Source: an uncultured archaeon (lineage in GTDB: Archaea; Asgardarchaeota; Thorarchaeia; Thorarchaeales; Thorarchaeaceae). Taken from it: DNA of 32,000 nucleotides. The stretch spans positions 1 to 32,000 of the forward strand of contig CAYHAA010000021.1 in NCBI GenBank assembly GCA_964354495.1. Direction: 5' to 3'. A program made the translations under genes and the position numbers. How positions within the stretch are numbered: the stretch's first letter is position 1; every line of letters starts with the position of its first letter. Below, one piece after another: positions 1 through 32,000 of the stretch. The notes beneath the pieces are model-generated. The model saw nothing but the letters and a program-made list of their open reading frames with translations. It had not been told where the DNA came from and did no database searches.

Positions 1-45
1 GCAGAAGGAGAACTCTTCACAGGTTCTAGAGTAGGTGTCACCAAC

Positions 46-345
46 ATGTCCCAAGTCTACATGCGTGTGTGCGAAACCCACGACCACTATCTTGTTGCAA
101 TATGCGACAAACAGCTCCTCGGAAAGACTCTTACAGATGGCAAGATCAAGTTCAAGGTGAGCGAGGAGTTCTACGGTGGCGAGTTGGTAGAAGCAAAGAC
201 ATGTATCCGTCATCTGGCAAAGGCGACAATCGCCAACATGGTCGGCAAGAAGTCAGTCCAGACAGCAATCAAAGCCGGACTTGTGCATGAACAGGCCATC
301 ATCTATATTGAAGGTCACCCCCATGCGCAATGGGTGAAGCTCTGA
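46..345 (+). CDS. DUF424 family protein
   Basis: 99 aa with the family pattern LVAICDKQLLGK...VSEEFYGGE...IANMVGKKSV..AIKAGLV; GGTG RBS-like motif upstream; DUF424 usually lies near NMD3 in archaea. Confidence 0.85.
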   Translation: MSQVYMRVCETHDHYLVAICDKQLLGKTLTDGKIKFKVSEEFYGGELVEAKTCIRHLAKATIANMVGKKSVQTAIKAGLVHEQAIIYIEGHPHAQWVKL

Positions 346-370
346 TTTTGCTACTCTTGTATTCAATACG

Positions 371-751
371 CTAGTGACTGTGAGCATCTCCACCGGCGCA
401 GAGTCCCTCACGGCCCATCATTTGGCTACGTCCTGCTAGGTAATTCTGAACTTCCTCGCCGGCTGTGCTGCCTTTACCCTTTACCACAGTAAGTCCGACC
501 TGCTGTGCAGCCATGAAGGGCCGCATTCCCATCCCCATGGTTATCAAGACACTTACACCCAAGTCCGCGAGTTTGCTGACGGGCTCTGCGCAGTTGTTAT
601 GGGCGCCATTTGGTACGCTCTCGACCTCTATAATCTCTCCATCTCTCACTGTAGAGACAATGAACGCTTTGCAGTGTCCGAAATGGTTGCTCATTGGACT
701 CTCAAGTCCGTTCTCAATGTCTGCTGTTACTGCTATCTTCTCGATGTTCAT
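371..751 (-). CDS. NifB/NifX (dinitrogenase FeMo-cofactor biosynthesis) family protein
   Basis: KIAV...SNHFGHCKAFIV...V..LADLGVSVLITMGMG.RPF pattern; C-terminal Cys/His tail (GLCAGGDAHSH). Confidence 0.85.
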   Translation of the reverse strand: MNIEKIAVTADIENGLESPMSNHFGHCKAFIVSTVRDGEIIEVESVPNGAHNNCAEPVSKLADLGVSVLITMGMGMRPFMAAQQVGLTVVKGKGSTAGEEVQNYLAGRSQMMGREGLCAGGDAHSH

Positions 752-931
752 GAACCATCGCCTAGTCGTTCTTTCTTTTCAGACATAAGCCGTCAAGGCT
801 TTCTTCGAGGTATGTGCTGCATCCTAGCAGACCAATAAAAGGGTTGTATTAGTGACCAGTTCTGATATCGTATCAAGGTGCTATAGTCCACGTTTTAAGC
901 AAATCTGCATGGGGTAGCACGGTCGATTGAG

Positions 932-2023
932 TTGACAGCACCGTGCTATCTATGTGGAAAGCCGTCAGTCATTGAGAGTCTCTGTGCTGACTGCTACAAT
1001 GAGGGGCATCCTCTGATTGAGGTCTCCACACCACTCACGTTGCTGGCATGCAAGAAATGTGGGTCCATCAAGTTGGCTGATGGATGGAGGAAGCAACCAC
1101 AGGACTGCGCAGACCAAGATGAGCTGTCCAATTACCAGATCGATGTGCTTCTTCAGAACGAGATCAGGATAATCGGAAAGGATGTGAATCTCTCTCTAGC
1201 AGAGGAGCGGAGACTGGATAGAGTCTCTCACACGACAGTGACTGCATCAGGAAAGTCTCATGGAAGCCTCTCTCCACATGATGAACACTACGATGTTGAG
1301 ATTCGGTTCAGATATGGAACTTGTGACACCTGCGGGATGCTGAGCGGTGGGTACTATGAGGCTATTCTCCAAGTACGTGCTGACGGTCGCGGACTGACTG
1401 ATGACGAAAAGGATGCCATAATGAAGACAGTGACTGATATCACAGTGGCAAAATATAGGTCCGACGACAAGGCCTTCATCACTAGTACGACTGACGACAA
1501 GTTCGGCACTGACTTCTACATTGGGTCAGAGAATCTGTGCAAATATCTTGCCAGTGAACTTGAGATTCAGTATCTGGCTGAACGGAAAGAGAACTACAAA
1601 CTGTACGGCGAAGACAAGACAGGCAGGAGAAAATACCGGATAACCATACTGATCAGGCTTCCACGCTTCACAGTTGGGGATTTCGTTAGGGTTGATAATA
1701 TACCCTGTCAGATAGTTGCACTGGGTCGGAATATGTTGACATGTTATGACCTGAAACGACGAGAACGTTTTTCCATCAATCAAAAGAGTGCCAGGTGGCG
1801 CACGTTAGAGTTCCTTGCTCCTCTGTCAAGTCGCCGTGAGTTCATGGTCACCACAAAGTCCTATGGGCAACCTACCCAGATAATGGACTCTGCCACCTTT
1901 GAGGTTCTTGAAGTGGATGAGGAAGCACTAGAATCCGGGACTGTAGCAGGCGCAAAGATCTATGCCCTAAGTGTGGAAGATGGTTTCTATATACTCCCTG
2001 ACCAGAATCAGCTGACCGAGTAG
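932..2023 (+). CDS. nmd3: NMD3 family ribosome maturation/export protein
   Basis: Zn-binding CxxC pairs (CYLC, CADC, CKKC, CDTC), GGYYEAILQVRA motif and C-terminal SH3/OB-like region; TTG start; first gene of the NMD3-aIF1A-RIO1-KH-Top6 cluster. Confidence 0.92.
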   Translation: MTAPCYLCGKPSVIESLCADCYNEGHPLIEVSTPLTLLACKKCGSIKLADGWRKQPQDCADQDELSNYQIDVLLQNEIRIIGKDVNLSLAEERRLDRVSHTTVTASGKSHGSLSPHDEHYDVEIRFRYGTCDTCGMLSGGYYEAILQVRADGRGLTDDEKDAIMKTVTDITVAKYRSDDKAFITSTTDDKFGTDFYIGSENLCKYLASELEIQYLAERKENYKLYGEDKTGRRKYRITILIRLPRFTVGDFVRVDNIPCQIVALGRNMLTCYDLKRRERFSINQKSARWRTLEFLAPLSSRREFMVTTKSYGQPTQIMDSATFEVLEVDEEALESGTVAGAKIYALSVEDGFYILPDQNQLTE

Positions 2024-2136
2024 CACTTGCTTTACCCCGCTTGTGGCATTCAATTCAATACGCTTAAATGTGGTCCCGCCAGAATGACCAGCCATCGCTT
2101 AGGGACTAACATCCAGCGATAGAACGGAGAATCATT

Positions 2137-2469
2137 TTGTCCTATAAGAAGAAAGGTGGAGGTCCACCTGCAGCAAGTTCATCCGAACCAATGAGAGTCA
2201 GAACTCCGAATAAGAACGAAGGAGAAATGTTCGGAATCATCATCCAGATGCTAGGGTTTGACAGAGTCCGAGTCAGATGTGAGGATGGCAATATTAGAGT
2301 TGGTCGTATCCCTGGCAGACTGAAGAAGAGGGTCTGGATGAGAGTAGGCGATACCGTTCTCCTTACTCCTTGGGATTTCCAGACCGATGAGAAGTGTGAT
2401 GTGGTCTACAGATATAGAGGAAACGAGCTTGAGTGGTTGGAGAAGAGAGGAATCCTCAAGATGTTTTGA
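2137..2469 (+). CDS. eif1a: Translation initiation factor aIF-1A
   Basis: MLGFDRVRVRCEDG..R.GRIPGRLKKRVWMRVGDTVLLTPWDFQ...DVVYRY signature; TTG start. Confidence 0.96.
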   Translation: MSYKKKGGGPPAASSSEPMRVRTPNKNEGEMFGIIIQMLGFDRVRVRCEDGNIRVGRIPGRLKKRVWMRVGDTVLLTPWDFQTDEKCDVVYRYRGNELEWLEKRGILKMF

Positions 2470-2502
2470 AGATGCTAATCCTTTTCTGAATTCTTTTCAA
2501 TA

Positions 2503-3333
2503 ATGCACAAGAAGTATCCGGCATCCCATGGGTGGCATCTACAATTGAAACGGATTGAAAACAAATACAATCAGCTTGAGTCCGAGCTGGATAAGCGCAA
2601 GATGAAGCGTCTGAAGGATGATGACGAGTTCAAAGTAGTAGAGGGTGTCATCGATCCTCCCACGATGAAGGTGCTTCATAGACTTCTGAGTCGCGGTGCT
2701 CTTACAGCACTACATGGTGCAATAAGCACGGGCAAAGAAGCGAATGTCTACAAGGGGTTTGATGCCGATGGACACCCAGTTGCCGTGAAAATATTCAGAG
2801 TCAGCACTGCCGAGACTGATTTCATGTTGGAATACATTGTCGGTGACCCTCGCTTCAAGAATGTCAGACGTCAGAGTCGGGGCCTGATTCCACAATGGGC
2901 GATGAAGGAGTTCAAGAATCTGATGCGATATCACGAAGCAGGGATTCGCGTCCCACGCCCTATTGACATCGAACGTAATGTCCTGATTATGGAATTCATT
3001 GGAGATTCCAAGAAGACGACTGCAGCTCCGCTCTTGAAGGATGTTAGGATTCCATCTCCTGCTGCAACCTTCAACAAGATAATCGGAATGATAGAGAAAG
3101 GGTACACAAAGGCAGGATTGGTGCATGCCGACCTAAGCGAATACAATATTCTCTGGGCCAAAGGGCCTGTCTTCATAGATGTCTCTCAGGCAGTACTCAT
3201 CGCCCATCAGAATGCGAAAAAATACCTATTTCGTGACATTCAAAACATAATCCACTTCTTCAAGAAACTCGGCGTTGAAGCTGAAGAGCCCGATGTCATT
3301 GCTCGATATATCATCTCAGCTGGTGAGAAGTAG
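2503..3333 (+). CDS. rio1: RIO1 family serine/threonine protein kinase
   Basis: ISTGKEANVY, AVKIF, EFKNL, LVHADLSEYNIL and FIDVSQAV motifs; true start may be a few codons downstream. Confidence 0.93.
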   Translation: MHKKYPASHGWHLQLKRIENKYNQLESELDKRKMKRLKDDDEFKVVEGVIDPPTMKVLHRLLSRGALTALHGAISTGKEANVYKGFDADGHPVAVKIFRVSTAETDFMLEYIVGDPRFKNVRRQSRGLIPQWAMKEFKNLMRYHEAGIRVPRPIDIERNVLIMEFIGDSKKTTAAPLLKDVRIPSPAATFNKIIGMIEKGYTKAGLVHADLSEYNILWAKGPVFIDVSQAVLIAHQNAKKYLFRDIQNIIHFFKKLGVEAEEPDVIARYIISAGEK

Positions 3334-3334
3334 A

Positions 3335-3901
3335 ATGTCATTCAAAGAGACAATTCGAGTACCTGTTGAAAGAGTCGGTGTCATAGTTGGACGCAATGGC
3401 AAGGTTCGCAAGCGTATTCAGCAATTAACGAATGTGACTCTTGATATCGACCCTGAAGGCAGTGTGACAATAAGCAGTCTTGGCGGGTCGGAGGATCCTG
3501 TTCTAGCATGGAAAGCTCGGGATATTGTTCACGCGATAGCAAGGGGATTCAGTCCGAAGAACGCATTGACACTGATCGACGAGGACACGATGCTTCTTGT
3601 AATCTCTCTTCGCGAAGCAGTAGGTACGTCGCCTGATCAGGTGAAACGGGTGGCTGGTCGAATCATCGGTGAGAATGGTCGCACACGAAGGGCTATTGAG
3701 CAGATTACCGAAACCAAGGTCACAATCTATGGCAGAACTGTGTCCATTATTGGCATGGAGCCTGGCCTAGATCATGCCAGAAGAGCAATTGAGATGCTCA
3801 TATCGGGAGCGCCCCATAGTGCGGTCTATGCAAGACTTGAGCGGTCGCGTCGAGAGATGAACCGACAAGAGGCAGAACTGTGGGAGAACACAGACCTCTA
3901 G
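3335..3901 (+). CDS. dim2: KH-domain pre-rRNA processing protein (Dim2/Pno1 family)
   Basis: Two KH GxxG loops (VIVGRNGK, RIIGENGRTR) and ARDIVHAIARGF; start moved from the ORF-track 3275 to ATG 3335, 1 nt after the rio1 stop. Confidence 0.9.
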   Translation: MSFKETIRVPVERVGVIVGRNGKVRKRIQQLTNVTLDIDPEGSVTISSLGGSEDPVLAWKARDIVHAIARGFSPKNALTLIDEDTMLLVISLREAVGTSPDQVKRVAGRIIGENGRTRRAIEQITETKVTIYGRTVSIIGMEPGLDHARRAIEMLISGAPHSAVYARLERSRREMNRQEAELWENTDL

Positions 3902-3954
3902 TTGTGTAATACCCCGTCTAATATCACAAGATTTCCAACAGACATCTGAGTACC

Positions 3955-5472
3955 ATGAATCAGAGAGCACCTGTTGAAACAACATTCGAAAGCATTTCTC
4001 CAGCAGAGTTCTTCTATCGAAATCGGCAGTTGGCTGGTTTTGGCAATACAAGCCAGGCAATCTATAGTGCAGTCCGAGAACTGGTTGAGAACAGTCTGGA
4101 CTCCTGCGACGACGCTCAGAGACTACCCCTCATTGAAGTGCAAGTCATGTCTGAGGGTTCCGATATAATTCGTGTCTGTGTTTCTGATAATGGTACTGGT
4201 GTTCCTGACGCTCATGTTCCTCAGGCCTTTGCCAAGATACTATATGGCAGCAAGTTTCACAATAGACAACGACGTGGAACCTTTGGTTTGGGGGTCACTA
4301 TGGCAGTCCTGTATGGTCAGATAACGACAGATTCCCCTGTTCTTGTTCATACGAAATGCCCTGACTCACAAGGTATGGAGTATGCGCTCTTTATCGATGT
4401 GGAAACCAATCAACCAATCATTGAGTCGAGTTGCTCCCGTGACCGCGACTCTGATGGGACCTCGGTCACTCTCCGACTTCGAGGAGACCTAAAGAGAGCA
4501 CAGGAACGAATCCTGGAGTACCTTAGACTGACTACTATCTCCACTCCCCAAGCTCAGGTCTTACTGAAGATGGATAACGCTGAATCTATCACATTCGGGC
4601 GATGGTCAAACACTGTACCTTCTCCCGTTCTCAGTTCGAATCCACATCCTCGAGCTGCTGACCTGGAACTCCTGCGACGGCTGGCCCAGCACAATGGTGA
4701 CAAGCGACTACAAGACTTTCTTGTTGACTCCTTCCAGAAGGTTGGCATCAAGACATCAGGCCGCTTTCTGAAGTTTGGGGGATTTGATCCGACCCGAACG
4801 GTGAACACCTTGACGCGCGATGACCTTGGCCGGATAAGCTCAGCTCTGCGCAAATTCGACGGCTTTGAGAGTCCTGACAACAAGAGCCTCAGCCCGATCG
4901 GAGAAGAAGACTTTCTCGTTGGGATCCGGTCTGTCTTTAACATCTCATCACACTACTACTCTGTTAGGGGACCATCAGAGTGGCAGGGGAATCCCTTCAT
5001 CATAGAAGGCGTCTTGGCGACTGGAGACGACTTTCCGAGCTCCGATATTCCCACACTCTACCGATTTGCCAATCGAGTGCCTCTTCTCTATGATTCTGGT
5101 GAGGATGTCTTGACCAAGACTCTGAAGCGTGTCAACTGGGAGCGTTACAGTGTTGATTCCTCCGTTCCGGCTGCACTCTTCCTCCATCTCTGTTCAACTC
5201 GAGTCCCTTACAAGGCAGCAGGAAAGCAATCAATAGATGCTATTTCTGAGATTGAGGTCGAAGTTGTGTCTCTACTCAGAGAGCTAGGGCGACGATTTGG
5301 CAGAACAATGCGGAAGAGCGAGAAGACCCTACGAGAAGGAAAGAAGATGCACGAGTATGCAAAGTCGTTCAGGCATCTGGCAAAATTCGGGGCTGAGCTG
5401 GCGGGGGTAGATGAGGTCCCTGACACAAATTGTCTGGTGAAGCAACTGTTTGAGGTGAGTCTCGATGAATGA
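3955..5472 (+). CDS. top6B: DNA topoisomerase VI subunit B
   Basis: SISPAEFFYRNRQLAGF, GHKL motifs (RELVENSLD, DNGTG, GTFGLG), RFANRVPLLYD, RVPYKAAGKQSI. Confidence 0.96.
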   Translation: MNQRAPVETTFESISPAEFFYRNRQLAGFGNTSQAIYSAVRELVENSLDSCDDAQRLPLIEVQVMSEGSDIIRVCVSDNGTGVPDAHVPQAFAKILYGSKFHNRQRRGTFGLGVTMAVLYGQITTDSPVLVHTKCPDSQGMEYALFIDVETNQPIIESSCSRDRDSDGTSVTLRLRGDLKRAQERILEYLRLTTISTPQAQVLLKMDNAESITFGRWSNTVPSPVLSSNPHPRAADLELLRRLAQHNGDKRLQDFLVDSFQKVGIKTSGRFLKFGGFDPTRTVNTLTRDDLGRISSALRKFDGFESPDNKSLSPIGEEDFLVGIRSVFNISSHYYSVRGPSEWQGNPFIIEGVLATGDDFPSSDIPTLYRFANRVPLLYDSGEDVLTKTLKRVNWERYSVDSSVPAALFLHLCSTRVPYKAAGKQSIDAISEIEVEVVSLLRELGRRFGRTMRKSEKTLREGKKMHEYAKSFRHLAKFGAELAGVDEVPDTNCLVKQLFEVSLDE

Positions 5473-6517
5473 GGGGGAGCAAGCACAGCTCAAGCTCATA
5501 GAACTAGGCAGGCATATACTCGACCCAATTCTTGAGAGTCGGTTTCCTGTGATTGACGTTCCTGACAGAAACACTAACAATATTGTGTATGAGGCTCAGC
5601 GGAACAGGTTCGTCTTGGGAGCCTCCAAGAATGTCAGAGACTCAAGCAACATCAATCATATACGCAGCTTCGCTCAACTTGCTTGGGTCGCAAGTTACTC
5701 AAAACAACTTCTGAAAGCATCTAGAACCAGTTCTCTGCGTGACCTCTATTACTCAAGTGAGGCCTTTGGTGTGTCTTTCAAGGACCAAGCCGAATCAGAT
5801 CGTATCGTCACCGATTTGGAGAGCGTCACTGGGTTGCCACGCGAATCCTTTGGCATTTTTCCGGATGAACACTCTTCCATCTATGGCGAGCTGATAATGA
5901 GGTACACTGTTCCGGACTATAATGGTCGTGAGATCGACTTGACCATTAGTCCAGACGGATTGCCGATTGGTCCCGCTATAATGACTGCTGAACCCGTCCG
6001 AACTAATGCCGAGATTGTGTTGGCTGTCGAGTCTGGGGGTATGTTCTCTCGTCTGATCGAAACAAAGGCGTGGCAGAGATTCAAGGCTGTGTTGATTCAA
6101 CTCGGTGGCCAGCCCCCACGGGCTACAAGAAGTCTGATACGGACTCTTCACAAAGAGCTTGATCTGCCTGTGTATCTCTTTACTGATGGTGACCCATGGG
6201 GAATGCATATTGCTCAAGTCATCATGTCGGGCAGCGCTAACTCAGCGCATATAGAGGGTCTGACCACTCCTGAGGCCAAATGGATTGGTGTCACGCCTCA
6301 AGATATCGAGCAGTATTCTCTACCGACTGACAAACTGAACAATGCTGACCTGAAGCGACTCGATGAACTCTCCCGAGACGTACGCTACTCTGACAGTGAG
6401 TGGCAGCATCATATTGAGGGCTTCAGAAGACTGAGAACTAAGGCGGAACAGCAGGCCTTCAGCAGGTATGGTATGGACTTTGTTGTTGATACCTACCTCT
6501 CAGACAAAATCGCCTAG
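5465..6517 (+). CDS. top6A: DNA topoisomerase VI subunit A
   Basis: Catalytic Tyr motif SLRDLYY, TOPRIM motifs AVESGGMF and TDGDPWG, KAEQQAF; overlaps the top6B stop. Confidence 0.96.
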   Translation: MNEGEQAQLKLIELGRHILDPILESRFPVIDVPDRNTNNIVYEAQRNRFVLGASKNVRDSSNINHIRSFAQLAWVASYSKQLLKASRTSSLRDLYYSSEAFGVSFKDQAESDRIVTDLESVTGLPRESFGIFPDEHSSIYGELIMRYTVPDYNGREIDLTISPDGLPIGPAIMTAEPVRTNAEIVLAVESGGMFSRLIETKAWQRFKAVLIQLGGQPPRATRSLIRTLHKELDLPVYLFTDGDPWGMHIAQVIMSGSANSAHIEGLTTPEAKWIGVTPQDIEQYSLPTDKLNNADLKRLDELSRDVRYSDSEWQHHIEGFRRLRTKAEQQAFSRYGMDFVVDTYLSDKIA

Positions 6518-7560
6518 ATCCATCCAATCCCGAGTGGATTGCCTATGATGAGTATCAGAACAGTACCATAGACGAATAGTGCTTGGATGAGGAGTAAGAT
6601 AGCCACATTCTTCTTCTCTGTGATGTTCCTGAAGAAGTGCGGCAGGATCCAGTAGATGGTAAATGGCCCCACGACTTCCAAGGTTCCATCCTCTCTTGGT
6701 GTGGCGAACTTCACCCACTTCATCCCTTTCCGTCTAGCATAGAGTCTGTAGATAAGATAGAGCAGAAAATTGGTTCCAAATGGGATGTACATCACGAATG
6801 CAAATCTGTCCATATTGCCTATGATCAATGCTGCAGCCATGGCCGCTCCCATGGGTAGGTTACCAACATCGCCAGAGAGAATCTTTGCAGGATACCTGTT
6901 GAAGATCAAGAACGCCAATGATGCACCGAGCAGTGCTGCTGCAACAACTCCTGCCTCTATCTGCGTGGGAGCAACTGCATGACCATCAAGGTATGGCATG
7001 AGAAATATGTATAGAACAAGGCCTGAAGCGTTGATTGCACTCAGCCCTGCCTCGAGTCCATTCATGCCCGCATACATGTTCGTTGCATCAATAATGAATG
7101 TCATCATGAGTGGAACTATGACAAGAGCGTATGCTATCCCAAAGTTCACTGTTCCTATGAACGGTATCGTGATTGTGGGCGTACCAATACTCAGCGCCAT
7201 CATTGGAATAGACGCCACCAGAGGAAGTGCAATCTTCGTCTTGGTACTGAAGTCCAGATTGTCATCTAGGAGACCAATCATCCCCGCCATAAGGATGGAG
7301 ACCAACGCTCCGAACAGTCCTACCATGCCGACTTCAAGGCTCTGGAAGGTCGTAAGTCCAACGATAGCAAGTATGGCGAAGACAATCGCAAAGAGGATGA
7401 CATACCCTCCGCCCTTTGGTATCTCAGGTCTTTCAGGCTTGTGAACGTCTGTACCTGTGAACCCCTTCTCTTTGAGCATGCGAATTGCGCTGGGTGTAAA
7501 CAGTACTACCACAACAAAGGATACCAGAACGGCGATTAGAATCTCTATCAAATGTACCAC
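6514..7560 (-). CDS. aglH: UDP-GlcNAc:dolichyl-phosphate GlcNAc-1-phosphotransferase (AglH/ALG7/DPAGT1-like, glycosyltransferase family 4)
   Basis: Polytopic membrane protein with GTDVHKP, GLLDD, ATNMYAGMNGLE and FNRYPAKILSGDVG motifs. Confidence 0.88.
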   Translation of the reverse strand: MVHLIEILIAVLVSFVVVVLFTPSAIRMLKEKGFTGTDVHKPERPEIPKGGGYVILFAIVFAILAIVGLTTFQSLEVGMVGLFGALVSILMAGMIGLLDDNLDFSTKTKIALPLVASIPMMALSIGTPTITIPFIGTVNFGIAYALVIVPLMMTFIIDATNMYAGMNGLEAGLSAINASGLVLYIFLMPYLDGHAVAPTQIEAGVVAAALLGASLAFLIFNRYPAKILSGDVGNLPMGAAMAAALIIGNMDRFAFVMYIPFGTNFLLYLIYRLYARRKGMKWVKFATPREDGTLEVVGPFTIYWILPHFFRNITEKKNVAILLLIQALFVYGTVLILIIGNPLGIGWI

Positions 7561-7735
7561 CCTTTTCGGACGAAGACACTACGAGTTGGTTTTGACCTTT
7601 TCGGAGTAGGGCAAAGTCGTGCATGCTTTCAACATCCGAAATCTATTTTAACGAACCAGAAGCTCGGGCGCACCATCCATGGTCCAGTGGACACCACAGA
7701 CATGGAATTCTCCCAATTGAGCACGGTGATCCGTA

Positions 7736-10726
7736 TTGAGACTGCTGAATAGTAAGATAGGGGTTCTTGTACTGCTTGGTCTTCTCATTTCAAGCAGCAT
7801 GTTGGCAATGAGCCCGATCTCAAGTACAATGGAAAGCGAAGAATTGGCTCAGAGGATGGCAGATGGTTCTACTCTGGCAACGTCTTCAATGAACGTCTCG
7901 ATACCATATGTTGACAACCATTATGGTTCAGCAGATGGAATAATAGACCCAACTGAATACGCCTCTATCTTTACGGACCCTGCCTCGGGAGTCACAGCCT
8001 ATTTCGAGCACAATGGCACCTTGCTCTATGTTGGTCTAGAGGCATCTACGAAGGGGTGGATTGGCTTTGCCTGGCAGAACTACACCTCAGGTTTCACAGA
8101 GGCTGGTCTGAACAACAGTGATGTGATTGTCGGCTATGTTCCTGGCACAACTCTCACAAGTATGTGGCGCGTGAAAGGAACAGATGGGGTGACAGTTCAC
8201 TACTCTCTGAGTCTTCGAAATGGGTCACTGGTCCAAGAGGGGTCTGCCCCTTCAGAGAGCTCGACTGAACCTATTTCGGGCGCATCTCTACTTCAGGCAT
8301 ACAAAGATGCGATTATTGGGATGAGGATTGGTGAAATCCGCCACTTTATCATTCCTCCTGAAAAGGGATACACCACATCCACTGACAATCTCTATGGTCA
8401 GGACCTCATCTATACAATCACGCTGACTCGCATCTATAGGTCTGGCGTGTCAAGAACAATCAACCCCGCTGACACGAGTCAAATCGTCTATAGTGATGAA
8501 TACGGAACAAGCACCTTCCAGCATCTCCCCGACACTGACCAGACTCGGATTCTATCTGCTGATGGGTCCGATAATGGTACAATGACTCAGTTGGAGTACG
8601 TCCTCAATCTGAACAGCACAGATCTCAATGATGTTCCTCTGTTCAATGGGACCGACATTGTCTTTCCATTTGTCTTCATGTTCGGGTCCGGTGAAGAACT
8701 GAATGGGCTCCCTGTACAGCATACATACTGGACAGAGCCAGCCATGATTGAAGTCTTACCGAATCTGCCTCCCACAATGACCATTATCAGTCCTGAGGAT
8801 GGCGCAACTATTGAATGGATTGCATCACTGAAGCTGAATGCCACGAACGACTTTGTTGTGCAGGCATCCTACAAAATGGATAATGAATCTTGGGCTGATC
8901 TTCAGTACAACTTCAAATCGAAGATATGGGAAGCAGTTGTTGACTTGTCTATCTATGGGGAAGGTCCGCATATCTTCTCGTTCAATGCCACTGATCTCTC
9001 AAATGCAACAGGTATTGCGTATCTCAATTTTGAGATAGATAGACCATTCTTCCCCCTCTTGGGAATGCGCATGGATGTATCACGTTCATTCATTGTCACT
9101 CCCAACTTTGGTTCACGAGTGGTTGATACCTATACAATCAAGAATAACGGGTCGGTACCTATCAGCTCAATAGACATGTATCTCCCTGAGCAGTACGAAT
9201 CGAATGTTATCGAATTTGTGGCTGCAGATAATTCGGGTCATGACATCAGGGTTGTTCGATTGGAGAATGCTGATGGAATGATTCACTGGAGATTGCACTT
9301 CCCAGATGCAGTCAAGTTCCAGGAGTCGTTCATCTTCAAGACGACAACATATATGCACAGTCTCTTCTATTTGATAGTTTCAAAAGACTATGAGTATAGA
9401 CTTGAGTTCCTAAGATACCCAACAGTTCCCTACGTACTGAACAAGGCGAATTTTGAACTCAACTTCGAGGGTGGTGGTTCACTAGTTCCGAATGAGGTAG
9501 TGCCCAATCTTCGGTTGACCAATCTCGAACCTTTCACGGAAAACCTATTCGGCGTTAGTCTACGACTCTTCACCGAGAACATAATATCACGTCGGGCGAC
9601 CAGAATCATTGTGGATGCATGGGGCTGGTTGACATACGAGGAAACCATCTCGCTGGAAAACACTGGTGGACAGGCCATTGCCACAATCCCATTGACCTTA
9701 CCTGCATATTCAGCCAATATCAAGATATTCGACCAGGTTGGCGCCCTAGCAACTTCGCAGACTCAGGCGGCTATTACAACGGGCGATTTCAATGAAACAC
9801 GAGCGCTCACAATCAAGCTGGGAACAGATAGATTTGGTGCTGATGGTTTCAAACCAACATACAAATACACGTTCAAGGTAACGTATGTTGTCCAGGCAAG
9901 TGCCTATCAGAGTGCAGCCTCAGGGGGAATTCTGCTAGAACCTCCAATGGCGCTGCTTGGAGACATTCTGGTTCTCACCCATAGTTTGGATATTGTCTTC
10001 ACAGCATCAGTAGTAGCCAATGATGCGACGGAGGGTTACAGGCGACTCTATGGTATCTTTGATACATCGTATAGTTACACTTTCGATAATAGAACCCAGC
10101 GGAACCCCGCAGAGATATCTGTTGTCTATCAGAACACACTTGGCGCTGCAGCTAGGCCTGTTCTCTTCTCTCTAATAGTTGGCATCATAGCGGCACTCTA
10201 TGTCTCATACAGAAAGGTCAAATTGCCTGAAGATGCTCTGGGAGCGAGCGCTCAATCAGATGAGCATGGTGAATCTGATAAAGTGAAGCAGGTGGGCGCA
10301 CCTCCAGAACTTCTCTCCGACTTTGCCCAACTCTACTCAAGCAAGACAACTCTCAGTATTGATCTTGAGAAGCTCGATGCCGATAGAAGGAGAGGGAAGG
10401 TCAAGAAGCGAGAGTACATGATGCGCGACAGTGACCTGAAGAAGCAGATTGAGGTACTTGACCGTAGACTGCCCAGCGTGAAGGAGGAGCTCTCCCAACA
10501 TGGCACACGGTACAGAGATATGATTGCCCAGCTGGAACTTCAAGATGAACGAATCGAGGGCGCCAAGGCTGGTCTGCGTCAGCTCCTCATCAGGAAGAAG
10601 AAACAGAGAATTAGCCGCGCAGCCTTTGAGAAGTCCCGTCAGGACTACTTGAAGACGATTCAGAAGGCGCAGAGCGCTACTGATAGGATTCTCCTAACAA
10701 TCCAGGAGGAAGCTGGAGAGGTCTAG
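7736..10726 (+). CDS. Type I membrane protein: signal peptide, DOMON domain with inserted FKBP-type domain, Ig-like domain, ribophorin I (OST1/RPN1)-like luminal region, TM helix and cytoplasmic helical tail
   Basis: DOMON motifs (LLYVGLEASTKGWIGFAW, SDVIVGYV, GTMTQLEYVLNLNSTDLND); FKBP motifs (VTVHY, IIGMRIGEIRHFIIPPEKGY); RPN1-like motifs (RIIVDAWGWLTYEETISLENTG, LPAYSANIKIFDQVGALATS); one TM helix at about aa 809-825; many N-x-S/T sequons; TTG start with a GGTGA RBS. Confidence 0.78.
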   Translation: MRLLNSKIGVLVLLGLLISSSMLAMSPISSTMESEELAQRMADGSTLATSSMNVSIPYVDNHYGSADGIIDPTEYASIFTDPASGVTAYFEHNGTLLYVGLEASTKGWIGFAWQNYTSGFTEAGLNNSDVIVGYVPGTTLTSMWRVKGTDGVTVHYSLSLRNGSLVQEGSAPSESSTEPISGASLLQAYKDAIIGMRIGEIRHFIIPPEKGYTTSTDNLYGQDLIYTITLTRIYRSGVSRTINPADTSQIVYSDEYGTSTFQHLPDTDQTRILSADGSDNGTMTQLEYVLNLNSTDLNDVPLFNGTDIVFPFVFMFGSGEELNGLPVQHTYWTEPAMIEVLPNLPPTMTIISPEDGATIEWIASLKLNATNDFVVQASYKMDNESWADLQYNFKSKIWEAVVDLSIYGEGPHIFSFNATDLSNATGIAYLNFEIDRPFFPLLGMRMDVSRSFIVTPNFGSRVVDTYTIKNNGSVPISSIDMYLPEQYESNVIEFVAADNSGHDIRVVRLENADGMIHWRLHFPDAVKFQESFIFKTTTYMHSLFYLIVSKDYEYRLEFLRYPTVPYVLNKANFELNFEGGGSLVPNEVVPNLRLTNLEPFTENLFGVSLRLFTENIISRRATRIIVDAWGWLTYEETISLENTGGQAIATIPLTLPAYSANIKIFDQVGALATSQTQAAITTGDFNETRALTIKLGTDRFGADGFKPTYKYTFKVTYVVQASAYQSAASGGILLEPPMALLGDILVLTHSLDIVFTASVVANDATEGYRRLYGIFDTSYSYTFDNRTQRNPAEISVVYQNTLGAAARPVLFSLIVGIIAALYVSYRKVKLPEDALGASAQSDEHGESDKVKQVGAPPELLSDFAQLYSSKTTLSIDLEKLDADRRRGKVKKREYMMRDSDLKKQIEVLDRRLPSVKEELSQHGTRYRDMIAQLELQDERIEGAKAGLRQLLIRKKKQRISRAAFEKSRQDYLKTIQKAQSATDRILLTIQEEAGEV

Positions 10727-10840
10727 ACAGGTTCAGTGTCCATCTAGACCCTCCTCGTTCTCTCTCTGTACAGAAAAGGGCCTCTTAGTAAGTCTTATCA
10801 CATCACAGGAATTTCCTATCTGTCCCAAAGAGGGGTTTCA

Positions 10841-11698
10841 ATGAAGAAGAGTAAACCTATCGATCGTCAGACAATTAGAGCTAGGGAGCTTTTGGATGAC
10901 GAGTCTCTTGCTCTCGAGATGTATCAATATTTGACTGGCTCGCCAAGCGTGCAGTCATATCTCCGCAGTGCAAACCGTATGGCAGTGTCCAGATTGGGCT
11001 ACACGGACCATGGCCCTGTTCATGCAGAAGTGGCAACTTGGTATGCACTAAAGACGTTTGACATCCTTGAGAGCACATTCAAGCCCAATGTAGTTGCTGA
11101 GGGCATTGGCGATCTTGACGACGCGCGTCTTGTCGTACTCGCCTCGACCTATCTCCATGACATAGGTATGGTTGTCCATAGAAACGAGCACCAACAAGCC
11201 TCGGTTCAGCTTGCAAGTCCGATTCTCGAGTCCAAGTTGAATGACATATATGGCGATCCTGGGAAGGCAACTGATATTCTCTCTTTCATCTTTCACGGCA
11301 TCTATGCCCATGATGACGACACTCAGTGCCTCACCTTTGAGGCCGGAATCACCAAGATCGGTGACGGGTGCGATATGACGAAGGGTCGAACAGTAGTTCC
11401 CTTCCAGCAGGGGAAGGTCGATATCCATTCAGTCAGTGCAATGGCAATCAATGATGTCGTACTCTCGGCCGGTGATACTAAGCCTCTGCAAATCACTGTG
11501 GCTATGGATAATCCTGCAGGAGTCTTTCAGGTGCAGGCAGTCCTTGAGAAGAAGCTATCCACATCCGGCCTGAACGATTACGTCGATATTGATATCGAGG
11601 TCAACGGAGACCGTCTTGTGCTCTCTCACGTGAAGCGTCTCTTCAGGGTTGAGATGGCACAGCAAGAAGAGCCACTGAGCGTCAGAGAAAAAGAGTAA
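10841..11698 (+). CDS. HD-superfamily metal-dependent phosphohydrolase (COG3294-like)
   Basis: RLGYTDHGPVHA, YLHDIGM, IYAHD and IGDGCDMTKGR motifs. Confidence 0.88.
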   Translation: MKKSKPIDRQTIRARELLDDESLALEMYQYLTGSPSVQSYLRSANRMAVSRLGYTDHGPVHAEVATWYALKTFDILESTFKPNVVAEGIGDLDDARLVVLASTYLHDIGMVVHRNEHQQASVQLASPILESKLNDIYGDPGKATDILSFIFHGIYAHDDDTQCLTFEAGITKIGDGCDMTKGRTVVPFQQGKVDIHSVSAMAINDVVLSAGDTKPLQITVAMDNPAGVFQVQAVLEKKLSTSGLNDYVDIDIEVNGDRLVLSHVKRLFRVEMAQQEEPLSVREKE

Positions 11699-11792
11699 TG
11701 CGTCTTCTAGCTATCTCTCCATTGGAGCCTCAATGAGAACCATGACAGCCGAAAGAAGGGTACACTAGCTTTGGGGAAAGGCTAGAAAGAGG

Positions 11793-11868
11793 TGGTAGCC
11801 CCGGGAGGATTTGAACCTCCGTCAATGAGGCCAAAACCCACTATGCTGGACCGCTACACCACGGGGCT
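11793..11868 (-). tRNA. tRNA-Gln (TTG), CCA encoded, no intron
   Basis: 76-nt cloverleaf: AGCCCCG/CGGGGCT acceptor (A1-U72), anticodon stem GTGGG/CTCAT with loop TTTTGGC, T-arm GGAGG-TTCAAAT-CCTCC, ACCA end. Confidence 0.95.
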
Positions 11869-12880
11869 GCAGCCATGGATTGCTTTGAATCCTACTTCAA
11901 GCTTATGGTGCTTTCTCGAAAACTAAGAGTCATTATCTTCAGCTGCATGGATTCCTCTATCATTCAAAAATGTCGCGATGCTGCCATAATGAAACACCGC
12001 CGAAGGGAACTCAGAAAGACGCATATTGTTAATTATGAATTTCAAGGGATGCCTGAATTTCGTTGTAGTATCAACAAACTGTTTGCACTCGAAGAATTGC
12101 GCCACTTCAATGATATCCACATCAATACTCTGAAGTGCCACCACTTTCTCACTCGGTTCTATCTGAAGGAATAGGATTCTCCAGTGTTTTGAGAATGGAT
12201 GTTTCAGAAGTTCGAGATTCGGATCTGCTACCCACGTTATGGGATTACAAGTTTGGTTTGACATAGATTGCTTGCAGTTCTCGGCAGGTCCATTGCTTTC
12301 AGAAGTTCAGATTCCTTTCTGCCTCGGCAGCTGAAAGGTTTGAGAAAAGTCATACTAATGGGAGTATTTGCACTTTTCACTTCTGAAAACTCAATATCTG
12401 TTTCAGAATTCCACCGAGACTTCTTTTGAAAGGCGCTCCCTTCGTCTTTGGATACCTCCGAGTCTCAATCAAATCAATCGTGTCTTTCATAGTGATTGAG
12501 TAGATGGTTTTGGTGTTTTGGACCTGTTCTTCTCTTAGTTTAAGAAATGCAAGTATTATTATTCAAGTCCAGACAAAACGAACCATTCATTCACATTGGC
12601 ACCCTCAAACATCTCTTGGATAATCACAGCAAGAAAGGTCGAGCAGTGAGTATCTCCCCACTCACCCCAAGGATATTCAATGCTATATTGTTTCCCAAAG
12701 ACAAACCCCTGCACAGACCTCCTTGTAGTCCTCCTTGATTTCGGAGAGAATTGGGAAACCCTGAGCAATCCTGATAGCATAAGTACCGGGATTCATCTTT
12801 CTCTGCAAGTCATGCTTTCATTCAATATCTGCAGACTGCAAAGCATAAAGCTTATTTTGTATCAATATAATATATTCCTT

Positions 12881-13198
12881 ATGAATTCCGATAATCCAAT
12901 CCCCGAGCTTGAATTCTTAGTGGCGTTAGAACGTACAGGCGCCCTTCGCCTTCTGGTTTCTCTCTTGCAGGGAGATAGATTCATCTCAGAACTGATACGG
13001 CGCCATGACAACCAAGGAATCGCATCGCAACCTGCATTGGAGAAGACCCGTACTGAACTAGTCAAAATTAGACTCATTGAGGAACATGAAGTGTTCAATG
13101 AACTGACCAGAAAGACACGTCTCTATGTTGGGTTGACTCATAAGGGGAGAGAGGTGGCTGAAGGCATTCTGAAAGTTGCAGGAATTCTTTCAAATTAG
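12881..13198 (+). CDS. Winged helix-turn-helix transcriptional regulator
   Basis: 105 aa from ATG 12881 after an AT-rich stretch; GALRLLVSLLQGDRFISEL...LEKTRTELVKIRLIEE...YVGLTHKGREVAE wing pattern. Confidence 0.75.
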   Translation: MNSDNPIPELEFLVALERTGALRLLVSLLQGDRFISELIRRHDNQGIASQPALEKTRTELVKIRLIEEHEVFNELTRKTRLYVGLTHKGREVAEGILKVAGILSN

Positions 13199-13268
13199 TA
13201 TGGAAAAATGACACAGATTCTCATTATGAGCTAAAATATTATGAATAGAAATCAACTCTTGATGAATC

Positions 13269-13484
13269 ATGTCTGAAAAGGGGTTAATGGAGCGGGACGG
13301 TCTGTTACGAGCGTTGCAAGATATCCTCGGTGAGATGGCAGACAAGATTGGCGAGCTTCCTGCTAAGTGCCAGATATGTCCCCCGATGAAGATACTCTCT
13401 GAATTTGCACTAAGACTCCGCAAAGCTGGACTTCAAGAGGAAGCTGAGGTCATAAAGAATGTCAGAGACTTCTACAATATCTAA
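13269..13484 (+). CDS. Small hypothetical protein with a CxxC motif
   Basis: 71-aa helical-looking ORF with CQICPP, same strand as and just downstream of the wHTH gene; no family recognised. Confidence 0.55.
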   Translation: MSEKGLMERDGLLRALQDILGEMADKIGELPAKCQICPPMKILSEFALRLRKAGLQEEAEVIKNVRDFYNI

Positions 13485-13670
13485 ATCCTATTTACTTCTT
13501 TCATATATCACATCATCAACACTCGGATGTCCTGTGAGAATACTCGACAACGCATGGTCGGAGAATAAAGTAATAGAATTGAAATCCATCTTAAGAGAAG
13601 TGCTATCGTATGATTTCAAGGCATACAATAGCACACCACAATCAGTAAAGGAATATTCCAGATTCTACTA

Positions 13671-14192
13671 CTAGGAATCAGTCACGAAGATCCTTACGTG
13701 GAAGTCTCCGTAGCCTCCTTGACAGAATACCCATACTACAATATAGTTACCATTTAAGCCATCCCAGTATGCGTAATAACCGGAACTAGTAAATTGGGTG
13801 GTGCCAAGAACCTCGTCATATCCTTCCTCACCATCATCTACCATTATACTTTGCCACATTTGAGCGAATACGTAGTGATTCCGGATAACTCCAATGGCAA
13901 CATCGAGTTCGTCATCAACCCATACCCACACCGAGAAATAGTGTGATGTGTGTGTCGTGTCAAAATCCTCTTCTTCCCAATGGAACCATACTCGTTCTTG
14001 AGATTGATTAAATGTTCCGTAATAATCATAGTACGAGTTAGGAGTCATGTCTTCATCTTGCTCAGCATATCCGATATATGTTCCCGGGACCCAACTTGGC
14101 CAAGTTGCTTGTACTGGCACTGCAATGAATGCAGTCAATACTGCAGCTAGAAAGAGTGAAGCGATTAAGTATTGGTGTTTTCGAATTTTCAT
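13671..14192 (-). CDS. Hypothetical secreted acidic, aromatic-rich protein
   Basis: Basic-hydrophobic signal peptide ending VQA; mature part rich in D/E and W/Y/F; no TM anchor; AT-rich promoter upstream. Confidence 0.75.
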   Translation of the reverse strand: MKIRKHQYLIASLFLAAVLTAFIAVPVQATWPSWVPGTYIGYAEQDEDMTPNSYYDYYGTFNQSQERVWFHWEEEDFDTTHTSHYFSVWVWVDDELDVAIGVIRNHYVFAQMWQSIMVDDGEEGYDEVLGTTQFTSSGYYAYWDGLNGNYIVVWVFCQGGYGDFHVRIFVTDS

Positions 14193-14210
14193 ATTTGAAT
14201 TCCTCCTGCA

Positions 14211-14236
14211 ATGCAGTAATATACTGCATACTGCAT
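14211..14236. promoter_or_regulatory. Inverted-repeat operator candidate between divergent genes
   Basis: ATGCAGTA-ATA-TACTGCAT perfect inverted repeat plus a second tandem TACTGCAT; related TACAGT repeats at 14279 and 14289. Confidence 0.5.
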
Positions 14237-14391
14237 TGAAGTATAGTATATATTAATCCTATTAAACATATTGAATACTACAGTTAATTACAGTATACAA
14301 TTAAATCAGCAGTTTTTTTGAACGACATGGCTCCTGCAAAAACCTTAAGCACCTATTGTAGGAGCCACGACATAAAACAGAAAAGACATCA

Positions 14392-16149
14392 TTGAGGAGT
14401 ATGGGACCATTGAGGAAGTATCCAATCATCATTTGCCTCTTGGTCGTACTGTTTCTGAATGCAGGTATTCAAAGTGGTAATGCTGATGTGACTTCACTTA
14501 GTTCAAATCACATGATAAAAAGCGATAGCCGCCTCTTTGACTGGGTACAGGAATTGCAGGAACACGCTCCTATCGTAGTTGCTGCCGACGATGACTTCGT
14601 TGTTCAAGGATGGGAAGGAAACGGGTCAGAGAGTAATCCCTTCATTATTGAGGAGATTGTGATTAGAGCACCATATTCCGCCATAATGATATCGAACACT
14701 ACCAAACACTTCGAGATTCGCAGATGTCTTTTCACCACAGAAAATCCTCCTGTTAGCGGAGGCCCAGCATTGAACTTCAGGAATGTGACAAATGGTCGTG
14801 TGGCCAGTTGCTTCATTAATGGAACATCGTATGGGGTAGTAGTCAGAAATTCCACAGATTGCCAATTCACTGATAATATCGTGTCTGATAATATGTTCGA
14901 TGCATTTGTCTTTGAATACGGACAAGACATCCTTGTTGAGAATAACACAATCCATCACTCGAGTTCTGGAATTTCGTTGGAGGAGTCAACTAACTTTGCA
15001 ATATGTGACAATCGTATCTATGAGTGCTACAAAGGTATGTACCTGATCGATGTTCAGTCTTGCGATGTTCGAGAAAATATGGTCTGGAGAAGCAATATTG
15101 GAATAGATATGACGCGCGCACAGAGCGTCATCACGAACAATACTATCTACGGGAACACTAACATTGGTGTTCGAGCCAGCACAGGCATAGCATCAACTAT
15201 GGTCTATGGAAATTGTATTGGCTGGAATGGAGCAACAAATGCTCAGGATGATAGTAATTCTACCGAATGGGATGATGGTATTGACACTGGAAATTGCTGG
15301 AGTGACTGGCTTGGAACAGGCAACTATTCGATTCCCGGAACTGCGGCAGGTCAGGATCGATGGCCGTTGCTTCTAGTCGATGATGTGACTCCAGTTGTTG
15401 ACTCTCCGGATGATGTCGATTTTGAGTTTGGAATCAGAGGCAAGTCAGTGACATGGAATACGAGTGATGAATTTCCCTTGACCTACCAGATTTTGAGAAA
15501 TGGTGAGGTGATAGAAGCGCAAACTTGGACCGGACAAACGCTGACTGTTCAATTGGAAGGCCTAGTTCCTAGAACTCATTTCTATATGGTTCGACTCTGG
15601 GATGCTCAAGGGAATTATGTAACTGATCAGGTGTCTGTCATTATTGCAGAGGCAGAACCTCCGATGATTAACCACCCCCCTGATATACAGCATATTGTTG
15701 GTGATGTGGGGTACAATATTACTTGGATCCCAACGGATGCATACCCTGACCACTATGAAGTCTTTATCAACGGGACAGCACACGAATCAGGTGACTGGAA
15801 CGGTTCTGAGATTGTAATTCTTGTTGATGGCCTTGATGTCGGTGTGCATGATTATACTCTAGTAGTATATGATGTAATAGGACAGGAAACAATGGATACA
15901 GTATTAGTGGTAGTTTTCGCTTATTCCAATCCTCCTCCACCCAATTATCTTCTACAGGTGCTGTTTTACCTTGGTATCGGTGCGGTTGGTTTCATAGTTG
16001 CCTTTTCAATTCTCTACATAAGGAAACCATTCTTGAAACATATCAGAGATGAAGATGATTCTGTGGACAACGATGAGATCCAGGAAGCGATAAAGGAACT
16101 AGTTGCTGACAGAGATATGAGCGCAGACTTCAGTGATAGTCACAAATGA
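14392..16149 (+). CDS. Cell-surface protein with parallel beta-helix (NosD/CASH-like) repeats, two Ig-like repeats and a C-terminal TM anchor
   Basis: Signal peptide; HAPIVV..DDDF...WEGNGSESNPFIIE cap; repeated xxNNxIxxN units; GNCWSDW; two repeats of type (S/I)TWxxxDxxPxxY.(I/V)..NG; hydrophobic helix near the C-terminus. Start TTG 14392 or ATG 14401. Confidence 0.85.
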   Translation: MRSMGPLRKYPIIICLLVVLFLNAGIQSGNADVTSLSSNHMIKSDSRLFDWVQELQEHAPIVVAADDDFVVQGWEGNGSESNPFIIEEIVIRAPYSAIMISNTTKHFEIRRCLFTTENPPVSGGPALNFRNVTNGRVASCFINGTSYGVVVRNSTDCQFTDNIVSDNMFDAFVFEYGQDILVENNTIHHSSSGISLEESTNFAICDNRIYECYKGMYLIDVQSCDVRENMVWRSNIGIDMTRAQSVITNNTIYGNTNIGVRASTGIASTMVYGNCIGWNGATNAQDDSNSTEWDDGIDTGNCWSDWLGTGNYSIPGTAAGQDRWPLLLVDDVTPVVDSPDDVDFEFGIRGKSVTWNTSDEFPLTYQILRNGEVIEAQTWTGQTLTVQLEGLVPRTHFYMVRLWDAQGNYVTDQVSVIIAEAEPPMINHPPDIQHIVGDVGYNITWIPTDAYPDHYEVFINGTAHESGDWNGSEIVILVDGLDVGVHDYTLVVYDVIGQETMDTVLVVVFAYSNPPPPNYLLQVLFYLGIGAVGFIVAFSILYIRKPFLKHIRDEDDSVDNDEIQEAIKELVADRDMSADFSDSHK

Positions 16150-16277
16150 GTGGTATCCTAGATAACACTTGGGTATCTCCAGGCACAATCTCGTGATTGT
16201 GAACAGAATCAAGAATGAACCTTCTTTCGGGTCGAGAATTACATTCTGATAAAGTGCAAGAAGTCGAAGAAGTGCTT

Positions 16278-17060
16278 TCACTCTGATTCTATGATTTGTC
16301 GGTAGACTCTTTCACAATAGGAGAGAACCCTCAAACCGCCTTTTCGAAGGGCTTCAACATCAATCTCTGTATAGGCTGAAATCGCCTTATTGTACTTAAT
16401 GGATTGCTTATCGATTAAACTCAAACCTGAATGAATTTGAGCTCTTCTAAGTACACCAACTCTTTCATATTCTTTCCTGATGTGATTATGTTGATGTTCG
16501 AAAAACCTGTGTGCAAGTTCTACTCTAGAATTCTTTCTGAATAGTCCATTATGTATTAGACAATCGACAGTGAATACTAAAGACATTGCAGTCCATAACT
16601 GATAACAGACTATATCAAGGAGGATTCTCTGTTCGATATAACTCAAAGATTCCTGGACTTGTTCTATTGATTGCCAAACTGAATTTGTGAAGGTATGGTG
16701 GAGCAATGGAACTTCCACTTCTTCTCCAAATAAACGAATTCCATCCCGAAAGAATGTATACCAGTATGGATTCTGGATTCCTTGGATTGCAGCATCAAAT
16801 TCCTTTTGGGTATATACTTTCACATCTAGCAGTAGACGCTTGTTTCTTAGTATCTGAAGAGTACCTCTTACCACTTCCAATATTGTCTTTTTTTGACTTG
16901 TACCTGCTGAAATTAAACAGAAATCAATATCACTATTTGAATCTGCATTCTGTGTAGCCCAAGAACCTCCGAGATATATCGATGAACAATATGGTTTGAC
17001 ACCATTTATGAATTGCATAACATCAACGGGGAGTAAATTAGTGCTGTTCAATTTCCTCAC
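16278..17060 (-). CDS. Pol-beta-superfamily nucleotidyltransferase (MNT-like) with a C-terminal helical, possibly HEPN-like, domain
   Basis: IYLGGSWATQNADSNSDIDF motif plus a third acidic residue (LDVKVY); start reassigned to GTG 17060 because ORF-track aa 1-85 are IS and promoter DNA. Confidence 0.72.
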   Translation of the reverse strand: MRKLNSTNLLPVDVMQFINGVKPYCSSIYLGGSWATQNADSNSDIDFCLISAGTSQKKTILEVVRGTLQILRNKRLLLDVKVYTQKEFDAAIQGIQNPYWYTFFRDGIRLFGEEVEVPLLHHTFTNSVWQSIEQVQESLSYIEQRILLDIVCYQLWTAMSLVFTVDCLIHNGLFRKNSRVELAHRFFEHQHNHIRKEYERVGVLRRAQIHSGLSLIDKQSIKYNKAISAYTEIDVEALRKGGLRVLSYCERVYRQIIESE

Positions 17061-17079
17061 GCTATGATATTCTATATTG

Positions 17080-17087
17080 ATATAAAA
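17080..17087 (-). promoter_or_regulatory. TATA box for the nucleotidyltransferase gene
   Basis: TTTTATAT on the minus strand 20-27 nt upstream of GTG 17060, consistent with a leaderless transcript. Confidence 0.55.
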
Positions 17088-17117
17088 TATTATATACATA
17101 AGTCTTTCTATAGCTGC

Positions 17118-17637
17118 GGCTCTGTGAAAAGTCACCTCCCATCGCATTCTAGGAAGTTCAGTTGCTCGATGTTGTGAGGAGTCCCCTCGATCAGTAGTTC
17201 TCACCGCTGCTTTTTGGGTTTCCTCGACCTCAGGCTCCTGGTGAATCGCACCTTCAGCATCCCAAACATGGTTTCCACCAGACTCCTCCTTCCAAACTCG
17301 TTGACTCTCTTCCACTCCGCGGGGTCAGCTCGAAACTCCGGTATCAACTGTCCGTATGCTCAGTTATCTCTGGCGTTCATTCCCAGATTTCTCTTGGGCT
17401 CGATGGCTGGATATGCTCCCAAGTCGTGGATGAGCTGCACGTTCCTCTAGGAGATGTAGGCCTTGTCACCACAGACAGTTTCAAGCTCTTGATGCGGTAC
17501 TCGTCGTAGGAGGGGGACCAGTTCTCGTGCATCTCCTCTGGATCGAAATCGCATTCGGACTGCATGGATTATCAGGGTATCTGTGCTCACAGCTGCGCGG
17601 AGAGCTGTGAAACGCCATTTCAACTTCTTCTTGAAAC
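17118..17637 (-). mobile_element. IS5-family (IS903-like end) transposase remnant, 5'-truncated pseudogene
   Basis: Minus frame reads AAVSTDTLIIHAV...GDARELVPLL...TVCGDKAYIS*RNVQLI...AIEPK...FGRRSLVETMFGMLKVRF...*; in-frame stops at 17447-9, 17360-2 and 17201-3; terminal GGCTCTGTGAAAAGT at 17118-17132; no matching other end seen. Confidence 0.82.
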
Positions 17638-17750
17638 GCCCAGACAGTCCTCACATATGGATATGGCGCATATGGCGCCTCTCTCACGGGAGCCTCGAGC
17701 CATCTCAGCTTGGATGTATCTGTAGAATCGAGATGGAGAATGCCTCTCTC
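17638..17750 (-). pseudogene. Diverged internal fragment of a MiaB/MtaB-like methylthiotransferase gene
   Basis: 17750-17688 matches 23378-23440 at 54/63 nt (ERGILHLDSTDTSKLRWLEAP vs ERGILHLESTDVSKLRWLESP); after a frameshift it continues GAICAISICEDCLG vs GVICTVPICEGCLG. Confidence 0.85.
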
Positions 17751-18480
17751 CACGCATCTAATGATTGATGTTTCTTGGAAGAAATCCCGAATGCCCGAGG
17801 CAATATCACCTCTTGAGGGGTGACAGAGTAGAATGGGTGAATGCGATATCATGCTACGACGATGGTGAATACTCCAATGATGTCACTGCATCAAGTTGGG
17901 GACTGGATAGCGAGCCAAAGGCCTTTGTCGAGAGTGATGTGTTCGAAGCTGAAATGCTGTGGTTAGATGGTGATCTGGAAAACGCAAATCGATTCATTAG
18001 ATGAGGCGACATTCAAAATGAGCTACTCCAGATGGCCAAATGGTCAGGACTTGCAGATGTCTAAATCGCTTGGGGGGTTCTGTCGCTCTTGGAAACCTTC
18101 TTCAAGCGACACTCCAGAGGACATGCTCAATGCAAAAAGTGACTGGTATGGTTCTGAATCTTCATACGATGAGTTTCTTGGTTCTATTGTCCGGAAATAT
18201 AGGCAAGCAATCTGGGAATCATCATTGTGTCCTGCAAGGGAAGATGCATGCTGATGAGTAACTATTCTTTGATTTACTGGTTTCAGCAAGAAGATTGCTA
18301 AGGCTGAAACATATCAAGAAGATCCTATCAGTAATACTATCTCGTGTTAGAATTCCCATTGATACTACCGCAAGAGCATCGGGCCTACGATTCTCTTCAG
18401 TCATGTCTATTATCTCGGAATACACGTACTCAAGTGATTACGGCTTTGGAAACGAGTGAATATTCCCCTTTTTGAGAATC

Positions 18481-18660
18481 CCCGGGAGAGTAACTGAAGA
18501 TAAGGTGTTCATCTGTGATAATCATAGCCTAGATAGGGAACCAGAAGTAATCGTTGAAGATTAAGGAACTAAGGTTGTCTATCTCGTCATTTTTCCTCAC
18601 TGTAGTCACAAGAATGTGATAAGCGAAACAATTCGTGATAAGTGTGGGGCATCATTGTAA
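18481..18660 (+). pseudogene. Decayed gene ending in a zinc-ribbon relic
   Basis: Ends FPHCSHKNVISETIRDKCGASL*; single-base changes (ttt or cgt to tgt) restore C-x2-C-x10-C-x2-C-G-x2-L; in-frame stop at 18562-18564. Confidence 0.45.
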
Positions 18661-18841
18661 ATGAGAATGGATGGGGGATGAAGACTTTGAAGGCATCAAT
18701 CAGAAGATGTTCGGGAAAAGAAGATGACTGGCGTCAAAGAAGAAATGTACAGTCATGCTGAAATACCATTGCGAGCAATGACCAAAGACCTAGAAAGAGT
18801 ACTTAATCATAAACGGTTTAGTGCCCCAAAATGCATGAACT

Positions 18842-18857
18842 CAACACTACGGGGCTG
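18842..18857 (-). repeat. Degenerate direct repeat of the tRNA-Gln 5' end (att-like)
   Basis: caacactacggggctg vs ctacaccacggggctg (11854-11869), 14/16 identical, same orientation, 3 bp from the trm112 stop codon. Confidence 0.5.
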
Positions 18858-18860
18858 TTG

Positions 18861-19175
18861 TTAGGTAAGGCCAAAGGGTATGCCACTCTTCAAGATGTCG
18901 GTCGGTATATTCTTCTTCCATCTCTCAAGAAAGGCCGTTTCCTCTATCCGCTGCTTGCCATCCATCCGCAGATTGTCAGGAAGCATGCATGCTATCCCCT
19001 CGATGACCGGATACCATCTACCACATTTTGGGCACCTGATCAATGCTTCGTCAATCTCTTCAACATCCTCTCCGTCTGATTCCAGATTATGGGACTTGTA
19101 GACCTCTAAGGTGAGATCACTTCTGCAGTCACTCACCGGGCAGGCAAGGATGTCCATCAGCCAGCGTTTCATCAT
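18861..19175 (-). CDS. trm112: Trm112 family methyltransferase activator
   Basis: MKRWLMDILACP...EIDEALIRCPKCGRWYPVIEGIACML; GGAGTGA RBS before ATG 19175/19172. Confidence 0.9.
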   Translation of the reverse strand: MMKRWLMDILACPVSDCRSDLTLEVYKSHNLESDGEDVEEIDEALIRCPKCGRWYPVIEGIACMLPDNLRMDGKQRIEETAFLERWKKNIPTDILKSGIPFGLT

Positions 19176-19318
19176 GATGTCACTCCTGTGGTATGATTCT
19201 GATTCGTCCGCTATCACAAAAAAACGTTCTGGCTGGAGCGCTTAGGCCTTGTTTCACCCGAAAGCTATTTGGGCAAGAAGACTTGCCAGCAGGCCAAGTG
19301 TTCCCGGAGAAGAGTGCG

Positions 19319-20722
19319 ATGGAGTACAAACATCCTTGGATTCCGATTACCAAGACAACAGAGGAAGAAATGCTCACCTCTATTGGAAAGAAGAGCCTGG
19401 AGGACCTATTCTGCAATATTCCTGCTCAGTTCAGGGTCAAGCGTAATCTAGATCTTCCCGAATCCCATACTGAGTTCGATGTCACAAGAAGAATACAGGA
19501 ACTCGCAGGCAAAAACATGCCCGCCTCTGATGGCAATGTCTTCCTTGGATCTGGAGTCAGTATGCATTATATTCCGACAGTAGTACCTGCGTTGTCAGGC
19601 CGGTCCGAGTTCGTCACATCCTATACAAGTTACCAACCTGAGATAAGTCAGGGCATGCTACAGACTCTATTTGAGTATCAGAGTCTATTGGCCGAGATTC
19701 TACAGATCGATGTTGTGAACTCCTCTATGTACGACATGGCGACTGCAGTAGCAGAGGCAGCGCGGATGACAGCCCGAGTGAACAAGAACCGCACGAAATT
19801 CCTTGTCCCTGGCACAATCAATCCGGAGCACTACAGGGTCATCCATACCTATACTGAGCCTGCTGGCATTGATGTCATCAAAGTGGATTTCGACAAGGGC
19901 ACAGGGCTCATGTCGCTCTCGAACCTAGAATCAAAACTTGATGATGGTGTGGCTGGCGTCTACGTTGAGAATCCCAGTTATTTGGGATTCATCGAGACTC
20001 AAGTGGATGATATCGCGCGACTGGTACACGAAAAGAACTCCCTGTTTGTAGCCGGGGTCGATATTCTCTCCTTAGGGATTCTAAGGCCTCCTGGCGAATA
20101 TGATGCAGACATCGTTGTTGCGGAGGGGCAACATCTTGGCTCACCTGTCAGCTACGGTGGCCCCTTACTTGGCATCTTCGGATGCAAGAATGACCGCAAG
20201 TTAGTCTACCAGATGCCAGGTCGTCTTGTTGGTATGACGCGGACACAAGAGGAGCCCTATGAGGATGGTTATGTTCTGACACTCAGTCCGCGAGAACAGC
20301 ATATTCGCAGAGAGAAAGCGACAAGTAACATCTGCTCCAATCAGGCTCTTGCCGCAGTGACTGCAGCTATCTACATGTCAGTCCTTGGTCCCACTGGACT
20401 AGAGACCCTTGGAGAGACCATTGCACAGAAATCCAACTATGCTGCCAAACGACTGGGCACTCTCACGGGTGTCAAGTCTCCTGCTATTGGTGAGTTCATC
20501 TGGAAGGAGTTTGTCGTGCAGTTTGAAGCTGGTATCACCGCAAGGCAAGTACATGAAAACTTGCTAAAACAGGGAATTCAGGGAGGAAAGATCCTGTCTG
20601 ACGAATTTCCTGAGCTGGGCGAGTCAATGTTGTTCTGTGTGACTGAGATACACAGCCAGAAGGACATAGACACTCTGGTCAAAGCGGTTGAGGGAATTGT
20701 TGCAGAGGGAGGTGTACAGTAA
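19319..20722 (+). CDS. gcvPA: Glycine dehydrogenase (decarboxylating) subunit 1
   Basis: HPWIP, TSYTSYQPEISQGMLQTLFEYQS, NSSMYD, REQHIRREKATSNICSNQAL; start moved to ATG 19319. Confidence 0.95.
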   Translation: MEYKHPWIPITKTTEEEMLTSIGKKSLEDLFCNIPAQFRVKRNLDLPESHTEFDVTRRIQELAGKNMPASDGNVFLGSGVSMHYIPTVVPALSGRSEFVTSYTSYQPEISQGMLQTLFEYQSLLAEILQIDVVNSSMYDMATAVAEAARMTARVNKNRTKFLVPGTINPEHYRVIHTYTEPAGIDVIKVDFDKGTGLMSLSNLESKLDDGVAGVYVENPSYLGFIETQVDDIARLVHEKNSLFVAGVDILSLGILRPPGEYDADIVVAEGQHLGSPVSYGGPLLGIFGCKNDRKLVYQMPGRLVGMTRTQEEPYEDGYVLTLSPREQHIRREKATSNICSNQALAAVTAAIYMSVLGPTGLETLGETIAQKSNYAAKRLGTLTGVKSPAIGEFIWKEFVVQFEAGITARQVHENLLKQGIQGGKILSDEFPELGESMLFCVTEIHSQKDIDTLVKAVEGIVAEGGVQ

Positions 20723-22287
20723 TGAGTAGTCACCGTCCAGTTGATTCTGGTGTACGGCAAGCAAAGTGGATTGAACCGCTTCTCTTTGAGCGTTCTAGTC
20801 CTGGAGTCATTGCCCATCAATTCCCTGTAGCAGAGGATGGCGTACGAAAAGCAGCAAGTCTCACCAAGATTCTTCCAAAGTCAATGCGGAGAACGACTCC
20901 TCCGAAGATACCTGAGGTGTCTGAACCAGATGTTGTTCGACACTTCACAAGGCTATCCCAGATGAATTATGCAGTCAGTCTAGGTACGTATCCCCTAGGA
21001 AGTTGCACCATGAAGTACAATCCCGAGCTGAACAACTGGGCAGCCATGCAACCCGGGTTCTCTTGGCTTCATCCACTTCAGGATGTCTCCACAGCTCAGG
21101 GTGCTCTTGAGATGATGTGGGACCTTGAACACTGGTTGGGCGAGATCACAGGCATGGACGCGGTCACACTGCAGCCTGCAGCAGGCGCTCAAGGCGAGTG
21201 GACTGGTGTGATGATGATGCGTGAGTATCATCGCTGTGTCACACACGAATGCGAACAGAGAAACGAGATGCTCATCCCAGATGCTGCACATGGGACGAAT
21301 CCAGCATCTGCTGCCATGGCTGGCTACAATGTTGTTGTGCTTCCTTCCAGCATGGAGGGGCTTGTCGATCTCGATGCTCTGAAGGCGGCCGCAGGCCCCA
21401 GAACCGCCGGACTGATGCTCACGAATCCCAACACAATTGGCGTGTTCGAGAAGAACATTGGCGAGATTGCAGGAATCGTTCATGATGCTGGTGGCCTCGT
21501 GTATTATGATGGAGCTAACTTCAATGCAATCATGCACAAGGTCCGACCTGGTGACATGGGCTTTGATGTGGTTCATCTCAATCTCCATAAGACGTTCTCG
21601 ACTCCTCATGGCGGCGGTGGCCCCGGAGCAGGTCCAGTGGGTGTCAAGAACAAGCTTGCTGAATTCTTGCCTGTACCCCGTATCATCAAGACCAAAGATG
21701 GATCCTTTGACTTGGACTACGATAGGCCGAGATCCATTGGGAAGGTAAAGTCATTCTATGGCAACTTCGGTGTGCTGGTCAGAGCCTATGCCTATGTTTA
21801 TTCACTCGGGAGGGAGGGTCTCAAGCGAGCCTCGGAAGTGGCGGTTCTCAATGCGAATTATATCGCCCACCATGTCAGAAAGATTCCTGGATTCACACTG
21901 CCCTTCTCTCAGGACGCTCCAAGGATGCATGAGTGCGTTATCTCTGCAGAAGAGCTGAAGGAAAAGACCGGAGTGACTGCGATGATGGTTGCAAAACGAC
22001 TTCTAGATTTCGGAGTTCACTCTCCTACTGTGTACTTTCCTCTGATTGTGCCTGAGGCACTCATGATTGAACCAACAGAGACAGAATCGAAGCAGGAGCT
22101 GGACTATTTCATCGAGGCTCTCCGCCAGATATCCAAGGAGGCACATGAGACCCCCGACAAGGTCAGCAGTGCTCCGCATTCTACGGCAGTTCGCCATCTT
22201 GACGAGTACAGGTCTGCCCATCCCAAGACCCTCACATTGTCCTACAAGATGTATCAGGAGAAACTCGCAGCCGGAGATGAGGAGTAA
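20722..22287 (+). CDS. gcvPB: Glycine dehydrogenase (decarboxylating) subunit 2
   Basis: YPLGSCTMKYNP, QPAAGAQGE, AHGTNPASA and PLP-lysine motif HLNLHKTFSTPHGGGGPG; ATG overlaps the gcvPA stop. Confidence 0.96.
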   Translation: MSSHRPVDSGVRQAKWIEPLLFERSSPGVIAHQFPVAEDGVRKAASLTKILPKSMRRTTPPKIPEVSEPDVVRHFTRLSQMNYAVSLGTYPLGSCTMKYNPELNNWAAMQPGFSWLHPLQDVSTAQGALEMMWDLEHWLGEITGMDAVTLQPAAGAQGEWTGVMMMREYHRCVTHECEQRNEMLIPDAAHGTNPASAAMAGYNVVVLPSSMEGLVDLDALKAAAGPRTAGLMLTNPNTIGVFEKNIGEIAGIVHDAGGLVYYDGANFNAIMHKVRPGDMGFDVVHLNLHKTFSTPHGGGGPGAGPVGVKNKLAEFLPVPRIIKTKDGSFDLDYDRPRSIGKVKSFYGNFGVLVRAYAYVYSLGREGLKRASEVAVLNANYIAHHVRKIPGFTLPFSQDAPRMHECVISAEELKEKTGVTAMMVAKRLLDFGVHSPTVYFPLIVPEALMIEPTETESKQELDYFIEALRQISKEAHETPDKVSSAPHSTAVRHLDEYRSAHPKTLTLSYKMYQEKLAAGDEE

Positions 22288-22322
22288 CTTCTCTTCAGAC
22301 CAAAAGAATTAGAGGTCAGTTC

Positions 22323-22709
22323 ATGCATAACAGAGTGATGATTCTCGAAAGAAAGGCAGGTCGTCACTCTATATTCCTTGAGGCAAAGGATGTTGGTAAC
22401 GACCTCCTGATAACTATCTACGGCGGAGATGAGCACCATCTTGGTGGAGTTTCTGTGGCATACGAGGCCAAGAGCCACTATAGAAACACCTCAACAGTGA
22501 GTATGAGCACCCTGACCTTTCCAGGCCACAAGGACTATCTGGTTTCAAACTCTGCTGCGGAGCAGATCTGCAAGGCTCTCAAGAGATCGACTGTTGTAAC
22601 GACTGGGATCCATTACAATAATGCGACGAAGGGCGAGATTGACGCCATCATCAAGGCTGTCGACTGGCTAACGAAGGAACTAATTTCGCACTATCAAAAG
22701 GCTGAATAG
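22323..22709 (+). CDS. LpdD / proteasome-assembly-chaperone-like (PAC-like) protein
   Basis: GNDLLITIYGG.EHHLGGVSVA...TFPGHKD...VVTTGIHYNNATKGEI matches my recollection of this family. Confidence 0.6.
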   Translation: MHNRVMILERKAGRHSIFLEAKDVGNDLLITIYGGDEHHLGGVSVAYEAKSHYRNTSTVSMSTLTFPGHKDYLVSNSAAEQICKALKRSTVVTTGIHYNNATKGEIDAIIKAVDWLTKELISHYQKAE

Positions 22710-22740
22710 CACACCTTGAAAGGCGTCAGTGTGAAATCAG

Positions 22741-23022
22741 TTGCTCGTCAGATTCAAGTCCTTTGGACCGGTACGTAGGCTTCTTGGACACCAAGTGATA
22801 GAGGTGGATGTTCCGGATGGCTCCACGGTCCTTCAGGTCATTCAAAAAGTGGTCGAACGGGGTGGAGAAGGTCTTCGGGACTTGGTGTTAGAGAACGGGA
22901 ACGTTGGTGGCAATCTAATCGTCATGCTCAACAAGAGGGACGTAGCTACTCTGGGTGGTACAGCAATTTCTGTCACAGAGGGCGACGAGGTGGCTCTGCT
23001 TCCTCACGTTCAAGGGGGTTGA
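22741..23022 (+). CDS. Ubiquitin-like MoaD/ThiS (SAMP/Urm1-like) protein
   Basis: 93-aa beta-grasp pattern (VRFKSFGP..., LIVMLNKRDV, EGDEVALLPHVQGG) ending in GG; TTG start. Confidence 0.88.
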   Translation: MLVRFKSFGPVRRLLGHQVIEVDVPDGSTVLQVIQKVVERGGEGLRDLVLENGNVGGNLIVMLNKRDVATLGGTAISVTEGDEVALLPHVQGG

Positions 23023-23032
23023 GCAACACCTG

Positions 23033-24328
23033 ATGGCAATCTCATTCTATCTAGAAACCTATGGTTGCTCTCTGAATTCAGCTGATTCTGATGTCATGAT
23101 TGGGCGCTTGAGAGAGATCGATGCTCAGAGCGTGGAGGACATCGAACAATCAGATGTGGTCATTCTAAACACGTGTGGTGTGAAAGAACCCACTGAGGAT
23201 CGGATTATACACAGGTTGGAAGAGCTAGGTGAAGGTACAAGACCTGTGATTGTGACGGGATGTCTGCCTAAGATCTCCCTTGCGCGAATTAGAGAGGCGA
23301 TTCCTGACTATGCTGCAATACTGGGCCCCCAAGCCACTGAATCCGTGAATGAGATAGTATTGAGAGTACTGAGCGGAGAGAGAGGCATTCTGCATCTGGA
23401 ATCCACAGATGTGTCTAAGCTGAGATGGCTCGAGTCTCCCGGAAAAGGTGTCATCTGCACTGTCCCCATCTGCGAGGGCTGCCTAGGCAACTGCTCCTAT
23501 TGCGCAGTCAAGTTTGCAAGGGGCCGGGTCAAGAGTCATTCGGAGATGGAGATCTGCCTTGCCATCCAGAAATGCACACGAGCTGGATACCGCGAAATTC
23601 GCCTCACATCTCAAGATCTTGGAGCTTACGGCACTGACATAGGTAGTGACCTTGTTACATTGATGCGAAGAGTTGACGAGATACCGGGGCAACATATGTT
23701 CAGGCTTGGAATGTTCAACCCGAATCTTGTTGCTGATTCTATTAGCGATCTTCTTCGCGTCATGAGGTCCGACCACTTCTTCAAGTTCTTTCATGTTCCT
23801 CTGCAGTCCGGTAGCGACACGATTCTCCATGCTATGGGTCGGCTATATACCCTAAACGATTGGGAATGCATCATTAGGACAATCCGAGAGCACTTCAGTG
23901 ATGCCACGATTGCAGCAGACATCATCGTCGGTTTTCCTGGTGAGTCTAAGGAAGACTTTGAGCTTACAATGGAAGCGATTCAAAGAGTACGACCGCCAAT
24001 TGTCAATATATCCAAGTATGGTGACCGCCTTGGCACAGCAGCATCCAAGTCCAGCAACAAGATAGAGACATCTGTGAAGAAACAACGAAGCCGTCGGCTC
24101 ACGACGCTTGTGAACAAGATACAACTTGAGGACAATGAGTCCTGGGTGGGATGGTCTGGTCCAGTCATTGTCAGTGAGAGGGGATCACGAGGCGGCCTTC
24201 TCTGCCGGACCCCCTCATACAGACCTATTATCATTCATGATGACTTACAGCTTGGGTCAATCATTGACGTACGAGTGACGAGAGCTGAACGGACTCATCT
24301 CATTGGCGAAACTATCTATTCCGCTTGA
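23033..24328 (+). CDS. mtaB: tRNA methylthiotransferase, MiaB-like (archaeal MtaB/CDKAL1 type)
   Basis: UPF0004 motifs ETYGCSLN, LNTCGVK, VTGCL; radical SAM CLGNCSYC; HVPLQSGS; DIIVGFPGE; C-terminal TRAM domain. Start moved to ATG 23033. Confidence 0.88.
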   Translation: MAISFYLETYGCSLNSADSDVMIGRLREIDAQSVEDIEQSDVVILNTCGVKEPTEDRIIHRLEELGEGTRPVIVTGCLPKISLARIREAIPDYAAILGPQATESVNEIVLRVLSGERGILHLESTDVSKLRWLESPGKGVICTVPICEGCLGNCSYCAVKFARGRVKSHSEMEICLAIQKCTRAGYREIRLTSQDLGAYGTDIGSDLVTLMRRVDEIPGQHMFRLGMFNPNLVADSISDLLRVMRSDHFFKFFHVPLQSGSDTILHAMGRLYTLNDWECIIRTIREHFSDATIAADIIVGFPGESKEDFELTMEAIQRVRPPIVNISKYGDRLGTAASKSSNKIETSVKKQRSRRLTTLVNKIQLEDNESWVGWSGPVIVSERGSRGGLLCRTPSYRPIIIHDDLQLGSIIDVRVTRAERTHLIGETIYSA

Positions 24329-25313
24329 CCTCTATCTTGACGACCTTGCCCGTCTTGGTGCTCTCTCGCGCAGCCTCAACGATCTCGAGTGCAGTGAGCG
24401 CATCATCGATGCTCACTCTTGGCGTTTTCTTTGTCTTCACACAGACGGCAAAGTCATTGAGCACCTCTCTTACGGGCTCCCCATAGACTTTGATTGTTGC
24501 GCCTCGCTCAGGAAGCTTGATGGTATCGCCTGCAGCCATGGGCTCTTGGTCAAGGTGCTGTACCTTTATGATTTGACTGAACAGATCGAGCACCAATGAC
24601 CCCTTGGTCCCTGAGACATCCATGTACCTTCTTCTACCTGTATACTGCCGTGATAAAAGGAAGACATGTTGGGCGCCAGATTCGAAGTCGACCATAACTG
24701 TGCCACTATTGTAGACTCCCCTCTCTATCTTGCTCTGGGCATACAGGTTCGCGTGGCCCTGACTGATACGCGCCATGATGTCAAAGTCATGTACGCCGAT
24801 ATCCTCGTATACATCACCAAGGGATGATATCCTAGAAGGCTCAACAAAACCGCGACGATCGTGTATCACAGTTAACGGAGTACCGATAGCATCTGTCTGA
24901 ATGAGGGACAAAGCTTTGCTTACGATGGGGTTGTATATTTCCGAATGTGATACTAGAGTGACAATTCCCCTCTTCTTGAGTATCTCAGCCACCCTCTTCC
25001 CATCCTCGAGGGAGCTTGCGAAGGGCTTCTCAATAAGCAACCCTCGAATTCCCTTATACTCCGAAGCTATCTGCTCCGTAATCGATGCGTGTGTTGAAGT
25101 GGGTGTAGAGATAACCAGAGCCGTCGGATTTGCATTTTCAATGAGGCTCTGAAAGCTGTCAAAGGCTGGGACATTGTACATCGTCGCAACCCTCTTGGCT
25201 GTTTCCTTGTCTGTATCAGCAATACCAACCAGGACACCCATATCACTGAGAATACGCGCATGGATGCTGCCCATATTCCCTGTGCCCACGATGCCAATCT
25301 TCAAGGACTTCAT
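24312..25313 (-). CDS. Gfo/Idh/MocA family NAD(P)-dependent oxidoreductase
   Basis: IGIVGTGNMG Rossmann motif, STPTSTH, IEKPF, DIGVHDFD. Confidence 0.92.
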   Translation of the reverse strand: MKSLKIGIVGTGNMGSIHARILSDMGVLVGIADTDKETAKRVATMYNVPAFDSFQSLIENANPTALVISTPTSTHASITEQIASEYKGIRGLLIEKPFASSLEDGKRVAEILKKRGIVTLVSHSEIYNPIVSKALSLIQTDAIGTPLTVIHDRRGFVEPSRISSLGDVYEDIGVHDFDIMARISQGHANLYAQSKIERGVYNSGTVMVDFESGAQHVFLLSRQYTGRRRYMDVSGTKGSLVLDLFSQIIKVQHLDQEPMAAGDTIKLPERGATIKVYGEPVREVLNDFAVCVKTKKTPRVSIDDALTALEIVEAARESTKTGKVVKIEVKRNR

Positions 25314-25516
25314 ATCTTTTCAATCCTGTCCGGCTGTGACTGCCTGCGTGCTTATCCTGCTTTATACATTACCATAGTTCCACTAATTGTACCTGAATCA
25401 TTGATATATCAATTAGAGTGCATTTGGAACCCGAAAATCGTCGCCCGTTTGTATTATGACCTTATATCTCATGCAGTGCACTGATTGTCGTATCAAAGTA
25501 CTACACCCACACCCTA

Positions 25517-25729
25517 TTTGGGAATCCTCAGAGTGTCACTGACTCTTTGACACTTGAATAACAACCCCTCCCTCGGACCCACCCGTGGACGCAGCATGGA
25601 TCTGCCTCTATCGTGCTGTGGGTGGGTCCTCCCAAAATGCCCACGCCTCGTCTGAAGACTTGGTCTTCTGCTAACCCATCATCATGAAGGGAATAGGCGA
25701 GAATTCCTACTATCAGTTGTCGTGACAAC
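25517..25729. ncRNA. Candidate structured RNA in a long intergenic region (family and strand unknown)
   Basis: Nested complementary segments: TTTGGGA/TCCCAAA, AGTGTCA/TGACACT, GGACCCACCC/GGGTGGGTCC, CGCCT/AGGCG, GAAGAC/GTCTTC, GTTGTC/GACAAC. Confidence 0.3.
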
Positions 25730-25909
25730 AGCCGCTGTCCACAAGTTCATAAGGAGTCACTCTGCAGAAACGTACTGCAGGTATACACGAAGCGAGAAGC
25801 GTTTTCTATAGTCGGAATTGTCGAGACTCTTTTTTAGGGCATCGCAAATTTCACAGAAGCACACAGTAGTTTTGAAGACTTGCAAATCGCATTTAGCGAG
25901 TGAACAACA

Positions 25910-26491
25910 ATGAATTATGACGAACAAGAGCCTATTGAGGCTACAGTGGCAGAACTAAAGCCACAGATGAAGAATGTCACCACTCATTTCAAGGTGATCA
26001 GTAAGGGCGAAGAGCGTGAGATTGAGTCCCGTAATGACGGAGCAACTCACCGTGTCTGTGATATCACTGTCGGTGATACGAGCGGAACTGTTCAGGTCCC
26101 TCTCTGGGATGAGGTTATCGATAGCATCGAAGAAGGTGCTACCTACAATCTGACCAATGGATACACTGGTCTCTTTCGAGGTAACCTACGATTAAATGTT
26201 GGTAGGTACGGTAAACTCGAGAAGGCTGCAGAAGCCATCGAAGATGTCAACATGGACGTCGATATGTCCGCTGAAGAGCACGAAGATGACCGACCCCGTA
26301 GGAGCTATGGCGGCGGTGGCGGCTATGGCGGAGACCGACGTGGTGGTGGCGGTGGTGGCGGTGGCTACGGTGGAGATCGTCGCGGTGGCGGCGGTGGTTA
26401 CAGTGGCCGAAGTAGCGGTGGCTACGGTGGAGATAGGCGAGGCAGTGGCGGCTACGGTGGTAGCGGCGGCGACAGGCGTCGCAGAGACTAG
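25910..26491 (+). CDS. ssb: Single OB-fold ssDNA-binding protein (SSB/RPA-like) with a Gly/Arg/Tyr-rich tail
   Basis: VAELKP...V...VGDTSGTVQVPLWD...NGYTGLFRGNLRLNVGRYG OB-fold pattern of crenarchaeal-type SSB, then an acidic linker and a low-complexity tail. Confidence 0.85.
   Translation: MNYDEQEPIEATVAELKPQMKNVTTHFKVISKGEEREIESRNDGATHRVCDITVGDTSGTVQVPLWDEVIDSIEEGATYNLTNGYTGLFRGNLRLNVGRYGKLEKAAEAIEDVNMDVDMSAEEHEDDRPRRSYGGGGGYGGDRRGGGGGGGGYGGDRRGGGGGYSGRSSGGYGGDRRGSGGYGGSGGDRRRRD
26306..26488 (+). repeat. Low-complexity coding repeat (GGDRR x4 within poly-Gly/Tyr)
   Basis: YGGGGGYGGDRRGGGGGGGGYGGDRRGGGGGYSGRSSGGYGGDRRGSGGYGGSGGDRRRRD, with varied codons. Confidence 0.9.
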
Positions 26492-26653
26492 ATTCCAAAC
26501 TTAGATACGATTTACAGCAGCAATAGCTGTTCGATTGTGGGTAATCAATAGTGATTACTCACAAATCCTTCTTTTTTAGTTCGAATATCTGAAACAAATC
26601 TTGGCACTTTTTCTCTCATATCCCTATAGAACGGAATGGAGACAACGAGCAGA

Positions 26654-26682
26654 TGGTGCTGAGGGTGAGTTTTGAGCTCGCG
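26654..26682 (-). repeat. Degenerate copy of the tRNA-Leu 3' end (att-like), distal
   Basis: tggtgctgagggtgagttttgagctcgcg vs 27957-27985 tggtgcggagggcgagatttgaactcgcg: 25/29 identical. Confidence 0.8.
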
Positions 26683-26699
26683 AAGACCAGAACCTTGTT

Positions 26700-27203
26700 C
26701 TATCCACACTCGTGGATTATGATACTGTAGACGAACTGCACTGGTAGATTGAGCGGATGATCACTAATCTTGATGATCTGATACGGATATGTCATGACTG
26801 TCAGAAGAATACATCCTTCACCGGGATGCGTTTCGTCAATGTAGACCACATAATACTCGTCAGTCATAATGATGTGTGTGATGTTCGTCAAATATCCAGA
26901 TGATTCACGTTCTCCTTGGAATACAGCAACAAGCATCGTTGAGGTGAAGTTGACGATTGGCACCTCTGGTATGGGGTCATGTCCACTGTACAGTTCTAGC
27001 CAGAGGCTCTCCCAAGCTGTTGCATTTGTAATAGTGAAATTGGCTCTCTGTTCATAATTGTAGCCTCCACCAGGGTCAATCACCTCGAATGATATCTCAG
27101 TGCCAGAGAGAAAGCCGAGGTTAGGTCCTGCCAGTACTAGAAAAGAGACCGCCAAGACAGCACAAACTGCAGTTCCTACAAGAGCTCTAGATAGAGTTTC
27201 CAT
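26700..27203 (-). CDS. Membrane-anchored/secreted protein with a PrcB C-terminal-like domain
   Basis: N-terminal hydrophobic helix; PIVNFTSTMLVAVFQGERESSGY...HPGEGC..LTVMTYPYQIIKI resembles protease complex subunit PrcB family proteins. Confidence 0.72.
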   Translation of the reverse strand: METLSRALVGTAVCAVLAVSFLVLAGPNLGFLSGTEISFEVIDPGGGYNYEQRANFTITNATAWESLWLELYSGHDPIPEVPIVNFTSTMLVAVFQGERESSGYLTNITHIIMTDEYYVVYIDETHPGEGCILLTVMTYPYQIIKISDHPLNLPVQFVYSIIIHECG

Positions 27204-27235
27204 GGACTCCGCGCTCGTACGATATATGCCATGAC

Positions 27236-27247
27236 GATATATAAAAC
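27236..27247 (-). promoter_or_regulatory. TATA box of the PrcB-like cassette gene
   Basis: GTTTTATATATC on the minus strand about 33 nt upstream of ATG 27203. Confidence 0.55.
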
Positions 27248-27341
27248 AGTAATATCCTCTGCAACGCAGATTCGTACCACATGCTCAGCAGCAGGTAGGT
27301 CGTCTAGTGTTCTCTCTACAGTCTTCTGACAGAAGCAATGA

Positions 27342-27364
27342 TGGTGCGGAGGGCGAGGTTTGAA
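27342..27364 (-). repeat. Copy of the tRNA-Leu 3' end (att-like), proximal
   Basis: tggtgcggagggcgaggtttgaa vs 27957-27979: 22/23 identical, including the CCA end. Confidence 0.88.
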
Positions 27365-27385
27365 TAGAAGAATACGCCATCTTAA

Positions 27386-27829
27386 TCAAGTGTAGGATGT
27401 TCTATTGATGGTGCCGCAATAGGAACACTTCATTGCTGTTCTACCATCCATCATCTCTAGAGGTGCACCGCAGTTTTCGCAGTGAAGGTATCTCTTGTCA
27501 AACGCCTTATCAATGCGCCTTGAATCTCTGGGAACTTTCTTCCTTGCTCTTCTAGCCGCTGACACCCTTGACACGCTTATGATGAGTGGACATAACGCAA
27601 TAATCACGAAGAGGGCTCCCACAACCTCTGCAGTGTATACAATATCAGAATACAATCGGAGTTGGGGGTCATAGGTTGGCAGCGAGATGACTGCGATAAT
27701 TCATTGTGTTGGAAATAAGACTGCACCACAGAGTTCATCGCCTAAACTGTCGGCAACAGAACATGTCTTAGAACAATAGCTGCCCATCCAGTCGTCGCTC
27801 TCAGTAGTACCACACCATTTGCATCTCAT
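27386..27829 (-). pseudogene. Membrane protein with an N-terminal CxxC...YCSxxC Zn finger, two hydrophobic segments and a C-terminal Zn ribbon; one in-frame TGA
   Basis: ATG 27829 with GGGTGA RBS: MRCKWCG...YCSKTC...LFPTQ*IIAVISL...CENCGAPL...KCSYCGTIN; TGA at codon 43 (27701-27703) is in frame with the ORF-track 89-aa ORF. Confidence 0.72.
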
Positions 27830-27956
27830 CACCCTCTTCTTATCGACGGCAATGTAGTGCTTCTCTCTCCGCAATCAGACTCCCACTGAATGATATGTCT
27901 GAGATTTGATAAATTCTCCCTCTCCTCTATATGGTACCATTGGTTAGAAAAGAAAG

Positions 27957-28074
27957 TGGTGCGGAGGGCGAGATTTGAACTCGCGGACCCCTACGAGATT
28001 TCCCTGAGGCACACAAAATTGCCTTCATTAGGGACCTCAACCCTACGCCTTTGACCAGGCTTGGCAACCTCCGC
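27957..28074 (-). tRNA. tRNA-Leu (GAG) with a 30-nt intron at position 43/44 (27999-28028), CCA encoded
   Basis: GCGGAGG/CCTCCGC acceptor, TAGGG-TTGAGGT-CCCTA anticodon arm, long variable arm and T-arm; removing the BHB-defined 30 nt gives an 88-nt tRNA. Confidence 0.92.
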
Positions 28075-28659
28075 AGTAGAAGAGCTCATCCCATGAGGGT
28101 AATTCTCTCTCCCTTTTGCATCGGTGATAAGCATTTCTGTTGACGGTCCTCGCTGGGTGAAGATGCATCATTGAAGATCGTTGCACTTGTTGAAACAGCA
28201 ACAGTTCTGCAAAAACGAGGGTTTCTGGAACAGAGGGAGTCACGATAAAGCGACAGTTCGATCTGTTCTCATGTGTTCGACTACTCTAATTAGCGAGTAG
28301 TACCGGCAAGCCACTCAAACAGGCTTGATTTTGTCCTGTTCTGTCTCTCTCTCTTGTTCTTCTTATCGTTCATTTTGTTTTTTCACCTTGTATCCATAAA
28401 GGTTCGTGAGAATATGTATAAGGATGATGGATTCTGCACAGACTTCAGAACCATACTTTTGGAGAACTCTAAGGGCTTCCTTGTCCTGTGCCTTCCTCAC
28501 CCTTCAAAACCGCTTCAGAAAGTAAACATGGGCTCCAACCACTCAAAAAGACTATGCGTGCGATTTACTCATATGTAAGTGATATGTTGTTCACGTGTGG
28601 TGGGTTGTATCATTGCGTTTGAGATTTCACCACTGCTTCTGGCACTTGAGGTGGAATGA

Positions 28660-29250
28660 ATGAAGTCGGAGCATGTGGTTATTGCTCTCTTCTTGTTGGC
28701 AGGCGTTATCAGCTTGTTCTACACTCCACATTACTTTTACGACGCAGTGGGACCTTTCGAACCAGAGGATACCGAATCCAGTATCTCAATTGCCCAAGGT
28801 GGCACACGGCTTATCACTGTCTTTTACAATGACACTTAGCATAATCTGCCAATAGCAAACGCTACAATATCTGTCAACAACACTCGCCCGGACGTTGTAG
28901 AGGTCATATCAGCGCTTCCAGATCCGAATCGTACAGGATACTACATTGTTGCCATATGTGGCAAGACGCAAGGTACCGCATGGCTCACAGTATCTCTCAG
29001 CAAGTCAGGATATGATTTGCAGAGCTATACAGTTCAAGTCGAGGTGTTTCAATATTGGACCCCAGGGCCTCGCCCACCAACTTTCGGTTTGCCAGCTTTG
29101 CTCCTCGTAATCATTTGTGTTGTTTTCTATAATAGACGGTCCAAGAAGAGGAGGAGTGCAGAGAAGCCAGATGAAACATCTGCAGCCGAATCTTCCGAGC
29201 CCTCAATTACTCCAAATGATGAAGAAGGCCTCAATGGAGAACAGATATGA
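28660..29250 (+). pseudogene. Membrane-anchored surface protein (Ig-like domain) with one in-frame TAG
   Basis: ATG 28660 after GAGGTG: MKSEHVVIALFLLAGVISLF...VFYNDT*HNLPIANATISV...LSKSGYDLQSYTVQV...ALLLVIICVVFYNRRSKKRR; TAG at codon 60 (28837-28839), otherwise open to 29250. Confidence 0.75.
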
Positions 29251-29253
29251 TGG

Positions 29254-29359
29254 TGGAGCCCCGGGTGGGATTCGAATTCGTGTCTTGATTCGAAATGGAC
29301 CAAGAACCCACGGCGTTCTGCTTACGAAGCAGACGCTATAACCGCTAAGCCACCGAGGC
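29254..29359 (-). tRNA. tRNA-Thr (CGT) with a 30-nt intron at position 53/54 (29277-29306), CCA encoded
   Basis: GCCTCGG/CCGGGGC acceptor, U73, TCTGC-TTCGTAA-GCAGA anticodon arm; removing 30 nt restores GTGGG-TTCGAAT-CCCAC and a 76-nt tRNA. Confidence 0.92.
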
Positions 29360-29388
29360 TCGACTGAGCGATGAGCCTCTCTAATCTC

Positions 29389-29404
29389 TAATAAAACTTT
29401 ATCA
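29389..29404. promoter_or_regulatory. Back-to-back TATA elements for tRNA-Thr and thiL
   Basis: TAATAAAAC (GTTTTATTA on minus, about 30 nt before tRNA-Thr) overlaps AAAACTTTATCA (about 35 nt before the thiL ATG). Confidence 0.5.
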
Positions 29405-29438
29405 TGAAGCCCAACTTCATCATATTGAGGTTCCCATC

Positions 29439-30431
29439 ATGAAGGCAGGTGAATTAGGCGAACGTGGTTTCATTGCCAGTGTACGCACTTACGTCAATAT
29501 GGTCAAGGGTGCAAGACTTGCTTTTGATGATGATGCGTCAGACTTTCCTATTACTGATGATCTGAATCTGGTTGTGAATATTGACACCTTTGTTCGTAAG
29601 ACGGACTGGCTGCCAGGAATGACAGCGGCACAGGTTGGTCGGAAGACTGCGGTCATGACTCTGAGTGACCTTGCCGCAAAGGGGGCAAAGCCAGTTTCTA
29701 CCATGCTATCCCTGTGTGTACCGGAGAACTATGATGCTGCGGAGGCAAGTGAGCTAGTCCGCGGTTTCTCTGAATATGGGCTCAAGGCTGGCATCCCACT
29801 GATTGGTGGTGACACGGGTATGGCCTCTGATATCGTTCTCACTGGAGTGGCGATGGGAACTGCGCCTCCCAACGGGATCATTGCACGCAATGGTGCAAAG
29901 GTTGGTGATATCGTAGCAGTCACTGGTCCTTTCGGACTCACGTCTGTCGCATATGAGATACTGCTTCGTGAGGGGGTGGCCGAACCGGAACTTCGCGAAG
30001 AGGCACTTCTCGCCGCCTACAAGCCCGCCATCAATCTCGATATTGTTGCCGCTCTTGCTGCGAGAGGTGCAGTGACTGCCTCCATGGATAGCAGTGATGG
30101 TCTGGGGATTACGCTGAACACCATCGCAGAACAGAGCAAGGTCCGCTTTGTCATAGACCATCTGCCTGCTGCAAGAGGTATTGAGGAGTTTGCCCAGACC
30201 CACATGCTTGATGAGATGAAACTTGTCATGCAGGGCGGTGAGGAGTTCCTACTTGCCATAACAATCCCTACGTCAAAGTATGAAGAAGCAAATGACATTG
30301 CACAGTCAAAACAAGTCCCACTGATGAAGATAGGCAGTGTCCGGAAGGGGAAGGGAGTAGTCTACCAATCCTCTGAGGGACAGGTTACCATTCCTTCATC
30401 AGGCTATGATAACTTCAAGGAATGGCGATAG
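29439..30431 (+). CDS. thiL: Thiamine-monophosphate kinase
   Basis: GELGERGFI, DDDASD, NIDTFV, TLSDLAAKGAKP, IGGDT, MDSSDGL, GGEEFLL motifs. Confidence 0.93.
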   Translation: MKAGELGERGFIASVRTYVNMVKGARLAFDDDASDFPITDDLNLVVNIDTFVRKTDWLPGMTAAQVGRKTAVMTLSDLAAKGAKPVSTMLSLCVPENYDAAEASELVRGFSEYGLKAGIPLIGGDTGMASDIVLTGVAMGTAPPNGIIARNGAKVGDIVAVTGPFGLTSVAYEILLREGVAEPELREEALLAAYKPAINLDIVAALAARGAVTASMDSSDGLGITLNTIAEQSKVRFVIDHLPAARGIEEFAQTHMLDEMKLVMQGGEEFLLAITIPTSKYEEANDIAQSKQVPLMKIGSVRKGKGVVYQSSEGQVTIPSSGYDNFKEWR

Positions 30432-30452
30432 GTCTTAGATTGGTGATTGAGT

Positions 30453-32000
30453 ATGAAGGTGGATCGTGTCGCTCTAATCGATGGATATGTCGATGAGCCC
30501 ACATGTCTTGGTGTTCCACCATATGTCAGTACGTACCCTCGCTACATTGCGGGTGCAATCTGGACGAAGAGCCCATCCACGGAGATACTGTATCAGACAA
30601 TAGACCAAGTTCGGGTCAGCTTCACAGCCGCGCAACGGCTCTGGGCAAAGACCAATCTCATCATCCTGATAGCTGGAATGATAGTCCCTGGCAAGTATGT
30701 CGGAGGGACCCCTATATCGATTCGGGAGGCAAAGGAGCTCTTCTCATCACCTATCCTTGATCACATACCAAAGCTGCTAGTAGGGCCTTGGGCTCGATTT
30801 GGCTGCGGAATAGAGGGTGGAAGACTAGCTCTTGGGTCTGATGTGTTATCACCCCCATTCGAATTCATCGTGTCAGGAGACCCCGAGGTTGTAGTCAGCC
30901 AGGTTCTCGATGATGGCAACACGCTGGATTCCGCCGACTTGGGCATGGTCCGTTCAAGCTCTCAGGAGATTGAACACTTTATTGAGCGGGGCACACGCAT
31001 AGTCACCCAGCATCCAGGGTTTGACAAGAACTATATCATCTGCGAGATCGAGTCGTATCGAGGCTGCCCCCGATTTCTCACAGGAGGCTGCTCCTTCTGC
31101 GTTGAACCTTCATACGGTGAACCTCAGCAGAGGGCTTATTCAGCAATCGCTCAAGAGATAGCGGCTCTCAGCAGTCTGGGCATACGCGCCTTCAGAATTG
31201 GTCACCAGGCAGACCTGTTCACCTACGGTTCCACAGAGATGGGTGAGGAGGAGTTTCCCAGACCTAACCCAGATGCAATAGAGCACTTATTCTCAACGAT
31301 TCGTCATGCTGCTCCGACTATTGAAGTGCTGCATATTGACAATGTCAATCCTGGTACTATCGCACGTCACCCCAAGGAGTCAACTGCTGTCGCTAAGATC
31401 ATAATGAAGTACCACACCCCGGGCGATGTTGCTGCGTTTGGCGTGGAGTCAGTGGATCCTGAGGTAATCCGCAGGAACAATCTCAAGGCCGATGCTGATG
31501 AAGTACTGGATGCGGTCCGTCTTCTGAATGAGGTGGGAAGGACGCGGCCGCCCTGGGGTCTTCCACATCTTCTCCCGGGTATCAATCTTCTCTATGGGCT
31601 CCCAGGGGAGAGCAAGAAGACGCTGGAGTACAATCTGGTCTTCCTGCAAGAGCTTCTCAAGGAAGGTCTTCTGGTTCGCCGAATAAACATCCGGCAAGTG
31701 ATTGGACTTCCCGGGACCCGGATTGTAGAAGAGAGAGCAGGAAGGATTAGAAGAAATGAGTTTTACAGGCATCGAGAAGAGGTGCGTGATACCATCGATG
31801 TTGAGATGATCAAGCGGGTCGCTCCTCTGGGCACGATTCTCGAATCGGCCTTCATTGAGGTTGACGAGGCCAATCATTACCTGCTACGACAACTAGGAAC
31901 ATATCCACTGCTTTGTCATATGCCCAAAGGGAGAGAAGAAACAGGAAGACGGTCTGTCTTCGTTGTTGACCATGGACCAAGGTCTCTTACTGTACTCCCA
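30453..32000 (+). CDS. Radical SAM protein, COG1031-like (3' end beyond the window)
   Basis: Open from ATG 30453 to the window end: IDGYVDEPTCLGVPPYVSTYPRY, EIESYRGCPRFLTGGCSFCVEP (Cx7Cx2C), HIDNVNP, INLLYGLPGES, RRINIRQV. Missing from the ORF track because no stop codon falls in the window. Confidence 0.88.
   Translation, partial: MKVDRVALIDGYVDEPTCLGVPPYVSTYPRYIAGAIWTKSPSTEILYQTIDQVRVSFTAAQRLWAKTNLIILIAGMIVPGKYVGGTPISIREAKELFSSPILDHIPKLLVGPWARFGCGIEGGRLALGSDVLSPPFEFIVSGDPEVVVSQVLDDGNTLDSADLGMVRSSSQEIEHFIERGTRIVTQHPGFDKNYIICEIESYRGCPRFLTGGCSFCVEPSYGEPQQRAYSAIAQEIAALSSLGIRAFRIGHQADLFTYGSTEMGEEEFPRPNPDAIEHLFSTIRHAAPTIEVLHIDNVNPGTIARHPKESTAVAKIIMKYHTPGDVAAFGVESVDPEVIRRNNLKADADEVLDAVRLLNEVGRTRPPWGLPHLLPGINLLYGLPGESKKTLEYNLVFLQELLKEGLLVRRINIRQVIGLPGTRIVEERAGRIRRNEFYRHREEVRDTIDVEMIKRVAPLGTILESAFIEVDEANHYLLRQLGTYPLLCHMPKGREETGRRSVFVVDHGPRSLTVLP

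Follow-up and report, generated by a model that had tools for sequence, protein, structure and literature searches.

The window, as we call the whole stretch of DNA analysed here, comprises 32,000 nucleotides from the genome of an uncultured archaeon of the Thorarchaeaceae. An open frame on its forward strand (7736-10726) encodes a protein of 996 amino acids according to the list of open reading frames and their translations. It begins with a TTG start codon, and the Shine-Dalgarno-like sequence GGTGA lies 6-10 nt 5' of it. The gene, its parts and its divergent neighbour are as follows:

6514..7560, minus strand: divergent neighbour, Glycos_transf_4 polyprenyl-phosphate sugar-1-phosphate transferase (Pfam PF00953, E 1e-28)
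7736..10726, plus strand: whole gene, OST1/ribophorin I orthologue, type I membrane protein of 996 aa that is extended by DOMON[FKBP]-Ig at its amino terminus
7736..7816, plus strand: signal peptide or N-terminal h-region, aa 1-27 (hydropathy windows above 1.6 at aa 1-10)
7889..8155, plus strand: N-terminal half of a DOMON-superfamily sandwich, aa 52-140 (Pfam DOMON profile positions 15-63, sub-threshold)
8156..8449, plus strand: FKBP-type domain, aa 141-238 (98 aa), inserted into the DOMON sandwich (Pfam FKBP_C, PF00254, E 9e-8)
8450..8761, plus strand: C-terminal half of the DOMON-superfamily sandwich, aa 239-342 (VIA alignments cover both halves)
8762..9043, plus strand: Ig-like domain of Big_7 type, aa 343-436 (Pfam Big_7, PF17957, weak, E 0.33)
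9044..10138, plus strand: extracellular body of ribophorin I/OST1, two beta-sandwiches, aa 437-645 and 646-801, containing both motifs quoted below
10139..10213, plus strand: single transmembrane helix, aa 802-826, by hydropathy (model helix 371-394), with RKVK right behind it (positive inside)
10301..10723, plus strand: cytoplasmic domain of four helices, aa 856-996, a homologue of the OST1 tail that binds ribosomes; no other part of the protein is as conserved

Hydropathy reveals only two hydrophobic segments, the signal-like h-region at the amino terminus and one transmembrane segment at about residues 802-826. The signal peptide depends on the TTG start, so that the database copy, which is called from M22 and has 975 residues, would be without it; the segment is retained in homologues of 985-996 aa. 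All 15 N-x-S/T sequons, six of them invariant, lie within the extracellular part. The first-pass annotation had described a single transmembrane helix and a charged tail of about 170 residues, and this is borne out by a tail with 35 K/R and 30 D/E that the model folds into four long helices. The two motifs it quoted, RIIVDAWGWLTYEETISLENTG and LPAYSANIKIFDQVGALATS, are both present in the translation, and the segments of human RPN1 that it named as their counterparts are genuine and occupy the same profile columns.

Residues 437-996 are a homologue of ribophorin I/OST1, related to Asgard OST1 proteins and, via those, to eukaryotic RPN1/Ost1. The anatomy is that of a full RPN1/Ost1, with two beta-sandwich domains outside the membrane, a transmembrane helix and a cytoplasmic four-helix domain. 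When the AF2 model of this part (pLDDT 83) is compared with the PDB by Foldseek, the top eight matches, with E values between 6.6e-28 and 2.3e-18, are chains of human RPN1 or yeast Ost1, and the next fold follows at 3e-8. VIA gives Z scores of 27-31 over 369-515 aa for RPN1/Ost1, at a sequence identity of only 12-16%. Structure searches and profiles therefore place this part where the first-pass annotation had put it. The identity that had been named as a challenge to this call, an M1 aminopeptidase or a generic beta-sandwich, is rejected, since the N-domains of M1 aminopeptidases match only at E 3e-6 and Z of at most 13, over one domain, far behind RPN1. Of the claim that the region forms two similar beta-rich units, the two units stand, as two beta-sandwich domains in the model, whereas their mutual sequence similarity is not significant (BLASTP E 0.2), and on the same value an internal duplication within the RPN1 body was discarded.

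With the Pfam Ribophorin_I profile (PF04597), the 996-aa protein scores 13.4 bits (E 0.041), below the cut-off of 25, and a search of its own whole genome returns no match, this sub-threshold gene included; nine of 36 orthologues match at E<=0.01, the best of them at 9.6e-10. A profile of residues 432-996 found 346 representatives. Among the matches listed, those of full length from outside the Thor clade have 550-670 aa and mostly match end to end (E 1e-58 to 1e-17). Six of the nine that were scanned pass Ribophorin_I, and four of the ten that were looked up carry the names Odin, Hel, Asgardarchaeia or Promethearchaeota. In the PDB, the Thor-only profiles A1 and A2 retrieve 8WHN and FKBPs only and miss eukaryotic RPN1, which is why a mixed Asgard profile (A4) was needed; with this profile, E is 1.8e-48 for human RPN1 and 6.6e-26 for yeast Ost1. 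Given the sub-threshold Pfam score and the failure of the Thor-only profiles, membership in the RPN1 family rests on the fold and on transitive profile links.

The cytoplasmic domain (residues 856-996) belongs to the ribosome-binding type of OST1 tails, by homology and by its fold match to PDB entry 8WHN, the OST1 domain of a Lokiarchaeon (phmmer E 9.5e-8; VIA Z 17.1, rmsd 2.0, 141 of 142 aa aligned). Ribosome binding has been demonstrated experimentally for the cytoplasmic domains of this Lokiarchaeal OST1 and of human OST1 (PMC11417166).

Residues 52-436 comprise a sandwich of the DOMON superfamily, in which an FKBP domain is nested, and an Ig-like domain behind it. All three domain types had been predicted by the first-pass annotation, but they do not form a simple series: the FKBP domain (about residues 141-238) sits inside the DOMON-type sandwich (about residues 52-140 and 239-342), and the Ig domain (343-436) comes after it. 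In the AF2 model of this N-module (pLDDT 76, with two loops of low confidence), the sandwich aligns in VIA, across model residues 25-315 and thus before and after the FKBP domain, with EbdC (2ivf_C, Z 14.2), NxrC (13.2), CBM9 (1i82, 12.1), the DOMON domain of DBH (4zel, 11.0) and the cytochrome domains of CDH and PDH (9.3-9.4), so that the DOMON-type matches have Z scores of 9-14 over 136-181 residues. EbdC and NxrC, the best of these matches, are haem-b proteins with no obvious glycosylation link. The DOMON-type fold surfaced through the exhaustive VIA search; the Foldseek search of the PDB with the N-module gave mostly Ig-like matches, with FKBP13 at rank 48. The gathering score of Pfam DOMON (PF03351) is missed (17.4 bits versus 32.7), seven of 36 family members match weakly with E down to 6e-5, and scans of the half-domains give weak, yet collinear matches, the C-terminal half of one homologue matching profile positions 54-111 (E 0.07). 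The Ig domain superposes on the Ig-like domain of mannanase 6tn6 (VIA Z 13.5, rmsd 1.7 over 89 aa), and Big_7 is matched by 13 of 36 homologues, with E down to 6e-11. Among the AFDB fold clusters, none covers the whole nested module (TM <=0.36).

The FKBP assignment is supported by 32.7 bits against the FKBP_C cut-off of 21.1, by matches in all 36 family members and by VIA scores for SlyD (Z 9.5), FKBP13 (9.2) and FKBP11 (8.8). In FKBP12 numbering, the canonical pocket of the family consists of Y26, F36, D37, F46, W59, Y82 and F99. HMMER alignments to BpML1 and wheat FKBP73 show that Y26 and Y82 are kept (as Y156 and Y212), and that D37 is replaced by Q167, F46 by S176, W59 by Y189, F36 by V/L and F99 by Y226. 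These replacements are invariant within the family. Such an altered pocket makes isomerase activity of this FKBP-fold domain doubtful, and a holdase or adaptor appears likelier than a fast prolyl isomerase.

The fusion of N-module and OST1 occurs in single copy in 43 of 43 genomes of the family and in the one genome of the sister family. Its frame runs uninterrupted over 985-1034 aa in 44 genomes, and more than 200 full-length homologues (970-996 aa) come from many sources. The public runs listed as containing the gene include no RNA data set. Each genome has one RPN1-like copy, whose frame, where complete, measures 985-1000 aa, against 560-640 aa in other families; in the genomes searched outside the family and its sister family, only single-domain matches were seen, never the whole N-module. 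The fusion is fixed across the whole order that holds Thorarchaeota, and no plain OST1 remains in the searched genomes of this order. A survey of Asgard genomes, suggested earlier as a check, thus finds the architecture order-wide and not unique to this assembly, the other Asgard lineages having a plain OST1 of 550-670 aa. Invariant columns amount to 43% in the cytoplasmic bundle, 27% in the N-terminal half of the DOMON sandwich, 26% in the FKBP domain and 9-11% in the RPN1 body; in conservation, the extension surpasses the RPN1 body. In some relatives, the N-module also occurs in stand-alone, membrane-anchored proteins of 572-595 aa. These paralogues (P0288, P0296, P0297, P0299 and P0304; 39-50% identical) combine the module with a signal peptide, an additional Ig/PKD domain, a transmembrane anchor of their own and a short basic tail. 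Their existence shows that the module can act without OST1. As only one of the 45 genomes of the order in our sample has this form, a secondary duplicate is suggested.

The divergent neighbour presumably has an AglH/ALG7-type role in the first step of N-glycan assembly. Its head-to-head pairing with OST1 is seen in all five genera checked, and also in L011, and a Glycos_transf_4 gene lies within 6 kb of OST1 in three of five other Asgard genomes (from four families). The genome itself has one STT3 (908 aa, contig C3) and, at a distance of 3.5 kb, an OST3/6-like gene; both are on a contig other than that of OST1. A complex prediction for residues 1-595 of the 908 of STT3 and residues 440-835 of OST1, folded without alignments, scored 0.00 and gives no verdict. 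A search of the same genome for Ost5/TMEM258 produced a sub-threshold frame of 81 aa (E 0.011), a level at which nine of 14 control genomes also give a match.

Together, these data suggest that the protein is the order's single-copy OST1 orthologue, lengthened on the extracellular side by about 410 lineage-specific residues, and that it has an accessory role beside AglB/STT3; we give this reading of the whole a probability of roughly 0.78. In such a model, the protein would be a non-catalytic accessory subunit next to AglB/STT3, at the Sec translocon of the cell membrane. Its conserved cytoplasmic bundle would dock the translating ribosome, and its RPN1 body would adjoin the catalytic subunit. 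The Ig domain may serve as a spacer that keeps the DOMON[FKBP] head over the exit site; in this position, the head could bind the emerging polypeptide through the FKBP pocket and a second ligand, glycan or haem, through the DOMON sandwich. A prolyl-isomerase/chaperone and a ligand-binding domain on the OST complex could then couple folding to N-glycosylation, as had been proposed in the first-pass annotation. It is a more tentative idea, and one that we regard as possible rather than probable, that Thorarchaeota have a co-translocational folding and quality-control station built into the OST-translocon, with a head that holds emerging chains and a DOMON domain that reads a glycan or other ligand.

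The head might instead be an autonomous surface module for ligand binding, cell-envelope binding or sensing, for which the OST1 body is a mere anchor and whose job is unrelated to glycosylation or folding. The stand-alone paralogues, the non-canonical FKBP pocket and the frequent occurrence of DOMON and Ig domains among surface proteins all speak for this idea. We nevertheless think it unlikely, because the fusion is fixed in single copy in every searched genome of the order and plain OST1 is gone, so that the head is always delivered to the location of OST1. The higher conservation of the head than of the OST1 body and the rarity of the stand-alone form (1/45 genomes of the order) argue in the same direction.

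A second alternative accepts the RPN1-like body but makes it independent of AglB/STT3, as a ribosome receptor or translocon accessory on the Sec/TRAP side, with an only historical link to N-glycosylation. Conservation that peaks in the ribosome-binding tail, and the position of STT3 and OST3/6 on another contig, would fit. However, the recurrent vicinity of the Glycos_transf_4 gene (head-to-head in 5/5 genera and within 6 kb in 3/5 other Asgard genomes) argues against it, as does the place of RPN1/Ost1 as an integral part of the eukaryotic OST (6S7O, 6EZN), and we consider it improbable.

Slightly less probable still is a DOMON domain that binds haem b, in a head that carries out extracellular redox reactions or electron transfer like EbdC, NxrC or the cytochrome of cellobiose dehydrogenase, with the FKBP domain as a structural insert. 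The top fold matches, the haem-b subunits EbdC and NxrC, followed by the CDH/PDH cytochromes, are consistent with it, and so are the family-invariant H263 and M315 and the near-invariant H92 and H329 of the sandwich. Yet CBM9 and the non-haem DOMON domain of DBH match nearly as well, the neighbourhood is without a redox partner, and N-glycosylation claims both OST1, to which the head is fused, and the conserved adjacent gene. That the long frame is an artefact of assembly or gene calling that fuses two genes, to which the unusual architecture and the 975-aa database copy called from M22 might point, is ruled out for practical purposes by the full-length homologues, the uninterrupted frames in 44 genomes and Logan contigs from three independent studies, which bridge the junction at nt 9043 without joints and so provide the support by reads on which the first-pass annotation had made the fusion depend.

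Ribophorin I is a eukaryotic signature protein that is present in Asgard archaea. Even in eukaryotes, its function is not well understood; it is thought to be a substrate-specific facilitator there, to which malectin and the ribosome dock. Asgard OST1 proteins such as that of Ca. Prometheoarchaeum syntrophicum MK-D1 (8WHN; PMC11417166) share the two sandwiches, the transmembrane helix and the four-helix tail with the Thorarchaeal protein. In the non-Thor Asgard OST1 proteins seen (550-670 aa), the body comes right behind the signal peptide, whereas the Thorarchaeal protein has about 410 extra residues at its amino terminus. Eukaryotic RPN1/Ost1 (6S7O, 8B6L; 6EZN) has the same overall fold and a cytosolic helical bundle, and its W-G ... 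N-x-G and D-x-x-G motifs align with the Thorarchaeal protein. It differs in that it is without N-terminal DOMON, FKBP and Ig domains, and resides in the ER membrane instead of the cell membrane. A literature search, with most subscription journals outside its coverage, found no description of a Thorarchaeal ribophorin/FKBP/DOMON fusion.

The closest parallels to the head are separate proteins in eukaryotes. Human FKBP11 at the OST-A secretory translocon (9YGY, 9N9J) likewise places an FKBP fold on the lumenal or extracellular side beside an RPN1-containing OST, and this FKBP acts as an adaptor with a buried pocket, not as an isomerase (PMC12804085). FKBP11, a single-pass protein in its own right whose tail binds the ribosome, is recruited dynamically, whereas the Thorarchaeal FKBP domain lies within the OST1 chain itself, inserted into DOMON; we found no evidence for common descent of the two arrangements. 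Malectin forms a complex with ribophorin I in the ER quality control of animals and plants (PMC9144812). It brings a beta-sandwich domain of carbohydrate-binding type to the non-cytoplasmic side of ribophorin I, which would be a parallel if the DOMON domain binds a glycan, but malectin is a separate protein, and its sandwich is of another family than the Thorarchaeal DOMON-type domain. With the DOMON superfamily (2IVF_C, 7B04_C, 1I82, 4ZEL and the CDH cytochrome 1D7C), the Thorarchaeal domain shares the sandwich fold, and it differs in being split by the 98-aa FKBP domain.

If the proposed station exists, chaperoning became coupled to N-glycosylation at RPN1 within Asgard archaea, perhaps by convergence, and eukaryotes reach the same arrangement by recruiting the separate proteins FKBP11 and malectin to ribophorin I. 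The order-wide swap of a plain OST1 for a version with FKBP in DOMON can be regarded as a natural experiment, and it points to OST1 acting on emerging chains. The head also offers soluble domains for expression and assay, for which the organism need not be grown. In databases, the Thorarchaeal homologues are mostly named “FKBP-type peptidyl-prolyl cis-trans isomerase” or “hypothetical protein”; with such names and with sub-threshold Pfam scores, Thorarchaeal OST1 can be missed in surveys that are based on names or on Pfam.

The C-terminal 560 residues of the protein encoded at 7736-10726 are ribophorin I/OST1, a conclusion on which four independent lines of evidence agree. A plain sequence search of solved structures matches residues 842-986 to PDB 8WHN (E 9.5e-8). 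That structure shows the cytoplasmic OST1 (ribophorin I) domain from the Lokiarchaeon MK-D1; both this domain and its human counterpart pull down ribosomes (PMC11417166). Residues 432-996, modeled with AlphaFold2 from a 36-sequence alignment (mean pLDDT 83), form two beta-sandwich domains, one transmembrane helix and four long cytoplasmic helices. When this model is compared with the PDB by Foldseek, human RPN1 and yeast Ost1 take the first eight places (E 6.6e-28 to 2.3e-18), followed by integrin alpha as the next fold (3e-8) and by M1 aminopeptidases (3e-6). A second structural aligner gives Z 27-31 across 369-515 residues for RPN1/Ost1, and Z 17.1 with an rmsd of 2.0 A over 141 of 142 residues for 8WHN; the N-domains of M1 aminopeptidases reach Z 13.0 at most, with the match confined to one of the two domains. 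The first-pass annotation had proposed an RPN1-like fold, to be weighed against an M1-aminopeptidase or generic sandwich identity, and both comparisons clearly favor RPN1/Ost1 (E 6.6e-28 and Z 27-31, versus E 3e-6 and Z <=13.0). Its further remark that the two beta-rich units resemble each other does not extend to sequence, where similarity is undetectable; both are beta-sandwich domains in the model.

Profile searches speak for the same assignment. The profile of the OST1 half (432-996), searched against 1.8 billion representatives, matched 346 proteins. The full-length matches listed from outside the Thor clade are 550-670 aa long and mostly align end to end; the named sources of the short matches are Odinarchaeia, Helarchaeota, Asgardarchaeia and Promethearchaeota, and six of nine short Asgard proteins scanned pass Pfam Ribophorin_I. 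The OST1 fusion itself stays below the threshold for this family (13.4 bits, threshold 25), which 9 of 36 orthologues match at E<=0.01. Eukaryotic RPN1 is not reached by sequence with a Thor-only profile, but a mixed profile, built from Thor halves together with short Asgard proteins, finds human RPN1 over its whole length (1.8e-48) and yeast Ost1 (6.6e-26). The human RPN1 segments named in the first-pass annotation, RVIEVSHWGNIAVEE and a second one of 20 residues, are both present in the mixed-profile alignment, and share columns with the two motifs quoted for the fusion, which are indeed found in its translation.

The open reading frame on the forward strand has a TTG start, shortly preceded by a GGTGA motif, and runs for 996 codons without interruption. 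In a 19-residue hydropathy scan, hydrophobic segments are limited to two, one right at the N-terminus and one around residues 802-826. The latter, together with the 35 K/R and 30 D/E among the last 170 residues and the four modeled helices, bears out the single transmembrane segment and charged helical tail noted from the sequence. The protein-collection record begins at M22 (975 aa). As the hydrophobic N-terminus is retained in homologues of 985-996 aa, the long form with signal peptide is the sensible gene model. The protein lacks cysteines and has 15 N-x-S/T sequons, all in the predicted extracellular part and six of them invariant, suggesting that it is likely a glycoprotein itself. In a contig from a public metagenome run (X7, ~94% identical), two paired +1/-1 indels, 3 nt apart, occur at window positions 8374-8377 and 8856-8859, and each time the frame is regained within one or two codons; such compensation is consistent with selection keeping the long frame open.

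The N-terminal extension (residues 52-436) contains the DOMON, FKBP and Ig domains that had been proposed, but not in serial order. Pfam recognizes FKBP_C at 146-230 (E 9e-8), with sub-threshold matches to DOMON (94-146) and Big_7 (346-385); among 36 family members scanned, FKBP_C is found in 36, Big_7 in 13 and DOMON in 7. The AlphaFold2 model of residues 28-436 (pLDDT 76), aligned to 48,161 PDB representatives, resolves the following parts.

Structural matches of the N-terminal module (model residue numbers)
25-315, DOMON-type beta-sandwich: ethylbenzene dehydrogenase gamma subunit, Z 14.2 (161 residues, rmsd 2.7); NxrC, Z 13.2; CBM9, Z 12.1; dopamine beta-hydroxylase DOMON domain, Z 11.0; cellobiose dehydrogenase cytochrome domains, Z 9.3
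114-211, FKBP insert in mid-sandwich: SlyD, Z 9.5; FKBP13, Z 9.2; FKBP11, Z 8.8
316-409, Ig-like domain: Ig-like domains, Z 13.5

Because the FKBP falls in the middle of the sandwich, it is nested inside the DOMON-superfamily fold rather than placed after it. Pfam scans of the two halves separately give weak, collinear matches, of the N-terminal half to DOMON profile positions 13-57 and, in one homologue, of the C-terminal half to positions 54-111. None of the fold clusters of the AlphaFold DB matches the whole nested module.

The FKBP pocket was compared by HMMER alignments to known FKBPs, with positions given in FKBP12 numbering.

Pocket positions, FKBP12 and OST1 fusion
Y26: Y156, kept
Y82: Y212, kept
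D37: Q167
F46: S176
W59: Y189
F36: V, L or I across the family

Q167, S176 and Y189 are invariant family-wide, and the pocket is therefore remodeled and under selection, not decaying. On sequence evidence, prolyl isomerase activity of the domain is uncertain. Given the remodeled pocket, a role as holdase or adaptor seems more likely than efficient isomerization.

The fusion is not a peculiarity of one assembly. More than 200 full-length homologues (970-996 aa, 50-90% identity) are known from many metagenomes. Those with named sources are from Thorarchaeota, usually labeled "FKBP-type peptidyl-prolyl cis-trans isomerase" or "hypothetical protein", and public annotation obscures that these genes encode OST1. 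Among 201 sampled genomes of the phylum, the complete N-terminal module is found in every genome of the window's family (43/43) and in the single genome of a second family of the same order; the other families have only single-domain matches. Logan contigs from three independent studies cross the junction of module and OST1 half at nt 9043 without a joint, one of them (6.1 kb) covering 7500-10346. The survey and the read support that had been called for thus both rule out that the fusion is confined to this assembly. Each of the 45 sampled genomes of the order, the window's own included, has one copy of the RPN1-like half; complete fused copies lie in frames of 985-1034 aa (one of 1233 aa), and a few are cut at contig ends. 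In other families this half occupies frames of 560-640 aa. The single copy, in long frames throughout the order, indicates that the fused form replaced plain OST1 there.

Invariant columns within the family
Cytoplasmic bundle: 43%
DOMON, N-terminal half: 27%
FKBP: 26%
Ig: 12%
DOMON, C-terminal half: 11%
Two RPN1 body domains: 9-11%

By this measure, constraint on the N-terminal extension equals or exceeds that on the ancestral body. The head also exists on its own: one family genome has a second gene (L009:2034-3821; G179:C23:20533-22320) for a 595-aa protein, 39% identical to residues 53-426, with signal peptide, an extra PKD-like domain, its own C-terminal transmembrane helix and a short basic tail. 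Four further proteins of this layout (P0296, P0297, P0299 and P0304; 572-586 aa, 43-50% identity) are in the protein collection. DOMON[FKBP]-Ig is therefore an autonomous module. The stand-alone form is present in 1/45 sampled genomes of the order, and this rarity suggests, without proving it, an origin from the fusion.

OST1 homologues are already known in Asgard archaea, including Thorarchaeota (PMC10307638; PMC11417166); our searches of the searchable literature turned up no account of the N-terminal DOMON[FKBP]-Ig extension. The OST1 fusion is a solid, order-wide observation: its identity and topology, the nesting of its domains, its conservation and its gene linkage are all shown. A functional reading of the head is plausible. 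The protein would be placed at the Sec translocon next to AglB/STT3, its cytoplasmic tail serving as ribosome dock by homology to the MK-D1 and human domains (PMC11417166) and its RPN1 body lying alongside the catalytic subunit, as seen in 6S7O and 6EZN. Raised by the Ig domain, the DOMON[FKBP] head would stand in the way of chains as they emerge, and the DOMON ligand might be a glycan or haem. Eukaryotes offer parallels to the head, but as separate proteins: FKBP11 joins ribosome-associated translocons beside OST-A, where it is an adaptor with buried pocket (PMC12804085), and malectin binds ribophorin I in glycoprotein quality control (PMC9144812). This reading bears on the origin of the coupling between chaperoning and N-glycosylation at ribophorin I.

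Genes around the OST1 fusion gene in the window
932-6517 (+), NMD3, (eIF-1A), RIO1 kinase, KH-domain PNO1/KRR1-like protein, topoisomerase VI subunits B and A
6514-7560 (-), Glycos_transf_4 transferase, adjoining the OST1 gene upstream, head-to-head
10841-11698 (+), 285-aa soluble protein
14392-16149 (+), 585-aa right-handed beta-helix/NosD-type protein

Judging by family membership, the transferase would be of the AglH/ALG7 type, starting N-glycan assembly. The head-to-head pair is kept in all five other genera checked, sister family included, and the paired gene is each genome's sole Glycos_transf_4 match. It is also kept, with the same wider synteny, at the locus of a 68%-identical relative (L011). 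Among five plain-OST1 Asgard genomes from four families, the two genes are at most 6 kb apart in three. The window's genome (97.7% complete) has one STT3/AglB, of 908 aa, on another contig (L010 3265-5991, minus strand; G000:C3:130000-143000), and 3.5 kb from it a 140-aa OST3/6-like membrane protein (9464-9886, minus strand) whose match to OST3/OST6 is limited to the C-terminal membrane part. The interval between the two is occupied by glycine-cleavage H and T genes and folate-pathway genes. An 81-aa open frame elsewhere in this genome (L012; G000:C5:166658-166831, minus strand) matches Pfam Ost5 below threshold (E 0.011), and control genomes show similar noise; it is only a candidate for Ost5/TMEM258, an OST1 partner.

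The 285-aa protein has no Pfam match, an HD-like motif (YLHDIG) and a weak phosphohydrolase match (E 0.06); its gene may be co-transcribed with OST1, and a 287-aa gene takes the same place downstream of OST1 at L011:9069-9932. The gene string upstream of the glycosylation pair is conserved, with identical order in L011. At 12-18 kb, a stretch that includes the beta-helix gene, the GC content of the window is lower, about 42%.

Follow-up and report, generated by a model that had tools for sequence, protein, structure and literature searches.

An FKBP domain nested within a DOMON domain on the OST1/ribophorin I homologue of Thorarchaeales

In the window analysed here (the whole stretch of DNA, 32,000 nucleotides long), one reading frame encodes the only OST1/ribophorin I homologue of the organism, and its N-terminal extension is a module in which an FKBP domain is nested within a DOMON domain. 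The protein, of 996 aa, is a type I membrane protein in which a signal peptide is followed by DOMON(FKBP), an Ig-like spacer, the OST1/ribophorin I domains, a transmembrane (TM) helix and a cytosolic four-helix bundle (Table 1). Full-length homologues, of 970-996 aa, number more than 200. They open with the same MxLLNxKIGT... signal peptide, which supports the TTG start codon taken from the ORF list and translation. The 15 N-X-S/T sequons all fall in the segment that runs from the signal peptide to the TM helix, and 12 are kept in at least 87% of the members; the protein has no cysteines. Public annotation of the homologues reads only 'FKBP-type peptidyl-prolyl cis-trans isomerase' or 'hypothetical', and no paper describing the fusion was found in the searchable library. 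Judged from the sequences, the nested architecture together with its residue pattern is far beyond chance.

Table 1. Coordinates of the OST1 gene, its domains and marked codons, and its divergent neighbour
Feature	Residues (aa)	Position	Strand	Basis
Whole gene, type I membrane protein	1-996	7736..10726	+	ORF list, translation, homologues
Predicted signal peptide / N-terminal hydrophobic segment	1-29	7736..7822	+	Hydrophobic window aa 6-29, homologue conservation; inferred
DOMON N-terminal half	52-137	7889..8146	+	Pfam, profile alignments, AF2 strands aa 52-134, structure matches
Leu125 codon, within conserved GLNNSD motif, at relatives' Met position	125	8108-8110	+	
Inserted FKBP domain	142-238	8159..8449	+	Pfam FKBP_C, VIA-align, Foldseek, alignment to canonical FKBPs
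DOMON C-terminal half, including His263 and His329	240-342	8453..8761	+	Profile alignments, structure matches
His329 codon	329	8720-8722	+	
Ig-like spacer, Big_7-like	346-432	8771..9031	+	Pfam Big_7
OST1/ribophorin I extracellular beta-sandwich domains	440-800	9053..10135	+	AF2 model, Foldseek, weak Pfam Ribophorin_I
Single transmembrane helix	802-825	10139..10210	+	Hydrophobicity; model helix 373-396
Cytosolic four-helix bundle, homologous to OST1 ribosome-binding domain	852-996	10289..10723	+	phmmer to PDB 8WHN; four long model helices
GT4-family GlcNAc-1-P transferase, AglH/ALG7-like, divergent neighbour		6514..7560	-	Pfam Glycos_transf_4 E 1e-28

The FKBP insert and its DOMON host

A first-pass annotation of this DNA had proposed that an FKBP-type domain interrupts a DOMON domain, and sequence, profile and predicted structure all support the nesting. 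Sequence alignments and the model indicate that aa 52-137 and aa 240-342 are one DOMON beta-sandwich, with the FKBP domain (aa 142-238) in the hairpin that connects two neighbouring DOMON strands. The motifs that had been quoted were located correctly, SDVIVGYV ending at aa 135, VTVHY occupying 152-156, LIYTITL 224-230, IVYSDEYG 250-257 and QH 328-329; the annotated feature ends at 8722, where the His329 codon is completed. The inserted unit matches Pfam FKBP_C (PF00254) over aa 146-230 above the gathering score (cut-off 21.1 bits), with E 9e-8 and 32.7 bits in the whole protein and E 2.5e-9 and 37.8 bits when aa 140-240 are excised, and PF00254 is recorded for most homologues. The direct match to Pfam DOMON (PF03351) covers the N half only and is sub-threshold (E 0.005, 17.4 bits vs a cut-off of 32.7), because the domain is split. 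Uninterrupted DOMON relatives, themselves over the Pfam cut-off (E 1e-10 to 5e-16), align to both halves, in order. In the uninterrupted DOMON of P0140, residues 34-110 correspond to aa 53-134 and residues 103-164 to aa 237-296, and P0216 gives the same collinear two-half pattern. A profile was also built from 14 contiguous DOMONs, 10 of them Pfam-scanned (nine over the DOMON cut-off and one just under it, at 32.4 vs 32.7 bits). By hhalign the family profile matches it with a probability of 99.7% (E 1.8e-26, 174 aligned columns), and the alignment is broken by a single template gap (~110 aa) spanning about aa 139-247. In a profile search of the organism's own genome with the contiguous DOMONs, the gene was matched in two collinear pieces, 7928-8149 and 8471-8665.

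The discontinuous DOMON sandwich envisaged in the first-pass annotation is reproduced in an AlphaFold (AF2) model of the module (pLDDT 87, pTM 0.82), where DOMON-fold matches with Z of 12-15 span both halves and matches to the FKBP insert have Z of 10-12. The DOMON-fold matches, which extend over model residues 15..303 (~13-305 for 2ivf_C, 4zel_B and 1d7c), include 2ivf_C (Z 15.3, 168 aa, 2.9 A), 7b04_C (14.7), 4zel_B (13.4), 6jt6 (12.7) and 1d7c (12.2). The nearest folds are of the haem and DBH types; CBM9 ranks lower (1i82, Z 11.9), as does a Bacteroides protein that is a putative carbohydrate binder (Z 10.6). A DOMON cluster of the ESM Atlas matches over 163 aa at 2.1 A, and a shape search of that atlas, among clusters of at least 50 members, returned clusters with either DOMON or FKBP alone but none that combines the two folds. 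By VIA-align over model residues 103-199, the insert aligns structurally to SlyD (3cgm, Z 12.4, 1.9 A, 85 aa), FKBP13 (4nnr, Z 11.8), FKBP2 (2pbc, Z 11.7) and human FKBP11 (Z 11.1, rmsd 1.9 A, 89 residues). Its Foldseek matches to FKBPs reach a TM of 0.78 by target, and the FKBP domains of trigger factor are also among its structural matches. Since the two termini of a minimal FKBP adjoin, the domain fits into a DOMON loop and leaves the sandwich unbroken. The model predicts that DOMON(FKBP) is one rigid unit.

Ligand and pocket positions

In haem-binding members of the DOMON superfamily, CDH uses Met/His ligation and CYBDOMs carry an SxDxxMGxD motif (PMC10691727). The contiguous relatives of the Thorarchaeal DOMON resemble membrane-anchored Met/His cytochromes, having Met in a GxGMDGA(N/D) loop plus a late His. 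Their Met column (Met in 10 of 14) falls on Leu125 and their His column (His in 13 of 14) on His329, as had been judged by eye in the first-pass annotation. The two columns are set by motif similarity to published families and are not tied to residues of solved haem DOMONs, because a search of PDB sequences with the contiguous-DOMON profile gave nothing significant (best E 0.15). Across 119 family sequences position 125 is Leu in 118 and Phe in one, and never Met; the Met/His axial-ligand pair of haem DOMONs of the CDH/CYBDOM type is thus not found. The loop at the Met position bears a glycosylation sequon, N126-N-S128, that is conserved in 118/119. His263 is conserved in 117/119 and His329 in 116/119, the latter being replaced by Arg in P0118 and P0121 and lost in paralogues. 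With Leu or Phe at the Met position of every member examined, the DOMON most likely lacks haem binding of the Met/His type. Of the earlier description of the domain as non-haem, the part borne out is the lack of the usual Met ligand; the loss of haem itself is what we infer from it.

The DOMONs of the CDH cytochrome domain, CYBDOM, the ethylbenzene dehydrogenase gamma subunit and NxrC, all haem-binding, and the DOMON of DBH share the same beta-sandwich with the Thorarchaeal domain. The haem DOMONs have Met, whereas the Thorarchaeal DOMON has Leu there and a domain of ~100 aa inserted. The DBH DOMON is non-haem (PMC4846438), and the Thorarchaeal one is probably haem-free likewise.

The FKBP pocket was compared with the canonical FKBP of the same genome (L002 ORF) and with BpML1, the aligned positions being given what we take to be the corresponding FKBP12 residue numbers. 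Y156 and Y212 are the equivalents of Y26 and Y82 and are kept; the substituted positions are V166-Q167 for F36-D37, Y189 for W59 and Y226 for F99, in agreement with the first reading of the sequence. Y156, Q167, Y189, Y212 and Y226 are retained in 116-119 of the 119 sequences, and the near invariance of the altered residues suggests selection rather than decay of the pocket. P0129, which diverges most among the full-length members, retains F-D at F36-D37 and F at F99 as canonical FKBPs do; the insert is therefore likely to have originated as an ordinary FKBP. Catalysis by FKBP12 is lowered by changes at D37, W59 and F99, and some active FKBPs also deviate at these sites. On sequence grounds, the pocket may bind without isomerising.

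OST1 identity, distribution and gene neighbourhood

The C-terminal 567 aa have the fold and domain order of human RPN1, yeast Ost1 and MK-D1 OST1. The human and MK-D1 proteins have 607 aa each, and their cytosolic domains bind ribosomes (PMC11417166); the Thorarchaeal protein differs in adding a 390-aa N-terminal DOMON(FKBP)-Ig extension. An AF2 model of the OST1 part (pLDDT 84) has two extracellular sandwiches, the TM helix and four long helices. RPN1/Ost1 chains account for all of its top eight Foldseek matches in the PDB (E from 1.6e-29 to 3e-18, human RPN1 matching with an E of the order of 1e-29), including 8b6l_O (1.6e-29), 6s7o_E (4e-24) and 6ezn_A (1.4e-21), with alignments of about 600 and 450 columns; the next match has E 6e-8. 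The cytosolic bundle matches PDB 8WHN, the cytoplasmic domain of MK-D1 OST1, by phmmer with E 6.3e-8. Pfam Ribophorin_I (PF04597) is weak on this protein (13-17 bits vs a cut-off of 25) and is on record for many homologues of 55-68% identity; a whole-genome scan with PF04597 was uninformative, there being no match here and none in 14 control genomes either. The Ig-like spacer matches Pfam Big_7 with E 0.002 and is over the cut-off in the homologues P0122-P0124. The genome has one OST1-like gene and one STT3/AglB gene, and, by homology with the eukaryotic and MK-D1 proteins, the OST1 is assumed to associate with AglB and SecY.

The full module is present, in reading frames of 981-1034 aa, in 73 of 76 genomes of the family and in the one genome (1/1) from the order's second family. 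Among the Asgard genomes searched, the long form of OST1 and its module are restricted to this order (74/77 genomes). An artefact, a mis-assembly or chance is ruled out by the recurrence of the architecture across these genomes and in more than 200 proteins. In the searched genomes of the rest of the phylum, matches were to FKBP alone or DOMON alone, and in the other Asgard families searched the OST1s located by genome scans are short, in reading frames of 566-687 aa. A homologue search with aa 430-996 gave the same family only, among the best 120 matches. An OST1 with DOMON and without FKBP, a possible intermediate, was not found in the genomes searched, and the cassette is also carried by paralogues that lack OST1. 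Averaged over columns, conservation is 0.82 for DOMON-N, the most conserved extracellular segment, 0.75 for FKBP, 0.76 for DOMON-C and 0.65 for the extracellular core of OST1.

The GT4-family gene lies 175 bp upstream of the OST1 gene, head to head with it. The same arrangement recurs at six loci, which cover five genera of this family and one genome of the second family. The conserved neighbours are the GT4 gene and an unrelated HD-like ORF; no redox partner gene is encoded nearby.

Proposed role and alternatives

The first-pass annotation presented the DOMON as a non-haem, possibly glycan-binding platform for a weak or non-catalytic FKBP chaperone. Its nesting and its missing Met ligand stand; the OST1 context, which it omitted, together with the restriction to one order changes the likely target to which the FKBP is presented. 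We consider it somewhat better than an even bet that the module is an extracellular FKBP which is tethered to the translocon/OST, has a non-haem DOMON for its pedestal and acts as a holdase or prolyl isomerase. The gene product would be the OST1/ribophorin I subunit of a Thorarchaeota-type oligosaccharyltransferase-translocon, with an extra extracellular N-terminal extension of ~390 aa relative to other Asgard OST1s. Its DOMON is related to the Met/His-bearing DOMONs, the Met position being Leu or Phe. The FKBP occupies the hairpin that comes one strand after the Met position, and the Ig-like spacer follows. The OST1 TM helix and the putative ribosome-binding cytosolic bundle would anchor the protein, so that the FKBP is held outside the membrane, close to where polypeptides leave SecY/AglB. 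As a tethered holdase or prolyl isomerase it would there bind stretches containing proline in polypeptides that are just emerging and newly glycosylated; the DOMON would be its pedestal and possibly a ligand-binding surface.

Human FKBP11 (PDB 9N9J/9YGY) is a single-pass FKBP beside OST-A at the Sec61 translocon, and its basic C-terminal helix touches the ribosome (PMC12804085). The two systems share an exoplasmic FKBP, a single membrane span, a ribosome-contacting cytosolic element and a place beside the OST, the last two being presumed in the Thorarchaeal case. Human FKBP11, however, is a protein of its own that is recruited reversibly; the Thorarchaeal FKBP is a covalent part of OST1, nested in a DOMON. 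The resemblance is best taken as analogy, nothing in it pointing to common descent. Trigger factor, SurA, PrsA and PpiD have PPIase domains nested in chaperone scaffolds, and SlyD and archaeal FKBPs have an insert-in-flap domain. These too are domain-in-domain folding factors at or beyond the translocon. In SlyD the FKBP hosts the insertion, whereas in the Thorarchaeal protein it is the guest; in the nested-PPIase chaperones the host is a helical chaperone, whereas here it is a DOMON sandwich, with an OST subunit fused to the entire module.

The FKBP might instead be a non-catalytic docking module, its remodelled pocket clamping one fixed partner (a proline-bearing loop of AglB, an OST/TRAP subunit or a secreted factor) as an assembly adaptor, which we regard as rather unlikely. 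A pocket that differs from canonical FKBPs (aliphatic-Q, Y, Y) and yet is so strictly kept would suit such a clamp, as would the predicted rigidity of the module (pTM 0.82). At the human translocon the FKBP11 pocket is buried by CCDC134, and the authors argue against a nascent-chain isomerase and favour an adaptor role (PMC12804085). However, the conserved neighbours, GT4 and the HD-like ORF, offer no obvious ligand, the canonical pocket of P0129 suggests an ancestral catalytic FKBP, and the cassette also occurs without OST1 in paralogues.

Malectin forms a complex with ribophorin I, and the DOMON could, comparably to malectin or to CBM9, be the functional centre, a lectin-like or lipid-linked-oligosaccharide binder that reads glycans at the OST, with the FKBP secondary. 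We judge this improbable: in sequence the closest relatives bear Met/His, in fold the haem and DBH types are nearer than CBM9, and the DBH DOMON lost its haem ligands without implying sugar binding (PMC4846438). Its attractions are that the superfamily contains sugar binders (PMC4846438), that CBM9 and the Bacteroides carbohydrate binder are among the structural matches, that the usual Met ligand is absent, that DOMON-N tops extracellular conservation and that the gene is paired with the first enzyme of glycan assembly. The strong conservation of His263 and His329, through which a cofactor may be bound in a non-Met/His mode, would fit a DOMON that still binds haem or metal for extracellular redox chemistry, with the OST1 part only a membrane anchor, as would the cytochrome-like relatives and the haem-binding subunits at the top of the structural matches. 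But position 125 is never a ligand residue, its loop now bears a sequon, His329 gives way to Arg in two members and is lost in paralogues, and no redox partner lies nearby; this reading is very improbable. There is also a small chance that DOMON(FKBP), of independent origin in one Asgard order, is a cis-fused archaeal counterpart of the factors that eukaryotes bring to OST in trans, namely FKBP11 and lectins such as malectin. Its ex-haem pocket would then read the new glycan or the lipid-linked donor, the FKBP would act on the adjoining polypeptide, and folding control coupled to glycosylation would operate outside a cell that lacks an ER.

Asgard OST1 homologues are used to argue for a pre-eukaryotic origin of the translocon-OST machinery, and here one whole order bears a conserved FKBP-in-DOMON on OST1, the module being more conserved than the OST1 core. 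It is a clean case of an FKBP lodged as a guest in the loop of a beta-sandwich, and apparently of a cytochrome-type DOMON re-used after loss of the Met ligand. The FKBP11/OST-A arrangement, seen in human cells only recently, has in it a naturally fused analogue, and aa 30-345 provide an expressible handle on whether archaeal glycosylation couples to folding at the membrane.

The gene and its OST1 part

The TTG start of the 996-aa OST1/ribophorin I homologue is supported by the N termini of its homologues, since they open with the same MxLLNxKIGT... leader. The identical deposited protein (P0002, 975 aa) begins instead at an internal ATG (Met22), without the signal peptide (window 7736-7798). 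Nucleotides 7907-8722 correspond to aa 58-329, and in the ORF translation the motifs quoted by the first-pass annotation each lie at the residue it gave, its end coordinate being the His329 codon. The protein has two hydrophobic segments, the N-terminal aa 6-29 and one further helix at aa 802-825. All 15 N-X-S/T sequons (aa 53-785; window 7892-10090) lie between them, and 12 are retained in at least 87% of a conservation set of 119 full-length members of the family, which share 31-90% identity with the protein. Cysteine is absent.

The C-terminal 145 aa match the OST1/ribophorin I cytoplasmic domain of the Lokiarchaeon MK-D1 (PDB 8WHN, E 6e-8), a four-helix bundle shown to pull down ribosomes (PMC11417166). 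When aa 430-996 are modelled with AF2 (pLDDT 84), the best eight PDB matches in Foldseek are human RPN1 and yeast Ost1 chains (E 1.6e-29 to 3e-18), and the ninth reaches only E 6e-8. A Ribophorin_I Pfam match is on record for many homologues, and an Ig-like Big_7 domain lies between DOMON and OST1. The genome (3.3 Mb, 97.7% complete) contains no other OST1-like gene and has a single STT3/AglB gene.

Coordinates of the OST1 gene, its neighbours and its paralogues
Feature	Position	Strand	Remark
GT4 GlcNAc-1-P transferase (AglH/ALG7-like)	6514-7560	-	head to head with OST1 gene
Divergent intergenic region GT4/OST1	7561-7735		175 bp
OST1-module ORF	7736..10726	+	996 aa, TTG start
Downstream 285-aa ORF	10841-11698	+	always after OST1 gene
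Paralogues (proteins P0124, P0127, P0128)	G179:C23:20701-21600; G299:C125:6267-7160 (genome:contig)		DOMON(FKBP)-Ig cassette

An FKBP domain within a DOMON sandwich

The FKBP unit claimed by the first-pass annotation is borne out by Pfam FKBP_C, which matches aa 146-230 over the gathering score (E 9e-8 in the whole protein, 2.5e-9 in the excised piece), and by structure. PDB sequence matches are FKBPs without exception. The AlphaFold2 model built for aa 40-345 (pLDDT 87, pTM 0.82; 31-sequence alignment) superposes, over model residues 103-199, on SlyD (Z 12.4, 1.9 A) and human FKBP11 (Z 11.1), as well as on FKBP13, FKBP2 and SlpA, in agreement with Foldseek. The insert lies in a hairpin between strands DVIVGY (aa 129-134) and VYSDEYG (aa 251-257). 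In a minimal FKBP the first and last strands are antiparallel neighbours, which brings its two ends together, as is needed of a domain inserted into another.

The DOMON is less evident from a direct Pfam match (aa 94-146, E 0.005). In an exhaustive search with aa 40-345, however, three classes of relatives appeared beside the full-module family, matching the FKBP only, the N-half only or the C-half only. The half-only relatives carry an uninterrupted DOMON over the Pfam threshold in 9 of 10 scanned, with both halves matched in order; thus P0140, one such protein, aligns by its residues 34-110 to aa 53-134 and by 103-164 to aa 237-296. In the multiple alignment the two halves complete one another. 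The family profile aligns by hhalign to 14 contiguous DOMONs with 99.7% probability (E 1.8e-26, 174 columns) and a single gap in the template, facing about aa 139-247. Structural matches across model residues ~13-305 include ethylbenzene dehydrogenase gamma (Z 15.3; 168 residues, 2.9 A), NxrC (14.7), the DBH DOMON (13.4), two fungal cytochrome domains (12.7 and 12.2) and CBM9 (11.9), and all cover both sides of the insert. A DOMON cluster of the ESM Atlas aligns over residues 20-305 (163 residues, 2.1 A). The flanks thus form one DOMON by profile and by model, as had been proposed, and we regard the nested architecture as settled, with near certainty at the least. In its own genome, the contiguous-DOMON profile matched the OST1-module gene as two collinear pieces. 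The one other match, marginal (E 8e-4, 35 columns; G000:C3:133348-133452, minus strand), lies in the extracellular C-terminal portion of the 926-aa STT3/AglB ORF and may be chance.

Both domains have altered key residues. Aligned with the genome's own canonical 109-aa FKBP and with BpML1, Y156, V166-Q167, Y189, Y212 and Y226 occupy the Y26, F36-D37, W59, Y82 and F99 positions of FKBP12, and the "80s loop" is 4 residues shorter. The early reading that the Y26 and Y82 equivalents are kept and the others replaced by V-Q, Y and Y therefore holds. These residues are nearly invariant in the family (Y156 and Y212 119/119, Y189 and Y226 118/119, Q167 116/119). At the F36-D37, W59 and F99 positions the most divergent full-length member, P0129, retains F-D, F and F, so by sequence the insert probably started as an ordinary FKBP that was then remodelled in the main lineage.

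In the DOMON, contiguous relatives have Met in a GxGMDGA(N/D) loop (10/14) and a late His (13/14), a pattern resembling the ligation of haem by Met and His in cellobiose dehydrogenase and, in CYBDOM proteins, the motif SxDxxMGxD (PMC10691727, PMC4846438). In the family the residue aligned with this Met is Leu in 118 of 119 members and Phe in one, while His329 (116/119) and His263 (117/119) are retained; the Leu and the late His had both been called correctly. The conserved sequon N126-N-S128 (118/119) sits in the loop that bears Met in the relatives. The contiguous relatives themselves (P0140, P0154, P0161, P0171, P0212, P0266, P0149, P0228) are small proteins of about 220-290 aa that have a signal peptide, and most bear the Met and late His. 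Several end in a TM helix and a KVYRFSEM-like tail, and the relatives resemble extracellular b-type cytochromes anchored in the membrane.

Distribution and neighbourhood

Homologues come from sources named as Thorarchaeota/Sifarchaeia MAGs. Among 301 Asgardarchaeota genomes, the full module (profile ~3-306; reading frames 981-1034 aa) occurs in 73 of 76 Thorarchaeaceae and in the one genome of the order's second family; outside Thorarchaeales no full module was found, only FKBP-alone or DOMON-part matches. A scan of 151 genomes of at least 85% completeness placed the OST1 part in 981-1034-aa frames in 38/38 from the order (a few more end early at contig ends) and in 566-687-aa frames in other families; human and MK-D1 OST1 are 607 aa each (PMC11417166). 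Within the genomes searched, the N-terminal extension is therefore an acquisition specific to this lineage. Column conservation of the module (DOMON-N 0.82, FKBP 0.75, DOMON-C 0.76) exceeds that of the OST1 extracellular core (0.65) and falls below only that of the cytosolic bundle (0.87). In a few genomes of the family a second protein, a paralogue of about 570-600 aa, joins the same cassette (42% identity) to an Ig-like, non-OST1 C terminus. The paralogues do not retain His329 and His263, and two of the three have A or D at position 167.

The gene follows NMD3, RIO1, KH/Pno1-like, Top6B, Top6A and, on the opposite strand, GT4, and precedes the 285-aa ORF. The arrangement recurs at six other loci, which come from five genera of Thorarchaeaceae and a single genome of the order's second family, so the first glycan-assembly enzyme and the OST1 gene share a divergent intergenic region. 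The 285-aa ORF is 70-75% identical across genera, above OST1, and has a sub-threshold HD-domain match (E 0.004). Further along, G+C at 12001-19000 is mostly 0.38-0.44 (0.48 at 17001-18000) vs 0.47-0.53 in most of the remaining window; this segment holds ORFs without Pfam matches and a NosD/beta-helix protein (14392-16149).

Proposed function

FKBP and DOMON are common domains, and OST1 in Asgard archaea is already known (PMC10307638, PMC8993221). No description of the nested unit or of its OST1 fusion was found in the literature searched, and databases label the protein an FKBP isomerase or hypothetical. The nearest functional precedent comes from human FKBP11, which has one membrane span, docks next to OST-A at Sec61 and touches the ribosome (PMC12804085). 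Because that study favours an adaptor over a catalytic role, the main rival to a folding function is that the FKBP is a non-catalytic docking module. Lesser rivals concern the DOMON, which might be lectin-like or might still bind a cofactor through its two conserved histidines. The best-supported predicted role is that of an extracellular FKBP tethered to the translocon/OST on a rigid, probably haem-free DOMON pedestal. Held outside the membrane in this way, the FKBP would bind or isomerise proline-containing segments of chains emerging from SecY and undergoing glycosylation by AglB.

Follow-up and report, generated by a model that had tools for sequence, protein, structure and literature searches.

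The cis-mobilizable elements (CIMEs) of the streptococcal ICE/IME families are flanked by att sites, carry neither an integrase nor an excisionase gene, and owe their presumed mobility to an integrase acting in trans. They adjoin, or derive from, a cognate integrase-bearing element at the same site. Integrons were reportedly found in Archaea by Ghaly and coworkers in 2022. The tycheposon islands of Prochlorococcus are formed by successive integrations at tRNA genes (Hackl et al., bioRxiv 10.1101/2020.12.28.424599). A tycheposon comprises an integration module of approximately 1 kb, a replication module of 2 to 4 kb, and a cargo of up to at least 10 kb; each brings along a recombinase gene of the tyrosine or large serine type, and integrase remnants are present in the islands (bioRxiv 10.1101/2020.12.28.424599). 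Archaeal elements at tRNA genes (i.e., the SSV/pNOB8-type and thaumarchaeal elements) have short att sites, can be integrated in tandem, and are bordered by direct repeats that derive from the 3' part of the tRNA, and the smallest cryptic thaumarchaeal integrated element (2.6 kb) encodes an integrase (PMC6563490).

Here, we describe a locus of a Thorarchaeota (Asgard) archaeon within a 32,000-nucleotide stretch of DNA (the window), in which copies of a tRNA-Leu 3' end close two small cassettes. As far as the architecture alone is concerned, we consider it highly probable that this locus is a row of cassettes that is anchored on a tRNA, lacks integrase genes, and mostly carries one gene per cassette.

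The tRNA-Leu(GAG) locus in the window

The anchor of the row is a tRNA-Leu(GAG) gene (positions 27957 to 28074, minus strand) that encodes its CCA and is interrupted by a 24-nt intron within the variable-arm region. The Rfam model RF00005 scored 48.4 bits at 27960 to 28074 on this strand, and the complete gene (27957 to 28074) with its 24-nt intron was reported by ARAGORN when introns were allowed; the default settings of that program overlook it. The last 23 nt of the gene (27957 to 27979, minus strand; tRNA positions 54 to 76), which correspond to the T-loop, the 3' strands of the T-stem and acceptor stem, and CCA, form the anchor copy of the repeat, and a pyrimidine-rich trailer follows directly. 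An initial reading of the sequence alone (here, the sequence-only reading) held that this end recurs twice downstream in the same orientation, and both copies were recovered. The second copy (27342 to 27364, minus strand) is identical to the anchor at 22 of 23 positions (U60 reads C), and this 23-mer match with one mismatch had no equal in 100 shuffles. The third copy, with which the array ends (26654 to 26682, minus strand), is the most distal and the most diverged, as had also been read: it matches 19 of 23 positions at 26654 to 26676, and 25 of 29 if it is extended to 26682 to include part of the T-stem 5' strand. All three copies have one orientation, and their spacings of 688 and 615 bp agree with the units previously delimited. 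No further copies with up to six mismatches were detected at positions 20000 to 32000, none lies upstream of the SSB-like gene of this window (described below), and the variable segment at 28453 to 29249 contains no att copies of the neighboring tRNA-Thr.

The proximal cassette (27365 to 27956, minus strand) measures 592 bp, or 615 bp including one repeat, and contains a gene of approximately 160 codons for a zinc-ribbon/membrane/zinc-ribbon protein (27386 to 27874, minus strand; the zinc-ribbon Pfam matches are weak). An in-frame TGA at 27701 to 27703 splits this gene into two open reading frames (ORFs), and the ORF at 27386 to 27655 on the tRNA strand has its stop 21 bp ahead of the middle repeat copy. 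Clustering identified intact homologs of 161 to 171 amino acids in the same slot of three genomes (G006, G010, and G017), to which the window gene was aligned by tblastn in a single frame across the full length (43 to 52% identity). The gene at 27386 to 27874 is probably a pseudogene. The distal cassette (26683 to 27341, minus strand) contains a PrcB_C gene (26700 to 27203, minus strand; 167 amino acids; Pfam PF14343, E value of 2.6e-10) with an N-terminal membrane or signal segment. Its stop lies 17 bp ahead of the distal repeat copy, and a TTTTATATA stretch is located approximately 30 to 38 nt ahead of its start. Members of this gene family were found by clustering in the tRNA-Leu arrays of at least four other genomes, and the PrcB_C domain was found in six ORFs from metagenome arrays. 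The distal cassette shows approximately 87% DNA identity with that of the closest relative of the window genome (G012), and its synonymous divergence in this pair (dS = 0.43; host genes, 0.3 to 0.66) looks like that of a vertically inherited segment. With a nonsense codon in one cassette and a decaying outermost repeat, both cassettes of the window are old residents.

The conserved distal border of the slot is an SSB-like OB-fold gene with a Gly/Arg/Tyr-rich tail (25910 to 26491, plus strand; Pfam PF21473). The repeat also brackets this gene in G016 and G023, and the gene is tandemly duplicated in G023. The sequence-only reading had assigned to each unit a single gene on the tRNA strand with its stop 17 to 21 bp before the repeat. 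This description applies to the window, with the qualification that the single gene of the proximal unit is the frame of approximately 160 codons broken by the TGA. It fails as a rule elsewhere, since only about one-third of the cassette genes in the arrays of the genus lie on the tRNA strand and about two-thirds lie on the opposite strand.

Variation and exchange of cassettes across the genus

We compared the window genome (G000; 97.7% complete) with related genomes, all of which are metagenome-assembled genomes (MAGs); episomes may therefore be missing, and repeats can mislead assemblers. Pairwise comparison of junctions revealed that exactly the 615-bp unit and one repeat are missing from G012, a Thorarchaeota MAG. 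The corresponding joint (27341 to 27957, i.e., without the 615-bp unit and one repeat) was found in a contig of an independent wetland metagenome (run X12). The public runs consisted of assembled contigs, in which no free or circular form was observed; each run contained at most 26% of the sampled 31-letter words of the locus, and the uncovered parts are uninformative.

In the genus as a whole, the slot that extends from the SSB-like gene to tRNA-Leu(GAG) harbors from zero to at least four units; their content differs, and the 22- to 23-mer closes every one of them. Rows of this repeat in the same orientation were found behind tRNA-Leu GAG, TAG, or CAG genes in all 28 genomes of the genus (a 22-mer is common to the three genes), with up to 18 copies per genome, and at least two copies were present at 32 of 80 loci on public metagenome contigs. 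Sister genera possess the identical 22-mer, mostly just in the three tRNA genes, with four tandem pairs in 19 genomes. Other tRNA 3' ends are also tandemly repeated in the window genome (i.e., those of a tRNA-Ala-like gene on contig C18 and a tRNA-Arg gene on C28). Array structure, variability, and insertion or deletion exactly at the repeats are direct observations. The sequence-only reading had suggested looking for variable cassette number and content among relatives as well as for the repeat at other sites, and both were found (zero to at least four units, with one unit fewer in G012; rows behind the TAG and CAG genes). It would have been refuted by fixed synteny without the repeats, which was not seen among the genus loci, or by a large integrase-bearing element at this site, which was absent from 46 genus loci and 80 metagenome loci.

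The 68 intervals sampled range from 241 to 4,014 bp (median, approximately 626 bp) and mostly contain one gene each; 52 are shorter than 1 kb, with a tight mode at approximately 450 to 690 bp, and a few intervals of 2 to 4 kb carry defense genes. The cargo includes PrcB_C, CxxCxxCC, GNAT, thioesterase, hydrolase, JAB, OLD plus HEPN, PanE, Mrr, and membrane proteins. Members of one cassette family can be found at several array positions and behind more than one of the tRNA-Leu genes, and one compact cassette (an ORF plus approximately 30 to 50 nt) is intact in 12 genomes. These data bear on the alternative that the sequence-only reading had left standing, namely, that larger elements were repeatedly reduced: viruses or plasmids of large size and with an integrase would have entered at the tRNA again and again, and only one gene of each would remain. 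Elements that accumulate in tandem alongside partial tRNAs are well documented (bioRxiv 2020.12.28.424599; PMC6563490), and the few 2- to 4-kb intervals with defense genes could be accommodated in this way. However, the short intervals with their tight mode, the compact cassette intact in 12 genomes, and displaced repeats that are conserved rather than decaying are difficult to reconcile with deletion scars. As no integrase or integrase fragment occurs on any array contig, such reduction is unsupported, and we consider it improbable.

The CxxCxxCC cassette exhibited dS values of 0.27 to 0.59, while those of the thiL, radical-SAM, and oxidoreductase genes of the same genomes ranged from 1.4 to saturation. 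A synonymous divergence so far below that of host genes indicates, at the level of sequence comparison, that this family has putatively moved between species. The case of transfer at low dS concerns one cassette family only, and a codon constraint is not fully excluded because the dS of the flanking SSB gene is also lowish. In three related species (G020, G014, and G010), this cassette occupies positions 1, 3, and 3 from the tRNA, respectively, with different cassettes in front. Another family (88% amino acid identity) occurs in the GAG array of G022 and in G016 behind a tRNA with a TCGAAT T-loop. Families spanning different kinds of anchor were found only as remote matches of 40%. Overall, we regard movement between tRNA-Leu genes and between species as demonstrated, the latter on the strength of the CxxCxxCC family.

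A reading without mobility, in which the repeats stem from tandem duplication of the tRNA end in place or from RNA-level "punctuation" signals and the genes in between are ordinary chromosomal genes, could draw on the seemingly vertical inheritance of both window cassettes within the clade and on the duplicated SSB-like flank of G023. Against it, cassette number and content vary even where species are closely related (at a dS of 0.29, no cassette is common to G024 and G015), families are common to different tRNA-Leu genes, the dS of the CxxCxxCC cassette is low, and two-thirds of the cassette genes are antisense to the tRNA. Nor do the copies lie in regions that fold more than expected: when 68 displaced copies and the adjoining sequence were compared with shuffles, no attC-like hairpins emerged (mean z of 0.05; 3% below −2). 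The absence of mobility is therefore largely refuted, and we find it scarcely credible. An RNA-level origin of the cassettes, by reverse transcription of an mRNA to which a tRNA 3' fragment had been joined, was likewise rejected on the basis of the two-thirds of genes that are antisense.

Repeat boundaries, growth, and the missing catalyst

Displaced copies are maintained and are better conserved than the surrounding cassette DNA: their pairwise identity is 84 to 92%, compared with 0 to 73% for adjacent noncoding DNA and approximately 55 to 80% for cassette genes. Among 83 displaced copies, the block A58 to C67 is almost invariant, and positions 55 to 57 and 68 to 75 are variable. The 5' limit of the repeat varies, with a shared stretch of 22, 23, 26, 31, or 89 nt, and a sharp limit at position 54/55 is common to many unrelated cassettes. 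An inverted-repeat partner of the T-stem is absent ahead of most copies; this absence and the variable 5' limit distinguish the repeats from classical tyrosine-recombinase core sites. In tRNA-Leu alleles with a T-arm intron, the 3' exon is identical in extent to the 23-nt unit, whose boundary coincides with the intron positions of congeners.

The repeat copies also bear on how cassettes may arrive. In G016, the displaced copy of the family with 88% identity keeps TCAAAT despite the TCGAAT anchor (T-loop position 57), and every cassette opens with its own version of the 8- to 10-nt pyrimidine trailer typical after tRNA genes in the window genome. Cassettes thus bring their own copy of the site. 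Repeat mismatches climb with distance from the tRNA, from 0.46 to approximately 1.1, and are higher in outermost than in internal copies (1.46 versus 0.65; P = 0.03); from this trend and from the placement of the CxxCxxCC cassette in G020, G014, and G010, we infer growth at the tRNA side. Such CRISPR-like growth at the anchor is compatible with target-site duplication, by which a casposase-, Cas1-, or transposase-like enzyme would make staggered cuts 22 to 23 bp apart and insert arbitrary DNA as in CRISPR spacer uptake, and casposons do target tRNA 3' ends (PMC6563490). This mechanism is contradicted by a repeat length that is not fixed, by displaced copies that do not always match the anchor at the position of the T-loop by which tRNA-Leu genes are told apart, and by cassettes that open with their own trailer rather than a duplicated one. 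With no terminal inverted repeats seen at cassette ends and Cas1 present in 1 of 28 genomes, we judge it very improbable.

The mobilization in trans proposed by the sequence-only reading raised the question of a tyrosine recombinase, and none was found in the window genome (PF00589) or at 126 related loci. PF00589 had no match in 20 of the 28 genus genomes either; the other 8 contain 20 matches, but none of these 20 integrase loci carries the repeat, and no integrase is located on array contigs. A phmmer search with the integrases of the genus as queries detected none among 1,856 ORFs from the 126 loci, and the archaeal integrase family PF16795 had no match in the window genome. Cas1 (PF01867) is absent from that genome and is present in 1 of the 28 genomes of the genus; this search would overlook Cas1-like proteins of very high divergence. 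The cassettes themselves contain no recombinase gene, as determined for cassette ORFs with Pfam and PHROGs, including the large unannotated ones (222 to 551 amino acids), which by eye are membrane proteins or PD-(D/E)XK-like nucleases. The 22-mer had no match in IMG/VR. Small IS607-like serine recombinases (contigs C22 and C24) were rejected as the catalyst because their distribution within the family is patchy and 5 of 14 genus genomes carry them. A TnpB-guide role was also rejected: no match of at least 13 nt to positions 27301 to 28100 exists elsewhere in the window genome beyond tRNA-Leu paralogs and chance-level matches, and a 14-mer match on C5 lies inside a coding gene.

We propose that a cassette may arrive as a small free, probably circular, DNA that would carry one gene and at least 22 to 23 nt of a tRNA-Leu end, directly followed by its own pyrimidine-rich tRNA trailer. 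Insertion would be a single crossover within the shared stretch at the 3' end of the tRNA-Leu gene; the incoming copy would complete the tRNA and provide the trailer, and the old end would be displaced downstream, where it would close the cassette. Repeated insertion would stack cassettes, with the newest adjoining the tRNA, and recombination between neighboring copies could remove a cassette precisely, which would relate the G012 form to that of the window. We infer the existence of a free intermediate, the direction in which arrays grow, and the nature of the catalyst, and there are no direct data on excision to a circle and reintegration. For the whole explanation (i.e., cassette array, single-crossover insertion, and catalyst in trans), we see the chances as evenly balanced. 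The catalyst in trans, taken by itself as a lineage-specific factor (an unrecognized kind of site-specific recombinase or one on unbinned episomes), falls slightly short of that. A specific factor is favored by the A58 to C67 block and by the scarcity of arrays in sister genera with the identical 22-mer.

The main rival produces the same architecture by host homologous recombination (or synthesis-dependent strand annealing) only. Small circles would leave arrays and reinsert via 22 to 23 nt or more of identity at a conserved gene end, and only fragments reaching the exact 3' end of the gene would survive, because only those leave the gene intact. Such recombination is consistent with the failure to find an integrase, Cas1, or a correlated recombinase and with a shared stretch that varies from 22 to 89 nt. 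The tandem tRNA-Ala-like (C18) and tRNA-Arg (C28) ends can be added, since one sequence-specific enzyme would hardly explain multiple sites, and the precise loss between direct repeats in G012 is possible without a special enzyme. However, a length of 22 nt is at the lower limit for efficient homologous exchange, which we count against this rival. RadA is presumably universal in the sister genera, which have the identical 22-mer, yet cassettes are rare there. Moreover, neither the uneven conservation of displaced copies, with a nearly invariant 10-nt block, nor the sharp 5' limit at 54/55 in many unrelated cassettes would be expected. We hold host recombination alone to be possible but doubtful.

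With respect to the sequence-only reading, the sequential capture of cassettes is supported by the relatives, while their mobilization in trans remains an inference for which no enzyme was found. Its comparison with integrons suits the architecture and does not extend to IntI, attC hairpins, or gene orientation, which is mixed. More broadly, we tentatively suggest that the genus may run an integron-like gene-capture platform on the 3' ends of essential RNA genes, with a catalyst that is undescribed or with none dedicated to it, and that T-arm introns may be by-products of this process or a defense against it. The arrays represent a compact, recurrent route by which accessory genes are gained and lost one at a time at the end of a tRNA gene without a visible integrase, and there is evidence of a cassette crossing species. 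With a new catalyst, or with host recombination acting on 22 to 23 bp, this route would account for some of the variability among strains and for some of the fragmentation of these genome assemblies. An old idea holds that interruptions in tRNA genes and the integration of mobile DNA influence each other, and the coincidence of the repeat boundary with T-arm intron positions supplies concrete data on which to examine it.

Comparison with known systems

Casposons and CRISPR arrays share with the Leu arrays a polar growth at a fixed site, and casposons are also found at tRNA 3' ends; their fixed duplication length, terminal inverted repeats, and Cas1 are not features of the Leu arrays. The direct repeats of the tRNA 3' part and the restored tRNA of tRNA-targeting integrative elements are present, while the units are several-fold smaller than archaeal tRNA-gene elements and lack an integrase. 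Tycheposons resemble the Leu arrays in their tRNA anchor, the partial tRNA 3' ends that serve as separators, the displacement of older by new arrivals, and the accessory or defense cargo. They differ in that the units described here are mostly 0.25 to 1.4 kb long, with one gene and no recombinase or remnant thereof, in a genus mostly without tyrosine recombinases. Like CIMEs, the units have att-like flanks and no recombination genes. Unlike CIMEs, they are not accompanied by a cognate integrase-bearing element at the site, whether among the 28 genomes of the genus, at the 80 loci from metagenomes, or in IMG/VR, with the reservation that MAGs may miss episomes. Integrons are distinguished by an IntI next to the array, a folded attC palindrome instead of a one-sided tRNA fragment, and an attI with a Pc promoter instead of a functional tRNA end as the anchor; in addition, the genes of the Leu arrays face both ways. 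Both systems nevertheless string together cassettes, mostly of one gene each, that end in a repeat resembling a recombination site, and both apparently gain new cassettes at one end. If the catalyst is new, or if host recombination acts on 22 to 23 bp, the Leu arrays would represent a functional analogue of integrons in archaea.

tRNA-Leu array in the window

The tRNA-Leu(GAG) gene at 27957-28074 (minus strand; Rfam tRNA model, 48.4 bits) is missed by ARAGORN in its default mode and found, with a 24-nt intron, when introns are allowed. Its last 23 nt (i.e., the T-loop, the 3' strands of the T-stem and acceptor stem, and the encoded CCA) recur at 27342-27364 (1 mismatch in 23 nt; no match as good in 100 shuffles) and at 26654-26676/82. 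These co-oriented copies are spaced by 615 and 688 bp, confirming the two units and the more diverged distal repeat described in a sequence-only reading of this DNA. The same reading placed one gene per unit on the tRNA strand, which holds for the window; elsewhere, about two-thirds of the genes in such cassettes (i.e., units closed by a repeat copy) are antisense to the tRNA. In the distal unit, the encoded protein (167 aa) combines an N-terminal membrane segment with PrcB_C. ORF calling splits the proximal unit into ORFs of 57 and 89 aa, while tblastn with the intact homologues of relatives (161 to 171 aa) recovered one frame with an in-frame TGA at 27701-27703. One of three relatives has Cys opposite this codon, which is not conserved, and we read the gene as a putative pseudogene despite the tRNA-SeC called by ARAGORN in this genome.

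The records nearest to the genome holding the window (G000; 51 contigs, 97.7% complete) are Candidatus Thorarchaeota MAGs, the closest being isolate OWC2 (G012). In G012, the end of the PrcB unit is joined directly to the tRNA body by a single 23-mer, such that exactly 27365-27979 (one cassette and one repeat) is missing. A 6.6-kb wetland metagenome contig has the same joint (27341 to 27957), and another metagenome run, approximately 95% identical to the window, keeps both units. Judging from these alignments, gain or loss of the proximal unit relative to G012 fell exactly at the repeats. Since homologues of this cassette occupy the same slot, between an SSB-like gene and tRNA-Leu(GAG), in three other relatives (G006, G010, and G017), loss in the G012 lineage is more economical. 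The dS of the PrcB cassette against G012 is 0.43, and both cassettes of the window look vertically inherited.

At the border of the array, the SSB-like OB-fold gene (25910-26491, plus strand) is bracketed by repeat copies in G016 and G023 (loci L028:4094-5052 and L034) and occurs as two tandem copies in G023; tandem SSB paralogues are numerous in the genus. Its dS between species (0.5 to 0.9) is far below that of neighboring housekeeping genes, and the gene could be an old cassette itself. A tRNA-Thr(CGU) gene at 29254-29359 (minus strand; Rfam, 50.2 bits), missed by ARAGORN, carries an insert of approximately 30 nt inside its T-loop. The 0.8 kb downstream of it (28453-29249) contains two ORFs for small membrane proteins (28660-28839 and 29017-29250) and is replaced by approximately 75 bp in G012. 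This segment lacks a flanking copy of the tRNA-Thr end; thus, the variability there is of another kind than that of the cassette array.

Cassette arrays and their movement in the genus

A 22-mer version of the repeat, shared by the tRNA-Leu GAG, TAG, and CAG genes, is present in 28 of 28 genus genomes (2 to 18 copies each). The sequence-only reading had suggested comparing the locus across relatives and looking for the same site elsewhere, and both comparisons supported it: cassette number and content vary at the orthologous SSB-tRNA-Leu(GAG) slot, and co-oriented rows also lie behind tRNA-Leu(TAG) and (CAG). Intervals between copies ranged from 241 to 4014 bp (n = 68 sampled; median, ~626 bp; 52 below 1 kb), most with one gene, and public metagenome contigs had at least two copies at 32 of 80 loci. 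The cargo includes CxxCxxCC, PrcB_C, and zinc-ribbon membrane proteins, GNAT, acyl-CoA thioesterase, alpha/beta hydrolases, JAB, an OLD-family ATPase with HEPN/AbiV, ketopantoate reductase, Mrr-like nucleases, and many unannotated membrane proteins. All genomes compared are MAGs, which may lack unbinned episomes and whose assemblies can be fragmented or collapsed by repeats, and relatives do not provide independent counts. In one MAG (G020), many very short contigs (C181, C187, C190, C231, C264, C280, and C307) end at or near the 22-mer, which suggests that strain-level variation in the arrays breaks its assembly.

Sister genera of the family carry the identical 22-mer, mostly in just the three tRNA-Leu genes, with four tandem pairs in 19 genomes; three of the pairs enclose one cargo gene each, and the fourth encloses a TnpB gene. 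In this last case (G164; L079:970-3577), a 558-aa TnpB-like gene (Cas12f1-like TNB domain) and approximately 540 nt of noncoding DNA separate a complete tRNA-Leu(TAG) from a perfect 89-nt copy of its 3' portion, which begins within the anticodon stem. This displaced copy occupies the position expected of a TnpB guide.

The same cassette families occur at different row positions and are common to the GAG, TAG, and CAG anchors. Counted from the tRNA, the CxxCxxCC cassette is at position 1 in G020 and position 3 in G014 and G010, with different cassettes ahead; the shift among these related species (host dS, 0.5 to 1.0) fits addition at the tRNA side. Turnover is fast, as G024 and G015 (dS, 0.29) have no cassettes in common. 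One cassette (88% amino acid identity between sites) follows a tRNA whose T-loop reads TCGAAT, but its displaced copy has TCAAAT; thus, the site copy arrived with the cassette. The dS of the CxxCxxCC cassette is 0.27 to 0.59 where the neighboring thiL, radical-SAM, and oxidoreductase genes range from 1.4 to saturation, which is evidence for movement between species, resting on this single family.

Anatomy of the repeat

Each copy is followed directly after CCA by 8 to 10 pyrimidines, a tract also typical of G000 tRNA genes in general. Its sequence varies from cassette to cassette, so every cassette starts with a tRNA trailer of its own, as would follow from a former position directly behind the working tRNA. 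Displaced copies are 84 to 92% identical pairwise, versus 0 to 73% for adjacent noncoding DNA, and cassette genes are also lower. Across 83 displaced copies, block A58-C67 is nearly invariant and positions 55-57 and 68-75 vary; mismatches become more numerous farther from the tRNA. On its 5' side, the repeat is usually bounded at position 54/55, with longer versions (26, 31, and more nt). In three genomes (G014, L029:6522-6680; G013, L036:5202-5360; G018, L039:3449-3610), an insert of approximately 30 nt in tRNA-Leu(GAG) falls exactly at this limit, separating the T-loop from the 5' strand of the T-stem (53/54), so the 23-nt unit is their 3' exon; some displaced copies retain the end of the insert. 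The break lies two bases further on in G024 and G001 and at ~58/59 in a third tRNA-Leu of G000 (C1:103074-103197). Antisense genes begin within approximately 30 nt of the repeat in many cassettes (e.g., L026:1187-1240 and L032:7287-7340), and the junction …GATTTGA|TATRG… recurs in several unrelated families; a possible promoter element here would consist of the tRNA-end copy plus the first bases of the cassette.

Candidate mechanisms and known systems

The search for a tyrosine recombinase, proposed in the sequence-only reading, was negative: PF00589 had no match in G000 or in 20 of the 28 genus genomes, so no XerA-type protein is detectable there. None of the PF00589 sites of the genus carries the repeat (20 matches, all on other contigs). 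No integrase was found in the arrays when ORFs of at least 150 aa from the ten integrase loci of the genus were compared with 1856 ORFs from 126 array loci, and the top 25 Pfam families of 135 metagenome array ORFs include no recombinase. PF16795 gave no match in G000, the 22-mer had none in IMG/VR, and Cas1 occurs in one of the 28 genomes. Two paralogous loci of G000 at C22:1-3224 (L055) and C24:9437-12835 (L056), each with a 200-aa MerR-HTH/resolvase-type serine recombinase adjoining a conserved 320- to 435-aa protein, are probably IS607-like elements; these recombinases are patchy across the family.

A model in which small DNAs would bring their own tRNA end and trailer, insert by a single crossover, and be lost precisely by recombination between repeat copies fits three observations: how the arrays are built, the indel falling exactly at the repeats, and the transfer of cassettes from site to site and from species to species. 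Repeated reduction of larger elements, the other origin considered initially, appears unlikely given the lack of integrase remnants, the tight size mode, compact cassettes recurring intact, and the conserved repeats. Target duplication likewise seems unlikely, given variable repeat length, cassette-specific trailers, and displaced copies that in some cases do not match their anchor. As for the catalyst, host homologous recombination without a dedicated enzyme would account for the absence of any candidate, the varying identity length, and the many anchors. Other tRNA 3' ends are in tandem in G000 (tRNA-Ala-like, three sites, C18:16265-18548; tRNA-Arg(TCT), 616 bp apart, C28:199-834), and a 13-mer resembling the window's middle copy occurs twice, 522 bp apart (C10:12361-12895). 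However, conservation within the repeat is uneven, and large arrays are confined to one genus. Both features speak against homologous recombination alone, which we regard as the main alternative but the less likely of the two, and favor a lineage-specific function supplied in trans, a reading held tentatively, at just short of even confidence. Of the integrase-less cassettes mobilized in trans that were first envisaged, the lack of an integrase stands, and the mobilizing enzyme remains without a candidate.

Such arrays are not described in searchable papers on Asgard mobile elements and Asgard tRNA introns. Integrons have IntI and attC, whereas the arrays have no detected integrase and no excess secondary structure around the copies. 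CIMEs need a cognate integrase-bearing partner, while no integrase locus here carries the repeat. The smallest thaumarchaeal integrated element is 2.6 kb and encodes an integrase (PMC6563490), in contrast to these cassettes, mostly below 1 kb and without one. Among described systems, the arrays come closest to accretion islands anchored on tRNA genes; tycheposons, which build such islands, carry integrases and span several kilobases or more (bioRxiv 10.1101/2020.12.28.424599), whereas the Thorarchaeota cassettes are integrase-free units with a median of ~626 bp.
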